A stretch of 64,000 nt of DNA, taken from assembly GCA_011364965.1 (NCBI GenBank), contig RDOB01000003.1:272939-336938 (forward strand). The letters run 5' to 3'. The translations under genes were made by a program, and so were the position numbers. This DNA comes from Candidatus Heimdallarchaeota archaeon (GTDB taxonomy: Archaea > Asgardarchaeota > Heimdallarchaeia > Hodarchaeales > Hodarchaeaceae). Below, piece after piece: positions 1-64,000 of the stretch (its first letter is position 1; each line of letters begins with the position of its first letter). The notes beneath the pieces were generated by a model. That model saw nothing but the letters and a program-made list of their open reading frames with translations. It was not told where the DNA came from and searched no databases.

Positions 1-1329
1 AATACCATTATCTGGGAATATTATTTTACTGATATGAATAATCCTTATGACATGGCTGTTAGAACTATCAGTCTTAATCAAGAAACAAAAAGAGTATTTG
101 TCGCACTGAAGTATCAGAATGGAACAGCTTTGTATTGTCTGAACATAGAAGCCGGCGAAATAATTTGGCGTTTAGACCCTTTAATTACTTATAATGAGTC
201 CAAATACCTAATTTACATAGATCCCATTGTAACTTCCGTTGGTAATACTTTAAATGCTCTCTATATAGGAGGTGAAGGGATTAATGCAGATAATCTCTCT
301 TCTCAGGAGATTCCAGATTGGATTAATACGTTTTCTGACGTTAGCTTCGGTTTTGTTTGTAAGATAGAGATTAACACCGGAAAAATCCTTTGGTTTAACG
401 CTAATTGTTCTAAAGCTGCCTCAAAAATTGAGATTGGACATTTCGCCAGTTCTAATAAATTGGAACTTGCCGCAATAACTCCTGAGGGTATAATTCTTAT
501 TGATGAAGAGACTGGAACAAAATTATGGGACTATAATCTATCAAGACAAGTTTTTTCTTATTTCTCCTATCTGTTTACAGTGGAATCAGACTCTCAGAAT
601 TATTCTGATCTACTTGTCTGTTTTTCCGATACTAATCCACGAGCAATCAAGTTGTCAGGGAACAATGGGACACTTTTATGGCTTTATGATGATTCAGCGC
701 AACCTAACTCATATTATGGCACAAAAGATGCCATTGTAGGTGAGATTTCTGCTGATGGAGTTGTCGATTTAATATTATGTAATGGTAATAAGGTTATGGC
801 GATAGATGGAGCCAATGGTTCTTTATTATGGGATCGTGTTAGCAGTGTATCGGATATAGCATTAGGTGACTTGTATTCAAATGGATCAAAAGTAATTGTG
901 GGAAAATTCGTTGAAAAACTATTTTTTATTGATGGAATGACGGGTACATCTATCAAAAAAATAGTTATAGAGGAAGGCTACATTAGTGGGTATGTATTTC
1001 TTGAAGATTTAAATACTGATGGGAAATTAGAGATCATAGTTTCCTCTTTTGGGAGTGTTATTGCCATTCTGGACGCTTCGGGGCGAATGCATCACTATAT
1101 CAAAGGCAAAGGAGTCCTCACGGATATACTAATAGTGGATGTCTTAGGGTCAGCTGATAAAGAAATTATTGCTGGAACTGTCACTTTAGGGTGGGTTGGA
1201 GTACTGGGACATGGTCTTTCTTCTGGAATAGAGCTTTTTTTCCCATTACTGGTGGGTTGTGGCAGTCTTGGCCTGCTGGGTCTACTTGGCGGGTATTTTT
1301 GGTGGTATAAGCGTAAAAAATTCACTTAA
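1..1329 (+). CDS. PQQ-like/FG-GAP beta-propeller surface protein with C-terminal membrane anchor (5'-truncated by window)
   Basis: Repeated 'G..LW' propeller blades and FG-GAP-like 'DLNTDGKLEIIV'; C-terminal hydrophobic helix plus KRKK; frame is open from base 1 upstream of ATG 34. Confidence 0.7.
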   Translation, partial: NTIIWEYYFTDMNNPYDMAVRTISLNQETKRVFVALKYQNGTALYCLNIEAGEIIWRLDPLITYNESKYLIYIDPIVTSVGNTLNALYIGGEGINADNLSSQEIPDWINTFSDVSFGFVCKIEINTGKILWFNANCSKAASKIEIGHFASSNKLELAAITPEGIILIDEETGTKLWDYNLSRQVFSYFSYLFTVESDSQNYSDLLVCFSDTNPRAIKLSGNNGTLLWLYDDSAQPNSYYGTKDAIVGEISADGVVDLILCNGNKVMAIDGANGSLLWDRVSSVSDIALGDLYSNGSKVIVGKFVEKLFFIDGMTGTSIKKIVIEEGYISGYVFLEDLNTDGKLEIIVSSFGSVIAILDASGRMHHYIKGKGVLTDILIVDVLGSADKEIIAGTVTLGWVGVLGHGLSSGIELFFPLLVGCGSLGLLGLLGGYFWWYKRKKFT

Positions 1330-1559
1330 GGCACTGGTGATGAAAATGAAAAGAGTCTATATCAGTAAAGGAGATTCTTGACTAGTTTATTCTGTAGAAA
1401 CACCTAATTGTGAATCATTAACATCCACAATAAATTAACATCCATAAAAATTTTAGTGTTGCTAAAACAAAATTACCATTGTAAGAAAGTATTCACCTCT
1501 ATGTTGAGTACTATAAACTCATCATAGAGAATTTTATATATCTCCTTGCAGAGTAGGGA

Positions 1560-2095
1560 TGAAGTATCCCCACATCAGGACAAAGATACGATTACAATTC
1601 TCAACTTGAGTGGATACGCACCTGTATTGAAGAGCACAACCTACAGAGATACTAGATTATGTGTTAGAAGTCTCGAGTGATGGAAAAATTAAAAAGATAT
1701 ATTGCAGCAGATAGGATTTCCAATAAAGGGATGAAATAAAACGCGGATATAGTACTTTATGTAGCAGATCTCGTAACGTATTCCAAGAATGAAGAGACCT
1801 TTTTCTCATTTGTTGAGGAACTCAAAGGGGAGATTTCAAGGTGGCGATCCGAATTAAGTGTATTATTGATTGTCTCTCCCCTTATTGATCTTGAAACAAC
1901 CAAGGACTTCGAAATAGTTGGAATAATACGGGAAGAGGGGGATATTACGAGTTATACAAAAAAAGTTCCTGTCCTACCTCCATTGGGGATGATAACGCGT
2001 ATAATGCGTTAGTAGAACCATATAAAGAGCGGAGTGACCTTCAAAGAGTGTTCCATCCAACTTTCCGCATCCTATTAAAATTTCTTTACGGATAA
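1560..2095 (+). pseudogene. Degraded coding remnant, weakly small-GTPase/P-loop-like
   Basis: 90-codon stop-free stretch 1740-2012 (NADIVLYVADL...EETFFSFVEELKGEI...VLLIVS) preceded by in-frame TAA at 1737; apparent continuation in another frame after A7 run at 1958-1964. Confidence 0.3.
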
Positions 2096-2442
2096 ACCAA
2101 CCTACTTTATTCCTAATTGTATTAATTAATCTCGTTTACCAACTCACCTAGTCAATCAGAAATTGATGTATTTTATTAGTTTTTCATTAATCAAAACGAC
2201 TTTCCGTGTCAATCCGTTAGGTGTTTTGCTCATTTTTATACAACTTTAATGTCCTTGAATTAATTTTGCGGAATTCAAAGGGAGCTGGTTGGTCTTATGA
2301 GTTTTAAAGGAAAGGAGTAATATCAATTAAATGGGTTTTTTCAATCTGAGGAAATCAATTTGAACGAAATTTAAACTTCGAATGTGATTCTGAAAAGCTT
2401 AAACCATTTATTACAATGGATGTACCCTGAGGAGAGCTACAT

Positions 2443-3546
2443 TTGAAAAATCAACCCGAATATGCGCAGTACTTCACCGCGACTGCGGTAGAGAGATTAC
2501 AATCTTACATCGAATCCTTAACACTCGAATGTAAGAAGTTTAATATAGCTCAGACGATTCAAGCCCAGATAATTTATGATTTTTCTAATTATCTTGTAAA
2601 TATCGGATCAGATTATCGGGATCCTCTAACAGAAGCGAATCTTGGTGCTGTTTTAAAGGATATAGGAGAACCACTTGAAGTCTTATATTCTCACAATTTA
2701 TTGATAAAATGCCACAACTGCTCTGTTTTTAATTCACTATTCGAGTCAAAATGCATCAATTGCGATACTGCAACTACAGAATCCCAACCTCTGGATATTA
2801 TAACAATATTCCTCAATGGAACACCATTAAAAGGTATATATTATACAATTCTTTCCAATAAGCTACTTCAGCTCGTCACAGCTGTCTTATTATCACTAAT
2901 TTTTGTTGCAGGTATGGTTGAAGCTTCTTTCTGGACAGGATTCTTATTTGGGGGATATTTTCTCTTATTAAGTATGAGACACCCCGATAACCGGACAAAG
3001 CTTGACTCAATTTGGGGATTTTTTCGTTTACAACTTCTTAAAGCTTTTGTTCTCCTCATTTTCTCTCTTTCGCTCTTCACTGACATTTTGATTCCGGAAT
3101 ATCCACGAATAAAGTTCTTTGACAGTCCTCTTCTGTTCCTTGGATTACTATTAATGTTTACTCTTTCTTTTTGGATTTTTCTTCCTGAACAATTCAATTC
3201 ACAGTACTTTTGTTTCCTCTATAAACAGCAACAATTGAGTTCCACGTTTGACAGACATCTTTATCTTGAAGTTGGATTTTTCATTGTGATTTGTGTTATA
3301 TACCTCCTTTCAGGGATAATTAAATCTTTTCTACCTAATTTCCTCGCTAATCTAGAGGTTCTTCAACCGACTTCTTTCATTGTCGCTTTATCAAGTCTCC
3401 TTTTCATAGATAGCATGGTTCACTTTATACTTCTTCGCACTTATATTTTCAAACAAAGAGATACCTCAAAAATAGCTTTGGTATTAAAGAGGCGAATTAA
3501 TTTTTCAACGAAAAAAAATACAAAATTCTTTAAAAGAGGAATTTGA
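2443..3546 (+). CDS. Multi-pass membrane protein with N-terminal HAAS/DUF1700-like helical domain and zinc ribbon
   Basis: 'YIESL...DIGEPLEV' HAAS-like pattern; CHNC...CINC zinc ribbon; about 6 hydrophobic segments. Confidence 0.55.
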   Translation: MKNQPEYAQYFTATAVERLQSYIESLTLECKKFNIAQTIQAQIIYDFSNYLVNIGSDYRDPLTEANLGAVLKDIGEPLEVLYSHNLLIKCHNCSVFNSLFESKCINCDTATTESQPLDIITIFLNGTPLKGIYYTILSNKLLQLVTAVLLSLIFVAGMVEASFWTGFLFGGYFLLLSMRHPDNRTKLDSIWGFFRLQLLKAFVLLIFSLSLFTDILIPEYPRIKFFDSPLLFLGLLLMFTLSFWIFLPEQFNSQYFCFLYKQQQLSSTFDRHLYLEVGFFIVICVIYLLSGIIKSFLPNFLANLEVLQPTSFIVALSSLLFIDSMVHFILLRTYIFKQRDTSKIALVLKRRINFSTKKNTKFFKRGI

Positions 3547-3552
3547 TAAAAA

Positions 3553-3830
3553 TTTCAAGAAATAGTAACATTTTTTTCCTTTTCCTCAAACTCATTAGAA
3601 ACCAATTTTAATGTTGAATTCGCTCTCAGTTTTCCGATTTCTCTTCCAGTGCTAGTAATTGATGCCTCTCTTGACCCTATTGGAAGAAAACTTATCTCTC
3701 ATTTGAAAAAAATCCTTTCATAAATCAAGCGGTAATATATCATTTTGCTTCGTGATGAGCTTTTAGCATTACTAGTGAACAACTATCCAGTAATAAAGAC
3801 TGGAATAAGTCCTAATATACCCCCTGAAGA
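3553..3830 (+). pseudogene. Possible ABC-ATPase remnant
   Basis: Translates ALSFPISLPVLVIDASLDPIGRKLISHLKKILS*IKR*YIILL, resembling the ABC Walker B/D-loop region, with two in-frame stops. Confidence 0.3.
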
Positions 3831-3855
3831 TAAAAAAAAGGGAAAAAAGGTTCCC

Positions 3856-5223
3856 TTATTGTTCCAACTTCTTTTTAGAAGCTGCTAGCACTTCATCTTC
3901 AGGATATCTGCTGAAGATAACAACCCCTAAGATAAGTAGCAAAGCAGAGAAGGGACCAATCATTAAAAGCCCTAATACTCCGTTGAAAGGTTCTGTTACA
4001 TTGTATGTCGCTCCTAGATTCCCGAGAATAAAACCCATTAATTGAACAGCGATTCCTCCTGCAAATCGGGTGAGTAATCCTTGTGAGGCAAAATGCATGG
4101 CCTCCCTTCGATTCCCTGTCACCATTTCATCGTAATCAGTAATATCAGAAATAATTGAATCAGGGAGTATCAATAGTGGAGCTGCTGGGATTCCTAGTAG
4201 CAATACAATTAGAACTACTTGAATAAACTCAAAACCGGGAATCAAACCCACAGTAAGTAATCCAGAAGTAATTACCGCCGCAATAATCATGGAATATATC
4301 GTAGCTTTCTTTTTACCAATCTTGTTAATCCAATTCATAGCTGGTACTACAGCAACAATTCCAGTTATTACGAATAGGGCAGGGATATATGAGGAAATTC
4401 CATTTTCTGTATCCCCTTTAAATACAACATGAAGACCAAAGTCTGGTAAAGCCCCTATTAGCATTGATTGAAACATGGTGGCAAAAATTGTAAATCCAAG
4501 GTAAGGTATAAAAGGTTTATTCTTGAACGTGACTTTTAATGCCTCAATAATTCCAAAAGTAGGTAATTCGATTTTTTGTTCGGGTTCCTTGACTCTGAAG
4601 GCCGCAATGTAGAAGAATATTATAAAGAGGGTTGCCAGGATAATTGATATCATCTGAGCTTTATTTGCTACTAATGCGCCTATTATTGCTCCTAAAATGT
4701 ATCCCACAAGATAAAAAGCAGTTCTATAAGTAGAAATACTTGTACGTTCTTCAGGTGTAGGACAAATTTCTGGTATCATGGCAAGATAAACGCAAACTGT
4801 AGCTGCGTAAGCTCCATTATATATTCCTGCAAAAATTGTTAACCAGATTATTGGAAAATATAAATCAGTTGCAGGGGAAGGAACAAAGAAGACTGCGACA
4901 AAACTTAAAGCAATTATTGGTGTTCCCAAGATTAACCATGGTTTTCGTCTACCAAATCGCGAAGAACTGAATTTATCGGACAACCAACCAGCAACAGGGT
5001 TCATAATTGCCTGGATCCACCACCCAATCGCCAGAGCAGTTCCTAGTAAAGTCAAAATGATAGCTTGGGTTTCTGTAGTAAGCAAATCCTGATAAACGAC
5101 GTTTTTATAAAAGTAGAACGTGAAAACAGTAAAAACTGCACCAACTAATGAATTGCCGAAAGTTGCAAGAGAATATGCTATTTTATGACCGCGCGTTGCG
5201 GAAAATATTTGATTTTGAGCCAT
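3856..5223 (-). CDS. MFS transporter, GPH (MelB/UidB) family sugar:cation symporter
   Basis: 'NPVAGWLSD...SRFGRRKPW', 'ERTSISTYR', 'DITDYDE..TGNRREA'; about 12 TMs; start taken at ATG 5223 (MAQNQ) rather than 5403. Confidence 0.88.
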   Translation of the reverse strand: MAQNQIFSATRGHKIAYSLATFGNSLVGAVFTVFTFYFYKNVVYQDLLTTETQAIILTLLGTALAIGWWIQAIMNPVAGWLSDKFSSSRFGRRKPWLILGTPIIALSFVAVFFVPSPATDLYFPIIWLTIFAGIYNGAYAATVCVYLAMIPEICPTPEERTSISTYRTAFYLVGYILGAIIGALVANKAQMISIILATLFIIFFYIAAFRVKEPEQKIELPTFGIIEALKVTFKNKPFIPYLGFTIFATMFQSMLIGALPDFGLHVVFKGDTENGISSYIPALFVITGIVAVVPAMNWINKIGKKKATIYSMIIAAVITSGLLTVGLIPGFEFIQVVLIVLLLGIPAAPLLILPDSIISDITDYDEMVTGNRREAMHFASQGLLTRFAGGIAVQLMGFILGNLGATYNVTEPFNGVLGLLMIGPFSALLLILGVVIFSRYPEDEVLAASKKKLEQ

Positions 5224-5318
5224 TTTACTAACTCCATCGAAGATGAGGACAAAAGAAACATAGTATGAGTTCATAAGATTTTTGAATGTATTAAGGAGTA
5301 TTATTCCATTAAAATTCT

Positions 5319-6365
5319 TTATTTCATAATAAGTGGATGCCAAGTGATAATAAGAGTCGTATTTGCCACAATTACGAGTTGAGATAACGTACAGAGTAAG
5401 CAAATAAACTCAATTACAAAAATTTCTAAATATAGTAAATAAAATAATGATAAAACGCCAAAAAAGCTTATAAATACGAGTATATTATATAAATTTTTTA
5501 GTATCCGTTCATTAATTGTGAGAAACCGTTCTGAAGGAAGATTAATTTTAAAAGGGACTGGTAAAAAGGCGATTAGTGATACTAGAAAGATTATGGTAAA
5601 CATCAATCCTAATCCTAACAATGCAAAGGGAATATTTATACCTAAAATCATAATATGATCATAACGCCTGAAGAGGAGGGATTTTACGATATTGGTGGTA
5701 GCACATCCACATCCTCCTTGTATATGATCCAATAATTGGTATGTCAGAGCGATAATTGAAAGAAAAGATAATGCTATTATAACCAAATAACGGGACTTAG
5801 AAATACGTACCAATAGTCTTTCTGATGTAAATTTCGAACGATATGTATATGCTCCTAATCCAGAAACGCCAAACAATATAAGATTAAACGTACCCGCTAT
5901 TAGTAATAGATCTAATTTTAGAATTTCAACCCCTGGTGATGAATTTCCTGGATCAGTTGGAACATAACCTATATCAGTTAGAATTGTGTTAAAGGTTGAT
6001 TCAATCATATCTAAATGGACAGCATCCAAAACCTCTACCTGCTCTCCCCAAGAGAATATTACCCAAGGTAGATTCCCATAGTCATTTACATTGATTTCTA
6101 ATCCAGTAATCACATTCCAGTAGACCTCAGGTTGTGTTGCAGCGTCTATTACTGTAAAATCGATTGTTTCATTATCCCGATATCTTTCATAAAAAGGTTG
6201 TATTTCTAATTCGTAAGTGGTTGCACAGATGGAACATTCAGAATATTTTATAATTATACAGTCAACAAGCGGAGAAGAATCCCCTAAAATAGATATTGGG
6301 GTTACTTGATTAAATATTATACTGCAAAAGAGAAAAAATATTAGTAAATTCCTATTTCGATTCAT
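5319..6365 (-). CDS. Thioredoxin-like + vitamin K epoxide reductase (VKOR) family fusion
   Basis: Signal peptide; CSIC thioredoxin-like domain with 'LPWV' cis-Pro; C-terminal VKOR motifs 'GINIPFALLG' and 'YLEIFVIEFICLLC'. Confidence 0.72.
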   Translation of the reverse strand: MNRNRNLLIFFLFCSIIFNQVTPISILGDSSPLVDCIIIKYSECSICATTYELEIQPFYERYRDNETIDFTVIDAATQPEVYWNVITGLEINVNDYGNLPWVIFSWGEQVEVLDAVHLDMIESTFNTILTDIGYVPTDPGNSSPGVEILKLDLLLIAGTFNLILFGVSGLGAYTYRSKFTSERLLVRISKSRYLVIIALSFLSIIALTYQLLDHIQGGCGCATTNIVKSLLFRRYDHIMILGINIPFALLGLGLMFTIIFLVSLIAFLPVPFKINLPSERFLTINERILKNLYNILVFISFFGVLSLFYLLYLEIFVIEFICLLCTLSQLVIVANTTLIITWHPLIMK

Positions 6366-6383
6366 TAATGTCCCATTGGGTGA

Positions 6384-7175
6384 TTAATTTAGCTTTTCTA
6401 AAAGCTTTTCAATAATTGGTGTGAAGTATTCAAAGTGCTCAGAGAGCCCAGTATCTTCTTTTTCTCTTATAGAAGGATCTAAAGGAATTTGACCAATTAA
6501 TTCAGTATTAAATTCAGTAGCCATCTTAATACCGCCTCCTTGCCCAAAAATATGATGAACTGATTGGCAATTTGGGCAAATAAAACTTGACATATTTTCA
6601 ATTATTCCTAGAACAGGACGATCCATTTTACGGGACATCACAAGAGACTTTCCTGTATCTAATAAACTTACTTCTTGAGGTGTAGTTACAATTACAACCC
6701 CAGACATATCAGGTATCATTTGCATGATAGAAATTGCCTCATCTCCAGTTCCTGGAGGCATATCGAAGATTAAGACTTCTAAATTACCCCAAATAAAATC
6801 AGTAAGGAATTGTCGTAGAGCTTTGATCTTTAAAGGCCCTCTCCAGACAACTGGCGTTGATTTACTTTCTAGAAAAAAGGCCATCGATACTACTTTGAGC
6901 CCTTTGGGACCTTCTACGGGTAAAAAGCTTGTCTCACTGACAGGTTCTACTCGCTTTCCGTCAATTCCTAAAATTTTTGGAATGTTCGGTCCAGAAAAAT
7001 CCAAATCTGCTATTCCGACCTTTCCAGGAAATTTTTGGGTAAAAGCGAGCGCCAAGTTAGCTGCTACTGTACTCTTACCTACTCCTCCTTTTCCGGAGAG
7101 AACAACAATTTTATATTTAATATGCTTCATTACTGAGGCAATTTCATCGTTTTGTACCTGAAGCTTTGCTTCCAT
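6384..7175 (-). CDS. apbC: Mrp/NBP35/ApbC iron-sulfur cluster carrier ATPase
   Basis: SGKGGVGKST, DMPPGTGD, VTTPQ, ENMS..CPNC; start ATG 7175 or slightly upstream. Confidence 0.93.
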   Translation of the reverse strand: MEAKLQVQNDEIASVMKHIKYKIVVLSGKGGVGKSTVAANLALAFTQKFPGKVGIADLDFSGPNIPKILGIDGKRVEPVSETSFLPVEGPKGLKVVSMAFFLESKSTPVVWRGPLKIKALRQFLTDFIWGNLEVLIFDMPPGTGDEAISIMQMIPDMSGVVIVTTPQEVSLLDTGKSLVMSRKMDRPVLGIIENMSSFICPNCQSVHHIFGQGGGIKMATEFNTELIGQIPLDPSIREKEDTGLSEHFEYFTPIIEKLLEKLN

Positions 7176-7379
7176 GGGTAATTCCTTCAATTTTAAATGA
7201 AAAAGTCCTTTAAACAAATAGATTATTCAAGTGAACACTCTGTTTATTGCATTTGTTTGTGGTTAGTAAAGAACTGGTTTTATTAAAGTAAATTCCCTTC
7301 TTTCTGTAAAAAGAGATATAAAGAATTAAATAACTTAAAAAACATTAAATTCATGAATCTATAAAAAGTTTCCTGTTAA

Positions 7380-8186
7380 ATGACCTGCGAGGCTCTCTTA
7401 ATGAACACAACATTATATTCATTAGCCCAGAAAACATTAAAATTAGTAGAGGATACATTCAAAGACATAGAAATGGAGATTAGTGACTTAACATTAGGCC
7501 TTTTTTATTCAGGATTAAAGACCAAAGCAAATGTAATGGGGATCGGTTATACATTATTGGACGAACCTATTAGTAAAAAGAAATTAGTTATTTCATTGAA
7601 GAACGATTTACTTTCACAAAAGACTCTCAAAGAGTTAGCACATTTCTCGGAAGTAGATTTAGGTATTTTTAGAACTATAAAGCTTATTGCAATAAACGCG
7701 CTTTCACAATCGATTTTAGATCTTTCAAATGCAGGTCGTAAAGATATTCTTGAGTACTGTGATTTCCAGAAAGACGAAAAAGTTGGAATGGTGGGAAATA
7801 TCCATCCTATTTCTAAAACGTTAAGGGAAATAGTAGATGAAATTTACATCCTAGATAAATTTGACCCTCCTAAGTCAGAAACTCACGTTTATTCACTTGA
7901 AAAGCTTTCAGATTTGCCAAAAGTTGATCATTTATTCATTTCTGGTTCTGCTTTAGTTTTTGATGACTTCGATGAGATTTTAACACAATTAAAAGGGATC
8001 TCGGGTGAAAGAGTTTTAGTGGGACCTTCAGCTCAAATTCTTCCTGAGATTGCCTTTGAATTAGGATTTTCTCTTATTGGGAGTTCAAGAGTTATTTATC
8101 CAGATCATATAACGCACGTAATAAAACAGGGTGGAACTTATAAAAATTTCAAGAAATTTACACAAAAGTATACCTTTATGAATTAA
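7380..8186 (+). CDS. DUF364/Rossmann-like putative metal-chelation protein
   Basis: 'AINALSQ', 'KVGMVGNIHP', 'ISGSALV', 'VGPSA' typical of DUF364 proteins. Confidence 0.75.
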   Translation: MTCEALLMNTTLYSLAQKTLKLVEDTFKDIEMEISDLTLGLFYSGLKTKANVMGIGYTLLDEPISKKKLVISLKNDLLSQKTLKELAHFSEVDLGIFRTIKLIAINALSQSILDLSNAGRKDILEYCDFQKDEKVGMVGNIHPISKTLREIVDEIYILDKFDPPKSETHVYSLEKLSDLPKVDHLFISGSALVFDDFDEILTQLKGISGERVLVGPSAQILPEIAFELGFSLIGSSRVIYPDHITHVIKQGGTYKNFKKFTQKYTFMN

Positions 8187-8644
8187 TGAAGATTATAAAG
8201 CTGTTCTTGCAACTCCATAATTTGTTTCTGTAATTCTTTAATTATCTCATCATAGGGTTTCAATAAACATAAATCTATATTTTCTATTTCTTCGGCATTT
8301 TTCCAATCTAGGTCAGGTTTGACTAAATTTGAAAAACCCCGAGGAATTACAGCAAGTCCATCTCTTATTAATTCATAAATAATTTGTAATATTATCTTTT
8401 TTTCTTCTAAGGTCTGTATACCTAAAACTTTCATAATGTATCTTAAATTTGGGGTAGATGTCTCTTTGAATGAAAGTAGTAATAATGCACGATCTGCCAA
8501 CCTCTCCATTTCAAAATTACGATCTTCAGAACCTAATATTTTCTTATCCCTAGCATTCTCTTGAAAATTCTCTTTATATAGAGTTTTCGGTTCTTCAATT
8601 TCTTTAAATTTTTTATTTCCTCTAGGTAAAGGATCATTTAACAT
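8183..8644 (-). CDS. Hypothetical protein, paralog A of local three-member family (wHTH/coiled-coil-like)
   Basis: Shares RL.DRALLLLSFK, LIR.G...P.G and IDLCLL.PYD motifs with 9182..9661 and 10418..10795. Confidence 0.8.
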   Translation of the reverse strand: MLNDPLPRGNKKFKEIEEPKTLYKENFQENARDKKILGSEDRNFEMERLADRALLLLSFKETSTPNLRYIMKVLGIQTLEEKKIILQIIYELIRDGLAVIPRGFSNLVKPDLDWKNAEEIENIDLCLLKPYDEIIKELQKQIMELQEQLYNLH

Positions 8645-8903
8645 TCTGGTTAAACCTCTTTATGTTAATTCGGATATTATGTTAACCTTCAGGATCCATC
8701 TTTCACTTGAAGTAACTCAACATCTCAAAATCAATAAAGCTATTACTTATCTCTAAATGACAAAATTTCCCAAAAATTGTCAACTTCGAATATCCTTCTA
8801 ATATATGGGTGGGTGTTACTGATGTTTTTCTCAAGACGAAACCTATGATGCAATGTAAGATTGGTGCTTTAGGTTATTCGATGTTAAATTAAGATGACGT
8901 ATT

Positions 8904-9182
8904 ATGCCAATAAGAGAACAATTTTTGGGTTTAAGCGCACCATTAGATGGGCTCTATCAGCTCATTCATTTATCAGCAAATTTATTTTCCTCTTTCGAGG
9001 TACAAAAGGATCTATGCTTCATTAGTTTAAAAACCCCTAAAGAGGTCGAAGTATCAGAAACCGAGAAATTTCAATTACTTACTTATTTTCTTGATTTAAT
9101 ACAATATTTTTCCCAAGAAAGAGTAAATTTAATCCAAGACCCCATGAATAATCAACGATTGGCCCTATCAGGAGGTTTATAG
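8904..9182 (+). CDS. Small hypothetical protein
   Basis: 92-aa ORF abutting paralog B; no recognisable motif. Confidence 0.45.
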   Translation: MPIREQFLGLSAPLDGLYQLIHLSANLFSSFEVQKDLCFISLKTPKEVEVSETEKFQLLTYFLDLIQYFSQERVNLIQDPMNNQRLALSGGL

Positions 9183-9661
9183 TGATGTATATTGAATATG
9201 TTACAATAAAGGATGAATTAACATCCTCTGGGAAAAAAAATCTTGATGTACTAAATGGAAGATTGATCGATAATATTTCGAATGATGATAAAAGGATTAG
9301 TGACAGAAAAAATGAACAAATTACTCGTTTGACAGATCGTGCTCTTCTACTACTTTCATTTAAAGATATATCAACTCAAAATTTGAAACACCTCTGGAAT
9401 GTTCTTGATATCAAAACCATTGATCAAAAACAAAACATTTTGAGAGAAATTTACAAGTTAATAAGAGAAGGAACAGTTTATGTGCCTAGGGGATTTATAC
9501 AGCTTATAGATACAAATATTCAGATAAAAATTGGCAATCAGGATAATGTAGAGGATATAGACTTATGTCTATTACGTCCATACGATAAATTAATTCGGGA
9601 GATTCAAAAAGAAATAGCAGAATTACGAACAATAGAGGAAACTCAAGTTAACAGTTACTAA
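9182..9661 (+). CDS. Hypothetical protein, paralog B of local three-member family
   Basis: Same conserved motifs; AGGAGG RBS-like sequence just upstream. Confidence 0.8.
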   Translation: MMYIEYVTIKDELTSSGKKNLDVLNGRLIDNISNDDKRISDRKNEQITRLTDRALLLLSFKDISTQNLKHLWNVLDIKTIDQKQNILREIYKLIREGTVYVPRGFIQLIDTNIQIKIGNQDNVEDIDLCLLRPYDKLIREIQKEIAELRTIEETQVNSY

Positions 9662-9707
9662 AGTAATGTTCTAACATTTTTTACCAATTTATTAGGATTT
9701 ATTTAAC

Positions 9708-10151
9708 TTGTTAAGGAATTCAATTACCTCAAATGAAGTAAAAGGAAAATCTAATTTAGAAACAGAAGAGTTACGTATTCTAAAACTGATAATAACAGAT
9801 GAAAAAGAATTAACGGAACATCAGTTAATAGCAAAATGGAAAATTTTGAAACATATGCAATCAGAGCTAGAATTACCTTCGGATGTTTCGATATTTGAGT
9901 TATTAGCGCTGTTTAAAAAATTCGAGGAAATACGAAATACATTCGGTTTAGAAACAATCAACTTCAAACAACTCAATGAGATTCTAATAAATATTGTTAC
10001 TGTTAAAGATATGCTTGACTTTCCTTCGGAAACATCAATTTCAGAAATTGTTTCAAATCTGATATTTAGAGATATAGCAAACCTAGGACTGGGAGAGAAT
10101 TCATTACTTGAGAAATTGCTCCTCCTTTATCGGTGCAAAACGATTCAATGA
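9708..10151 (+). CDS. Hypothetical helical protein with internal repeat
   Basis: LELPSDVSIFELL / LDFPSETSISEIV internal repeats. Confidence 0.6.
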   Translation: MLRNSITSNEVKGKSNLETEELRILKLIITDEKELTEHQLIAKWKILKHMQSELELPSDVSIFELLALFKKFEEIRNTFGLETINFKQLNEILINIVTVKDMLDFPSETSISEIVSNLIFRDIANLGLGENSLLEKLLLLYRCKTIQ

Positions 10152-10417
10152 ACAAACAGCCGTTTTATACGAAAAATATGTGTGAAATCGGAATTTATAA
10201 TTGGAATATGTCGGATAATTCAACGGACTCACTGTGAATTAGCGAAAGAATAGTTTTTGTTTCCTATTCGGAAAGTTAAATAAAAGACTGATAGAGGTTA
10301 TTCAATCACCACTAGATACCTAATAAAATATTATTTATAAGCACTAGAATTGTAATTTAAGTAAAGGAAAATAAGTGTTCAAATAATATTCAAATAAATA
10401 CCACCTTTTCAAGCGAA

Positions 10418-10795
10418 GTGAAGGTAATTAAAGATCAAAAACTTGATGCCATCGGAAAAATCGAAGAAGAACAAATGGAAAGATTAGCAAATCGTGCACT
10501 TATTCTTCTATCTTTTAAAGATACAAATACACAAAATCTAAGGTTTGTATTGAATTTATTAGGAATAAGATCAATTAAAGATAAAAAAGCTATCTTGGAA
10601 GAAATTTTTCGGTTAATTAGAGAAGGTATAGTATATGTACCAAAAGGCCTCCCTCAATTATTAGATAAAGGGTCTAATTTCAATATTGACAACGCTAATG
10701 ATCCAGAAAACATAGATTTATGCTTACTCTGTCCATATGATAAATTAATTGAAGAAATCCAAAAAGAAATAGCTATTATTAAGAAGAAATCTTGA
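10418..10795 (+). CDS. Hypothetical protein, paralog C of local three-member family
   Basis: Same conserved motifs as A and B. Confidence 0.8.
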   Translation: MKVIKDQKLDAIGKIEEEQMERLANRALILLSFKDTNTQNLRFVLNLLGIRSIKDKKAILEEIFRLIREGIVYVPKGLPQLLDKGSNFNIDNANDPENIDLCLLCPYDKLIEEIQKEIAIIKKKS

Positions 10796-10944
10796 TATTT
10801 ACCGCAAGCTCTTCCCTATGGGTTTATGTTATATTTTTCTCGTGTCTTAAGATCAATTCTTTTTAAATTCTTATAGAAGCTTTAAAAGCACATTAGGAGA
10901 ATTATTCACAATAAATCTCACTATATGAACAGAAGGTTATTATT

Positions 10945-12303
10945 ATGGTTTTTCCTATATCAATTTACTCTAAAGATGATTGGCTTAATTTAGTGCCAAA
11001 ATTTTTGATAACTTTGGCAATCGATGCAACAGAAGTTGAGGATGAATCCTTTCAAAGGTATATTGCCTCTACTCTTGAAGAATACTTTGCTAAAGACTCT
11101 ATTAGGTTCATAGAAGCGATCAAAAGGATTTTAACTCAAGGATCAGATGAAGGCAGATATGTTATAATAAAAAGCCTCATCTTCGCACGGAGTATTTGGG
11201 GGGATTTGGCCATAGCAGAGACATTCCAAATACTGTTAACAGAATTAGCACTATCCCCAGATCGTATATATGCAAAGAATGCTGCATTTCTTTCAAGTAA
11301 ACTAGAAGATATAAGAATTTCTAAACATAAAGATTTTAAACCTACAGTTCCTCTGGAAGAAGTAAAAGAGGTTTTGGATGTAGAAGAAGAGTTCTTTGGA
11401 AGCTTTGAAGCATCTCAGGCGAGAGCTGTAGAAGAACCGATACCATCTCCTACACCGAGTTCACAAGCTCCACTACAACCTAAATCCGCACCAGGAGCTC
11501 CTCCAATGCCATCAAAGCCAGCGACAGCACCTATAAAAGAAACAAAAGTAGAAAGAGAATTTGAAAGCAAGAAGCGAAAAAAATCAATAGAAAAAATGGA
11601 AGATGTGAAAGAAATTTCTGAAGGAACTGTTCATACACATGTCCATTACTATTCACGAATGAATCCAAGAAAGACTTATCCTTTTACTGTCACGCTTTCA
11701 ACTCTTGCTAAAGTACTTGCTCAAGATAAGGTTCACTTCCTTTCAGGAGAAGAAGAAAAGGAAACGCGTGGGGAATTCAAAGTTACAGAAACAACAAAAC
11801 AATTGATTGTAGAACCTCTAATTTCAGGGTGCCTTGCCCAACCTACTTTTCAATGGATAGACCCTAGCCCTAAAAACCTTCCCAAAGAGCTCACATTCTT
11901 CATAACACCATTAGTTGAGGCAGGATTTCGTTCGACACCCCTGAGGGGGGAATTGCTGATTAAAGATGATTTTGGCAACATACTGCTAAAACTAAAACTT
12001 CATGATCTTTCGGTCGTTAGCAATAGAATAAGTCAGGTATTAGCTTTAGTTGGAACAGTGGGAGGAGGAACAATGCCAGCATTGGATTTTCTGTTTGGCA
12101 TAGATCTGCAACTTCTCTTAATTCAACAGCTCCGAGAACAACTCCCTAATTTGGTTTCCAACATTGACCTTACATTGCTCTTAAGGGGAGCTCAATTATC
12201 ACTCTTTGTTGGAGCGATAGGATTAGGTATCCTTTGGTGGTGGCGAAAAGGACGAGCTAAATTGGCTCCAGAGCGTTCTACTCAATGGAAGATTCCTAGT
12301 TAA
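10945..12303 (+). CDS. Hypothetical membrane-anchored protein: helical N-domain, Pro-rich linker, beta-rich domain, C-terminal TMs
   Basis: Linker PIPSPTPSSQAPLQPKSAPGAPPMPSKP; C-terminal hydrophobic helices followed by WWWRK. Confidence 0.65.
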   Translation: MVFPISIYSKDDWLNLVPKFLITLAIDATEVEDESFQRYIASTLEEYFAKDSIRFIEAIKRILTQGSDEGRYVIIKSLIFARSIWGDLAIAETFQILLTELALSPDRIYAKNAAFLSSKLEDIRISKHKDFKPTVPLEEVKEVLDVEEEFFGSFEASQARAVEEPIPSPTPSSQAPLQPKSAPGAPPMPSKPATAPIKETKVEREFESKKRKKSIEKMEDVKEISEGTVHTHVHYYSRMNPRKTYPFTVTLSTLAKVLAQDKVHFLSGEEEKETRGEFKVTETTKQLIVEPLISGCLAQPTFQWIDPSPKNLPKELTFFITPLVEAGFRSTPLRGELLIKDDFGNILLKLKLHDLSVVSNRISQVLALVGTVGGGTMPALDFLFGIDLQLLLIQQLREQLPNLVSNIDLTLLLRGAQLSLFVGAIGLGILWWWRKGRAKLAPERSTQWKIPS

Positions 12304-12361
12304 TAGAAAAATTTGCCGAAAAATCTTACATCTAAAGTTAAGAAAATAAAAGGGACTCTTC

Positions 12362-13609
12362 ATGCAAGGTTGTATTATTAAATCATTTCCAAATTTACGT
12401 ACGTGTACATTAGGTATCGTTAATTATCATGGATCAGCACATGATACTGTTCCAGGGTCAACCCAAGTCCTATTACAAACATTAACAAGGGGATCGAAAA
12501 ATTACAGTGAGCAAGAAATTGCCAATATAATAGATGGAACTGGAGGAAGCTTATTTTCCGCAACAGAGAAAACTTTCTCCTTCTTAGGAGCACGAATTCA
12601 ACCTAAATTTGTATTAAAATCACTAGACCTTCTTATTGATATCCTAACCTCCCCAAATCTCGATCCTGAGAACATCGAAATTGAGAAACAAAATTTAATT
12701 CAAGTTTATGACCAAATAAATGCTCATCCCCTCAGGAAGATGCTTCTAATGGAAGCGGATAAAGCAATATTCGGCCCAGATCACCCATTTGGGAGAATGG
12801 TTATAGGCAATCCAGAATCTTTAGGAAAGATAGATGCCCAGATTATGAAAGAAACCCATAGCAAACTAATAGTAGAACCTTGGGGATTAGCTGTCGGAAA
12901 TTTTCCGAGAGAATTCCGAGACGAATTAATTAAAGCATTCGAAGAAAATTTTTTATGTTTAGAAAAGAAAAAAACTGAAAAATTAAAGATTCCTTCCCCC
13001 AAACTTACAAAAAACCATATAATAACATCCCCAATAAACCCAAACGGAAATGTATATCTTTGTTTAAATCTTACAACAGATGTAACCAAAAAAAGCATTA
13101 GTTTGGCGCGATTTTCAAGTTCTGTTCTTGGAGAGTCTTTTGGATCTAGGATGTTTTCCGAATTACGAGAAAAGAGAGGATTGGGGTATCTAGTGGGATC
13201 TTCTTTAAACTTGGTTGACAAATTCTTAACAATTCGATGTTATCTAGAAACTTCTCCAAATAGAGTCATTGAAGCACTCGAGGCACTACTCAAAATTATT
13301 TTTGATCTTGGTTTAAATAAAATTCCCATTAAGGAATTTCGTACAACAAGAGATTTCATACTAGGAAATCTGGACTTGAGTTTTGATAACTCCCAAATGA
13401 TTATGTCTAGAATTCTAAATCGTCAGATTTATGGTTTGTCTCCAAATCTGGACGAAAGCTATCGAGAAATTAAGGATGTAACTCCAAAAGGTATCCTAGA
13501 TTGGTGGAAAACTTTTCGAGACAACGGTAATTTAAGCTGCGCAGTAGTGGGAAATTTCGATGAAAATGAGTTAATTGGAAAATGGGAATCTTTACTTAAT
13601 GATCTCTAG
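12362..13609 (+). CDS. M16B (pitrilysin family) peptidase, non-catalytic subunit
   Basis: M16 architecture with 'SRMFSELREKRGLGY' R/Y motif; HxxEH replaced (STQVLLQT). Confidence 0.85.
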   Translation: MQGCIIKSFPNLRTCTLGIVNYHGSAHDTVPGSTQVLLQTLTRGSKNYSEQEIANIIDGTGGSLFSATEKTFSFLGARIQPKFVLKSLDLLIDILTSPNLDPENIEIEKQNLIQVYDQINAHPLRKMLLMEADKAIFGPDHPFGRMVIGNPESLGKIDAQIMKETHSKLIVEPWGLAVGNFPREFRDELIKAFEENFLCLEKKKTEKLKIPSPKLTKNHIITSPINPNGNVYLCLNLTTDVTKKSISLARFSSSVLGESFGSRMFSELREKRGLGYLVGSSLNLVDKFLTIRCYLETSPNRVIEALEALLKIIFDLGLNKIPIKEFRTTRDFILGNLDLSFDNSQMIMSRILNRQIYGLSPNLDESYREIKDVTPKGILDWWKTFRDNGNLSCAVVGNFDENELIGKWESLLNDL

Positions 13610-14927
13610 GAATGTATTTGAAGTGATTGATGAGCTTACCCTTTTTAAATTGGAAAATAATCTCAAAATTCAACTGGTCCCAATCCCAGAAGGAAGAACT
13701 GCATTATTTGCGATGGGGTTTTATGCTGGAGCTCTTTATGAAAAAGGATTCGGACAAGGATCAACTGATGGAATAAGTCATCTTGTAGAACATATGTTTT
13801 TTAAAGGAACTCCAAAATTGACTACAAAACAAGTAAATGAAGAATTTAGTAAGTTAGGTGCTGATTTAAATGCATATACAAGTTATGATCATACAGTATA
13901 TTATGCTAAAGTTCCTTCAAGGCATCTGGAACGAGCCTCTGAATTATGGAAAGACCTATTGACAAATAAAATGATTGATACTTCTGAATTCAATGCAGAA
14001 AAACAAGTAGTTTTACAAGAAATTCAATTATATGACGATATGCCTGATTACAAAGCTAGTACAAAAGCAAGAGAAGAGCATTTTAAAGGAACTCCTCTTG
14101 AACATTCTATTCTTGGAACAATAGATTCGGTTAAATCAATAACGAAAGATATGTTACAGGAATATTCAACCAATTATTACACATTTGACAACGCTATATT
14201 AACCATTGTAGGAGGTTTTGATCTTGAAAAACAGGAAAGAAATCTAAGGGCTCTCTTTAGCGATTCAATTAATTCTCCTCGCAATTCTCCACTTTTTCAT
14301 CCTCCGATCACCTTAAGAACACCTAAAAATAGCAAAATCACCTACTTCAATGAATCTAAACAATTACCATTAACTTATGTAACTTTAAATTGGGATATGC
14401 CAGGAACGAATAATCCATTATTTTTTCCACTACTCGTATTAAATACCTTCATAGGTAACTCACGAACGTCCTTGCTTTATCGGGAAGTTATTAGTAAGGG
14501 ACTAACGAGTACATGTCGATATGGCTTTGAACCGTTTTTTGATGTCTCCTCAAGCAGTATAATGTTTGTTAGCTCACCTGAAAAAACTAAAATGATTTTT
14601 GAAAGAATTTTAGATTTATTAATACAGGTTTACGAAATGAGAGTTACCTCAGATCTAGTAAAAAGAATTCAAAACGAAATCTGGGGAGATTATCAAACAG
14701 AAATCGAGGATCCAGCTAACTATGGGATCGATCTCACTCAAAAATACTTTAAACTACGTAAATCCTTTCCTGCGAATGTTTTTCTTACTCAACTAAACTC
14801 AATATCTACCGATGATGTTCAAAAGGCGAAAGACCAAGCGTTAGAGGAATTAAACCTTACTGTATATGCTACTGGGAATATCCCTAAAGATTGGGAACCA
14901 AGCTTTCCAGCTACGGCACCTTGGTAG
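13599..14927 (+). CDS. M16B peptidase, catalytic subunit
   Basis: 'GISHLVEHMFFKGT' HxxEH, 'NAYTSYDHTVYY', 'EKQVVLQE'. Confidence 0.92.
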   Translation: MISRNVFEVIDELTLFKLENNLKIQLVPIPEGRTALFAMGFYAGALYEKGFGQGSTDGISHLVEHMFFKGTPKLTTKQVNEEFSKLGADLNAYTSYDHTVYYAKVPSRHLERASELWKDLLTNKMIDTSEFNAEKQVVLQEIQLYDDMPDYKASTKAREEHFKGTPLEHSILGTIDSVKSITKDMLQEYSTNYYTFDNAILTIVGGFDLEKQERNLRALFSDSINSPRNSPLFHPPITLRTPKNSKITYFNESKQLPLTYVTLNWDMPGTNNPLFFPLLVLNTFIGNSRTSLLYREVISKGLTSTCRYGFEPFFDVSSSSIMFVSSPEKTKMIFERILDLLIQVYEMRVTSDLVKRIQNEIWGDYQTEIEDPANYGIDLTQKYFKLRKSFPANVFLTQLNSISTDDVQKAKDQALEELNLTVYATGNIPKDWEPSFPATAPW

Positions 14928-14951
14928 GTATCTGATTAAGAGGATTATACA

Positions 14952-15800
14952 ATGACATTTGTAACTGGTTTGACAATCCATAAATTAGGAACAATCTCTC
15001 CATCAAGTTTTGTTAAGGTTGCTTCAGCAATAAACCTAAATCACATCGAATTTGACCCTACAGTATTTGACGACATAAAAGAAGTCCTAAAAGTAATAAA
15101 AGCAAAACAAACCACTCTACACGCCCCTTATGTCGAGGATTATGGTGTTGATCTATCCTCCAAACAAGAGGTTGTTGAAAGATTTGTTAAAGATATAAAT
15201 TCCAATAAAATGCATTTAAATATCATTGGAGTTGTGATTCATCCTCCAATGGACGCTGGGGGATCACTTGACCTCTTTTATGATAGAATTGAACAACTTC
15301 CTCTTCCATTACTCGAAAATATGCCTTATCAATCATGGGATGAATTCTTATTTTTTGTAGAGGAAACAAAAGCTCATGTAAATTGTAAGTTAGGGATATG
15401 TTTTGATATCCCTCATTCGTTCATTCAGAATGGACTAGAATTCCTTAATCTACCTGAATATTGCTTAGATCATTTGAAATCCCCAAAGGGATATATTCAC
15501 TTATCAGGTGGATCAAGATATGAGGATACTCACTTCCCCCTTATAACAGAAGGAGAATTACCTTTAGATAAAATTAAAACGTTTCTAAGAGATATCAAAT
15601 TTCAAGGAACCATCACTTTGGAACTAGCTCCTCGTAATTTGAAAGATATTAATAAGATATTTCGTTCATTATCAATTATATATAGTATTGCGGGAAATAA
15701 GAGAAAAAAATTGCAATTAATAGTAAAAAGACCATTTATTATGCGGAAAATCAGGACTCTTCCCAGATATTCAGATTCAGAATCATTTAGGAGAGAATGA
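14952..15800 (+). CDS. Xylose isomerase-like/AP endonuclease family 2 TIM-barrel protein
   Basis: LHAP, VIHP, LENM, CFDIPH, IHLS, DTH, TLE metal-ligand pattern. Confidence 0.8.
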   Translation: MTFVTGLTIHKLGTISPSSFVKVASAINLNHIEFDPTVFDDIKEVLKVIKAKQTTLHAPYVEDYGVDLSSKQEVVERFVKDINSNKMHLNIIGVVIHPPMDAGGSLDLFYDRIEQLPLPLLENMPYQSWDEFLFFVEETKAHVNCKLGICFDIPHSFIQNGLEFLNLPEYCLDHLKSPKGYIHLSGGSRYEDTHFPLITEGELPLDKIKTFLRDIKFQGTITLELAPRNLKDINKIFRSLSIIYSIAGNKRKKLQLIVKRPFIMRKIRTLPRYSDSESFRRE

Positions 15801-17467
15801 TTGTGTTAAATGTGGAATGGTGGAAATCAGCAATTTTTTACCAAATATATCCACGATCATACGCTGATTCATCCAATAATGGTATTGGAGATTTGCAGGG
15901 AATAATGGGAAAACTCCCTTACATTAAAGATTTAGGGATAAACGCGATCTGGATTTCTCCATTTTTTAAGTCTCCAAAACAAGATTTTTCCTATGATATT
16001 TCGGATTATTATAAAATTGATCCTGAATATGGAACAATGAGTGATTTTGAAGATTTGATTGAAAAAGCTCATTCTTTGGATATCAAAGTCATTTTAGATT
16101 TAGTTCTTAATCATACATCTGATCAACACAAATGGTTCCAAGAATCAAGAAATAATATTAATAATCCAAAACGTAACTGGTACGTCTGGAGAGAGGGTAG
16201 AGGGCGCAATCGAAGATCCCCTCCGAACAATTGGAAAAGCATTTTGGGTGATTCAGCATGGAAATGGGATGAAATAACAGAACAATTTTACCTACACCAA
16301 TTTCTTCCTTTTCAACCAGATCTTAACTGGCGAAATCCTGAAGTCCAAGAGGAAATGTTTAACATATTCAAATACTGGTTGAATAAAGGAGCAGATGGAT
16401 ATAGATTAGACATAATTCATACACTTTTTGAGGATAAGGATTTCCGTGACAATCCAAGATCATTGAGGCTTTTCCCCTCTGATGAAAGTAATAGTAGTTT
16501 CTTCCAATCGCGAATCCACACTCAATTTCTACCTGAAACAGCAGAAATATGTAAGCGAATGAGGATTATAGCCGATTCTTATTCTCCTCCCAAAGTATTA
16601 ATGGGTGAAGCCACAGGTAATGCTTCAATTTATCGTTCACTTTTAGGTGAAGACAACGATGGAATCCATTTAATATTTCACTTTAAATTGAATAATGTGA
16701 AGTTCTCAGCAACCACCATCAAGCAAACGATTGAAGAAATGGAACATTTGTTACCACCTCCCGCTTGGCCTTGCCTAGCTTTTTCAAATCATGATATTAA
16801 AAGGATGATTTCTCGACTTGGAAACCACCAATATAAAGCCCGTTTGATGAGTTTATTATTATTAACTGTTAGAGCTACCCCAATCATATATTATGGAGAG
16901 GAAATTGGATTAAAACAAGTAAAAATTAACAATAAATATATTCAAGATCCAATTGCGTCCATGAAGTTCTTTGGTTTACCCTTTGGTAAATTTTTTGCTA
17001 GAGATGGATGCCGTACTCCCATGCGTTGGGATTCAAGTGTCAATGCAGGATTTAGCTCGGACACAGCAGTTTCATGGTTGCCAATTGGTCCAGAAATCGA
17101 TTTTTTAAATGTAAAATCTCAGGAAAAAGATCCCAATTCGATGCTTTCTTTTTTCAAAGAACTAATTAGAATTCGGAAGGCAAATGTGGCTTTTACTCTA
17201 GGCGAACTGAAAATTCTTCCAACTAATAATAAGAAAAGCTTCTGTTTTCAAAGAGTTCATAATCAAAACATTCTAAAAGTATTTATGAATTTTTCAGCTA
17301 AAACACTTGAATTAGAAAAAGACAAGGAAAATTTTGAAATAATATTCTCGAGCATTGATCTAAAGGAGCTATTTAGAGAAGAATCAAAACGGAATAGTTT
17401 GAAACCTTATGAAGGTATTATACTCAAAAAAATAATTAATGCTTACTCCTCCTCAAGGTCAAAATAG
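15797..17467 (+). CDS. GH13 alpha-glucosidase / oligo-1,6-glucosidase
   Basis: WWK.AIFYQIYPRS, DLVLNHTSDQH, QPDLNW, DGYRLD, NHD, RDGCRTPM. Confidence 0.93.
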   Translation: MIVLNVEWWKSAIFYQIYPRSYADSSNNGIGDLQGIMGKLPYIKDLGINAIWISPFFKSPKQDFSYDISDYYKIDPEYGTMSDFEDLIEKAHSLDIKVILDLVLNHTSDQHKWFQESRNNINNPKRNWYVWREGRGRNRRSPPNNWKSILGDSAWKWDEITEQFYLHQFLPFQPDLNWRNPEVQEEMFNIFKYWLNKGADGYRLDIIHTLFEDKDFRDNPRSLRLFPSDESNSSFFQSRIHTQFLPETAEICKRMRIIADSYSPPKVLMGEATGNASIYRSLLGEDNDGIHLIFHFKLNNVKFSATTIKQTIEEMEHLLPPPAWPCLAFSNHDIKRMISRLGNHQYKARLMSLLLLTVRATPIIYYGEEIGLKQVKINNKYIQDPIASMKFFGLPFGKFFARDGCRTPMRWDSSVNAGFSSDTAVSWLPIGPEIDFLNVKSQEKDPNSMLSFFKELIRIRKANVAFTLGELKILPTNNKKSFCFQRVHNQNILKVFMNFSAKTLELEKDKENFEIIFSSIDLKELFREESKRNSLKPYEGIILKKIINAYSSSRSK

Positions 17468-18546
17468 CCTCCAAATTTCGCATGGATTGCACATGTACCT
17501 TCAGTACCGACCATACAGGGGCCAACTGGAGTCTCTAATGTACACTTCCTTTTAAAAAGTGGACATTCTTCAGGATATATCTTGCCTAATATCACATCAG
17601 CACAACGGCACCCTTTAGGGATATCATCACCGATGGATTCTGGAATTTCTTCAATACAACGAATATTAGATCCCTTAAATTGCTCTGCAAGTTCATACCC
17701 TGAGTCAGCAACTAACCCTATTCCTCTCCATTGAGCATCAATAGTCTCAAATGCATTTGACATTGCTTTTAAGGCAATTTTATTTCCTTCACGTGTTACA
17801 ACACGAGTATAAAGATTCTCAGTTTTAGCAATATTTTTTTTCATTTGTTCTAATATTGAAACAATCCCCAACATGACATCTACAGGTTCAAAACCTGCCA
17901 CAACTATTGGAACATTGTATTTTGTGCTAATAGGCTCATATATTCCAGATCCAGTAATGGTGGACACATGTCCAGGAGCAATAAATCCATCCAGTGAAAA
18001 ATCAGGTTGTTTCATCAATAAGTGCATAGCAGGGGGAACAAGACGAAATGAGCTAAGGATAGAGAGATTAGAAGGAATATTCTGATTGAGAAGTTCAATT
18101 GCTACCATTGGAGATGTTGTTTCAAACCCAATCGCGAAGAAGACAATTTTCGATTTAGGATTTTTTTTGGCTAATTTAATAGCGTCTAAAAAACTGTAAA
18201 CAATTCTCACATCTCCACCCTCAGCTTTTGCGGAATTTAATGATCCGCTATTACTTGGTACCCGAGTCATATCTCCAAATGTTGTCAAAATGTAACCATT
18301 CTTTGAAAGCCAAATACATTCTTCAATATCCTTATTTGGACACACACATACTGGACAGCCAGGGCCAGCGATAACTTCTATATTTTTCGGTAATAAAGAC
18401 CGAAGCCCCCAATGTGATATCGTGTATTCGTGAGTGCCACATACATGGCAAATTTTTATTTTTTCATCAGTCAAACCGCTTACCAAGCTTTTTATTTTAA
18501 TCTGAAGCTTTTTTATGACAATTGGATCTTGAAATGACTGACTCAA
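17443..18546 (-). CDS. hypD: Hydrogenase maturation protein HypD
   Basis: HVCGTHE, GPGCPVCV, GFETT, PGHVS, PVGPCMV..EGTC; likely TTG start at 18546 after AGGAG. Confidence 0.96.
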   Translation of the reverse strand: MSQSFQDPIVIKKLQIKIKSLVSGLTDEKIKICHVCGTHEYTISHWGLRSLLPKNIEVIAGPGCPVCVCPNKDIEECIWLSKNGYILTTFGDMTRVPSNSGSLNSAKAEGGDVRIVYSFLDAIKLAKKNPKSKIVFFAIGFETTSPMVAIELLNQNIPSNLSILSSFRLVPPAMHLLMKQPDFSLDGFIAPGHVSTITGSGIYEPISTKYNVPIVVAGFEPVDVMLGIVSILEQMKKNIAKTENLYTRVVTREGNKIALKAMSNAFETIDAQWRGIGLVADSGYELAEQFKGSNIRCIEEIPESIGDDIPKGCRCADVILGKIYPEECPLFKRKCTLETPVGPCMVGTEGTCAIHAKFGGYFDLEEE

Positions 18547-18655
18547 CAGACAAACTCCTAGTAGATAAAGAGGAAGGGGCAATCTAATCTATATTACTTA
18601 AATTTAAAAAATTCTTCTTCCTCTAAAGAAGAAATAAAGATATGAAAGAAGATAA

Positions 18656-20023
18656 TTATGCTTCTTTCAAGTGCTTGAGGAATTTAGTCTTAATATCTTT
18701 CAGTTTATAAACTGAATTTGGAACTTCAACCTCAAAATCTTTATCAGTCTCACTCAACAGAATTATTTCATCATAATCCTCATTTGCAATTACATTTTTC
18801 AAACTTTTAGAGAACCCTGTTAGAAAAACAGAATCTAGATCATCTTTTGGACACAAAGCAACAAGAAATCTTTTTTCAGGTGAAGACAATGAAACAAATA
18901 CCCCATTGTTTCGATGGAGAACACAGGAACTAAACTTTGTTTCTTTTTTCACAATGGTTTTGATTTCTTTGCTGATTTCATTTAAATAAAGCTGATTAGA
19001 CTCAAGATTCTTTAGAATCGGGGACTTTCGTTCCTCTATGACACTAGCAAGCCATTTAATTGCTTCTCTGGGATTACCATGAGAAAAGGCATAAGCTGAT
19101 TCAACATCAGCCGTCCCCAATGGCCATAAGGCATTCTCTTTGGACAAGATGATCTCAAATTTTTGGTGAAATTCTTTCAGCATCTGTTTACTATAATCCT
19201 CGATATCAACCTTTGAAAAACGTTTCAAAACGACAGGTGGTTCAATACGACTTTGAACAGCCGTACTTGATAAATCTAGAATTTTATCCCACAATGTTGC
19301 AAGACAAGCTAAGCAGAGAAGGAAGTTACAAGCCTCATTATGCATTTTTTTGAGGGTTTCAAGAAATTGCAATTCAGCTTCAGGGCCCAAAGCAATGAAT
19401 AACGACTCTAATTCATCTACAAAAAAAATAACTGGTTTATCTACGATTTTAAGCATGATTTTTAAGGCAGCAAATGCAAGCTCCTCATCATCAAGAATTG
19501 TTCTTTTGAAATTTGCTGTTTCCTCATCCAAATCGAAACCTGTAAGCCATTTAAGTGCAATTTTGGACTGTTTCGGGTCTTTTAATGCAAAAAATGCTTC
19601 TACTACAATATTTCCAAGCCCACTATAATCTATTGCAGCATGTTCAATTTTTCCTTTGTATTTTTGCATAAGAGAATCTGCAATAAATTCTAATAAGGGA
19701 GCACCCCCTGCTTTAACCGTCTCAAAATAGAAATGGGAATAAACGCGATTAGGATTGGTTGGTACAGGAATGTAAACTACATAAGCATCAGGAACAGATT
19801 CTCTCAACACCCAATAGAAGTGAGTTTTTCCATATCCTGCTTCAGCAATTATTGGCAGAATAGCAGATTCTCTCTTCTTCTTTCGTATGATTTCTAGAAA
19901 TTTTTTTACATGCTGCAACGCTTCGTGATTTGGCTTGTTAAGATTGAATAGCTCGGGAATGTCAGATCGTGCAGTAAAATTATAGAATGGGTTTTCTATA
20001 ACCAATGAAGATACATGAGTCAT
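18656..20023 (-). CDS. AAA/P-loop ATPase (BrxC/BrxD- or Orc1-like superfamily)
   Basis: Walker A AEAGYGKTH, Walker B VIFFVDELE, 'AVQSRI' Arg finger, 'GNPRE' sensor motif. Confidence 0.78.
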   Translation of the reverse strand: MTHVSSLVIENPFYNFTARSDIPELFNLNKPNHEALQHVKKFLEIIRKKKRESAILPIIAEAGYGKTHFYWVLRESVPDAYVVYIPVPTNPNRVYSHFYFETVKAGGAPLLEFIADSLMQKYKGKIEHAAIDYSGLGNIVVEAFFALKDPKQSKIALKWLTGFDLDEETANFKRTILDDEELAFAALKIMLKIVDKPVIFFVDELESLFIALGPEAELQFLETLKKMHNEACNFLLCLACLATLWDKILDLSSTAVQSRIEPPVVLKRFSKVDIEDYSKQMLKEFHQKFEIILSKENALWPLGTADVESAYAFSHGNPREAIKWLASVIEERKSPILKNLESNQLYLNEISKEIKTIVKKETKFSSCVLHRNNGVFVSLSSPEKRFLVALCPKDDLDSVFLTGFSKSLKNVIANEDYDEIILLSETDKDFEVEVPNSVYKLKDIKTKFLKHLKEA

Positions 20024-20026
20024 TTT

Positions 20027-20494
20027 TTACGCCTCAAACATCATAAAATAAAATACTCCTGTTCCTGAATCCGATTCAATCCCGCCATTACCTGCAAATG
20101 ATTTGGACAAGGCAGTTTGAAGTGTTATAATTCCACGATCATGAAATTCCAAAATTTTTTCATCAAAAACTTGATCAGGTATTCTTTCTGATTGAAATCT
20201 CTTTCTAATATCTGGTATTTTAACTAGAGGTTTCATAGGAGTCGCTAGATCCTGATATGTCTCTTTTAAAATAGTTAAAAATTCTTTATCATCCATGGAA
20301 GTATTGGGATTCCTTTCTCTATCTAAATAACCTTTGCCATCCTCAGTTAAGAGATATATACATTTAGTACCTTTTTTCAAGTTCACAAATCCTTTATCAT
20401 GGAATTCCTGAAAAATTTCTTTCTCCTCATGAGTTCTAACATAGTATCCTGAATTCCCAAGGAAATTTAGAATATGGAGGTAAGAGTCGTGCAT
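20027..20494 (-). CDS. Tandem winged-helix hypothetical protein
   Basis: 'KGFV...YLLTEDGKGYL' wHTH wing; second domain 'LVKIPDIR...FDEKILEFHDRGIITL...GI'. Confidence 0.65.
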   Translation of the reverse strand: MHDSYLHILNFLGNSGYYVRTHEEKEIFQEFHDKGFVNLKKGTKCIYLLTEDGKGYLDRERNPNTSMDDKEFLTILKETYQDLATPMKPLVKIPDIRKRFQSERIPDQVFDEKILEFHDRGIITLQTALSKSFAGNGGIESDSGTGVFYFMMFEA

Positions 20495-20713
20495 AGGATG
20501 AAGGTATTAATGGTTAAAGAAATAGGTAACTAACACGAGGATAATATCTTGGTTATATTTGTGATCTTAACCCATATAACTAATCCGTGAAGAAAGTTAA
20601 TTTAGAGACAATAATCTAATATTTTCGGAACAATTTTCTCAATTTCAGATAAAAGAAGTATAATCCGAGTACAGAATCCACTTTATACGAAGATTCTTTA
20701 TATTAAAACCCAC

Positions 20714-21808
20714 TTGGAAGTGAAGTATGTGATATTAGACGATATAAACAGAATTAATGGGTTAGATTCACAAAATATGTTGCAAATGGTATATAATTGG
20801 CCAGAATTAATAGAAGAAGTAATTAAACAACCTTTTGAGATGGAAGTCGATGAACCAATAACTAACATTGTCATATGTGGAATGGGAGGATCTGCTGTTT
20901 CTGGAGATTATCTTAGAACTTTATTAGAAGAGACGCTTCCTATTCCTATTACGATCCAACGGAATTATGATTTGCCAGCATTTGCCAAAGAATCGACTTT
21001 GGTAATATTAATCTCGTATTCAGGTGATACAGAAGAAACCATTTCATGTTTAATTGATGTAATTAAACAGAAGACTAAAGTTGTAGGAATTAGCTCAGGT
21101 GGAACATTGGAAAACTATTTCAAAGAGCATAAGTTGCCATTCTTTCACATTCAAGAAGGCTATCAACCAAGAGCTTCGTTTCCACTCCTTTTCTTCCCTC
21201 TCCTTTTGATTCTGAATTCTATAAATCTCTATCACCTTAATAAAGGAACTCTTGACAATTTATTAAGTTTACTACGCCAAATCCGAGATGAAATAGACAG
21301 AAAGGTTCCAACTGAAAACAATAGAGCAAAACAGATCGCTCAAGAATTATTCAATACAATTCCGGTTATCTGGTCTCCTTATCTATGTACTGCAAACCGT
21401 ATGAAGTGCCAGTTGAATGAAAATTCTAAAACTTTAGCTATTGCTGAAGAGTTGCCAGAATTAAACCATAATCATATTGTGGGTTTTGAAAACTGGTCTC
21501 AAGAGAATCCTTTCTACATTCTTGTAAATCGATTTTCATCCGAACATCCTAATGTTTCCCAAAGATTTGTAATCACAAAGGAGATTATAGAGAAAAAAGT
21601 TCCCTTTATAGAAATTCATGCCCGTGGTGAGACCCTTTTAGAACAACTTCTTTCCTGTACCTATATTGGTGATTATATCTCAATATATGTAGCTATATTG
21701 AATCAACAAGATCCAAATACCGTTGATAGTATCAATTACTTGAAAAAAGAAATGGAAAAAAGGACACAAACCCAATCAGCTATAGTGAATGCACTAAAGA
21801 AACTTTAA
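20714..21808 (+). CDS. Bifunctional phosphoglucose/phosphomannose isomerase
   Basis: CGMGGSAVSGD, SYSGDTEET, QPRA, QLNENSK, PELNHN. Confidence 0.95.
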   Translation: MEVKYVILDDINRINGLDSQNMLQMVYNWPELIEEVIKQPFEMEVDEPITNIVICGMGGSAVSGDYLRTLLEETLPIPITIQRNYDLPAFAKESTLVILISYSGDTEETISCLIDVIKQKTKVVGISSGGTLENYFKEHKLPFFHIQEGYQPRASFPLLFFPLLLILNSINLYHLNKGTLDNLLSLLRQIRDEIDRKVPTENNRAKQIAQELFNTIPVIWSPYLCTANRMKCQLNENSKTLAIAEELPELNHNHIVGFENWSQENPFYILVNRFSSEHPNVSQRFVITKEIIEKKVPFIEIHARGETLLEQLLSCTYIGDYISIYVAILNQQDPNTVDSINYLKKEMEKRTQTQSAIVNALKKL

Positions 21809-21940
21809 AGAAAAGAACGACTATATTTTCGCCCACTTCTCTGATTTTCTAAATCAGAACTTAGATTAGTAGAATGAAAAACCCTTCCAATATGATACAT
21901 TTACATGCATTAACATCGAATAACGTTCCTTGATTGTAAG

Positions 21941-23305
21941 GTGAGGAATATGAGTAATTATGATATTATAATAGTTGGAGCGGGCACAGCGGGGTCAGTG
22001 TTAGCTGCTGGATTGGCAACTCAAGGTATTAAAGCTGCTTTATTTGATAGATTAGAAAAAGAGAAAATTGGCATAAAAGTTTGCGGAGATGCTACGAGTA
22101 TTGACCATTTTGAAAGAATTAGATCTATCGTTAAGATCGATCCTCCACATGGAGAGGAAATTCAACAGAAAGTTGAAGGAGCTTGGATATACTCACCTGA
22201 TAGAAAAGTTAAATTTGAATTAGTAGAAGAAGGTTCTACTGGGGTGATTATTGATCGTTTTAAACTTGGAATGAGAATTCTAGACAATGCTATTGATTAT
22301 GGAGCAGAACTTTACGACTCTAGCATGGTTAAAGACCCAATTATTAAAGATGATCAAGTCAAAGGAATAAAATATCGTGGGAAGGACAATAATCTTCATG
22401 AAATATCCGCAAAGGTTGTTGTAGATGCTAGTGGAGTTGGCGCGGTGCTAAGAAAAAAGTTAGATAAAAATAAGACACATATGGATCATGAGCTAGCTCC
22501 AAAAGACGTATGTAATTGCTACCGGGAAATAAGGGATGTTAAAGAAGAAATCGAATCACCTGGTTTTATTAGATTAATGTTTGATCAAGATATAGCAGCT
22601 GGAGGTTATATATGGGAATTTCCCCGAGGATCGAACTCAATGAATGTAGGGCTTGGAGTCATGCGAATGAATAAATTGAATCCCCATCGCCAATTCGATC
22701 TATTTTTAAAACAGCAGGAAAAATTGTATAGGGATTCAAAGCTCATTCATGGAGGAGCTTGGAGGGTACCGCTACGTAGACCGCAGGATAATCTCGTATG
22801 GAACGGTTTCATGCTCATTGGGGATTCAGGAACACAAGTAAAACCCACTGATGGCGGAGGAATTGGAATATCTGTAACTGCCGCTGCAATGGCAACTAAA
22901 ACAATAACATCAGCTTTAGAATTTGATGATGTAAGTATGAAAGGTTTATGGCCTTATAGTGTAGAATTTATGACAACAATTGCCCCAGTGACCGCACCAT
23001 TGGCAATACTTAAGGATTACTTCATTACTCTCCCAAGCGCTACAATTAATGAAGTATTTCATAAAAGAGTTGTTGAAGGAGAGGAATTACTTTATGGGAA
23101 TGCAAAGGGGCAAATTGACAGTGGATTAATCAAAAATCTTCAGCGCGCTTATAGAGGTCGTAGAATATTAGGTACGCTTCTTGGTTTCCGTTCTGCTATT
23201 AATAAGAGTAATAAAGCTCGTAATTTATATTATGATTATCCTAAAACTCCTGACGCATTCCCTGCATGGAGAAATGAAATCTTAAATACGTATGGAGAAT
23301 TATAA
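21941..23305 (+). CDS. Geranylgeranyl reductase family (digeranylgeranylglycerophospholipid reductase-like)
   Basis: GAGTAG FAD motif, KVCGDA, GGYIWEFP, NVGLG, IGDSG..VKPTDGGGI. Confidence 0.88.
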   Translation: MRNMSNYDIIIVGAGTAGSVLAAGLATQGIKAALFDRLEKEKIGIKVCGDATSIDHFERIRSIVKIDPPHGEEIQQKVEGAWIYSPDRKVKFELVEEGSTGVIIDRFKLGMRILDNAIDYGAELYDSSMVKDPIIKDDQVKGIKYRGKDNNLHEISAKVVVDASGVGAVLRKKLDKNKTHMDHELAPKDVCNCYREIRDVKEEIESPGFIRLMFDQDIAAGGYIWEFPRGSNSMNVGLGVMRMNKLNPHRQFDLFLKQQEKLYRDSKLIHGGAWRVPLRRPQDNLVWNGFMLIGDSGTQVKPTDGGGIGISVTAAAMATKTITSALEFDDVSMKGLWPYSVEFMTTIAPVTAPLAILKDYFITLPSATINEVFHKRVVEGEELLYGNAKGQIDSGLIKNLQRAYRGRRILGTLLGFRSAINKSNKARNLYYDYPKTPDAFPAWRNEILNTYGEL

Positions 23306-23327
23306 AAAATAAATTCCTCTTTTCTTT

Positions 23328-25124
23328 TTATTTCATAAACACGTCATCAACTAGCTTTAAAGGAGGAGGACATACTTGCATATTTCCAATTGCGGTTGAA
23401 TAAACATAACCTGAAAAATTACCTAACACTCTCCGAGAGTTTTTATAAATTTCAGCATCTTCATAAGCAGTGGATGAAACAAGAAGCTCGAAAAGTGCTG
23501 TACCCTTTCCATTTAAAGATTTCAGGTTCAATCCTATCTCAATATTATCGTCATGTACTTGGAAGATGAAATATTCATTTCCAATATATTTCTGAGGAAG
23601 GATATCATCAAAGAATTCTTTGGGGACATTTAGAAGCTTAATAAATTTTATATTCTGAATATCTTCCTCGTAGATTAAAATTGGGGGATTAGTACTAAAA
23701 TATTGAGTTTTCATTATGTCTAGAGTAATAGCTAGAAGCTGAGAAATAATAGCATTTGAATAAGGTATTAAAAAATCACTTATCGCTTCAAATCCTTCAT
23801 TATAGCGTTTTTCTTGTAGAAACTTAAGAATTTTTATCTTTTGTTCTTTTGCTGGCATCTCTAGTAATTTAATGAGACGAGAAGGCAATCTCTCATAAAA
23901 ATAATGAGCAATAATATTTTCCATTGCAAATTCAATTCCCCCTAGTTCAACAAATACCTCAAGTGCTTTCTGATCTTTTTTCAGTGAAGATTCTTTAAAA
24001 GCGACCTCAAGTTGCAAACGCTTCTTCATTATTGACTCCATATCTGAATAGGGGGATAAAATCCAATCTTCACCTGCTTTAACATATTTAAATATTGGAG
24101 GTGTCTGTCGTAATGAAGAGATAATACTCTTCTCAAAATTTTGGAATTCTTTTCTAATTTCTTTTTCTAATCTTCCCCATTCTTTATCGAGAGAGTCTTT
24201 TAATGACTCAAATTCCTTAGAATTGATTTTTTTCTGACCAATTACCCTAGATTGTATTTTCTCGAGATCTTTTAAGATCTTGTCCTTTATTTTTGAAAAT
24301 TGAGTTCTCTCGGAGAATGTTTCAAGGGTAAAATTAGAATCATTATTTGAAGCTTTAATTTGACAAGAATCAATTATTGAAATTATTGGATCGTAACCGT
24401 CTCGTTTTAAATTATTTAAATAATTTTCACTCATTCGAGTAAGATAATCAGATGGCTTTTGATAAAAAAAATGAATAATATCCTCAATGTCAATTTCTAT
24501 TGCTGTTGGTAATATTCCATTAAGAGAAACGTTTTTCCATTTATAATCTACGAGTGCTTTTAAGAAAATAACAAATGGATTGATTAGCTTTAGATTTTCA
24601 GCCAGCTTTCGAATCTGGGAATCTAAATCGCGAAAGAGTCTTCCAGCACGTCCTTCATTTTCTATAAGCAAGTAAGTAAACAATGACGTAGTAGTACTAA
24701 TTAAAGCTCCCTCTAAAGCATTTTTCACAAGCACTGCTGATTCAGGATTGCCTGATAAATCATATTCCGCTCTTTCAATACCAAAAGTCGGCAATGGACG
24801 ATCTCCCTCGAGTAAAGTTGCTAGTTCCTGCTTTAATTGACTCCCACTCATTTTTTTAATCGCATCAGGACTCGTATCAAGTAAAAAGCTTGTAAAAGCT
24901 AAAAAAAAGGGTCTTTTTCGAAACTCATATTGAGTAACAGCATTGTGAAGAAGAATACGAAGTTCTTCAGATTCTATGATTTTATTTACTTCTTTATCAG
25001 GAAAAGCAATATCCAAAAGCTGTTTTACAATCACTAATCCCTGTTCCCCGAATGGTTCAGCATCATATCCTTGAATGAATTCTTTCAACAATTTTCCTGC
25101 TGTTACACTTTTTATTGAAACCAT
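23328..25124 (-). CDS. Large helical hypothetical protein
   Basis: 598-aa ORF with coiled-coil-like middle; 7 bp downstream of the longin-like gene. Confidence 0.75.
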   Translation of the reverse strand: MVSIKSVTAGKLLKEFIQGYDAEPFGEQGLVIVKQLLDIAFPDKEVNKIIESEELRILLHNAVTQYEFRKRPFFLAFTSFLLDTSPDAIKKMSGSQLKQELATLLEGDRPLPTFGIERAEYDLSGNPESAVLVKNALEGALISTTTSLFTYLLIENEGRAGRLFRDLDSQIRKLAENLKLINPFVIFLKALVDYKWKNVSLNGILPTAIEIDIEDIIHFFYQKPSDYLTRMSENYLNNLKRDGYDPIISIIDSCQIKASNNDSNFTLETFSERTQFSKIKDKILKDLEKIQSRVIGQKKINSKEFESLKDSLDKEWGRLEKEIRKEFQNFEKSIISSLRQTPPIFKYVKAGEDWILSPYSDMESIMKKRLQLEVAFKESSLKKDQKALEVFVELGGIEFAMENIIAHYFYERLPSRLIKLLEMPAKEQKIKILKFLQEKRYNEGFEAISDFLIPYSNAIISQLLAITLDIMKTQYFSTNPPILIYEEDIQNIKFIKLLNVPKEFFDDILPQKYIGNEYFIFQVHDDNIEIGLNLKSLNGKGTALFELLVSSTAYEDAEIYKNSRRVLGNFSGYVYSTAIGNMQVCPPPLKLVDDVFMK

Positions 25125-25131
25125 TCGAGGT

Positions 25132-25905
25132 TCACTGCTCCTGTTGGGGCCATTGAAATTCCACTTTCTGAAGATAATCCTTTAGAAGAGCACTGGGTCC
25201 CCTTCCACGAATTTCTTCAGCCATTAATTCCTTTATTTTCACTCTTAAGCGTAGAATGATTTGATCAATGTTCTTCGCGGTGATTAATGGAGATACAGAA
25301 TGACTTAGTGCATGTAGCTCTAATGATTTCCAGACTGCTAAATCGATCGCATTCTCTATTTTTTCAGGAAAAGTAAGATCCTCTAAATTAAGATCAAGCT
25401 GTTGGAATACAGATTCGTCTATTTTCGTCAAAGCTTTCTCAAGTATATTTGTTTCCTGAAAAGGACACTCTTTCATCTGTTTTCTCCAAGTAAAGATCGA
25501 TTGATAACCTAACTTCACTTGATATTTGTCAGGAAGAGCTCCTACGAGTAATACTTCTTGGAATGCTGGATTAAAAGCATAATCAGATAGATATCTTGAA
25601 CCTAAGGCACCTGCTAGTACCCTCATCTGTTGATTGATATGCTGTGGAAATCCAGTTTTACTCCAAACAAAGAAGCCAACCAAAGCATCTTGACCGACGT
25701 TCTGAATATAAATTCGCCCCTCTTTGGCCTGAATGTCGTCTAATTGCCCCATACCTGTTTCCGCTTCAGTTAGTGAATTTATAGCAGTAAGGATCCCACC
25801 AAAAAGAAGTGATTTCTCGCTGGAGAAACCTAGTGAAACCGCAGGAATACCATGATTCACAATGAAGAACGCGATTTGAGGGCATTTAGGTTTTTTCGTA
25901 GCCAA
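25132..25905 (-). CDS. Longin/roadblock-like N-terminal domain protein
   Basis: 'FFIVNHGIP' and 'LLFGGILTAINSLTEAE...LDDIQ' match the Asgard-type longin pattern. Confidence 0.6.
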   Translation of the reverse strand: MATKKPKCPQIAFFIVNHGIPAVSLGFSSEKSLLFGGILTAINSLTEAETGMGQLDDIQAKEGRIYIQNVGQDALVGFFVWSKTGFPQHINQQMRVLAGALGSRYLSDYAFNPAFQEVLLVGALPDKYQVKLGYQSIFTWRKQMKECPFQETNILEKALTKIDESVFQQLDLNLEDLTFPEKIENAIDLAVWKSLELHALSHSVSPLITAKNIDQIILRLRVKIKELMAEEIRGRGPSALLKDYLQKVEFQWPQQEQ

Positions 25906-26081
25906 AGATTATTCCTCGGTAAATTTTCCAGAGTTCAAATAAAGGACGTCAAATAGGGGGAGAACGAATGAACTATTAAGTTTCTTTGTGTTACAGCTTT
26001 TTATTTTTATGAATAAATTGGAATTCTTATAACCTTGCTTTTATAAGAAGATTTCTAAAATTTGCTTTACTATAACAAGTC

Positions 26082-27362
26082 ATGAGTATTTTGTTGTTAC
26101 AAATGCAAATCAAGTTCTTTCCGAAAAAGATTGGCCATCTCGTCAATTATCCACTTTTTGGTTTAATTTTTTCAGTTTTAGCCAACTTATTATTACAGAT
26201 GGTCGTATCGCTCCTTTATTTCAACCCAGTTGATTTTGTATTACAATTTGAAGCCGCAAAAGCGATCTCACGAGGAGCGGTACTCTATAGGGATATTGAT
26301 TCGATAATAATTGATAATACAATTCTTCCCCGTCCTCAATATCCGCCATTGTACTTATACACATTATCAATGCTAATAACCTTAATCCCTATTGAAAACT
26401 TTCCGTGGCAAATGGTAAAAATATTTTTAGTTATCATTAATATTATAACTGGGCTTTTAGTATATCAAATCATCTTAAATATTTTCAAAAATCATTCAAA
26501 AAAATATCTCATTGCTTTACTTGGTCTTAACTGGTTCTTACTTAATCCATCTACGTTAGGTATCGTTTTTGGCGGTTATCATGACAATTTCATGATGATG
26601 TTTGTTTTAGGAGGATTTTTATTCTTTTTAAAACAAAAATTCAAATTTACAGGTGTTATGTTTGGTTTGGCATTACTTGTGAAACCAATTGCAATAATAT
26701 ATATGTTGCCTTTGTTCATGTGGGGAATCAAAGAAAATTTTAGACAAATCGTTGAGATATGGGGATTTTCAGCCGTAATTTTCTTATTGGGAGCATTACC
26801 ATTTTTATTGATATCACCTGTGGAATTTCTAACAGATGTTTTCCTTATCCATACAATAAGACCAGACCCAAGTATGTCCATTTATGCATATTTACCATTA
26901 AATATCTCAACAGGACCAGTATCTTTTCTAATTCAAGGTTTTTTGATAAGTATACTCATTCTTTATACCAAAATAAGTTTTACTGCTTTCAATAAAGAAG
27001 AATCTTTAAAACTGGTTCTTCCACTTTTTACTCTCTTTTTAATAACAAATCGGATTCTTTATCCTCATTATATTCCATTAATTTTCCCCTTTTTTACATT
27101 CAACCTACTTTTTTTGATATTTCAATCGACTCATCCACGACGTCCTAGATTTGTTTCTGGATTAATTCTAGGACTTGGATTAGTTTACGCAGGATATATA
27201 TCTTGGTCGATAATTTGGGCTATTGATACATATGCTAGTTTCTATTCAAACCCATATTTTCTATATAGTGCTCTTCTCTGTATTTTAGGACTTCTTATTA
27301 TCTTTTTATGCTCATTAGGTGTAATAATTATCGAGAAAAAAGAGTTAGAGGTGATCATATGA
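26082..27362 (+). CDS. GT-C fold polyprenyl-phosphate-sugar glycosyltransferase (GT87/PIG-M-like)
   Basis: 'D..LQ...A..I..G..LY', QYPPL, LNP, 'GLALLVKP'; more than 10 TMs. Confidence 0.78.
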   Translation: MSILLLQMQIKFFPKKIGHLVNYPLFGLIFSVLANLLLQMVVSLLYFNPVDFVLQFEAAKAISRGAVLYRDIDSIIIDNTILPRPQYPPLYLYTLSMLITLIPIENFPWQMVKIFLVIINIITGLLVYQIILNIFKNHSKKYLIALLGLNWFLLNPSTLGIVFGGYHDNFMMMFVLGGFLFFLKQKFKFTGVMFGLALLVKPIAIIYMLPLFMWGIKENFRQIVEIWGFSAVIFLLGALPFLLISPVEFLTDVFLIHTIRPDPSMSIYAYLPLNISTGPVSFLIQGFLISILILYTKISFTAFNKEESLKLVLPLFTLFLITNRILYPHYIPLIFPFFTFNLLFLIFQSTHPRRPRFVSGLILGLGLVYAGYISWSIIWAIDTYASFYSNPYFLYSALLCILGLLIIFLCSLGVIIIEKKELEVII

Positions 27363-27958
27363 AAAAATACGATCTATACGGATGGGGTCAAGCCATACCT
27401 TCTTCTTTTGCTACAATCAGTATTTCTATTTTTCTTCTGCTCATATACATACTTGGAATTTTAATCCCTCCCCATTCAATATTAATAACCTCTTTTGACA
27501 TTTTAAAGGTATTTGGGTTTTCTGAAGAAGTTTTAACAGGAGAAATATATCGTTTAATTACATCGATATTAATACACGGCAATATTGTACATTTGTTGAC
27601 AAATATCTTATTTTTAATAATATTTGGTCTGCGACTTGAAGAATTAAAGGGACCTTGGATTGTTTATTTTATCTTTATTATTAGTGGTTTAATAGGTAAT
27701 CTTGGATCCTTGCTATGGCTTTTCTTCGGTATCAATTTTTTGTCATTTGGATCCTCTGGGTCAATTTTTGGCCTATTTGGAGCACTTATATTTATTTTGA
27801 GAGGAAAATCTAAAGGAGAACAAAGAAAAATGCTATTTCTGAGTATATTTTTCTTCTCTTTGACAATAGGACATAATACAAATATTATATCACATGTTTT
27901 TGGGTTAGTAAGCGGTTATTGCACAATGATGGGAATAAAAGAAAAACGACGTCCATAA
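27359..27958 (+). CDS. Rhomboid intramembrane serine protease
   Basis: YRLITS..IH....HL..N, GSSG catalytic Ser, 'SHVFG' His; ATG 27359 overlaps upstream stop. Confidence 0.9.
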   Translation: MKKYDLYGWGQAIPSSFATISISIFLLLIYILGILIPPHSILITSFDILKVFGFSEEVLTGEIYRLITSILIHGNIVHLLTNILFLIIFGLRLEELKGPWIVYFIFIISGLIGNLGSLLWLFFGINFLSFGSSGSIFGLFGALIFILRGKSKGEQRKMLFLSIFFFSLTIGHNTNIISHVFGLVSGYCTMMGIKEKRRP

Positions 27959-27966
27959 GAATATAC

Positions 27967-29568
27967 CTAATCAAGTTCTGCTAGGAAATCACAGCAGGGG
28001 TATCCATTGGCTTGACATTTAGTCTCACGAACACTCACTTCGTCTTCAACCAGAAGATCTAATCGTCCTCCGATAAATCCAGCCATGAAATCATCAAGTG
28101 TGGTTATTCTGGGGGGTTTCTCAACACCTGGAAATAGAGCAGATAGATCAACAGTTGAAAGGTCGATACCTGAGGTTGCAGCACTTTCCCAAACTTTAAA
28201 AATTGCAGATTCATCATCAATTATCTCTACAGTTACTTCTCCATGAATTCGCGTTTGTTGTCTACCAGGAGCGCTGAAATAGTACCCTAATACTTCACAG
28301 GCTTGAGAAAATTCCATAGGAAAGGTATATCCCAAGTTGCGTCTATGGATAATCCGACTAATTGAGCCTACATCCTCTAACATTTGCCCATAATTTTGTC
28401 CTGCATAGGCGAGTAGAGTGGAATTAAATGGATCAGAGAATTTAACTGAGGTAAGAATGTGTTGCAAAGTGGAGATATGAATATAGTCTCCCATACCGGG
28501 CCGCATGATTCGTCTGAATAGGATAGAATCAAACATGTTTCTAGAAATAGTGGCCAAAGAAAGCTCAAATCTTAATCGATCGTTTTGAGAGAAGAATTCC
28601 TCGGTTTTAATATTTGAAGCGCTATAGTGATCCGAGGTTTCTCCTAGACGAATATCAAATTCACAATAATCATCTCCAAGTCCACAACATTTAGTTTCTA
28701 CGACAGAAGCTATTTCTCCTAGTGTGACCTCCAGTAATCCCGATATCTCGCCAGCGAGAAAACCACATACATCCTGACCTATTTCCTCGTTGCGTACAGC
28801 ATGCGCAGAACCATGAACTTGTAGTGTAGCATGATAATCCGATAGTTGAGTAAAATCGAGATCTGTTGCAACATTCGAAGCCATAGGGTTTGGACCATAA
28901 AGAACCTTGAATCCCTTCAACATCTCTCGAAAACGTTCTTTCATTCTATGAGTAGACATAATCTTAGGATTATAACGATGAATCCAAGATTGAGCAGCCC
29001 CAAATTTACCTGCTAACTCTCCAGAACGAAATAAGTGGCTTTTTGCTCTTGGATTAATTGCCAATAAAGAAGTTACAATAGACTGTAAATGACCAATATG
29101 GACATAATCTCCGACTGATGGCCTCGTAACATCCTCCAGTTCTTCTACATCTAATAATTTCTCGGAAACAGTTATTATAGAAAGTTTACGCCAACGATCA
29201 CGGTCTGCTTCGCTTGCTTTTACACCTGCTTCAATAAGTTTATTGAATAGGAAGTTAAAGAGGTCATATTGATCTGCAGAAAACATGGAAGAGGTATCAG
29301 TATCCATAGAAGTGAAACCTGAAAACATAGAGGCAGCTTGAGTTGCAGAGAGGGCCACTTCATTATTATACAAAACATGTGGAACATTTCTGACACTGTA
29401 CTTCCCTGCGATTTCAGGATGCTCGGAAGTATCAATTATAGTAATCGTAGCGCCACCTTGACTGGTGTCTACGATTCGTTTTAGGTGTTTTTCCACAGGT
29501 TTGCACAAAGCACATTTAGGCCCCTTAAAAAGAATTATGTTCACCGCTTCGGTCATATTTCGTCCCAT
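27967..29568 (-). CDS. Thioredoxin-like domain fused to two V4R domains
   Basis: CALC + NVP; two RP..GDY.HI repeats; 'C.FLAGEISG...VVETKCCGLGDDYCEF' and 'GFIGG...VRETKCQANGYPCCDF'. Confidence 0.82.
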   Translation of the reverse strand: MGRNMTEAVNIILFKGPKCALCKPVEKHLKRIVDTSQGGATITIIDTSEHPEIAGKYSVRNVPHVLYNNEVALSATQAASMFSGFTSMDTDTSSMFSADQYDLFNFLFNKLIEAGVKASEADRDRWRKLSIITVSEKLLDVEELEDVTRPSVGDYVHIGHLQSIVTSLLAINPRAKSHLFRSGELAGKFGAAQSWIHRYNPKIMSTHRMKERFREMLKGFKVLYGPNPMASNVATDLDFTQLSDYHATLQVHGSAHAVRNEEIGQDVCGFLAGEISGLLEVTLGEIASVVETKCCGLGDDYCEFDIRLGETSDHYSASNIKTEEFFSQNDRLRFELSLATISRNMFDSILFRRIMRPGMGDYIHISTLQHILTSVKFSDPFNSTLLAYAGQNYGQMLEDVGSISRIIHRRNLGYTFPMEFSQACEVLGYYFSAPGRQQTRIHGEVTVEIIDDESAIFKVWESAATSGIDLSTVDLSALFPGVEKPPRITTLDDFMAGFIGGRLDLLVEDEVSVRETKCQANGYPCCDFLAELD

Positions 29569-30000
29569 AATTTAACTTCAATGCCAGATTTCGCTAATCG
29601 ACACAAGAAGATTTTAGATTTTTGAGATGAAGATTATTCTCCATCTTTGAACTCTTATAAGATATATTTGTCTATAAATCTAATTAAGATTTCGTAATTT
29701 CCCTAGATTGTTTCTCCTTGCTTTCTCTCTTCTCGGTTTAAATGATGTTAGTATTTCAAGGATAGAAAAAATTGGCGACTACTTAGTTGATCGTCTTAAA
29801 AAACCTCTTAGATCACTCATTTTGTTTAAGGGGCTGTAATCCTCACTTCATTACGGAAGATTAGATGAGAAATATCAATGAAGACAATAGCTCATTGCCA
29901 AGCTGTTCCTTGATAAGATCTAAAAATCCCGAGACTTTCAATAGATAATTATGAAATTTGCAAGTCTTGCTACTATTTGTAGAAAAATTAATTCTTAATG

Positions 30001-30497
30001 TCAGAAAATTAACTTACTAAAAAATTTATGTACTGTTAGGGGGAGTACCGACAGGTTTCGGGGAGTTTCATGTTGAAATAGATGAAAGAAGGTACCATTA
30101 TGTAATATGGGATCCGCATTGACTTTGATAGAATCATTTCTTTGCTTATATCCATCATTTGCCTCAATAATTAAGTTGATTTCTCCATTCGAAATCCTAG
30201 TTGTATTTAAGTAATATATAATATATCCAATAGAATAAGAAATCACGGTTAACCCAGAATCTTGAGAATAAGTGTATAATGAATAAGCAATTTCCTCTCC
30301 ACGCTCTGTATTTGCTTCAGTCCAATAAAGTCTAACTATTCCTGATAAATTATATCCATTGTCAGGATATAGTCATCTAATATCAGGTGCATGACATCCA
30401 GTGGACGATTGGGGTAGATTTATTACTGGAATTACATTTAAAGAAAGTAAAAAAGAAATAAGTACAAGAGAAGAAAATTCTTTATTTGATATTTCAT
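30001..30497 (-). pseudogene. Pseudogene of secreted Ig-like domain protein
   Basis: Signal-like stretch then APDIR*LYPDNGYNLSGIVRLYW...NTT..NG..LIIEANDG; in-frame TGA at 30373-30375; upstream ATG (30497) in a different frame. Confidence 0.55.
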
Positions 30498-30656
30498 CTA
30501 AAAGTAAGAAGACACTATAATAATAATGTACTTTCTTGTAAGAATATCGAAAAAAGAATTGCCTTAATCCTAAATACTAAAATCAATCTTTTAGATTGAA
30601 CCACACTAAATAGATTATAATGTTTATATTAAAAACCACTTAGATGGCTGTCGAAC

Positions 30657-31400
30657 ATGGAAATTGAAAAATTTTCTGAATCATTTCTTGAAATTAAAAA
30701 CCCCACAGTATTAGAGGTTTACCAAGGGTATTTAATCTCCGGTAAGCTGAGAAAAAAACCCAGGATAGTATGGATTAATAAGCAGAATGTTGATGGATTA
30801 ACAGAAATAGCAAAAATAGTAGCAATTGAAACAGCTTTTCATGGAATCCTTTCTTTCATACCAGGAGGATCATTTGCTTATCGATTACTTAAAGATCAAA
30901 TTGGATATCCTCCTCGCTATAATGTAATTATGGAACCAGATTTTTATAGAGTGAAATATACTGTTATAACTCTTGATGGTAAAGGGGAACCAAAAGGAGT
31001 CGTAGATGGCTTACTGCAAGGAGTTGATTCTGTTGCTAAATTAGCTTTTGATACGGGCTCGAAAGCAGGTGGAATTTTGAAAGATTTGTTCAAAGGAGAT
31101 AAAATTCTCAAGCAAAAGGAAGAGATACCTTCCAAGGAGGAAGAGATTCTCGGATTTACTTATATTAGATTTGAAGACATAGTTACGCTCACACGGAATA
31201 GTATTATAAGGAAAAAACTTTCTGAAACTCCTTCAAAGTCAATGAAGCTTATAAAGAAAACAACAGCTGACTTATTGCCTCCAGTTGTCTTGAACTTCAA
31301 AACAACTGAAAATGAAAAAGCTATTACATTCCTAATGGCATTAAAGAAGTTGGGATTTCAAGTTGATTACTCGGAGTCACTCCTTGAGGAAATTCGATAA
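30657..31400 (+). CDS. Hypothetical protein
   Basis: 247-aa ORF, no recognisable family. Confidence 0.7.
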   Translation: MEIEKFSESFLEIKNPTVLEVYQGYLISGKLRKKPRIVWINKQNVDGLTEIAKIVAIETAFHGILSFIPGGSFAYRLLKDQIGYPPRYNVIMEPDFYRVKYTVITLDGKGEPKGVVDGLLQGVDSVAKLAFDTGSKAGGILKDLFKGDKILKQKEEIPSKEEEILGFTYIRFEDIVTLTRNSIIRKKLSETPSKSMKLIKKTTADLLPPVVLNFKTTENEKAITFLMALKKLGFQVDYSESLLEEIR

Positions 31401-31401
31401 G

Positions 31402-32952
31402 TCAATTCTCCATCTGATAAATCACATCCAAGTGCGTTCCATCTCGATATTCAACTAAGCTTACTATTTTCTCTGTTAGATTGGCATTAGCTGGTGCAAC
31501 AAGACTCTCCGCTTCATCCTTCAACTGTTCAATTGATCTAACTGCAATCCCTCCCTCTTTAAGTCGCTTAATCAGTTTTTCACGCTTAGGGGTCAATTGA
31601 TGATTGATTGCAACTCCAGATTCCGTGATGATTATGTCTACGCTATCTCCTGGAGTAGATACAGTAGTTACAGAAGATCGAATTGTAGGAACTTTACGTG
31701 CCAACGGAGTAAGAATCATGCTGATCTTTGCACGTGCAGCGTCCTGATGACCTCCAATACCTGAGTTTAATAGACCATTACTGAACGTATTACAATTTGT
31801 GTTGAAATTTACATCTACCTCTGTGGCACCAAGGGCGCTAAAATCAGTATTATTTGCAATACAGCCCTTATTAAATGGATTATAAGCATGGTCGATTGAC
31901 ATCTCAATATGGCGGGGATTGTCTCTCAAAGAGTTAACAGCAGCAAGGTCAAAAGATTGTGCATCATAAATTACATTAAATAAATCAGCTTCAAGTAATT
32001 CAACTGAATTTTTAGCAATTCCGCCAAAAATATAACCCCCTTTGAGATTCTTATCCTCCATTAATTCTTTAAGAAAAATAGCGGAGGCGATCGAGGTTCC
32101 ACCAGCTCCAGCTTGCCAATTAAATCCATTAACAAGAAATCCAGATAACCACATGACATCAACAGCGGTCTGAGCAATTTTAAGACGATCTTCATCGATC
32201 TGGCGACCAAGACTCCCTGTTGCGATTTTATTAGGATCGCCGATATTGTCAACCTCGAGAATTGCATCAACTCTAGAAGAAGGAATACTTACACGAGAGA
32301 GCGGAGACTCAGAAATAGTATCCGTGACTCCAATAACTGTCTTCGCATATAGCGAGTCAGTTTCTAGAGGATACCCAAGACTTCCAAAATTGTGTTTCCC
32401 ATCTATACCATTCAAATTTCCTAAATAATCAGCAGTAGACGCTCCAATAAATGCAATGTCGATATTTAGACTTCCATCTTGCACAGCACGGGCGCGACCT
32501 CCGTGCGACCTCAAAACTGTAGGAATTTCGATTTCACCTTTACTAACAGCGTGACCAATTGGGCCATTCATGCTAGATTCGATCTTTCCGATCACACCAG
32601 ATTCAATATGTTCAATCAAGGGTGCATGAGCTGGAAATAATGCAGTAGATGCAAGGTTGATGTTTTTAATATTATAAGATGCCATGCAATTGATAATCGG
32701 TAAAATGATATTATCGCCTTCCCTAAGTGAGTGATGAAATGAGATTGTTATCCCATTTTTTGGAGAGAGGATTGTAAAGAGTTCATCAATTGAGTCATAG
32801 AATCTACGAGTCTTTCTAGTGACAAAATTTTTCTGATAGGGAGCACAGATCTTCTTTCCTATTATCTTACTGTTATGGATTCCTTTATATGGCCGAATTT
32901 TTGTTCCAAAGACAGAACTAGGAAATTTGCGGCCTAAAATATTTTTTGCCAC
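31402..32952 (-). CDS. citF: Citrate lyase alpha chain (citrate CoA-transferase)
   Basis: TISFHHSLREGD, RSHGGRARA, QAGAGG, ATEVDVNFN.N, GGHQD, TPG..VD, VEYRDGT..D; probable GTG start 32952. Confidence 0.93.
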   Translation of the reverse strand: MAKNILGRKFPSSVFGTKIRPYKGIHNSKIIGKKICAPYQKNFVTRKTRRFYDSIDELFTILSPKNGITISFHHSLREGDNIILPIINCMASYNIKNINLASTALFPAHAPLIEHIESGVIGKIESSMNGPIGHAVSKGEIEIPTVLRSHGGRARAVQDGSLNIDIAFIGASTADYLGNLNGIDGKHNFGSLGYPLETDSLYAKTVIGVTDTISESPLSRVSIPSSRVDAILEVDNIGDPNKIATGSLGRQIDEDRLKIAQTAVDVMWLSGFLVNGFNWQAGAGGTSIASAIFLKELMEDKNLKGGYIFGGIAKNSVELLEADLFNVIYDAQSFDLAAVNSLRDNPRHIEMSIDHAYNPFNKGCIANNTDFSALGATEVDVNFNTNCNTFSNGLLNSGIGGHQDAARAKISMILTPLARKVPTIRSSVTTVSTPGDSVDIIITESGVAINHQLTPKREKLIKRLKEGGIAVRSIEQLKDEAESLVAPANANLTEKIVSLVEYRDGTHLDVIYQMEN

Positions 32953-33093
32953 GCTTGCAACACCCTTTTCTAGTCTGAGAAGACACGAGTAATGCAAACG
33001 AAAAATACTTTGATAGTCTACAAAACCTTATTTTTAATTTTGTTTTATTTACAATTTCAAACAATAAAGAATTTTAAGATATTTTAAGGTAAA

Positions 33094-33870
33094 GTGTTAA
33101 GAATGGCTGATCCTTGGGAAACGAAAATTACCGAAGTAAAACCAAATAAATTATCTATACGGGGTTATAAATTAGACGATTTAATAGGAAATGTTAGCTA
33201 TACTATGGGGATTTTTTTATTATTAAGAGGAAGATTACCTTCAGAGTCTGAACAAAAAGTCTTTAATGCTATTCTAGTAGCAACGATGGATCATGGCGTC
33301 ACAGCTCCGAGTGCAGTTGCAGCTCGAACAGTAGCATCTTGTGGTGTACCAATCACAACTGCACTAGCTGCAGGAATTCTTGCAGTTGGTGATTATCATG
33401 GAGGAGCTGGAGAGCAGTGTATGAGATATCTTCAAACAATATTATTAAACAAACCTGAGAATCAGAGCTTACCAGAACTCGCAGAAAGGGCTGTAAAAAG
33501 CAGTAGGGAAAGAAAAGAAAGGATCCCTGGATATGGTCACCGTTATCATACAGATGATCCTAGAACAAAAAAATTACTCGAAATTGCAAAAGAATCAAAC
33601 ATAATAGAAAATTATACCACCCTTGCTCTCCTTATAGAGAATGAACTCCAAAAACAATCTGGAAGAATTTTACCTCTAAATGTGGATGGAGCAATTGGCG
33701 CGTTATTAGGAGACATGGGGTTTCCTCCCGAGGTTGGCAAAGCGATATTTGCCATTTCGCGTATCACTGGATTAACAGCACATGTTCTCGAAGAACTAAA
33801 AGAGCGCCCAGTTAGAACAATCATTCCAGAACAAGCGAAATATACTGGACCTCAAAATAAGAAAATTTGA
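33094..33870 (+). CDS. Citryl-CoA lyase (short citrate synthase-like family)
   Basis: DHG..APS..AAR, HGGA, IPGYGHR, DPR, NVDG, R..GL.AH..EE; about 255 aa, typical Ccl length. Confidence 0.85.
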   Translation: MLRMADPWETKITEVKPNKLSIRGYKLDDLIGNVSYTMGIFLLLRGRLPSESEQKVFNAILVATMDHGVTAPSAVAARTVASCGVPITTALAAGILAVGDYHGGAGEQCMRYLQTILLNKPENQSLPELAERAVKSSRERKERIPGYGHRYHTDDPRTKKLLEIAKESNIIENYTTLALLIENELQKQSGRILPLNVDGAIGALLGDMGFPPEVGKAIFAISRITGLTAHVLEELKERPVRTIIPEQAKYTGPQNKKI

Positions 33871-33892
33871 TATAATTTATTCGGGTGATTTT

Positions 33893-35194
33893 TTGCCATC
33901 GAATTATGACAGTATAATTATAGGTTCAGGAATTTCAGGGGCTACTCTCGCAAGACAATTAGTACAAAATGGACAGAAAGTTCTACTTCTTGAAAAAGGA
34001 GGTTACCACAAATTGTTAGGCAATCATCTAGCGATTATAAGGATAGCAGACCGAAAAGGATTTCGCTATACAAAGGAACACCTACTTGTAGCCTCAGGAA
34101 TCACAATAGGAGGATCATCAGTTATCTCTGCTGGTACTGCATACCGTCCGCCTCCAGGATTTTTTAAAAAATGGAGAATAGACTTGGAAAATGAATTAAA
34201 TGAAGCAGAGGAAGAATCAGGAGCAAGAGTCTTACCAGATGAATTAATTGGAAAAGGATCTCTACATCTAATGGAAGCAGGTAACCGTCTAGGACAGAAA
34301 TGGGAACGATTACCAAAATTTATTCATCCAGAGAAATGTAAATCTGGTTGTCCTTCTTGTATGTTGGGATGTAAAAATGGAGCGAAATTCACTGCAAGAC
34401 CAATAATCGAAGAAGCAAAATCTAGTGGCTTAGAAATTCAGAAAAGGAGGATAGATCGCGTAATAATAAGAAACGGAGAGGTTAGAGGGGTAAAACCTTC
34501 ATTAGGACATGAAATTCACGCAAATCGAGTTATAATTTCAGCGGGAGGGATTCATTCTCCGATCATACTTCAACGATCTGGTTTCGAGCAAGCAGGAAAA
34601 AATTTTTTTATGGATCCAATGGTTGTTACCTACGGTATAAGCCCAAAAAAAGAATACCGAACAATAAAAGATAATCCGATGTCTGTGGGATCTTATAAAT
34701 TTCACAAAACTGATGGAATTTTACTTAGCCCGATTGTGGATCCATGGGGTCTATTTCTATTAACCTATGGCTATCAAAAAACACCTTGGGACATCTTGAA
34801 AATTCGTCATTATTTCCGATTAATGGGAATTATGGCTAAAACAAAAGATAGTAAATCAGGAGAAATAAAATCTGGCCGCTTGGGAGTTTCAATTTCCAAG
34901 AAACTTTCAGAAGAAGACAAGAAAAGATTGGAAATAGGTTTTAACCTATCAAAAGAAGTATTGATAGAAGCAGGGGCAAATCCATGCAAAATATTTAGAA
35001 CTTCAATTAGAGGAGCTCATCCAGGTGGTTCTAATAGCATTGGTGACGTCGTTAATTCAGATCTAGAAACTGAAATCCCTAATTTATTTGTATGCGATGC
35101 AAGTGTCTTACCCCACTCTATGGCAAGTCCACTTGTAATTACTTTGATGGCGTTTGCTAAAAGATTAGGAAAACACATAATAAACAGTAGTTAA
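33893..35194 (+). CDS. GMC family FAD oxidoreductase
   Basis: GSGISG, GGSS, C..C..C..GC..GAK, AGGIHSP.IL.RSG, HPGG, NLFVCDASV.P. Confidence 0.88.
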   Translation: MPSNYDSIIIGSGISGATLARQLVQNGQKVLLLEKGGYHKLLGNHLAIIRIADRKGFRYTKEHLLVASGITIGGSSVISAGTAYRPPPGFFKKWRIDLENELNEAEEESGARVLPDELIGKGSLHLMEAGNRLGQKWERLPKFIHPEKCKSGCPSCMLGCKNGAKFTARPIIEEAKSSGLEIQKRRIDRVIIRNGEVRGVKPSLGHEIHANRVIISAGGIHSPIILQRSGFEQAGKNFFMDPMVVTYGISPKKEYRTIKDNPMSVGSYKFHKTDGILLSPIVDPWGLFLLTYGYQKTPWDILKIRHYFRLMGIMAKTKDSKSGEIKSGRLGVSISKKLSEEDKKRLEIGFNLSKEVLIEAGANPCKIFRTSIRGAHPGGSNSIGDVVNSDLETEIPNLFVCDASVLPHSMASPLVITLMAFAKRLGKHIINSS

Positions 35195-35213
35195 ATCTTC
35201 ATTTTACCTTTAA

Positions 35214-36494
35214 TTAACTCATCATTTTTAAATTGTTTGTTTCTGGTTCAGAATGAATTTCTTTCGCTGTTTTTAAAGCTCGCTTAAGTAAAAGAGGGCC
35301 AACTATCTCAGCTATTAAAACACTGACCGCTATGATATCCAACAATAGTATTGCTGTATTTGTGGCAGAAACGCTGATCTCGATGAACCTACTATAAGCA
35401 AATGCTGCTAAACCTAAAGCTACTCCAGCTTGGGTTAAAATCGCATATGGGAGGTTTATTCTAACTTTTCTAGGCATTTTTGCTGATGAAGCTGTTGTAT
35501 ATGTTCCAATATATTTTCCAATAGCCCTTGAAACAAAATAAACAAAAATTGTCAGGAAAGTGGGAGTGATTAACAAGCTAAGATCCATCTCATATCCAAC
35601 CAATATGAAAAATAACGCAATGAAAGGCGCAGAGAGACGCTCAACCCCTCTGACACATACTTTGTTTTCACATCTGGCCATTGTGCTTAATGTTAATCCA
35701 AAGACAATACAACTTAGAACAACGGAAAGGTGGAGTAAACCAGATAACGCAATACAGATTAAAATAGTTGGAAATACATATTCAGCCGATTAATAAGCCT
35801 GAATCCCCTCTATATGAAGGAGTTTCATCAATATTGCCAATAAAACCCCCAAGATTATTGAACCCAATACTTCGATAATTATTGGCATTAATATAGAAAT
35901 TAAAGACAATCTAACTCCAAGAAAAATAGATTCAGAATAGCTCAAGGCAATATTGAAGAAAAGGATGGCAATAATGTCATCAAAAGCGATGATAAAGAGA
36001 ATCGTCTGTGATAATGATCCATAAGCATTATACTCCTTTATCACTTCAGAGGTGGAAGCTGGAGCTGTGGCCATAGCAATTGCTCCCAATAATATTGAAA
36101 GTATAAAATTTTGAGAAAATATGAAAACAAATATTGTTACCACAGCAAAAGCGCCAAATACTTCCCCTAAAAGAATAATAGGTAAACCCCATGAAGTTTC
36201 ACGTAATTTTCGTACATCTAAATGGGCTCCAATGCTGTAACCGATGTATCCAAGCGATATGGTTGTGATAACATAATGAATCGTCTGATCAGGGGGAGTA
36301 GGAAAGCTAAAAGTGAAGAGGTTTGCAGTAAAAGCAGAGAGGAATTGTAAAGCCATTCCACCGACTATCAGACCAAGAACCTAAGGAATCCCCCGTTTTC
36401 CAAGTCCTTTAGCAACAACTAAGGATACGATGATGATTACACCAATCTCTAATATGAAAATTAAAACATCTTCATTTGTTGTATTGGTTAACAT
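35214..36494 (-). pseudogene. Cation:proton antiporter (CPA2/Kef family) interrupted by two in-frame stops
   Basis: One frame of 427 codons from ATG 36494 with TAG at 36381-36383 and TAA at 35790-35792; motifs ATAPA, AFDD, FFILVG, RAIGK, QAGVALGLA, E.VGP. Confidence 0.85.
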
Positions 36495-36715
36495 ATTTAA
36501 ATCAACTTTTGAAACTTAATTCATGCCTTCTCGGTTTATCTTTGGCTTTACATCCTCTGAAAAGAGCTATTGACGATTTTTTTTATTTTTAATCCAAATG
36601 AGATCAAAGAATTCTAAGATGATGTATTCCTCGCCGATATATACTTTTAAAAAAGATTCAGCTCTATAACCTAGGTAAATAACTTTTAGGTTTTAGCTAT
36701 TGATAGGTAGATTAT

Positions 36716-38836
36716 ATGAGACAAAAGCAAATAAAAAGGTATGTATGCAGGTTCGTAATAGCTTTATTTATTTTAGCTACTATTTTTCCAGTGTATCTTC
36801 AGTGTAATTTGGATCTCTCGCTAGCAATACCAACTGAATCTTCAACTCTTCCAATCAACTCTACAGATATATTAATTGAACTAAAGAAAAATTCTACGGG
36901 AATCGGTCTCCATTCATCCTTGAAATTTACTTTTAATTTAACAAATACCCTACAGCAATCCATATACAATTTAAAAGCTTATTCTAATCAAACATCTTCT
37001 GATATTACATTAGATCAACCATTATATGAAGAATTTGTCCTTGAACCTGGTGCAAAGAAAACTTTTGATGTTATTGCTAAAATCACAAATAATATTTCCT
37101 CTACTTCAGCGGTAGATCTAGTGATCATCATTGATGCTAGTGGGAGTATGGGGGAGGAAATTAATTCTGTGAAGAACAAATTAAACGATCTTATAATGAT
37201 TTTGTCAACTGAAATTCCCGATCTCAGGATCGGAGCCATAGTTTATGGCTGGAGAGAGTACTCAGAATATCCTGCCTCCCATTTGTCAAACTATCTCCCT
37301 TTTACTTCGAATTTTGAAGACATTAAGGACTTTATCAATAGTTTATACGCCAGTGGAACTTATGAACCTTGGGGTGACGCGCTATGGCTAGCAAATTCAT
37401 GGAACTGGCGTGAGGCTGCTAATAAACTAATTATTATGGTAGGCGATGAAGATTGTGACCCAGGAAATCTAATAGGAAGAGACAGTATAGGTGATTCTTG
37501 GTATAATGGATCAGATCTAGTAGAAATTGTACTTGAATTGGAGGGTAAAGGTGTAATTATCAACACTATTGTAGCAGATAATCCTGATATGCATGTAGCT
37601 AATCAATTTGAATGGATTGCAGAACTAACTAGCGGCCAGTCGGTATATCTCCCAGATATGGAAGAAATTGGTGTTGACATCCCGAATTTAATAACAGAAT
37701 GGACTTTAGAGTTAAGTCGGGAATATTCACACTCCTACAATCTTACTGTAACGTGGGAAAATAGTAATGGCACAATTTATCGAAATACAGCGATTGATAC
37801 CTTCTGGCTTGATTTAACCCCTCCATCAGTGACTGTTTCAGAAACAATCATTAAGATTGGGTTGAATATGTATGCAGTGGAATTTATTGCTCAAGTTGTG
37901 GATATCACGTCAGTAAATTATGTTAATTTATATTATAAAGGAGAAGGATCCTGGGAGCTCACTCCCATGACTTTGTTGCCTAATAGTTCTAATTATTGGG
38001 CTCGAATTGAAAATCTTGAAGGTAGATATAATTTAACTTATTTTGTTGAGGCAGCTGATGGGTTGGGAAATTCAGGAACGACGCCAGATAAATGGATAAT
38101 AGTCGAAGAGGCTCCTGCACTCTTGGGAAAGGAGTATTCTCTTTGGATGGATCCTGAGGAACAATCTCTAACTCAATTTGAGAATAATGGTACACTTAAT
38201 GAATTTTATCTTATTCTAAGTACCGAGGGAAACCTAAATATGGTATATGTAATACTAATCGATTTATCTACAAACTCATCTATTCCCCTCACACAAAATT
38301 ACGTTGTAAATGCTAGCTCTTCGCTTAATAGACAATTTTTCCCTCTAAATCTCACTACAGGCTTATATGCACTAAATATTACGCTTTCCAATGATAGTGA
38401 AGCATTTCTTTTTTCTTACGTTTGGTTGAAAAAAATTGATGTCACTAAAGACAGAGTAAGTGGTACCATGACCGAGGATATTCGAGTTCACGCCTATCAA
38501 TGGCCCAATGCGATTGAAGGGTGGTTTTTTAGCATTGTCTATGAAGTAAATGATCCACTTGTAGTTTATGCTGAAATATATAGAACCAATTTAAGTTGGG
38601 TTGGAAGGTTCACAGGTGGATCTGCACAGCAAATTCCTGTAAATGGAACCTATCTCATATTTATTTGGGCAACATTAAGGATTGGTACATATGAAATTAT
38701 TCATTCAAAAAATCCATATGTAACTGATGATCCCTATAGAACAACTCATACTGCGCAAACGCCTCTTCCAGGCTTCCCAGTCATAATTACTTTATCTATG
38801 ATTAGCTTTCTTGTTATTGGTAGAAGGAAACGGTAA
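36716..38836 (+). CDS. Secreted vWA-domain surface glycoprotein with PGF-CTERM-like anchor
   Basis: Signal peptide; MIDAS DASGSM, 'EPWGDAL', 'VGDE'; many N-x-S/T sequons; C-terminal T-rich, PGF, TM, RRKR. Confidence 0.85.
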   Translation: MRQKQIKRYVCRFVIALFILATIFPVYLQCNLDLSLAIPTESSTLPINSTDILIELKKNSTGIGLHSSLKFTFNLTNTLQQSIYNLKAYSNQTSSDITLDQPLYEEFVLEPGAKKTFDVIAKITNNISSTSAVDLVIIIDASGSMGEEINSVKNKLNDLIMILSTEIPDLRIGAIVYGWREYSEYPASHLSNYLPFTSNFEDIKDFINSLYASGTYEPWGDALWLANSWNWREAANKLIIMVGDEDCDPGNLIGRDSIGDSWYNGSDLVEIVLELEGKGVIINTIVADNPDMHVANQFEWIAELTSGQSVYLPDMEEIGVDIPNLITEWTLELSREYSHSYNLTVTWENSNGTIYRNTAIDTFWLDLTPPSVTVSETIIKIGLNMYAVEFIAQVVDITSVNYVNLYYKGEGSWELTPMTLLPNSSNYWARIENLEGRYNLTYFVEAADGLGNSGTTPDKWIIVEEAPALLGKEYSLWMDPEEQSLTQFENNGTLNEFYLILSTEGNLNMVYVILIDLSTNSSIPLTQNYVVNASSSLNRQFFPLNLTTGLYALNITLSNDSEAFLFSYVWLKKIDVTKDRVSGTMTEDIRVHAYQWPNAIEGWFFSIVYEVNDPLVVYAEIYRTNLSWVGRFTGGSAQQIPVNGTYLIFIWATLRIGTYEIIHSKNPYVTDDPYRTTHTAQTPLPGFPVIITLSMISFLVIGRRKR

Positions 38837-38840
38837 TATC

Positions 38841-41168
38841 TTATTTTTTCCGATTCTTAGTTTCATTATCGAATAATTCATTAACTCTGTTTATCTTATG
38901 AGTTATTTTGGATGGTTCTAGTTTCTTAGTAAAAGTTTCAAGGAGCTTAGACTGTTCAGGAAGAGAATAACCGCATAAAGGGCAACGAGTTTCATGGGTT
39001 ATTTCATCAACTGAGATAAAATCCAGTTCACATGCAGAACATGAAAAGGGAAAAACCATTAGAGACGATGAGCAATTAGGGCAAGTTGATCTTCCCACAC
39101 TTCGAAGATCAACATAATCATCAAGACATACATATCTTTTACACTTAGTACATTGTAGATAATGAGTATTGGCAACCTCACTCATACAGATTTGGCAAGA
39201 AACAATAGGATGAGGTTTTAATAGGAGCATTTGGGATCTCATAATCAAAAAACGAGTTATATTACCGTAAATGCTCGATTTCCTCTTGATAACATTCGGA
39301 ACCTCTAAAGACGGAACCCCAAGAAGGGTAGTTAAATAATCAATTGGAAGAGCTTTACCTTGACTGAAGTCTCTAAACCAGCTTTCCATTTTCTGTTGTT
39401 GTTTAAATGACCACAATTCTTGTTTAATCTTAGGAGTAACGCGAATCCCTGCGAAAACTCCTGAAATTAAAATGAGAACACCAAATATAATTAGAATGCT
39501 TGAAGTGAGAGGATTGGAAAGACTGCTTCTCGGGTTCGTACCGAAAAAATATTCTAGATTATCGTTCCATCCATCCAAGTCTGAATCTGCAAATTGAGGG
39601 TTGGATCCAAATTTATATTCCTGTAAATTCGTTAATCCGTCTTTATCTGGATCCTCAGAGGCATCATTAATATTGGGAGTAAGAGAATTTTCATATTCAT
39701 AGAGATTGGGCATCCCATCATTATCTAGATCTGTATACGCATCATCATCGGTTCCAGCTAGAAGTCCATATAGATATTCATAAAGATTCGGCATACCATC
39801 TCTATCAGAGTCCTCATCAGCATCATTCTCTGCTACGCTCAAATTATTATTATATTCATATAAATTGGGGATCATATCGCCATCTAAATCTAGTGCTGCA
39901 TCATTTACTATTCCATTCAGTCCATAGATAAATTCGTATCCGTCTCGCATCAAATCGTCATCCGTATCATAATCTGTTGGATCTGTTCCATAGCTATACT
40001 CAAGATAATTAGATAAATCATCTAAATCTAAATCAGATAAGCGATCAATATTAGATCCAGGATCTAGACCAAATTGTAACTCCCAAACAGTTGGCATATC
40101 GTCAGAATCAAGATCAGACAGATTCCAGATACAAATAGTCGAGTCATCAGAACTTGAAGCAAGAATGCTTCCAGTACGGTCGAAATCCATATCCAAGATG
40201 GATAAGGAATGAGCAGACATATGACCAATTGTATTATTAGTATGAGTCCAGAAGCTAATTTGATGATCAAGTAATCCCACACATTGCGTAAATCCATCAG
40301 AACTTATTGCAATGGAACGTATCCAAGTATTATAAACATTATTTTGTACAAGGTTGTACGTTGAGCTATCCCAGTATTTTACTGTTTGATCATGAGAACC
40401 TGAAATAATATAATTCCCATCAGAAGAGAATTCTACGTCAATTACATTTCCTATATGTTCTGCTAATGTACTAATACTAGTAAAACTAGTTATATTCCAA
40501 ATCTTTAAAGAATCATCATAAGAACCAGAAACCAAATATTCTCCATCTGGACTGAACTTAAGAGTCTTAATTCTGTCAGTATGACCAACTAAGCTTGTAA
40601 TAGAAGACCATGTAGTAGTATTCCAAAGAATAATTGTTTTATCATCAGATCCTGAAGCTAAAATATTTCCCTCGGGACTGAACCTAAGACTCCAAATTGG
40701 GCCAGTATGTCCTGTTAAGTTCTGAATCGGTTCCCCAGATGTAATATTCCAGATCAAAATTGTTTGATCATATGATCCAGATGCTAATAATTCTCCTGAA
40801 GGATGAAAAGCGATGGAGTAAACAGCTTGAGTGTGATCCTGAAGAGAGTTTATTAATACCCCTGTACTTATATTCCATAACATAATATTCGAATCTACAG
40901 AAGCTGATGCTAATATTGAATCAGTGGGAGAAAATTCAACATCCCATACCTCTGATGTATGATCAGTGAAGTTATAAATCAGTTTATCAACAGGATTTAA
41001 ATCAGATGTGTCATGATAGCTCATTTTGAAATGATTATTATTTAATAATGAAGGAGAACTTCCTATATTGATACTTATTACAAAACCTGCTGACAGAGCA
41101 GCAAATACCAAGGATGAGAACATTAATGAGAAATAAATAATCCTTGCAATTATTACTGACGTTTTCAT
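38841..41168 (-). CDS. WD40 propeller + DxDxDG Ca-binding repeats + TM + cytoplasmic RING-like/zinc-ribbon protein
   Basis: About 7 WD repeats (LASGSYD.TI.IWN); many D.D.DGM.N..E repeats; TM; C-terminal Cys-pair clusters. Confidence 0.85.
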   Translation of the reverse strand: MKTSVIIARIIYFSLMFSSLVFAALSAGFVISINIGSSPSLLNNNHFKMSYHDTSDLNPVDKLIYNFTDHTSEVWDVEFSPTDSILASASVDSNIMLWNISTGVLINSLQDHTQAVYSIAFHPSGELLASGSYDQTILIWNITSGEPIQNLTGHTGPIWSLRFSPEGNILASGSDDKTIILWNTTTWSSITSLVGHTDRIKTLKFSPDGEYLVSGSYDDSLKIWNITSFTSISTLAEHIGNVIDVEFSSDGNYIISGSHDQTVKYWDSSTYNLVQNNVYNTWIRSIAISSDGFTQCVGLLDHQISFWTHTNNTIGHMSAHSLSILDMDFDRTGSILASSSDDSTICIWNLSDLDSDDMPTVWELQFGLDPGSNIDRLSDLDLDDLSNYLEYSYGTDPTDYDTDDDLMRDGYEFIYGLNGIVNDAALDLDGDMIPNLYEYNNNLSVAENDADEDSDRDGMPNLYEYLYGLLAGTDDDAYTDLDNDGMPNLYEYENSLTPNINDASEDPDKDGLTNLQEYKFGSNPQFADSDLDGWNDNLEYFFGTNPRSSLSNPLTSSILIIFGVLILISGVFAGIRVTPKIKQELWSFKQQQKMESWFRDFSQGKALPIDYLTTLLGVPSLEVPNVIKRKSSIYGNITRFLIMRSQMLLLKPHPIVSCQICMSEVANTHYLQCTKCKRYVCLDDYVDLRSVGRSTCPNCSSSLMVFPFSCSACELDFISVDEITHETRCPLCGYSLPEQSKLLETFTKKLEPSKITHKINRVNELFDNETKNRKK

Positions 41169-41270
41169 CTATAGTCGTTATTAATAGATCATTAGCATCT
41201 AAAAAGATTTTTATGTACGAGGATAATTTACATTCTATTAGTAGAAAAGATGTATTATGAAATAATATGT

Positions 41271-43163
41271 TTATTTCTTTTCTAAGGCTCGTAACATAAA
41301 TTGAGTAATTCTATTTACCAGTTTTACTGGATCTTGAAGCGTTCCATCTGTAATCTCTTGATTTTCTAAAAGCTGATTTACACACATTTCAAAAAGAACA
41401 GAATTTGGTTCAGCATTAAACAAAGTTTTCATTTCCTTTATTAGAGAATTATTAGGATTTATTTCCAAGATTTTCTTATTTGGAGTAAAATTTTGATCCA
41501 TATAACGCATCGCACGAGAAAACGCTCCCATGCCAGTTGGATTTACTAAACGGCAAGGACTTTCAGTCAAAAGATCCGTATACTGGATATCTATGATTCT
41601 ATCCCCTAGAATCTCACTCATCTTCTTTAAAAAATCATCTTTTTCCTCTTTCTTCTCTTCTTCGGATTTATCTTCCTTTTTTTCATCCTCGGGAGGGGGG
41701 AGCTCTGGTTCGGCCTGATCTATGGCCTTGAACTTCTTTCCTTCGAATTCAACGACATTCATCATGACAAAACTATCAATAGGTTCATCAAAAAGAATCA
41801 CATCTTGTTGATTTTTCTTGTACGGTTCGAGATGCGGACTATTCTGTAAAATTTTTATATTTTCTCCTAAAAGATAAAAAATTTCTTCTTGTTGTTCTGA
41901 AAGATTTTCCAAATAACTTTTTAGTGTTATAAGCTTACTCTCGGATTTATAGGTTTTTACTCGAAGAAGATTCAGTAGCTTTTTTCTCCGTTTTTCATCT
42001 GCCGTTATTCCTTCTTTTATAAAAACCCCGAACTCATTCCACCATTCAAGATATTTCTCTTCATGTTCATCAATCATCTTTTCCAATTCATCGAGAATCT
42101 TACTCACAATGACTTTAGAAATTCGACGGATAGTCTGATCAACCTGGATCACTTCTCGAGAAACATTTAGTGGAAGGTCTTCACTATCAACCACACCAAA
42201 CACAAACCGGAGATATTCGGGGAGAAGATCCTTCGCTTTTTCTTGAACCAAAATCTTTTTACTATAAAGGCGAAGACCGTAATCTTGATATAATGATGTC
42301 ATCATTGCACGATTGGAGTGTTTGGGAAGAAAAATTAATGCTCGGAATTGAATTGGAGCATCTACACTAAGATGGATACGGTGAAAGGGTTCCGTATAAT
42401 CAAAGCTAACTTGCCGATAAAATTCATTATATTCTTCATCACTCACTTCTTCTTCAGCCTGATGCCAAATAGGTACCTGTCGATTAATGATTTCATCATC
42501 ATCTCCTATTCGGATGGGAAAACCCACGAAATCACTATATTTTTTGATGATGTTTTCTAATTTGTATTTATTGAGGAAATCTGATTTCATATCTTCCTTG
42601 AGATAAAGGACGACATCTGTCCCTCGAGTTGTTTTATCATAATTCTTAACTTGAAATTCTCCTGTTCCAGTAGAACGCCATTCAACCCCTTGGCCTTCCT
42701 GAGAATAGGTTCGTGATCGCACTACAACTTCCTTTGCTACAATAAAAGAACTATAGAATCCTACTCCAAACATTCCAATGAAATTGGAAACATCAGATGT
42801 TTCATTTAAATCTTTAAGAAATTCTAATGTTCCACTTTGTGCAATAGTTCCCAAATTTGTTACTATTTCCTTATAAGTCATTCCGTAACCTGTATCAGAG
42901 ACAGTAATAGTTCCTTCGTCCTCATCAAAGAGTATACGAATTGATAATTCAGCTTCAGGATCCAATATTGTTCTAGATTCATCAAATTGAACCACACGGA
43001 GTTTATGCAGTGCATCAGCGGCATTAGAAATTAATTCTCTTAAGAAAATTTCACGATTTTTATATAAGCGGTTTATCAGAATATCAAGTAATTTTTGTAT
43101 TTCAGCTTGAAATTCAAAAGTTTCAATAAAATTTGAATTGTCATTTTGGCTATCTTTTGTCAT
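41271..43163 (-). CDS. htpG: Hsp90 family chaperone HtpG
   Basis: FQAE, IFLRELISNAADA, NLGTIAQSGT, IG.FGVGFYS, GVVDSEDLPLNVSRE, LEINP. Confidence 0.97.
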   Translation of the reverse strand: MTKDSQNDNSNFIETFEFQAEIQKLLDILINRLYKNREIFLRELISNAADALHKLRVVQFDESRTILDPEAELSIRILFDEDEGTITVSDTGYGMTYKEIVTNLGTIAQSGTLEFLKDLNETSDVSNFIGMFGVGFYSSFIVAKEVVVRSRTYSQEGQGVEWRSTGTGEFQVKNYDKTTRGTDVVLYLKEDMKSDFLNKYKLENIIKKYSDFVGFPIRIGDDDEIINRQVPIWHQAEEEVSDEEYNEFYRQVSFDYTEPFHRIHLSVDAPIQFRALIFLPKHSNRAMMTSLYQDYGLRLYSKKILVQEKAKDLLPEYLRFVFGVVDSEDLPLNVSREVIQVDQTIRRISKVIVSKILDELEKMIDEHEEKYLEWWNEFGVFIKEGITADEKRRKKLLNLLRVKTYKSESKLITLKSYLENLSEQQEEIFYLLGENIKILQNSPHLEPYKKNQQDVILFDEPIDSFVMMNVVEFEGKKFKAIDQAEPELPPPEDEKKEDKSEEEKKEEKDDFLKKMSEILGDRIIDIQYTDLLTESPCRLVNPTGMGAFSRAMRYMDQNFTPNKKILEINPNNSLIKEMKTLFNAEPNSVLFEMCVNQLLENQEITDGTLQDPVKLVNRITQFMLRALEKK

Positions 43164-43384
43164 TATATCGTCACTTCTACAATACTACTACTTGAATTTA
43201 CAATTCAATCTTGAACAACGAATTCACTAAATAGATGAAAAAAATTTAGATCCATCTTTTCTAATAGAACCTTTAAATAGACAAGAAGCATCCGAGTAAC
43301 CTGTTCTATAATCGTTCTCATGATCATCTTGGAACGAAAGAAATTATTAGAATAGATTAAGACTTGATCGGAGTGAAAATGAAG

Positions 43385-43519
43385 ATGGCAAAATGGGAAT
43401 GTCTCATCTGTGGATATATCTATGATGAAGAAGTCGAGGGTACACGCTTTGAGGATTTACCAGACGACTGGAGCTGTCCAGAGTGCGGTGCGCCGAAAGA
43501 AGACTTTGAAAGGTTATAA
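43385..43519 (+). CDS. Rubredoxin (44 aa, absent from ORF track)
   Basis: Manual translation [44 protein letters not shown] with two CxxC motifs; alternative start 43379. Confidence 0.95.
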
Positions 43520-43622
43520 ATTCAAAGGTTCGACTCTTCAATCCTTTTTTTCTATCTTTAGTGGTTTAACCAAAATGGAGTTATTGAAAAAATTTCATAT
43601 TAGGAGTAAATGAGGTTTATCA

Positions 43623-44822
43623 TTGGTAGCTGTTGAAATAAAACCTTGCGTATATTGGGCAGGAGTAAATGACCGATCTACAGAGTTATTTGAGGGATTA
43701 TGGCCAATTCAAGATGTGGGAGTCTCATATAATAGTTACATTATTGCTGATGAAAAAGTTGCTTTAATAGACTTGGTTAAAGGAATAAAAACCGATGATT
43801 TTCTGACTCAGATTGAAGAAATCGTAGAGCTTACTAATATTGATTACGTGATTATTAACCACATGGAACCAGATCACACTGGAATCATTAAGATCTTTTT
43901 AAAAATGGTTCCAAATATTACTTTTGTGGGAACTGAAAAAACGAAACAAATGTTGGAAGATTACTACCAGATCAGTACAAATTTTATGGCGGTAAAAACT
44001 GGAGACCGTCTGAATTTAGGCAATCATACCCTTGTTTTTTATGAGACGCCTTTTGTGCACTGGCCTGAAACAATGGTTACATGGGAAGAGCAAAGTAAAA
44101 TTTTATTCTCCTGTGACGCGTTTGGTGGGTTCGGAGCTTTACGAGGATCTATATTTGATGATGAATACGACGATCTAGGCTTTTATATTGAAGAAGCGCT
44201 ACGTTATTACGCTAATATCGTAGCTAAATTTAGCCGATTTGTCTTAAAGGCAATTGATGCATTGAGGAACCTTGAAATCGAAATTATTGCCCCTTCGCAT
44301 GGATTAATATGGCGGAATCCCAAAAAAATCATAGATCTATACCAAAAATGGGCAAGATATGCATCAGAACCTGCAGAGAAAGGAATTACATTGATATATG
44401 GCTCTATGTATGGTAATACAGAAAAAATGATGAACGCCATTATTCAAGGGGCATCTAAATCAGGTTTACCAATTCAGGTATTTGATGTTGCTCGAACAGA
44501 TGTTAGCTATATCCTACCGTTTCTTTGGAAGTACCAAGGTGTAATCATTGGTGCTCCCACCTATGAAACAAAATTATTTCCCCCCATGACTTATGTTCTT
44601 ACAATGGCGGAATATAAAAGAATTTTCAATAAGAAAGTTGCACGTTTTGGTAGTTATGGTTGGTCTGGTGGAGCTCAACGTGATGTGGAAACCCAACTTG
44701 AAAAATTAAAATGGGAATTAACAGAGGTCTTTGAATTCCAAGGTGGTCCAACAACCACAGATTTAGCAAAGGGAGAAGAATTCGGGAAGCGATTTGCTAA
44801 ACTTCTGAAGGACGTAAGCTAG
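43623..44822 (+). CDS. fprA: Flavodiiron protein (FprA/A-type flavoprotein)
   Basis: SYNSY, NHMEPDH, HWPE, SCDAFG, PSHG, YGSMYGNT, FGSYGWSG. Confidence 0.95.
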   Translation: MVAVEIKPCVYWAGVNDRSTELFEGLWPIQDVGVSYNSYIIADEKVALIDLVKGIKTDDFLTQIEEIVELTNIDYVIINHMEPDHTGIIKIFLKMVPNITFVGTEKTKQMLEDYYQISTNFMAVKTGDRLNLGNHTLVFYETPFVHWPETMVTWEEQSKILFSCDAFGGFGALRGSIFDDEYDDLGFYIEEALRYYANIVAKFSRFVLKAIDALRNLEIEIIAPSHGLIWRNPKKIIDLYQKWARYASEPAEKGITLIYGSMYGNTEKMMNAIIQGASKSGLPIQVFDVARTDVSYILPFLWKYQGVIIGAPTYETKLFPPMTYVLTMAEYKRIFNKKVARFGSYGWSGGAQRDVETQLEKLKWELTEVFEFQGGPTTTDLAKGEEFGKRFAKLLKDVS

Positions 44823-44956
44823 GCTCTTTTCCCTATTTTTATTTTTAAAAGAAGGTCTATTTTCGGGAATTACATATAATACCTATTATTCACACGTTAT
44901 ATAACACTAAAAAATATTTATTTCCGAAAGAAATTACTTAAAAAGAGACGATTAAA

Positions 44957-45940
44957 ATGGTAGAATATAGAAAAGTTGGAAAAACAGGATTAAAAATTAG
45001 TGAGATATCTTTAGGAGCATGGCTCACCTATGGAGGATCACTGGAAAAAGAGGGAAGTAAAAAATGCGTAACTAAAGCGATCGAGTTAGGGATCAATTTC
45101 ATTGATATTGCGGATGTTTATGCAAGGGGACAGGCAGAAATAGTTATCGGACAAATAATTCGAGACGAAAATTACGCTCGCTCAGATCTAGTAATCAGTA
45201 GTAAAGTGTTCTGGCCCATGAGTGAAAATATTAATGACAGAGGACTTTCACGAAAGCATATTATGGAGTCAATTGAAAAAACGCTCTCACGATTAGAAAC
45301 AGCTGATTATTTGGATATCTATTTTTGTCATCGTTTTGATCGATATACTCCTTTAGAGGAGACAATTCGAGCGATGTCTGATTTAATTGATCAAGGACTA
45401 GTGCATTACTGGGGTACTTCGGTCTGGCCAGCAGTACAACTTGAAAGAGCGGTATGGATGGCTAAAGAAATGGGTTGCCATCCTCCAATGGTTGAGCAAC
45501 CCCGCTATAACATGCTTGACCGTTTTATTGAATTGGATGTTATGGAAACTTGCCAAAGAAATGGAATTGGCATTGTTTGTTGGTCACCACTTGCTCAAGG
45601 ACTGTTAACTGGAAAATATAATGATGGAATCCCAGAAGCAAGCAGAGGGGCTACATCAAAATGGTTGGAACGAGAACTAACTGAAAATAACATTAAGAAA
45701 ATCAAAGCACTCGCCAATTTAGCTAGTTCAATAGACCTTTCGTTAAACCAATTGGCATTAGCTTGGATTTTGCGTAGAGAGGAAATGAGTTGCGCGATCA
45801 CTGGGGCAACCAAACCTGAACATGTGGAATCAAATGTTCAGGCATCAGGAATAAGACTCAGTTCAGAAACCTTGGATCATATAGACGAGATTTTGCAGAA
45901 TAAACCTGAAACTCATCCTATTTATCGGCCTCCTTATTGA
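44957..45940 (+). CDS. Aldo/keto reductase (K+-channel beta-subunit-like)
   Basis: GLKISEISLG.W, D.ADVY, SSKVFWP, GLSRKHI, WSPLAQGLLTGKY. Confidence 0.93.
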   Translation: MVEYRKVGKTGLKISEISLGAWLTYGGSLEKEGSKKCVTKAIELGINFIDIADVYARGQAEIVIGQIIRDENYARSDLVISSKVFWPMSENINDRGLSRKHIMESIEKTLSRLETADYLDIYFCHRFDRYTPLEETIRAMSDLIDQGLVHYWGTSVWPAVQLERAVWMAKEMGCHPPMVEQPRYNMLDRFIELDVMETCQRNGIGIVCWSPLAQGLLTGKYNDGIPEASRGATSKWLERELTENNIKKIKALANLASSIDLSLNQLALAWILRREEMSCAITGATKPEHVESNVQASGIRLSSETLDHIDEILQNKPETHPIYRPPY

Positions 45941-45976
45941 GGTCTACTTTCTTATTTTTTATAATAGAATATAATG

Positions 45977-46033
45977 AAAAAAAGAGAGGAGAAAAAGGTG
46001 AAAGGGAGAAGCGGGTGAAAAAAAGGGAGAGGA
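45977..46033 (-). terminator. Long pyrimidine tract on minus strand (archaeal terminator-like)
   Basis: About 55 nt nearly pure purine on + strand, directly 3' of a minus-strand TAA at 46034-46036. Confidence 0.35.
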
Positions 46034-46254
46034 TTAGTTGACTGTCCAAACAGCCGTAGCTGCTAGGCATCTCTGGTATCCACGATTTTTGTCGGCATAT
46101 TCTAATAGGCGAACGACTCAGAGTCAGAGTCTTGGGAAGCGTGAGTCATGATAGATCCATTATAGTTTAATACTTCAAGCACAATCGAAAGGGTTAATTT
46201 TTTATGAATGAAGGCTAATTCCTGGTCTTCTGTGTCTAGCGAATAAGTTTTCAA
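46034..46254 (-). pseudogene. Small degraded ORF or 50-aa peptide gene
   Basis: GTGAGG RBS-like then TTG 46254 gives 50 aa to TAG 46102; a second frame with two TGA codons runs to TAA 46034. Confidence 0.3.
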
Positions 46255-46921
46255 CGAAATCCTCACGGATTGCTTTTAGCAGAAAATATTTTTTATATCT
46301 CCATCATACTCGCGTATTACGTTGATCTTTGATTTTTTATTTCTGTCTATGGATTTCTATTTTGAATACTTATAGGAATGTATCAACGTTAAAATTACTC
46401 GTGCTATCATTAAAATTTATTTCATAACAGGATTAACGTTTAGAGAGATTTTATGAATTTCTATTAGCATTAAGAGCTATATTGAGGACAACAAACTAAC
46501 AGATTCCTGTTTATTATAATTAGGATCAACACGAGTGGGTAAACGGATGAATAATGGGCCTGTATAATTCAAAAAAGCTATTATTTTATCTAATTCTACT
46601 TTAAAATAGGTATATTCGTCCAAATTACACATTTCTTTTTACCTCAAAATTGATACCTTATGGGATTTATATATTCAAAATTCAACCTTTTCTCAATGTT
46701 CTACTACTTTCATCTTTGGTGATCTCTCTATTTAAAGAAATACACGACAGAACATTCTAAAAGTAATCAAGAGGCAATTAAAGAGGAAAGAGCTTTATTA
46801 TAGATTAATACGCAAAGATTATCCGACAATAAATAAGAGAATTAAAAAAAAAGGGTTTTTGGTGAAAATATTCCACAATAACCCCAGTCACAACCAAACA
46901 CTTCCTAGTAGAATATAAGAA

Positions 46922-48109
46922 TTATGAAAAGGTTCTATCAAAGATAGGTTCATATTTGGATAGCATATATCTTCCGACGATCATACGTTGTATTTGTGAA
47001 GTACCTTCATAAATTTGGTAGAGTTTAGCATCCCTAAACAATTTTTCGATGAGATAGGTTGTAATATATCCATAACCAGCGAATATCTGAAGAGCATCTG
47101 AAGCGGTTTTCATCCCATAATCTGAGGCAAATGCTTTCGCAATTGAAGCAGAAATCGTATTGTCTCTATCTTGATCAGCTTCCCATGCAGATTTCCATGT
47201 TAATAACCGACTGGCCTCATAATGCATTTTCATTTCAGCTATCATGAACTGTATGGCCTGAAAGTTAGCTAATTTATCCTCGAATGCTTCACGACGTTTA
47301 GCATAAGCTATTGCATACTCCATTGCCGCACGTTGCATCCCTGTTGCGAATGCGCCTATTGTTGGCCGAGTATGAGAGAATGTGCGCATTGCAATGGGAA
47401 AACCCTTTCCTGGTTCTCCCAAAATGTGATCCTTTGGAACATGAACATTTTCTAAAGTGACACGAACCGTATTTGAAGCTTTATGACCCATTTTAGGAAT
47501 TGGTTTACCAATGCGTACTCCATCTAAATCCATGGGTACAACTACTCCAGTAATTCCTTTATGTCGTTTTGTTCCCTCCATTCGGACAAAAGTGCTCATA
47601 AACGAAGCTACACCACCGTTAGTAATCCACATTTTTCTTCCATTTAAGATAATATCTTCTCCTTCTAATGTAGCCGTTGTTGCGATTCCCGCGACATCAC
47701 TACCCATCCCAGGTTCGCTAGTTGCAAACGCAATAAACTTCAATTCTTCCATTAGCGGTCTCAAAAATCTATTTTTCTGTTCAGATGTTCCAGCGATGAT
47801 TATAGGTTCCGCGCCAAGACTATTGTCAAATAATGACGTAGTAATCCCAGGATCACCTGCAGCAGTTTCCTCCACAATTAAACAGTTATCTAGGATTCCA
47901 AGTTCAGGCCCTCCGACCTCTTTGGGGAATACTGTGTTCATCAATCCCGCTTCTAGAGCTTTTTGATATATTTCTAATGGAAATTCTCCTGTTTGGTCAT
48001 ATTTCCTACTTACAGGGATAATTTCGTTTATTGTAAATTCTCGTGCTTTTTTCTGAAGCTCTTTTTGTTCACTAGTGAGAGAAAAATCGATCATTCTATC
48101 TACTTCCAT
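46922..48109 (-). CDS. Acyl-CoA dehydrogenase
   Basis: ATSEPGMGSDV, LNGRKMWITNG, KMG, R.AF...LA.FQAIQF, RDAK..QIYEGTSQIQR. Confidence 0.95.
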   Translation of the reverse strand: MEVDRMIDFSLTSEQKELQKKAREFTINEIIPVSRKYDQTGEFPLEIYQKALEAGLMNTVFPKEVGGPELGILDNCLIVEETAAGDPGITTSLFDNSLGAEPIIIAGTSEQKNRFLRPLMEELKFIAFATSEPGMGSDVAGIATTATLEGEDIILNGRKMWITNGGVASFMSTFVRMEGTKRHKGITGVVVPMDLDGVRIGKPIPKMGHKASNTVRVTLENVHVPKDHILGEPGKGFPIAMRTFSHTRPTIGAFATGMQRAAMEYAIAYAKRREAFEDKLANFQAIQFMIAEMKMHYEASRLLTWKSAWEADQDRDNTISASIAKAFASDYGMKTASDALQIFAGYGYITTYLIEKLFRDAKLYQIYEGTSQIQRMIVGRYMLSKYEPIFDRTFS

Positions 48110-48429
48110 TTGATTCCATTTAACGATTACATGAATATTCTCTTTAACTTCGTGTCAATCTTGATTTTCAGTTACTTTTAAACGTATTTTTCCGAAAAAA
48201 AATTTCCATTCATAAAATCACTCGATGCTACTTTAAGTTAATAGTAGAACACCCTTTAGGGAATTCTTCCTCAATTCTTCAAAAGAGCGTATCTGAATAA
48301 ATATCATCCAAAATCACATGCCAAAAGAGAGAAAATAAAAAGGAATTTTCCTTTTTTTCGGAAATTATTTAACAATAGGCAAAACGTAGGGAAAATACAA
48401 TATTTTGACGTAATTTAGGGAGAATATTA

Positions 48430-49077
48430 GTGAGAAAACTACCCCGCGGCTTATTAATAGCTTTCGAAGGCATAGATGGTTCTGGTAAGACCACACAGAT
48501 CAAGGAGGTCGCTGATCGTCTCCAGAAGATGGGTTTCATTGTAACTGTCACGCATGAACCTAATCACAATTCCCCCTATTCACAATTCATCAAAGAAAAG
48601 GTTAAGAAACATCGAGATAAAACCACACCTGAACAGGAGTTAGAATGGTATACACTTGATCGGAAATGGGATTTGGAAGTGAATATCACACCAGCTTTAA
48701 GAAAAAATCATTTAGTTCTTGTAGATCGTTATTATTTAAGTTCTGCGGCGTATCAGGGAGCATTAAATGAATTTTCACCTGAATATATACTAGAACGGAA
48801 TGCTTTTGCTCATCGACCAGATTTATGGTTAATTTTAGATGTTCCTGTCCCAATTGGACAATCTAGAATACGAGTTCGAGATAAGAAAAAGAATGAGGAT
48901 CAACTTGAAATACCGACTTTTCAAGAAAAAGTTCGAGATAACTATGATAAACTCGCTAAAATGGACATTGGAGGAGAAGTGATAAGGATTGACGCGAGTA
49001 TTAACGAGGATAAATTAACTCAAGAATTAATCTCGATTATTCTAAAATTCATTGATAAAATTGTTGCAGATATTTAG
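48430..49077 (+). CDS. tmk: Thymidylate kinase
   Basis: FEGIDGSGKTTQ, THEP, LVDRY..S..AYQG, PDL. Confidence 0.95.
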   Translation: MRKLPRGLLIAFEGIDGSGKTTQIKEVADRLQKMGFIVTVTHEPNHNSPYSQFIKEKVKKHRDKTTPEQELEWYTLDRKWDLEVNITPALRKNHLVLVDRYYLSSAAYQGALNEFSPEYILERNAFAHRPDLWLILDVPVPIGQSRIRVRDKKKNEDQLEIPTFQEKVRDNYDKLAKMDIGGEVIRIDASINEDKLTQELISIILKFIDKIVADI

Positions 49078-49095
49078 AATTAATTTACTGCTAAT

Positions 49096-49563
49096 TCATT
49101 TTCTAACAAGCTCTTTTGCGCTATTTAAATAAGCCAACAGATGATTGATTGTCATTTCTCTGAAATTCTCGATCTGTTCTTTCCCTTCAGCAGTTTCATA
49201 GATAATGGAAGCCTGCTGTTGAATCTTTATATCTCGAATAATAGAGTTCAAATCCATCTTTAATTTATCATCTTTTTCGAAACCCAAGTTTCGTATTCTC
49301 ACTAAAATCGCTAAAGCATCCGTAAACTGTAAATCATATACAAGAATTAATGCACGGATAAACAAGCTTTGAACTATTACACGATTGGCGGTAGGAGAAC
49401 TGTGTTCAATTCGTTTGAGAAACGTCATTGCTGTGTGCACTTGGCCTTCTTCTAAATATGCTTTAGCGAGTTGGAAATTGCGAAAATCATGCAATTCCAT
49501 AAAATTTTGTAATTGGTTTTCAATACGGTTCAAAGCAATCCTGATTTCAGAGTCCAATACCAT
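49096..49563 (-). CDS. TPR-like helical hypothetical protein
   Basis: 'LAKAYLEEGQVHTAM' TPR-like helices. Confidence 0.55.
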   Translation of the reverse strand: MVLDSEIRIALNRIENQLQNFMELHDFRNFQLAKAYLEEGQVHTAMTFLKRIEHSSPTANRVIVQSLFIRALILVYDLQFTDALAILVRIRNLGFEKDDKLKMDLNSIIRDIKIQQQASIIYETAEGKEQIENFREMTINHLLAYLNSAKELVRK

Positions 49564-49696
49564 TAAATCACAACTAATAAAATCCCTAATCTATTATCAT
49601 AAAAACATTTGTATGCAAATAAACCCGATTTCGTATAAAAAATAAAAGGAAAACTAATTTCCCTTTGTGAAGCCTAAATGTACTTAAATCTTAACC

Positions 49697-49984
49697 TTAT
49701 TTCGTCCTTTTGATTATATGGTACCCAAATTTGGTTTTGATTGGCATCTGGGTCATTTCTCCCTTCTTTAACGCAAACGCTGCAGTCTCAAACTCCTTTA
49801 CCATTGCTCCTCGTCCAAACTCTCCCAAATTCCCCCCCTTTTTTTTACTAGGACATGTAGAATGCTTGCGAGCCATCTCAGCAAATATTGCCCCACTATT
49901 AATTTCTTCTATGATTTGTTCTGCTAATGATTTCTTCTCTACAAGAATATGACTTGCTTTGATTTTATCAGACATAAATACCAC
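49697..49984 (-). CDS. ppiC: Single-domain parvulin peptidyl-prolyl isomerase
   Basis: [33 protein letters not shown]. Confidence 0.93.
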
Positions 49985-49998
49985 CTTAAATTATTATA

Positions 49999-51264
49999 CT
50001 ATTCGGGATATTCTGGTAATGGGCCATAATTCGATATAATTTTCAATATTTCTCCATCAGTTAAAATAGAGTCTCTCATTTTGGCATCATTTAATATCAT
50101 TTCCACGAGTTCTCTATTATAAGAAACTGCATGATTTACTAACCACCAAATGACGTTACTTCTCCCACTGTTGGGACCTATTTCAATTTGTTGTGACCTT
50201 CCGACCCATTCTGCTGGAATAGCGGAATATACCCTATCTTCTAACCAAGTATTTCCGATCTTTTTTGCTTTGATTAATGCAGACGCATGAATACCCGATT
50301 GCGTTCGGAATGCGTCTTTTCCTATAACTGGAGTTTGAGGGGGGATGGGTACACCTGTAATGCGGGAAGCAGTTTGAGAATATTCATCTAAAGCATAGAG
50401 CTTGTTATCTATCCAATCTAAAAGGCGACAGTTAACAAGAAGGAGTTCCATTGAAAGATTACCAGAACGCTCACCGATCCCAAGTGCAGTTGCGTGTACT
50501 CGTGAGGCTCCTGCATCAATAGCCGCAATAGCATTTGCCAACGCAAATCCACGATCACGATGTCCGTGCCAATCAATCCCAATATTTTTTTCTCCAAGAT
50601 CAGTGATTAACCGTTTAGCAAATTGGATAATATTACGCGTTCCATCTGGGGTTGCGTGGCCAACTGTATCACATAAAGCTATTCGATTTGCTCCTGACGT
50701 GATAGCTGCACTAATTAACTTTTCTAGTGTCTCGGGAGTCGCACGAACGGTATCTTCAGTTACGAAAAGGACTGGAAGAGAATTATCCACTGCTTTACTT
50801 ATTGTTTGATCTATCTGTTGAATTAGTTTTTCAATCTTCCACCCTTCAACCAACACTCGGATTGGACTTGAGCCAATGAAAGCACAAATTTCCAATGGTA
50901 CCTCAGTTCGTCCAATAATGTCCAAATAGATTTCAACATCAGTTGGTATCATTCTTACGGGGCAATTTGGACGTATTTTTAAGTTTTTATCCCGTATAGC
51001 AGTGGATAAGCTTTCAACATCCTGCTTAAACTTCTCAGATGCAAACGCCATCCCCAGATTTACCGAATGGATCCCCAACTTTTCCATAAAAAGAATAAGT
51101 TCAACTTTCTCACTTAAATTTGGATCACGAACACTAGCTGCTTGAAGACCATCTCGTAACGTTTCATCCAGAAATTCAAGCTTAGCAGGCCGATCGATGT
51201 GAGATACCCCTTGTAAATTCCAATCGTAAATTAATTCGCTTAAATTTTTCTGCGTATGAATCAC
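49999..51264 (-). CDS. 2-isopropylmalate/homocitrate synthase family (DRE-TIM), lacking C-terminal regulatory domain
   Basis: DETLRDGLQ, CDTVG, HGHRDRG, GIGERSGN, SGIH. Confidence 0.87.
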   Translation of the reverse strand: MIHTQKNLSELIYDWNLQGVSHIDRPAKLEFLDETLRDGLQAASVRDPNLSEKVELILFMEKLGIHSVNLGMAFASEKFKQDVESLSTAIRDKNLKIRPNCPVRMIPTDVEIYLDIIGRTEVPLEICAFIGSSPIRVLVEGWKIEKLIQQIDQTISKAVDNSLPVLFVTEDTVRATPETLEKLISAAITSGANRIALCDTVGHATPDGTRNIIQFAKRLITDLGEKNIGIDWHGHRDRGFALANAIAAIDAGASRVHATALGIGERSGNLSMELLLVNCRLLDWIDNKLYALDEYSQTASRITGVPIPPQTPVIGKDAFRTQSGIHASALIKAKKIGNTWLEDRVYSAIPAEWVGRSQQIEIGPNSGRSNVIWWLVNHAVSYNRELVEMILNDAKMRDSILTDGEILKIISNYGPLPEYPE

Positions 51265-51302
51265 TTCTTAATAACAATCCATTAGAGATTAATTGCTACA
51301 AT

Positions 51303-54300
51303 TTATCCTACTAAATTTGTCCAATCGAATCCTTGTTCAATTATCCATGTGCTATTAACATAGAAGTGCATTTTGTACCAACTAGTTAACCCGACAATTT
51401 CATCCACGCAAACTAGGTGTTCATGCGATGTAAACCATTTGTAAGCATCAGGATACTTAATAGCATAAGCAGGAACATCCCAATGGCTAGAATCATTGAT
51501 TATCACCCAAAATTTGATGTTTGGTCTATATCGATAATAGTTCTCCATTCCTGTCGTACTATTAGTTGAAAAAGGTTGATCACCAGTACCAACCACCTCG
51601 TATCCCAAATAGTACCGCATAGCAAATTGTGCTCCAGCCTCAGGGATCACCCAAGTAGAATAATTATAATTCCCACCATGTGTATTGACATATATTGATA
51701 TCTCTTGGAAATGCAAATCAAAGACTTGATTAGTATGAGCTAGGGCTGACACATTTATTAACATAGAAGATAGAACTAAAGTCAATATAATAAGCGCTTG
51801 GGGCTTCACATGGGATCTTAACCAATATAATCCTAATATGAGAAGAATGATACCAATAACTGTCACAACAGGAGCCCCGTGTTCAAAAGTGACTAATATC
51901 CACTGATAATCTAGAGTGATGATTGTTTCCAACAAATCATGGAAAATAGTTGAATAAAGTTTGTATGGGTTATTAAGCCACGATGCAATAAAGAAATAAT
52001 AAGCCAATCCTGTTGATATGATTCCTGGGAATGTTTTTGAAAATTTAAAAGCTATAACCGTGAAGGGAATAATTAAGATCACTGCAACAAAAAAGTAATT
52101 CCCAATGATATAATCTACTTCATTTATGAACGAATGTAAATCTATAGCGCCTGTTTGGAGTTGAGTGATTAATGAGAGGAGTAGCGGGAGTGGTGTTATT
52201 ATATATTGATAGGATACATGGAAATAAAACATCAATCCTGCTAGAAAACGTTCAATAGCATCATTAACAGTCAATCGTAGAGTTTCGTTTGAATAAATGA
52301 ACTCTAATCCCTTAGCACTAACTGCTAAATATGGAATAGCTAGAGGAATGTAATAATAGTTTAATTGGAATTGAGCTGGGAAAAAAACAAATGGAATAGT
52401 AATCAACCAAGCTAGGAAAAGAGAACCTAACGCAGGATTTTTCTTATCCGAAAAATAAAACGCATAAATTCCAATGAGGAAAAAAGGAAGAAATATGATT
52501 AATGTAAAGTCATTTACTGCACTCCCGATACTACTAGCTAGATCATATTTTGTAGCATGAGTATATCGCCAAGAGATATAATATTCAAAGAATAAAAAGG
52601 TGTATGTAACAGGATTCGGCCGCTGTTCATCCAAAGCAAGCTCGCCAGGAACACGAATACTCCAAGGAAATAACCCATTTGCTATATTTGTATCGAGATA
52701 TTGTACCCAAGCTACAAAAGGATAAAAACTTGTAATCAATAATAGAACCATTATTGTAAGAAAAATGAGATTGGATCGAAATCTAGTAGTTTCCTCAGGT
52801 GATCTATAAAAATCATTTAGAGACAATCGTGTTGAAAGGAAATTTTTGATTCGTGGATAGTATGAGACTAAAGGTAATAAGAAACACGAAACTAAAATCC
52901 CAAATAAGGTGATTGAAGCTGAATCACGTTCAAAAAATAACCCAAATAGTAATATTCCTGCAAACCAAATACCAAACCATAACCCTAAAATTCCAAGAGG
53001 AACAATATCCAAAAAGGAAAACACAACACGGAGAAAAGCATCATTCTTTGTAAGAAGGTCAAAAAGACACCCTGAAATAATAAAAACAGTCATTAAAGCA
53101 CAAATAGCTCCAAATAGAACAGATAGTAGCTCGAGTAAGATTAATGCAATAGCTTGATTGGATAATGGCCCTTCAGAGGCTATAAGAATCATTCCTTGTT
53201 CAGTAGCGGTTTGCGCAATAGATAGAATTGAAGCTGCAAGCCTTCCATAGAATATTTTTAACACGAAACTTCCTAAAAAACTGCTTATACCTCCAGCTAA
53301 AATACCAACTAGAATACTTTCTCGATTCAAATCCTTCTTTGAATCAGCTGTAAATTTCAAAAAAATTGAGTAAAATCCATAACTAATTACCAGTGATAAT
53401 ATAAAGCTTGATAATGCTAAACCAGAAATTATAAAAGAGATAATAAAGGAAAAAATTAAGGTAATAAGAGCATTGGGGTTAGAAATGTCATTTTTTAATG
53501 TAATGAAAGGACGAAGGTCTCTTATTATATCAGAGAGTTCATTTAATCGAATATGAGATTCAATATAACGGAAGAACAAGTAAATAGCGATAGCGGGAAA
53601 TGTTAACACTCCTTGCCAAGCTTTGGTTAAAATATTCAAAGTATTAATAAGAACAGTCAAAGAAAGTAGGAAATACCCTTTTTTTCGATTATCTTCCATA
53701 AAAACAGCATCGATAGCTCGAATTCCTATAAGCATCACCAGTGCCGACATAAATGCAACAAAAGGATCAATATAAGCAGTTCGACTATAAAAAGTCAGAA
53801 AGTGAACTAAGGCAACAAGTAAACCACCTACGATTGCTGCACTTTTGTTCTCCCTCTGATGACTAAAAAGTAAATAAGTTATTATTGCTAGACCTGTTCC
53901 ACCTAATATTACAATTCCCTTTGCTGCAAAAGTTGTACGTCCAAAAATATCCATTAATATTGCCCCTCCCCAGAACGCGACAGGAGGTTTATCAAAGAAC
54001 TGAAGTGTCACATTATTTCCAATGTAATATAAAGGTAGTAATGGACTATAATTTCCCTCAGTTAGACGAACCGCTATAGCAGTAAACCATCCCTCATCCC
54101 ACATATCTGTACTTGAAATATAACCAATTTTAACCCAGAAAGCGAGGAATCCTATTAGGATAAGGAATTTACTACTAGAAAAAATGTGGTTTATCCAATC
54201 TAAACTTTTTTTCGACAAGCTAAAAAGGCGCTCTTCGGGAGGACTTATATCGGGGAATATCCTGGGTTTAATTGAACCTAGATAAATTTTTTGGATTATA

Positions 54301-54686
54301 CTCTCCTTATTAAGTCCTTTTAATATCAAGCTGATTAAAAATGCGATCTCAAGGAAAATTAAAACTCCAAAGCCAATATTAATTAATGTTAAAATTAGAT
54401 CGTTCATAGAAACGTTTAATAAGTTTAAAATCTCTACAATCAGTTGAATTAGAGGATTAGAGGTAAATTTTGGCGTATTCAAACTGAAAACAATTGCATC
54501 ATAAAAAACTAACAGTTGAGATAAGAGAAAACCCATCAAAAAAATTGTTCCAAGTAGATACCAGGCATTTTCTTCTAAAAATCCACTGATTTTCTTTCGT
54601 TGAGGATTATTTTTTAGCAGTTGTATTATAGTGCCCTGCCACTGCATTTTCTGGTTCTCGCGCATTTTCTCTGGTTTAATATTCAC
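51303..54686 (-). CDS. Very large ArnT/PMT-type (GT39/83) membrane glycosyltransferase
   Basis: WDEG, FDKPP, SR.A..D, LTK, YY.P..PYLA; many TMs; 1127 aa. Confidence 0.8.
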   Translation of the reverse strand: MNIKPEKMRENQKMQWQGTIIQLLKNNPQRKKISGFLEENAWYLLGTIFLMGFLLSQLLVFYDAIVFSLNTPKFTSNPLIQLIVEILNLLNVSMNDLILTLINIGFGVLIFLEIAFLISLILKGLNKESIIQKIYLGSIKPRIFPDISPPEERLFSLSKKSLDWINHIFSSSKFLILIGFLAFWVKIGYISSTDMWDEGWFTAIAVRLTEGNYSPLLPLYYIGNNVTLQFFDKPPVAFWGGAILMDIFGRTTFAAKGIVILGGTGLAIITYLLFSHQRENKSAAIVGGLLVALVHFLTFYSRTAYIDPFVAFMSALVMLIGIRAIDAVFMEDNRKKGYFLLSLTVLINTLNILTKAWQGVLTFPAIAIYLFFRYIESHIRLNELSDIIRDLRPFITLKNDISNPNALITLIFSFIISFIISGLALSSFILSLVISYGFYSIFLKFTADSKKDLNRESILVGILAGGISSFLGSFVLKIFYGRLAASILSIAQTATEQGMILIASEGPLSNQAIALILLELLSVLFGAICALMTVFIISGCLFDLLTKNDAFLRVVFSFLDIVPLGILGLWFGIWFAGILLFGLFFERDSASITLFGILVSCFLLPLVSYYPRIKNFLSTRLSLNDFYRSPEETTRFRSNLIFLTIMVLLLITSFYPFVAWVQYLDTNIANGLFPWSIRVPGELALDEQRPNPVTYTFLFFEYYISWRYTHATKYDLASSIGSAVNDFTLIIFLPFFLIGIYAFYFSDKKNPALGSLFLAWLITIPFVFFPAQFQLNYYYIPLAIPYLAVSAKGLEFIYSNETLRLTVNDAIERFLAGLMFYFHVSYQYIITPLPLLLSLITQLQTGAIDLHSFINEVDYIIGNYFFVAVILIIPFTVIAFKFSKTFPGIISTGLAYYFFIASWLNNPYKLYSTIFHDLLETIITLDYQWILVTFEHGAPVVTVIGIILLILGLYWLRSHVKPQALIILTLVLSSMLINVSALAHTNQVFDLHFQEISIYVNTHGGNYNYSTWVIPEAGAQFAMRYYLGYEVVGTGDQPFSTNSTTGMENYYRYRPNIKFWVIINDSSHWDVPAYAIKYPDAYKWFTSHEHLVCVDEIVGLTSWYKMHFYVNSTWIIEQGFDWTNLVG

Positions 54687-54891
54687 TCATTTTCACCGAT
54701 AGTATCTTGTTTAGCATATTTTAGGCGTCAGTATATTTCGTTCCAAGCTGTAAAATACTAGCTTTTGTATTCTTTTAGGTTTGACTTATTGATCGTTTGA
54801 AACCCCATGACATTTAAGTCACTTGTGAATTCTCAAATAAATACACGATGGTCACAAGCTGATAAATTAAGCTTCTGACTATTAAGAATCA

Positions 54892-55335
54892 ATGATTTTT
54901 ACATATAATTTAACGGTGAAATATTTGCCTTTTTGGATTTACATGCTTTTAGTTGGACCAAAAACTCAAGGATACAATCGAAGAATATACACAGGTTATA
55001 CCAAATATTTAAGTTCACGGATACTTCAACATTCAGGCATCAGCTCAATTAAAGGAGCAAAAATGACACGAAAGCAACCAATAGAATTTGTTTATGCAGA
55101 GAGTTACCCTACCCAAAAAAAGGCAATGCAAAGAGAAAAACAATTAAAACATATACACCCATATAATAAAAAAGACTACAAACTTAAATTAATAATGCAA
55201 TTCCAAGAAAACAATGATGAGTTTATTAGAAGTATTAATGACAAATTAATTGAGTATTTTAAATTTCAAAAAGATTTTATTCAAGATTTGAAAAATTTAG
55301 AGAGTATTCTCTCTGTCCATCTAGATAATGTTTAG
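54892..55335 (+). CDS. GIY-YIG nuclease (UPF0213/SLX1-like)
   Basis: WIYML...IYTGYT...RI.QH...GAK.TR...A..RE..LK. Confidence 0.88.
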   Translation: MIFTYNLTVKYLPFWIYMLLVGPKTQGYNRRIYTGYTKYLSSRILQHSGISSIKGAKMTRKQPIEFVYAESYPTQKKAMQREKQLKHIHPYNKKDYKLKLIMQFQENNDEFIRSINDKLIEYFKFQKDFIQDLKNLESILSVHLDNV

Positions 55336-55445
55336 ATTTAATTACGAAGGATTTATTTTATTCGTGTCATCCTGACAATAAAGTAATCTTTAAGTAAATT
55401 TGGTTTTACAGAAAATTAGATTGAAGTAGCTCTTGGATGTGATCT

Positions 55446-56897
55446 TTGTACGTGACGTTTGAAATTCTGATTGGAGTTTTTATCCTATTAATACTTAGTA
55501 CTGTAATTCTAATCAGATATTTGGAACTTATCCCAACACTGCTCTTTAGGTTGATAGAGGCCTCTCAAGTAAAACATGGTTATACTTACAGAAATCCAGA
55601 AGAGTTCGGATTAAAAGCAGAACTTTTAGAAACCAAAGTGCAAGACCTTGAGATTCTAATATGGCACCTACCAAGTCCAGATAACCTCGACTCTGCAGTG
55701 ATAATGGTTCCCAACTGGTATCATCCAGCAGACCATGAAAATAATCTTATAACTGCTGGGATAATCCAAACTGCAGGTTACAATGTATTCCTACCGGTTT
55801 TTCATTGGAGTATTGAAGGACAGGTTTATCAGAAGCACAAATACTCACCGAAAACTTACCGAATTATTATTGAAGCACTTTATGATTACGTCTCTGAAAT
55901 GGAGAATATAGATATTCGTAAGATAGGAATTTGGAGTAATGAGTCTGGAGCATATCAAGCCTGTCAATTAACCAAGAATTATCCAATTAAAGCAATTATT
56001 TTGGAGGATGGGCCTGTCAGTTTAACAGAAATATTATACAATTTGCTTTGTGAGCGCGGTGCTTACCTCCCAAAAGTTTTCATTAGATTTGCATTATTTC
56101 CTTTTGTTTGGCGTAGTAGATGGCAACCAAAAAATTGTATCAAGAATATTAGAACTTGTCCTAGTTTTCTTATGATTAACCGCGAAAACTGTAATAGTAA
56201 CGCGCTTAAGAAATTCAATAATTTGTATAAACCTAAACAATTATGGTTTGAACACGCTTTTCTACCAAAAGGAGGGATTAAACAAAATTGGTTTCAAGAA
56301 TATTCAATACAAATACATACTTTCTACGATAAATGGATCCATGAATTACAAAAACCAGAGTTAGATTACGAATTATCGAAAAAGAAGGTGAAAGGAAAAT
56401 ATCAATGCCAGATTCGGATATCTGCTATCCCTCCTCAGATGGATACAATTCCTCTGCAAATTCTTTTAGGATCAAAAAAGGGAAAACTTCATGAAGTTCG
56501 TCTGTGGTTTACTGGAGCTGTAATTCGATTTAATCAGGAACTAGACTTCAATCCTATATATATCTCAATTCTTCGATTTAATAATGTATCAAAATTAGAT
56601 ACAACCAATATTCAATGGGTCAAAAAGGACGCTCATGAGTCCCTGCTTAGTACAATCTCGAATTTAAATTTAATTTCGGTTAACTGGATAAAACCTTATT
56701 TGGATCGATATTTCTTTCTAAAATGCGTTTTACAGAGCGAAAAAGGAGAAAAGGATTCCGCAATTGTAAGTTCAAATTCTATAAAATCACGTTTTTGGAA
56801 GAAGCGCATTAATAAAGATTCTGATACACGCAGGATTTTCATAAAAGATGATAATGTCGTGGAAGTCACGACAGGGTTACCATTTGCTGAATTTTAA
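55446..56897 (+). CDS. Membrane-anchored alpha/beta-hydrolase-fold protein, probably inactive
   Basis: N-terminal TM, 'NPEEFGL', 'AGYNVFL', 'ID.RKIGIWSNESGA' (nucleophile elbow with Glu), 'IKAIILEDG'. Confidence 0.6.
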   Translation: MYVTFEILIGVFILLILSTVILIRYLELIPTLLFRLIEASQVKHGYTYRNPEEFGLKAELLETKVQDLEILIWHLPSPDNLDSAVIMVPNWYHPADHENNLITAGIIQTAGYNVFLPVFHWSIEGQVYQKHKYSPKTYRIIIEALYDYVSEMENIDIRKIGIWSNESGAYQACQLTKNYPIKAIILEDGPVSLTEILYNLLCERGAYLPKVFIRFALFPFVWRSRWQPKNCIKNIRTCPSFLMINRENCNSNALKKFNNLYKPKQLWFEHAFLPKGGIKQNWFQEYSIQIHTFYDKWIHELQKPELDYELSKKKVKGKYQCQIRISAIPPQMDTIPLQILLGSKKGKLHEVRLWFTGAVIRFNQELDFNPIYISILRFNNVSKLDTTNIQWVKKDAHESLLSTISNLNLISVNWIKPYLDRYFFLKCVLQSEKGEKDSAIVSSNSIKSRFWKKRINKDSDTRRIFIKDDNVVEVTTGLPFAEF

Positions 56898-56989
56898 ATG
56901 TATAAACCTCAAATTCATAATTCATAGGTAGACGATCAACTCTAATTTTGGATATTTAAGAGTAACATGGTATCCTAATTAGAACAAAG

Positions 56990-57451
56990 ATGTTGTTAGG
57001 GAATTTCATTCGGGATCCAGAATGGATTAATTATGAAACTTTATTTTTCTTACTTACATTAGGAAAATATGACTCAATTTTTACTTTTAATTCTGACAAT
57101 ATTTTTATCCAAGAGTTCAGTATTTTCATAGAGAACATTAAAAGCAAGCTTGATCATATTGAAGAGATAATTAAGCAGGAAATAAGCAAATTTATTCAAA
57201 AAACTCACCAATACTCTACTGCTAGTGAAACGATGCATATTGAATTTTTACATTATGTTTCTTTACTTGATGGAAGTTTCTTAGGACTGGGATTAAGAAT
57301 GTCTACTGATGACAAATTAATGCGTTTATCTTTTGGTTATACTCCTGAGAGTAGACTTGAAAGAGCCATGTTTTTGTTATCTAGAGGAATTTTACAATCA
57401 AATTATCATTCTATCTCTCAAATTGAATATTCACTACCTATCAAGGTGTAA
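56990..57451 (+). CDS. Hypothetical protein
   Basis: 153-aa ORF in co-oriented run. Confidence 0.55.
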   Translation: MLLGNFIRDPEWINYETLFFLLTLGKYDSIFTFNSDNIFIQEFSIFIENIKSKLDHIEEIIKQEISKFIQKTHQYSTASETMHIEFLHYVSLLDGSFLGLGLRMSTDDKLMRLSFGYTPESRLERAMFLLSRGILQSNYHSISQIEYSLPIKV

Positions 57452-57453
57452 TC

Positions 57454-58164
57454 ATGCAAATAATTACGCCATCTTTACTTAGATCGTACCTGGAGTGCCC
57501 ACGATTTTATTATTTATCGCATATCATGAAATTTAGTTTGGCTCCAAACAAAGAACACTTGGAAGACTCTCAGCTTGCTTTTCAAGTGAATGAACTGCTC
57601 ATCCGAAATTTATCCTTCATAATGGGCATGAATTTTAACAATCCCAATCATTTATTTGACACTGAGATCATGGAGAATCTAACTCAAAAAATTTGTCAAG
57701 CTTTTAGGTTTTTTATCAAGCACTTAACTCATAATCAGAATTTTAGTGAGCGAATTCAATATGCATTTAATAAAATGATCCAAGCCTCTGATAAATTATA
57801 TCAAGGGAGACCATCTGTATTAATTTTCTCTTCTGTTAACTCAGTAGCAATTTTTATACATACTTATAGGAATGAGTACCCTCAGTCCAGAAATTTTGGA
57901 TTCACTCAAGCTTTGATGTATGCTTATATTTTAAAATCTCACAATTATAACCCAGTTGAGTTTATTTATGTAAATTACAAGACTGGTAATTTAATTCATA
58001 AAGAAATCCAAGAAAAACACTTTAGAGAATTAGAAAAGACAACTGAAAGATTTATTCGAAATCTAGAGGAAGAGAAATTCTTACCAATTTATCATTCGCC
58101 ATGTCTATATTGTGAATTTCAAATACTTTGCGAACAAGGAGAGATATTTTATGGATTTGTTTGA
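57454..58164 (+). CDS. Cas4/AddB-like PD-(D/E)xK fold protein with Fe-S cysteines and degenerate catalytic motifs
   Basis: 'ITPS.L..YLECPR', 'Q...YAY.L', 'PCLYCEFQILC'. Confidence 0.7.
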   Translation: MQIITPSLLRSYLECPRFYYLSHIMKFSLAPNKEHLEDSQLAFQVNELLIRNLSFIMGMNFNNPNHLFDTEIMENLTQKICQAFRFFIKHLTHNQNFSERIQYAFNKMIQASDKLYQGRPSVLIFSSVNSVAIFIHTYRNEYPQSRNFGFTQALMYAYILKSHNYNPVEFIYVNYKTGNLIHKEIQEKHFRELEKTTERFIRNLEEEKFLPIYHSPCLYCEFQILCEQGEIFYGFV

Positions 58165-59041
58165 TATTATATACATGGGATTTGTTGATTTCTTAAGTTG
58201 GTACTCCCAAGAAGCCCTGAACGGGGTAAATCTCATCGAGTTCTTTTCTAAGCAGTTTATGATCTATATTCTACTTCAAATTGTTATGTACTTTTTACCT
58301 TTTATCAGAAAGTTCTTGAATGTGATTTGTTTACCTTTCCGCTGGATTCATGTCTATTTGCACGTGTATGAAGCAAAATTAATAATAGAAGAACTCCAAA
58401 AACAAAGAGAAAGTGGTGAAGAGGATGATTCAGGATTTGATCTAGATTCAGGGCAAATTCGTTCGAGTTTAATTTCTGGCCTTGACGTCTCTGATGAAAA
58501 TCCAGGTTTATTAATGGCTTTTAATCAATTAAAACATGCTCAACGTGTTGCCCTTGCGCCGAATAAGTTCGCGATCTTTATGCTAATCAGTTATATCATC
58601 CTTGCTCCCCTCGCTTTTGCCACAGGTGAGGTCTTTACTACCCAAATCGGGTCTTTAGTACATTTATACTTTTTTTTGGGAATTTTTGGAATCATGATGC
58701 CGTCGATGAATGACTGGTACTTTATATTTCATTCATTTCTAATCTCCTCTTTAAACATTAGACCTATTTGGATCTACTTTTCTCTAATTGTTTATATATG
58801 CTTTACAATTGAATTATTTTGGCGAACAGGTAATTTATTCATCGCTATCTTTGTAAGTACGTTTATATTTCTCTTCTACTTGTTTGGAATAGTAATATCT
58901 CATTATTTAGCAGTATCGGGGAAGCTTGGCTCTAAACTTAAGGATACGAAAATATTTTTCATCCCATATACCTCTCAGAAAAATTTTTCTACTGAAGAAA
59001 CTGATATCGAATTTTTAGCGTTAGAGGATCTCGAAATATAA
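58151..59041 (+). CDS. Multi-pass membrane protein, M50/DUF3267-like zinc-protease fold with HExxH altered
   Basis: 'P.RWIHVYLH...AK', 'VALAP', 'MPS..D'; start ATG 58151. Confidence 0.55.
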   Translation: MDLFDIIYMGFVDFLSWYSQEALNGVNLIEFFSKQFMIYILLQIVMYFLPFIRKFLNVICLPFRWIHVYLHVYEAKLIIEELQKQRESGEEDDSGFDLDSGQIRSSLISGLDVSDENPGLLMAFNQLKHAQRVALAPNKFAIFMLISYIILAPLAFATGEVFTTQIGSLVHLYFFLGIFGIMMPSMNDWYFIFHSFLISSLNIRPIWIYFSLIVYICFTIELFWRTGNLFIAIFVSTFIFLFYLFGIVISHYLAVSGKLGSKLKDTKIFFIPYTSQKNFSTEETDIEFLALEDLEI

Positions 59042-59059
59042 ACCAAATAAACTGAGAGA

Positions 59060-59761
59060 TTAATCAAATAATCTAAAGGAATCCTGTCCAAGAGATTGCT
59101 CAAAAAATCTAAGATTGAGTATATGAGAGGAGTTAGTTTTCGAGATTATAAATTCAATTGGCACAAAAGGAGTAATTAAATGCTTACCTGATTGATTCAA
59201 GGGAATAAAAGATGCAGTATCACTTTCAGATGAAATAAAGTTATTTGTCATCATAATCGGGATATGCTTTGATCTCGCTAAAGATTTGAGACTCAATAAG
59301 AAATCGAAAATTTTTCCTTCCCAAATTTTATTCTTTTTATAAAAATACTCAAAAGCATCAACTGGAGCACCAAAAATAGAGTCTATAATGATAAAGTCGA
59401 ATTTTGTATTTAATTCGTTAAAAAAGATCATCAGTTCCAGTAGGGACTTAGGATTGAATAAAGAAATTTGAGCTAGTAAGGATTGGTTTGAAATGGATTT
59501 TTCCAGGACATTTTTTCTTAGGTGACCTTCAAGATTACAATAGAGAACATGAGATTCAGGGAAGTGTTTAAAGAACAGCTTTACACTTCTCAGACAAAAA
59601 TTTGTTTTCCCAACGCCAGAATCTCCGATCACGCCATGGAGGAAACCTGGCAATAACCCGCCAATCGTATCATCAATAATGGAGATGTTTAAAGGTATTG
59701 AATTTTGTTTATTCCATAAATTAATGATATCAGAGACTGAAGTTACTTTTAATGAACTCAA
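59060..59761 (-). CDS. RadB/Rad51-paralog RecA-family ATPase
   Basis: 'IDD.IGGL', GDSGVGKT Walker A, IIIDS Walker B, MTN; no RadA N-terminal HhH domain. Confidence 0.8.
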   Translation of the reverse strand: MSSLKVTSVSDIINLWNKQNSIPLNISIIDDTIGGLLPGFLHGVIGDSGVGKTNFCLRSVKLFFKHFPESHVLYCNLEGHLRKNVLEKSISNQSLLAQISLFNPKSLLELMIFFNELNTKFDFIIIDSIFGAPVDAFEYFYKKNKIWEGKIFDFLLSLKSLARSKHIPIMMTNNFISSESDTASFIPLNQSGKHLITPFVPIEFIISKTNSSHILNLRFFEQSLGQDSFRLFD

Positions 59762-60198
59762 ATGAAATTATCCCCCACTCTAATATTTTTACACATCATT
59801 TCTGAAAATAGTTTTTCATCAGTTATGATAAATATGTTCATGCCTTTAGCTAATTCAGTTATCCCTACATGTTCTTCAGGTAGAATTCTATGGAATTTGG
59901 GAATATGAATGATAAGTGTTTGAAATCCTTGATCTTTTAATAAAAATAATTCAGACACATTGAAAATTTTGCTGAATGTATATAAATCGGGGATCTCTAG
60001 AAAGTATAGTTTTGATAATATTTCAGGTAAATCCTTTAAACACGTTAAAATATAGTATATTGGGATTTCTTGAAACTCAATCCATAATATAGGAGAACGA
60101 ATAAGTGGTAATAACTCTGAGGATAGAATTTTCATTATTGCGTCATTATATCCCCCGATAATAGAGATTAGCTCATTAGTGGCATAAACTGGTGTCAT
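59758..60198 (-). CDS. Hypothetical protein, possible degenerate RecA-fold paralog
   Basis: 'ELISIIGG', 'ILWIE', 'LSKLYF', 'TLIIH' follow RecA-core strand order without Walker A; ATGA overlap with the RadB-like gene. Confidence 0.45.
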   Translation of the reverse strand: MTPVYATNELISIIGGYNDAIMKILSSELLPLIRSPILWIEFQEIPIYYILTCLKDLPEILSKLYFLEIPDLYTFSKIFNVSELFLLKDQGFQTLIIHIPKFHRILPEEHVGITELAKGMNIFIITDEKLFSEMMCKNIRVGDNFI

Positions 60199-60203
60199 AA
60201 AAC

Positions 60204-61256
60204 TTAATCTCCTATGATCTCTGGTTGATCAATTAATTTGTCACCTTTAGCAGCTAATGATTCTTGATATACAAGATAGAATGGAATTCCAAGGAGAAAG
60301 ATGAACATAATTGGAAACATAATCCACTCAGGGATAGGATGATTGCCTAAAATAACTAGGGGGTGGGAAGTAGGTAATAATCTATTAAATACAGAAAATT
60401 CTATCGTAATTAGGATTTCACCTTGGTCAATGTTATAGCTAGGATTTACTATTACATCAAGTTCTAGAACCCCTTCAGCAGGAATACCACCAGAAAAACT
60501 TAGGTTGGCTATATTTCCATTGGAAACAAAATGATTTTCGTTATATATTCTAATATAATCTATATTACTCCCCTTAACCGCAATTCGAGCTATTCCATCA
60601 ATAGAGATATCATTTTGAGGTTTAATAAATACTAAGGTGCTAATCAAGAGCGGTTTCCCAAACAAACCAAAAGAGACCTTATGAATAAGGTAATGACGAG
60701 AAATCGATAAAGGAGATAGTTCAAAAGTCTCTTTTAACTGAGTAGAATTTAATCCAATTATCTCAGATTGAAGAATAGTAAAATCAACATCGGGTTGTCT
60801 CCATGAAATACTATGCTCTAAAATTATGCTAATATTAAGTAAAAATGAATCTGAGATTAGAGATGAATTTAACTTTATTATAAGTGATTGAGGGATATCA
60901 AACTGATAATTTAGTGCTTTTATCAACCCAATTTCCTGGTAAGTAGCAAAAACAGTTCTTTGGGTCGCACCATTCATTTCAGTAGAGATAATGACGCTTT
61001 CTATGGACTCACCATGATTCTGAACAGTCAAATTCAATAATAAATGATTCCACTTCTGATTCATAATACAATATCTTGAAAATGTGGATTTAATTTCTGT
61101 TAAGCGAGTATTTAGTCCAATGTTAACGTACTCGCATTTTAAATCTTTATTAATCAAAGAAGGTGGTAATGAATTGGTTTTGCTGATAACAAGATCATTA
61201 GTGTATAGAAATAGAAGTAAACTAACTATAATAAGGTGGTTTATTGATTGACGCAT
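60204..61256 (-). CDS. Secreted/membrane-anchored beta-rich hypothetical protein
   Basis: Signal peptide, C-terminal TM, N-glycosylation sequons. Confidence 0.65.
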   Translation of the reverse strand: MRQSINHLIIVSLLLFLYTNDLVISKTNSLPPSLINKDLKCEYVNIGLNTRLTEIKSTFSRYCIMNQKWNHLLLNLTVQNHGESIESVIISTEMNGATQRTVFATYQEIGLIKALNYQFDIPQSLIIKLNSSLISDSFLLNISIILEHSISWRQPDVDFTILQSEIIGLNSTQLKETFELSPLSISRHYLIHKVSFGLFGKPLLISTLVFIKPQNDISIDGIARIAVKGSNIDYIRIYNENHFVSNGNIANLSFSGGIPAEGVLELDVIVNPSYNIDQGEILITIEFSVFNRLLPTSHPLVILGNHPIPEWIMFPIMFIFLLGIPFYLVYQESLAAKGDKLIDQPEIIGD

Positions 61257-61855
61257 ATAAATCCTCCGATAATAGTTATTAATGGATTAAAATGATTTAT
61301 TACTAAGTTAGCAAAATTTATAGAAAATAAAAACCCACTGATTCTCACTATACAGGTATTGGCCTTGGAGTTATCGAATGATACATTTGCAAATCGTAAA
61401 ACACGTACTTTATTCGATTTTGGCCATGTATAATGTTTCACAGGATGATTAGAATAAATTGCTGTCCTACCAAGAGGAATCCCATCGGAATTGAAAGCAT
61501 CCAAAATTAAATGAGAAGTCCAGCTTAATATGAGCCCAGTTACTAGAGAATACCAAAGAGAATCGGAAAGATAATCAGCCAATGTGATTAATGGAAAAAA
61601 ATAAGAGAAAGTCCATGGAGAATGAGTTAAAGGATGACGATATCTTCTAGCAAACCGATGTTTAGCTAATTGAACCCCCTGATATTGTGCTGATGTGTTT
61701 GGAATGATATCTAGGATATTCGGGAGTATACTCGCTCCAGCAATAAATAATGAGCTGATAAATATAAACCATGAAAGAATCGGGTCCTTCAGGGCTAATA
61801 AATCATAAAGATTAATAATCCCAAGAGCAAAACAGTAATGAGTCTGATTTTTCAC
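61241..61855 (-). CDS. YdjM-like membrane metal-dependent hydrolase
   Basis: TH, 'S.LP..LD', 'RHPLTHS', 'SHLILD.F...GIP'. Confidence 0.78.
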   Translation of the reverse strand: MKNQTHYCFALGIINLYDLLALKDPILSWFIFISSLFIAGASILPNILDIIPNTSAQYQGVQLAKHRFARRYRHPLTHSPWTFSYFFPLITLADYLSDSLWYSLVTGLILSWTSHLILDAFNSDGIPLGRTAIYSNHPVKHYTWPKSNKVRVLRFANVSFDNSKANTCIVRISGFLFSINFANLVINHFNPLITIIGGFICVNQ

Positions 61856-61857
61856 TC

Positions 61858-64000
61858 CTACGACCTCCGTTTCTTATTAATTCTATTTCCAATTGCCACT
61901 AAGCTAGCAAATATGCTTCCTCCTAATCCTAGCTCTGCTAGTAAATTTGGATGATCAATTGACTCAGGTACCGAACTACTACTAGTAGAGATCGGGGAAG
62001 AATCTAAAGATGTACTTTCACTTTGATCAATGGTTACAGTTAATGCAGGCAGACTATATGTTTGCTGTTGACCTATATCATCAAATGCAACAATTTGTAG
62101 ATCATAAGTTCCTTCTTCTAACCAAAATTCAAAGGTATAGTGGGTAATATTATGAAATAAGGGATTAAGGGCAAGATCAGATATATAGAGAGTCACAGAA
62201 AAAATCTGAAAATCATCCTTGATTGGTATTTCAATTCTATAAAGAGCGCGTCCTGAAGCTATTTTTATGAGGGAAATAGTATGACTCCCGAAAATTGGAG
62301 GACTGTCTGTTGAGTTAAATACTAGGAATGTAGCGCTTGTAGCACCATAAATGTCGGTTGCATTTATAATAATAGTCCATACCGAATGATCAAGATTAGT
62401 AACTAAAAAACGCCAATTTTGAAAACTACCACTAATACTTTCATATAAAAGATCACCTTGAACTTCTTGTTGCAAGGAACCATTGGAAATCGCGAGTACA
62501 ACTGAATCTATTGAAGCATTCTGCTTTTCGACCCGTATTTCTAGTACAAAGTTGTCTCGGGTTGTAGAGAAAGATTCGACGGATATTATTGGAGTATACC
62601 ACTTGGATTGGTAATTTATGCAGGTAGAAGGTGTTTGATCCCAAGGATACCAAACAGAAAAATTAAAACTGTAATTTTGTGGATTAATTGGTAAAATAGT
62701 GACCCACCGGTTCCAAAATGCTTCATAAGATAGATCAACGGACGATGTCAGAAATGCTAGTTTGACATATTCAATTGGTAATGAGTTATCATCTACTTTC
62801 ACCCAAATTTCATAGTGATCATTTGCCCAATTCACATAGACTTCCTCAATTTTTGGGGGAGGAGGGAACCAGTTTAGTACAAATATCTCGAAGTCATATT
62901 CATCAAAAATTGTCTTGGCAATTAAACGCGCATTCCAAATTCCTGGTGAAGATAAAGAGAAATCTAAGGCATAAAATTTGTTAAAAGCATCCCATTCTAA
63001 GTCTTCCGTTCTCGAACCGTTAATCTCTAGCCAGAGTCTTTCAAAATTAGGATTGGGTAAAATTTGAGTTGTAAGATAAAAATTTCCTGCATTATCCAAA
63101 GATTGCATATTTGATTCAATTAGTAAATCAACTTTAGCTACAATCGCAAATTCGAGTGTTGCATGTTCTACATTTCCTGCTTCGTCATAAGCATAAACTG
63201 ATAATAGATATTCTCCTATTGACAAATTTAAGAAAAAAGGAGTTAAATACGTTTGGTTAAACATGTGAACACCAGTAATGCTATAAAGGATAGTACTACC
63301 ATCGGAATAAATATTAAGTAAGATTCCATCATGAAAAATTGAATGATATGGCGATTCTATGATTAAATTTGGAGGAATAGTATCTACACTAAAAAATGCC
63401 CTTTTTATAATGAAATTTCCAGCTAAATCGCTGCAAATTATTGTCAAGTTATGATGACCTTCATTAATATCATATAGATATTGATCTGAAACGGGATTAG
63501 GTAGCTCATTACCATCAAAAAATGCTCGTATTATGTCAGCATCAGTAAAAAATGTTATTTTTATGTCATTAGATGTGTAAGAGCTGTTCTGAGGATTGTT
63601 AAGATATAAAGAAGGAGCAGTAGTATCAACCTGAAATTCTGAAATAGCTGAACTAATTATTCCATATTCATTTTCGGCGAAAGCATTACATATGTAATTT
63701 CCTTGAGGTAAACTCCTATAAATAGGAGCTGTCCATGTTATATTTGAAACATCGACAGGTATTATGTGATACCAAAAATTTATAGCATCTCCCATTAACA
63801 TTACCTCCACAATAGAACCATATGTAATGTTCATGGGAGAAACAATCCTCAGATCCACTGGAATAGAGGTTATTTGAACTAAATCCTCCTCGCTTTTGGA
63901 TTCTAGATAATAATTCGTATCATCCAATGGAGTATGAACCATTATGCTGTATACCCCGGGTGTAGTCATCGCTAAGGTAAAATAATAGTGACCAGCTCCA
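61858..64000 (-). CDS. Large surface protein with Ig-like repeats, S/T-rich linker and C-terminal TM (5'-truncated by window)
   Basis: 'VDTTAP.L....P', 'D.AGN' repeats; S-rich linker; TM + KKRRS; frame remains open to the window edge. Confidence 0.8.
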   Translation of the reverse strand, partial: GAGHYYFTLAMTTPGVYSIMVHTPLDDTNYYLESKSEEDLVQITSIPVDLRIVSPMNITYGSIVEVMLMGDAINFWYHIIPVDVSNITWTAPIYRSLPQGNYICNAFAENEYGIISSAISEFQVDTTAPSLYLNNPQNSSYTSNDIKITFFTDADIIRAFFDGNELPNPVSDQYLYDINEGHHNLTIICSDLAGNFIIKRAFFSVDTIPPNLIIESPYHSIFHDGILLNIYSDGSTILYSITGVHMFNQTYLTPFFLNLSIGEYLLSVYAYDEAGNVEHATLEFAIVAKVDLLIESNMQSLDNAGNFYLTTQILPNPNFERLWLEINGSRTEDLEWDAFNKFYALDFSLSSPGIWNARLIAKTIFDEYDFEIFVLNWFPPPPKIEEVYVNWANDHYEIWVKVDDNSLPIEYVKLAFLTSSVDLSYEAFWNRWVTILPINPQNYSFNFSVWYPWDQTPSTCINYQSKWYTPIISVESFSTTRDNFVLEIRVEKQNASIDSVVLAISNGSLQQEVQGDLLYESISGSFQNWRFLVTNLDHSVWTIIINATDIYGATSATFLVFNSTDSPPIFGSHTISLIKIASGRALYRIEIPIKDDFQIFSVTLYISDLALNPLFHNITHYTFEFWLEEGTYDLQIVAFDDIGQQQTYSLPALTVTIDQSESTSLDSSPISTSSSSVPESIDHPNLLAELGLGGSIFASLVAIGNRINKKRRS

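Follow-up and report, generated by a model that had tools for sequence, protein, structure and literature searches.

PadR subfamily 2 regulators dimerise through a C-terminal helix, and the palindromic operators that they recognize lie in the promoters of their own genes. A domain paired with a receiver (REC) domain is usually an output domain, most often one that binds DNA. Published phylogenies place the archaeal group of the Hodarchaeales lineage close to eukaryotes. To our knowledge, little is known of transcription regulation in Asgard archaea, and defined regulator-operator pairs are very few. Among characterized archaeal winged-helix (wH) proteins, Sso10a has the topology alpha1-beta1-alpha2-alpha3-beta2-beta3-alpha4 (PMC4941522). 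OxsR, a TrmB-family protein of Haloferax volcanii, carries its functional cysteine in an antiparallel interface helix, and its activation of genes involves a motif upstream of the BRE/TATA region (PMC9426492).

Here we describe a locus in a 64,000-nucleotide stretch of a Candidatus Heimdallarchaeota genome (the window) that encodes three copies of a small protein family, A, together with two partner proteins, X and Y. The A proteins form a new, lineage-restricted winged-helix family, and the locus appears to be a regulator module with a sharply defined candidate operator.

The A family and its predicted fold

The three open reading frames picked out in an earlier note are present at the coordinates and on the strands it gave. 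A1 (8183-8644, minus strand, 153 aa; family HMM E = 2.8e-72) is transcribed divergently from a control region that it has in common with X-A2-Y-A3. A2 (9182-9661, plus strand, 159 aa; E = 1e-75) is a long copy whose start is likely the ATG at 9185, while A3 (10418-10795, plus strand, 125 aa), recognized from its reading frame and the family tree, is a short one. Long copies have an additional N-terminal extension of ~35-45 aa, and a copy of this type directly follows X in every operon. In the family tree, A3 belongs to a distinct clade of copies located after Y (clade support 96/92). A1 is an extra, fast-diverging copy that occupies a long private branch, and no counterpart was found at the same position in the other genomes examined.

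The proposed paralogy of these genes is real. Pairwise identities are 43-45% and 51% across a core of ~105 aa, the most distant pair is matched by BLASTP with an E value of 3e-35, and the motifs quoted previously (RLxDRALxLLSFK, LIReG..vP.G and IDLCLL.PYD..I.EiQK.I) are all found. The same genome carries a fourth copy that is also close in sequence, at a distance of 130 kb (C11:415590-415949), and, as revealed by the family HMM, a fifth, distant paralogue on contig C9.

The suggestion that the family had gone unrecognized was also borne out. Hmmscan searches of the A copies against Pfam returned no matches at E<=1, to HTH models or any others, and NCBIfam and PDB sequences likewise gave none; profile searches of PDB sequences, run for A, X and Y, yielded nothing below E 0.02. 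Just 28 representatives of A are present among 1.84 billion. In a sample of the phylum, the A family occurs in 20 of 20 genomes from a single GTDB family (22 of 22 when all its genomes are counted) and in 0 of the 280 others, and homologues in other genomes are clustered rather than scattered as singletons.

An AlphaFold2 (AF2) model of A3 (pLDDT 77, pTM 0.68) has the topology alpha1-beta1-alpha2-alpha3-beta2-wing-beta3-alpha4, with helices at residues 5-31, 41-47, 53-68 and 107-124 and strands at 38-40, 72-76 and 100-103. The winged helix is followed in the model by one short C-terminal helix of 18-24 residues, with no further domain. This prediction agrees with fold searches, in which every one of the best 50 VIA matches, like those from Foldseek, is a winged-helix protein, and together they place A in the winged-helix fold superfamily with a C-terminal amphipathic helix, as the earlier note had anticipated. 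VIA Z scores of 7.2-8.2 to PadR, MarR, SarA, ArsR and Sso10a form a plateau at 7-8 that VIA itself flags as possibly generic, and the top Foldseek match, to MarR (E 0.028, TMq 0.47), has a high rmsd of 6-9 A. The best low-rmsd matches are to PadR subfamily 2.

The more specific proposal, that A belongs to the TrmB/TrmBL2 or E2F/DP families, is not supported by sequence. None of the three copies matches PF01978 (TrmB) with hmmscan at E<=1, and hhalign against the lineage's own TrmB-type wHTH proteins gives 2% probability. Remote homology to these proteins was considered and discarded, since the alignments (1.5-2.3%) extend only over 'RLI.(K/E)G.V' at the end of alpha3 and beta2. E2F/DP membership likewise fails at the HMM level because no Pfam match, PF02319 included, appears at E<=1, and no E2F/DP chain is among the fold matches listed. 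PF03551 (PadR) at E<=1 and the MarR models PF01047 and PF12802 were also without matches.

The cysteine of the DLCLL motif, which had raised the idea of a redox switch, is indeed invariant in A1, A2 and A3. However, the genome's own fourth copy has arginine at this position, and among 47 distinct family members the residue is C in 32, R in 6, V in 5, Y in 3 and H in 1. Single-wH thiol switches have precedent in archaea (PMC9426492), and A could in principle be a thiol-based sensor resembling OxsR. Yet the cysteine, being only 68% conserved, leaves such a switch unsupported, and the AF2 model places it in strand beta3 rather than in an interface helix, where the functional OxsR residue lies. 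We therefore consider redox sensing through this residue very improbable.

Operon organization and the partners X and Y

In the window the genes of the operon follow one another as X, a long A copy, Y and a short A copy, with X and Y encoding 92 and 147 aa. The two interleaved reading frames exist as previously reported, but they are not orphans, as each is matched by conserved homologues at its place in the operon in other genomes. X-A is found in 22 of 22 genomes of one GTDB family, with Y in 21 of the 22. Across these genomes the architectures X-A-Y-A', X-A-Y, X-A-A', X-A-W and X-A-110aa-REC are observed, where W denotes a TrmB-type wHTH protein; only X, A and the operator described below are present everywhere.

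X (8904-9182, plus strand) is the acidic first gene product and is always encoded directly upstream of an A gene. A Shine-Dalgarno-like AGGAGGT (9170-9176, plus strand) lies within the last codons of X, separated by 8 nt from the ATG at 9185, and the TAG stop codon of X (9180-9182) overlaps a GTG at 9182. The placement of AGGAGGT inside the end of X points to translational coupling between X and A. In all homologues this element coincides with a conserved C-terminal GG of X. A ubiquitin-like identity suggested by the invariant GG was dropped because its codons coincide with the ribosome-binding site of the next gene and because the AF2 fold, alpha-beta-beta-alpha-beta-beta (pLDDT 79), is not a beta-grasp. 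The same predicted fold and its weak matches led us to reject a truncated MarR-type winged helix, a reading drawn from the segment LIQDPxDxSRYALxGG. No clear structural match to X was obtained, with VIA Z scores no higher than 5.1 and Foldseek E values >=0.02, the best of the weak ones being uL23, PulM/EpsM and an S6 permutant.

Related genomes encode TrmB-type wHTH regulators whose N-terminal domain is homologous to Y (9708-10151, plus strand), a protein that may be helical to judge from its sequence; hhalign aligns Y to this Y-wHTH fusion family (Y-W) with 99.8% probability and an E value of 2e-28. The idea that X or Y is a remote homologue of A was also tried and rejected (hhalign probability <1%). 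The ESM Atlas gave no usable match for X or Y.

A small acidic first gene, an overlapping and coupled second gene, a palindromic operator and one to three operon copies per genome are also what a toxin-antitoxin-like, defence or mobile-element cassette might present. Against such an identity for X-A, PADLOC, PHROGs and IMG/VR gave no match, fold searches of X and A uncovered no nuclease or toxin-like fold, and the module is present throughout the lineage, with a neighbouring DUF364 gene conserved in several genomes of the family. We give this explanation scant credence.

A candidate palindromic operator and the proteins that may bind it

Between the divergent A1 and X-A-Y-A transcription units is a 25-bp inverted repeat, TGACA-N15-TGTCA (8758-8782, strand-neutral), a candidate operator whose half-site centres are 20 bp, or about two helical turns, apart. 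The pattern occurs upstream of X in 28 of 28 loci compared with 8.4% of control windows. Among these upstream regions the N15 spacing is invariant, the position is near-constant and the spacer sequence diverges. Between the repeat and a TATA-like element, TAATATAT (8799-8806, plus strand), is a conserved box, TTCGAATATC (8785-8794, plus strand), which was defined by consensus and information content across the 28 regions and may include a BRE. The TATA-like element is the putative promoter of the X-A-Y-A operon, and in most loci a tTATATc block is located ~16-20 nt past the right half-site. As for an autoregulated factor, a conserved dyad-symmetric operator is found in the module's own promoter.

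Outside the X promoters, the same site precedes genes for free Y, the fusion of Y to a TrmB-type wHTH, one subgroup of free W (subgroup 1) and CheY-like receivers. A wider regulon was considered and rejected: a PWM scan of the window's genome produced scores >=19 only at its two X-A promoters, and exact-pattern counts in five relatives do not exceed a reversed-pattern control genome-wide. Sites that seem genuine lie next to genes of the module. No operator is evident in the 266 bp between Y and A3 (10152-10417; top PWM score -5), nor does any site score above 13 upstream of the fifth paralogue (L005) or of the solo A genes L012 and L013.

This restriction bears on the chromatin role raised in the earlier note. 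In one form of this idea, A would be a nucleoid-associated architectural protein of the Sso10a/Lrs14 type that bridges or bends DNA with low specificity, its paralogues combining into different dimers as the note had proposed. Several paralogues do exist in the genome, and the secondary-structure topology of A is that of Sso10a (PMC4941522), with VIA giving Z 7.2 and an rmsd of 3.7 over 83 residues to Sso10a-2 (4hw0). However, A is near neutral rather than basic (median pI 5.7; HTH segment +1 to +2; wH core -2 to +2), is confined to one family-level lineage, and is closely associated with X and with a particular palindrome, the sole conserved DNA site found, which is limited to a handful of module genes. 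An architectural function is very unlikely.

The decisive features are absent from the earlier note, namely the conserved operator and the fusions that join Y to a TrmB-type wHTH and A to REC. The A-REC fusion is a metagenomic protein (P0132) in which an A domain (residues 5-113, A profile E 1e-21) precedes a REC domain (132-243; PF00072, 51.2 bits); it is a singleton on one 5.3-kb metagenome contig. The reference genomes encode REC separately, in an X-A operon or behind the operator.

We judge the chances to be roughly even that A is a dimeric, DNA-binding autoregulator of this module. In such a mechanism A would be the core of a self-regulated operon, X-A(long)-Y-A(short). Two wH domains, joined by the long helix at the N-terminus and the amphipathic one at the C-terminus in the manner of PadR subfamily 2 or Sso10a, would contact the two TGACA half-sites of the palindrome just upstream of the operon's BRE/TATA region, and the single site at 8758-8782 would serve both A1 and the X-A2-Y-A3 operon. 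The location of the site upstream of the TATA element suggests activation. X is probably in a stoichiometric complex that modulates A-long, while Y, CheY-like receivers and W would be interchangeable accessory or input modules that occupy the third operon position or lie elsewhere behind the same operator.

The principal competing explanation is that W, either free or fused to Y, binds the palindrome, with A serving as a winged-helix adaptor or co-regulator that has no DNA-binding activity of its own. In this case A, with X and Y, would modulate W by protein-protein contacts such as Y-Y heterodimerization or titration. W and Y-W score above the PF01978 gathering threshold, as befits canonical DNA binders, and are strongly basic (+6 and pI 9.3-11 for W), whereas A is neutral to acidic, lacks an HTH Pfam match and has a Glu-rich putative recognition helix (alpha3). 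Homologues of W are present in 20 of 21 related genomes and in the window's own, and W also occurs inside X-A-W operons. Moreover, one W subgroup and the Y-W fusions have the operator upstream of their own genes in several genomes, as an autoregulator would.

However, searches did not find operator-linked W or Y-W in about half of the genomes, among them that of the window and G001 (94% complete), although these genomes do conserve the operator. A Y-wHTH fusion is absent from the window's genome, and the W encoded there lacks an operator. Homologues of W also occur in sister families without the X-A module. Finally, G001 has two X-A operons whose half-sites differ symmetrically (TGACA/TGTCA versus TGCCA/TGGCA), and a single W homologue was found in it. 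Binding by W is the less probable account, although it retains a substantial share of our belief.

In G001 the A proteins of the two operons differ at four exposed alpha3 positions and are identical in alpha1-alpha2, a co-variation of alpha3 with the operator that is a single case.

A multi-subunit regulator, as first proposed, is plausible. In its most elaborate form, A-long and A-short would pair obligately as heterodimers and X would be a third subunit, creating a combinatorial, signal-integrating switch that is unique to this Hodarchaeales lineage, with Y, a CheY-like receiver and a TrmB-type wHTH as interchangeable inputs to one operator-controlled circuit. We regard this extension as rather unlikely, but if true the switch would be a prokaryotic and independently arisen analogue of eukaryotic heterodimeric winged-helix factors such as E2F/DP.

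Comparison with known regulators

The locus represents a new lineage-specific transcription-regulator module that is directly testable, and not a new kind of biology. It is a compact system, comprising a new winged-helix family, two conserved partners and a 25-bp candidate operator with invariant spacing, whose small, closed regulon includes a receiver domain and TrmB-type regulators. Four or more families of 'hypothetical proteins', including A, X, Y and the Y-wHTH fusions, gain a context from it, and it reveals that regulatory parts are shuffled modularly in one lineage by fusion, fission and operon swapping. The module has no direct bearing on eukaryogenesis because, in the phylum sample, the A family was found only in one family-level clade.

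Several known systems resemble parts of this arrangement. The metagenomic A-REC fusion is comparable to OmpR/PhoB-type response regulators, which join a winged-helix output to REC. However, the fusion has the opposite domain order, A being N-terminal to REC, most genomes encode the two as separate proteins, and the sequence of A is unrelated to Trans_reg_C. Single-wHTH proteins of the TrmB family (PF01978), such as OxsR, are small archaeal winged-helix regulators with flanking dimerization helices, and A, likewise small and archaeal, has flanking helices that may serve the same purpose; TrmB-type proteins (W and Y-W) share the gene network with A, and A differs from them in sequence profile and in its non-conserved cysteine.

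Sso10a and Sul10a of Sulfolobales (1R7J, 4HW0) are archaeal proteins with the topology of A. The antiparallel coiled-coil dimer of Sso10a holds two wH domains far apart, a geometry that would suit half-sites separated by two helical turns. Sso10a is basic, abundant and architectural, whereas A is tied to one specific operator, has a C-terminal helix of only ~18-24 residues and shows no sequence similarity to it.

PadR subfamily 2 provides a further parallel. Rv3488 (5zhc) matches A with VIA Z 7.9 and an rmsd of 3.7 over 91 residues, and a Listeria PadR-like protein (7wjp) with Z 7.6 and 3.0 over 83 residues. Both this subfamily and A combine one wH domain with a single C-terminal helix in ~100-110 aa, although the likeness is architectural only. 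In A, unlike PadR subfamily 2, the wing loop is variable and much longer, the N-terminal helix is long, and the candidate half-sites are 20 bp apart. A is further set apart by its obligatory partner gene, X, and by a second paralogue within the operon.

A small winged-helix family confined to one lineage

The three ORFs proposed earlier as paralogues, here called family A, are indeed present and related. A1 (8183–8644, minus strand, 153 aa), A2 (9182–9661, plus strand, 159 aa) and A3 (10418–10795, plus strand, 125 aa) share 43–45% identity overall and 51% in the core, and BLASTP joins the most distant pair with an E value of 3e-35. The earlier note did not recognise the family, and neither do the databases: none of the three proteins has a match in Pfam, NCBIfam, PADLOC or PHROGs, and nothing was found when PDB sequences were searched with profiles.

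A fourth close copy lies on the same contig, 130 kb from the window, in this 2.97-Mb genome (87% complete). There, A is flanked in a cassette by genes for 94 aa and 156 aa, the products of which are 46% and 44% identical to the window proteins X (92 aa; 8904–9182, plus strand) and Y (147 aa; 9708–10151, plus strand), respectively. In a maximum-likelihood tree, the short A copies that follow Y genes form one supported clade (96/92) that includes A3, while the long copies that follow X genes form the backbone. A1 occupies a long private branch in this tree and is thus an additional, rapidly diverging duplicate that only the window's genome has. A distant fifth paralogue of 135 aa (contig C9, 419901–420194; locus L005, 1405–1812, minus strand; E about 1e-11) is of a type found once in nearly every related genome, with neither linkage to X or Y nor an operator. 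It is convergent with a 175-aa ORF whose sequence pattern resembles roadblock/longin proteins and for which Pfam has no match.

When 5.8 billion proteins were searched through a word index, at least 243 relatives of A were recovered, and all named ones are 'hypothetical proteins' of MAGs of the Heimdall or Hodarchaeales type. Among 1.84 billion cluster representatives, searched exhaustively with an HMM, only 28 matched and none linked A to a large family, and no relative was found among IMG/VR viral contigs. Among GTDB species genomes, A is present in 21 of 21 relatives from the window's own family/genus group and in none of 19 genomes from sister families that share the group's order and class; a phylum-wide sample gave 20/20 within the group versus 0/280 elsewhere. 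A is therefore a lineage-specific family, and the genomes compared within it are close kin, such that their counts are not independent observations.

The AlphaFold2 model of A3, built from a 64-sequence alignment, is moderately confident (pLDDT 77, pTM 0.68). It comprises helix 5–31, strand 38–40, helices 41–47 and 53–68, strand 72–76, a long low-confidence loop, strand 100–103 and helix 107–124, which is the canonical winged-helix order α1-β1-α2-α3-β2-wing-β3 followed by an additional C-terminal helix. Foldseek returned only weak matches to this model (MarR, E 0.03; cullin WHB, TMq 0.54), and the winged-helix proteins found by an exhaustive VIA search form a plateau at Z 7.0–8.2, among them PadR, MarR/SarA, ArsR/SmtB, Sso10a-2, STIV F93, cullin WHB and Cdc6 WH; the full-length matches of lowest rmsd are PadR subfamily-2 proteins. 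The predicted structure thus bears out the proposed winged-helix layout with a C-terminal helix and supports assignment to this fold class, with no specific family within it. Membership in the TrmB or E2F/DP groups, which had also been suggested, found no support in HMM and profile-profile tests. The cysteine thought to be invariant is not family-wide, as the 47 copies carry C (32), R (6), V (5), Y (3) or H (1) at this position, Arg being the residue in the fourth copy of the window's genome. The position lies in strand β3 and not within an interface helix.

Conserved partners of the A genes

The two neighbours previously described as orphans are conserved partners. Of the 22 genomes compared, all 22 have X, every copy of which immediately precedes an A gene in the same orientation, and 21 have Y. 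The commonest architecture is that of the window, X-A-Y-A′, and others are X-A-Y, X-A-A′, X-A, X-A-W and X-A-110aa-REC, where W is a free TrmB-type wHTH protein and REC a CheY-like receiver (PF00072). The stop codon of X and the start of A2 overlap, and AGGAGGT occurs 8 nt ahead of the ATG at 9185, which indicates translational coupling of X and A2. This element also explains the invariant C-terminal Gly-Gly of X, making a ubiquitin-like tail unnecessary.

X is acidic (median pI 4.8) and is modelled by AlphaFold2 as an α-β-β-α-β-β fold (pLDDT 79), for which searches with the model found no convincing structural relative. A 5′-leader motif, ACACATGGACGTTG, is conserved about 10–25 nt before the X start in loci L006–L028; the window has AGATGACGTAT at about 8885–8897, immediately before the start codon. 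Possible explanations are an atypical ribosome-binding or regulatory element or, in some genomes, a short extension at the N-terminus of X. Y and A3 are separated by 266 bp in the window (10152–10417) versus about 35–45 bp in most other genomes, and this gap holds short direct repeats (two copies of TTCAAATAA) and a 10-nt inverted repeat; no operator occurs within it. A3 may have gained its own promoter there.

Y has no Pfam match. In related genomes, a Y domain precedes a TrmB-type wHTH in single proteins of 219–287 aa; four of six such fusions exceed the PF01978 gathering cut-off, and hhalign relates them to operon Y with 99.8% probability (E 2e-28). Free W, a strongly basic protein (pI 9.3–11), is encoded in 20 of 21 related genomes and in the window's genome (contig C12, 300416–300724, plus strand), and it replaces Y in the X-A-W operons of two genomes. 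REC, found for example at 1462–1920 of locus L112, is the last operon gene in genomes G001 and G016, and one metagenomic singleton, P0132, has an A domain fused directly to REC.

Several further genes were noted. The 110-aa protein between A and REC in G001/G016-type operons (locus L112, 1936–2268, minus strand; G001:C13) shows an HTH-like sequence pattern, and its Pfam similarity is no more than faint (DUF6432; ABC-3C middle component 6; E about 0.01); it may stand in functionally for Y. Outside the window, the W gene is one of three small, clustered wHTH genes (contig C12, 298626–300724; locus L092), the others encoding a W-like protein (298626–298934, minus strand) and a 160-aa protein whose C-terminal segment is wHTH-like (299754–300236, plus strand); TGACA-N15-TGTCA is absent from the long AT-rich intergenic region of this cluster. 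Directly downstream of the operon is a gene for a 452-aa protein without family match (10945–12303, plus strand), which is helical in its N-terminal part, then has a linker rich in Pro, Ala and Ser and, on the C-terminal side, a hydrophobic segment with WWWRKGR after it. On the other side, the module adjoins a DUF364 (PF04016) gene (7380–8186, plus strand). By eye, five other loci (L034–L037, L044) have the same DUF364 C-terminus ahead of the X promoter, so the module keeps its chromosomal location; in the window, the DUF364 gene and the operator have A1 inserted between them.

A palindromic operator and its candidate binding proteins

The divergent intergenic region of the window carries the palindrome TGACAAAATTT-CCC-AAAAATTGTCA at 8758–8782. 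Allowing at most one mismatch per half-site, TGACA-N15-TGTCA is found in 28/28 distinct X-upstream regions versus 8.4% of control windows. The N15 spacing is without exception while the spacer sequence has diverged; TTCGAA is often at its centre. The operator mostly precedes the X start by 113–116 nt, though by 146 nt in the window, and is followed by a TTCGAATATC(TT) box, conserved across the 28 loci, and then by a TATA-like block (8785–8794 and 8799–8806 in the window). This box might serve as a BRE or as another binding site.

When the whole genome was scanned with a PWM, the two X-A promoters ranked first (22.8–24.6), ahead of one position at 18.6 and a remainder at or below 16.3; both top sites belonged to the training set, and the informative part is the absence of other strong sites. 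In relatives, the palindrome also occurs upstream of free Y, Y-wHTH fusion and X-like genes and of one subgroup of W genes (scores 20–25), and exact copies lie 33 nt before the first ATG of free REC genes in G010 and G014. Of the seven exact matches in the G010 genome, four lie upstream of module genes at a distance of no more than about 170 nt. This recurrence upstream of module genes makes the operator a genuine cis-regulatory site, the regulon of which is, as far as could be seen, the module itself. Near-identical sequences that match the operator pattern exactly and have a GC-containing spacer (TGACAGTAC(C/A)TGTTAATTAATGTCA) recur at G010:C1:1556712, G011:C9:7218 and G017:C65:15789. They are either an additional conserved target or a piece of conserved coding sequence.

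We put the chance that A itself binds the operator at about even. Its fold and helix-wH-helix architecture are typical of dimeric operator-binding regulators, and A, X and the operator are the sole universal components. The window's genome lacks a Y-wHTH fusion, and its W gene lacks an operator. Moreover, the two X-A operons of G001 differ symmetrically in their operators (TGACA/TGTCA versus TGCCA/TGGCA), even though just one W homologue was found in this genome, and their A proteins vary at four exposed α3 positions while α1–α2 are identical. The A-REC fusion also places A where the output domain of a response regulator sits. Binding by W is rated as less likely. In its favour, W is a canonical, basic TrmB-type wHTH whose gene sometimes has the operator upstream, as for an autoregulator, whereas A is near neutral with a Glu-rich α3. 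This near-neutral charge and the narrow, specific DNA site disfavour the chromatin role that had been entertained for A.

Relationship to known regulators

We found no paper describing family A or its operator in the literature searched. A is a new winged-helix family, its partner families are new and the operator is newly defined; at the same time, winged-helix transcription regulators are a well-known class, to which A still belongs, and the family is confined to a single lineage at family level. For Asgard archaea, the findings provide a clean regulator-operator system that lends itself to experiment, and they annotate several families of hypothetical proteins.

Among known proteins, Sso10a has, as described, the same secondary-structure topology as the A3 model (PMC4941522). 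The operator half-site centres are 20 bp apart, or about two helical turns, a distance that would fit a dimer with DNA-binding domains held far apart, in an inferred geometry comparable to the antiparallel helix pairing of the Sso10a type. The location of the operator just upstream of a TATA-like box resembles that of activator sites, such as the one used by OxsR (PMC9426492).
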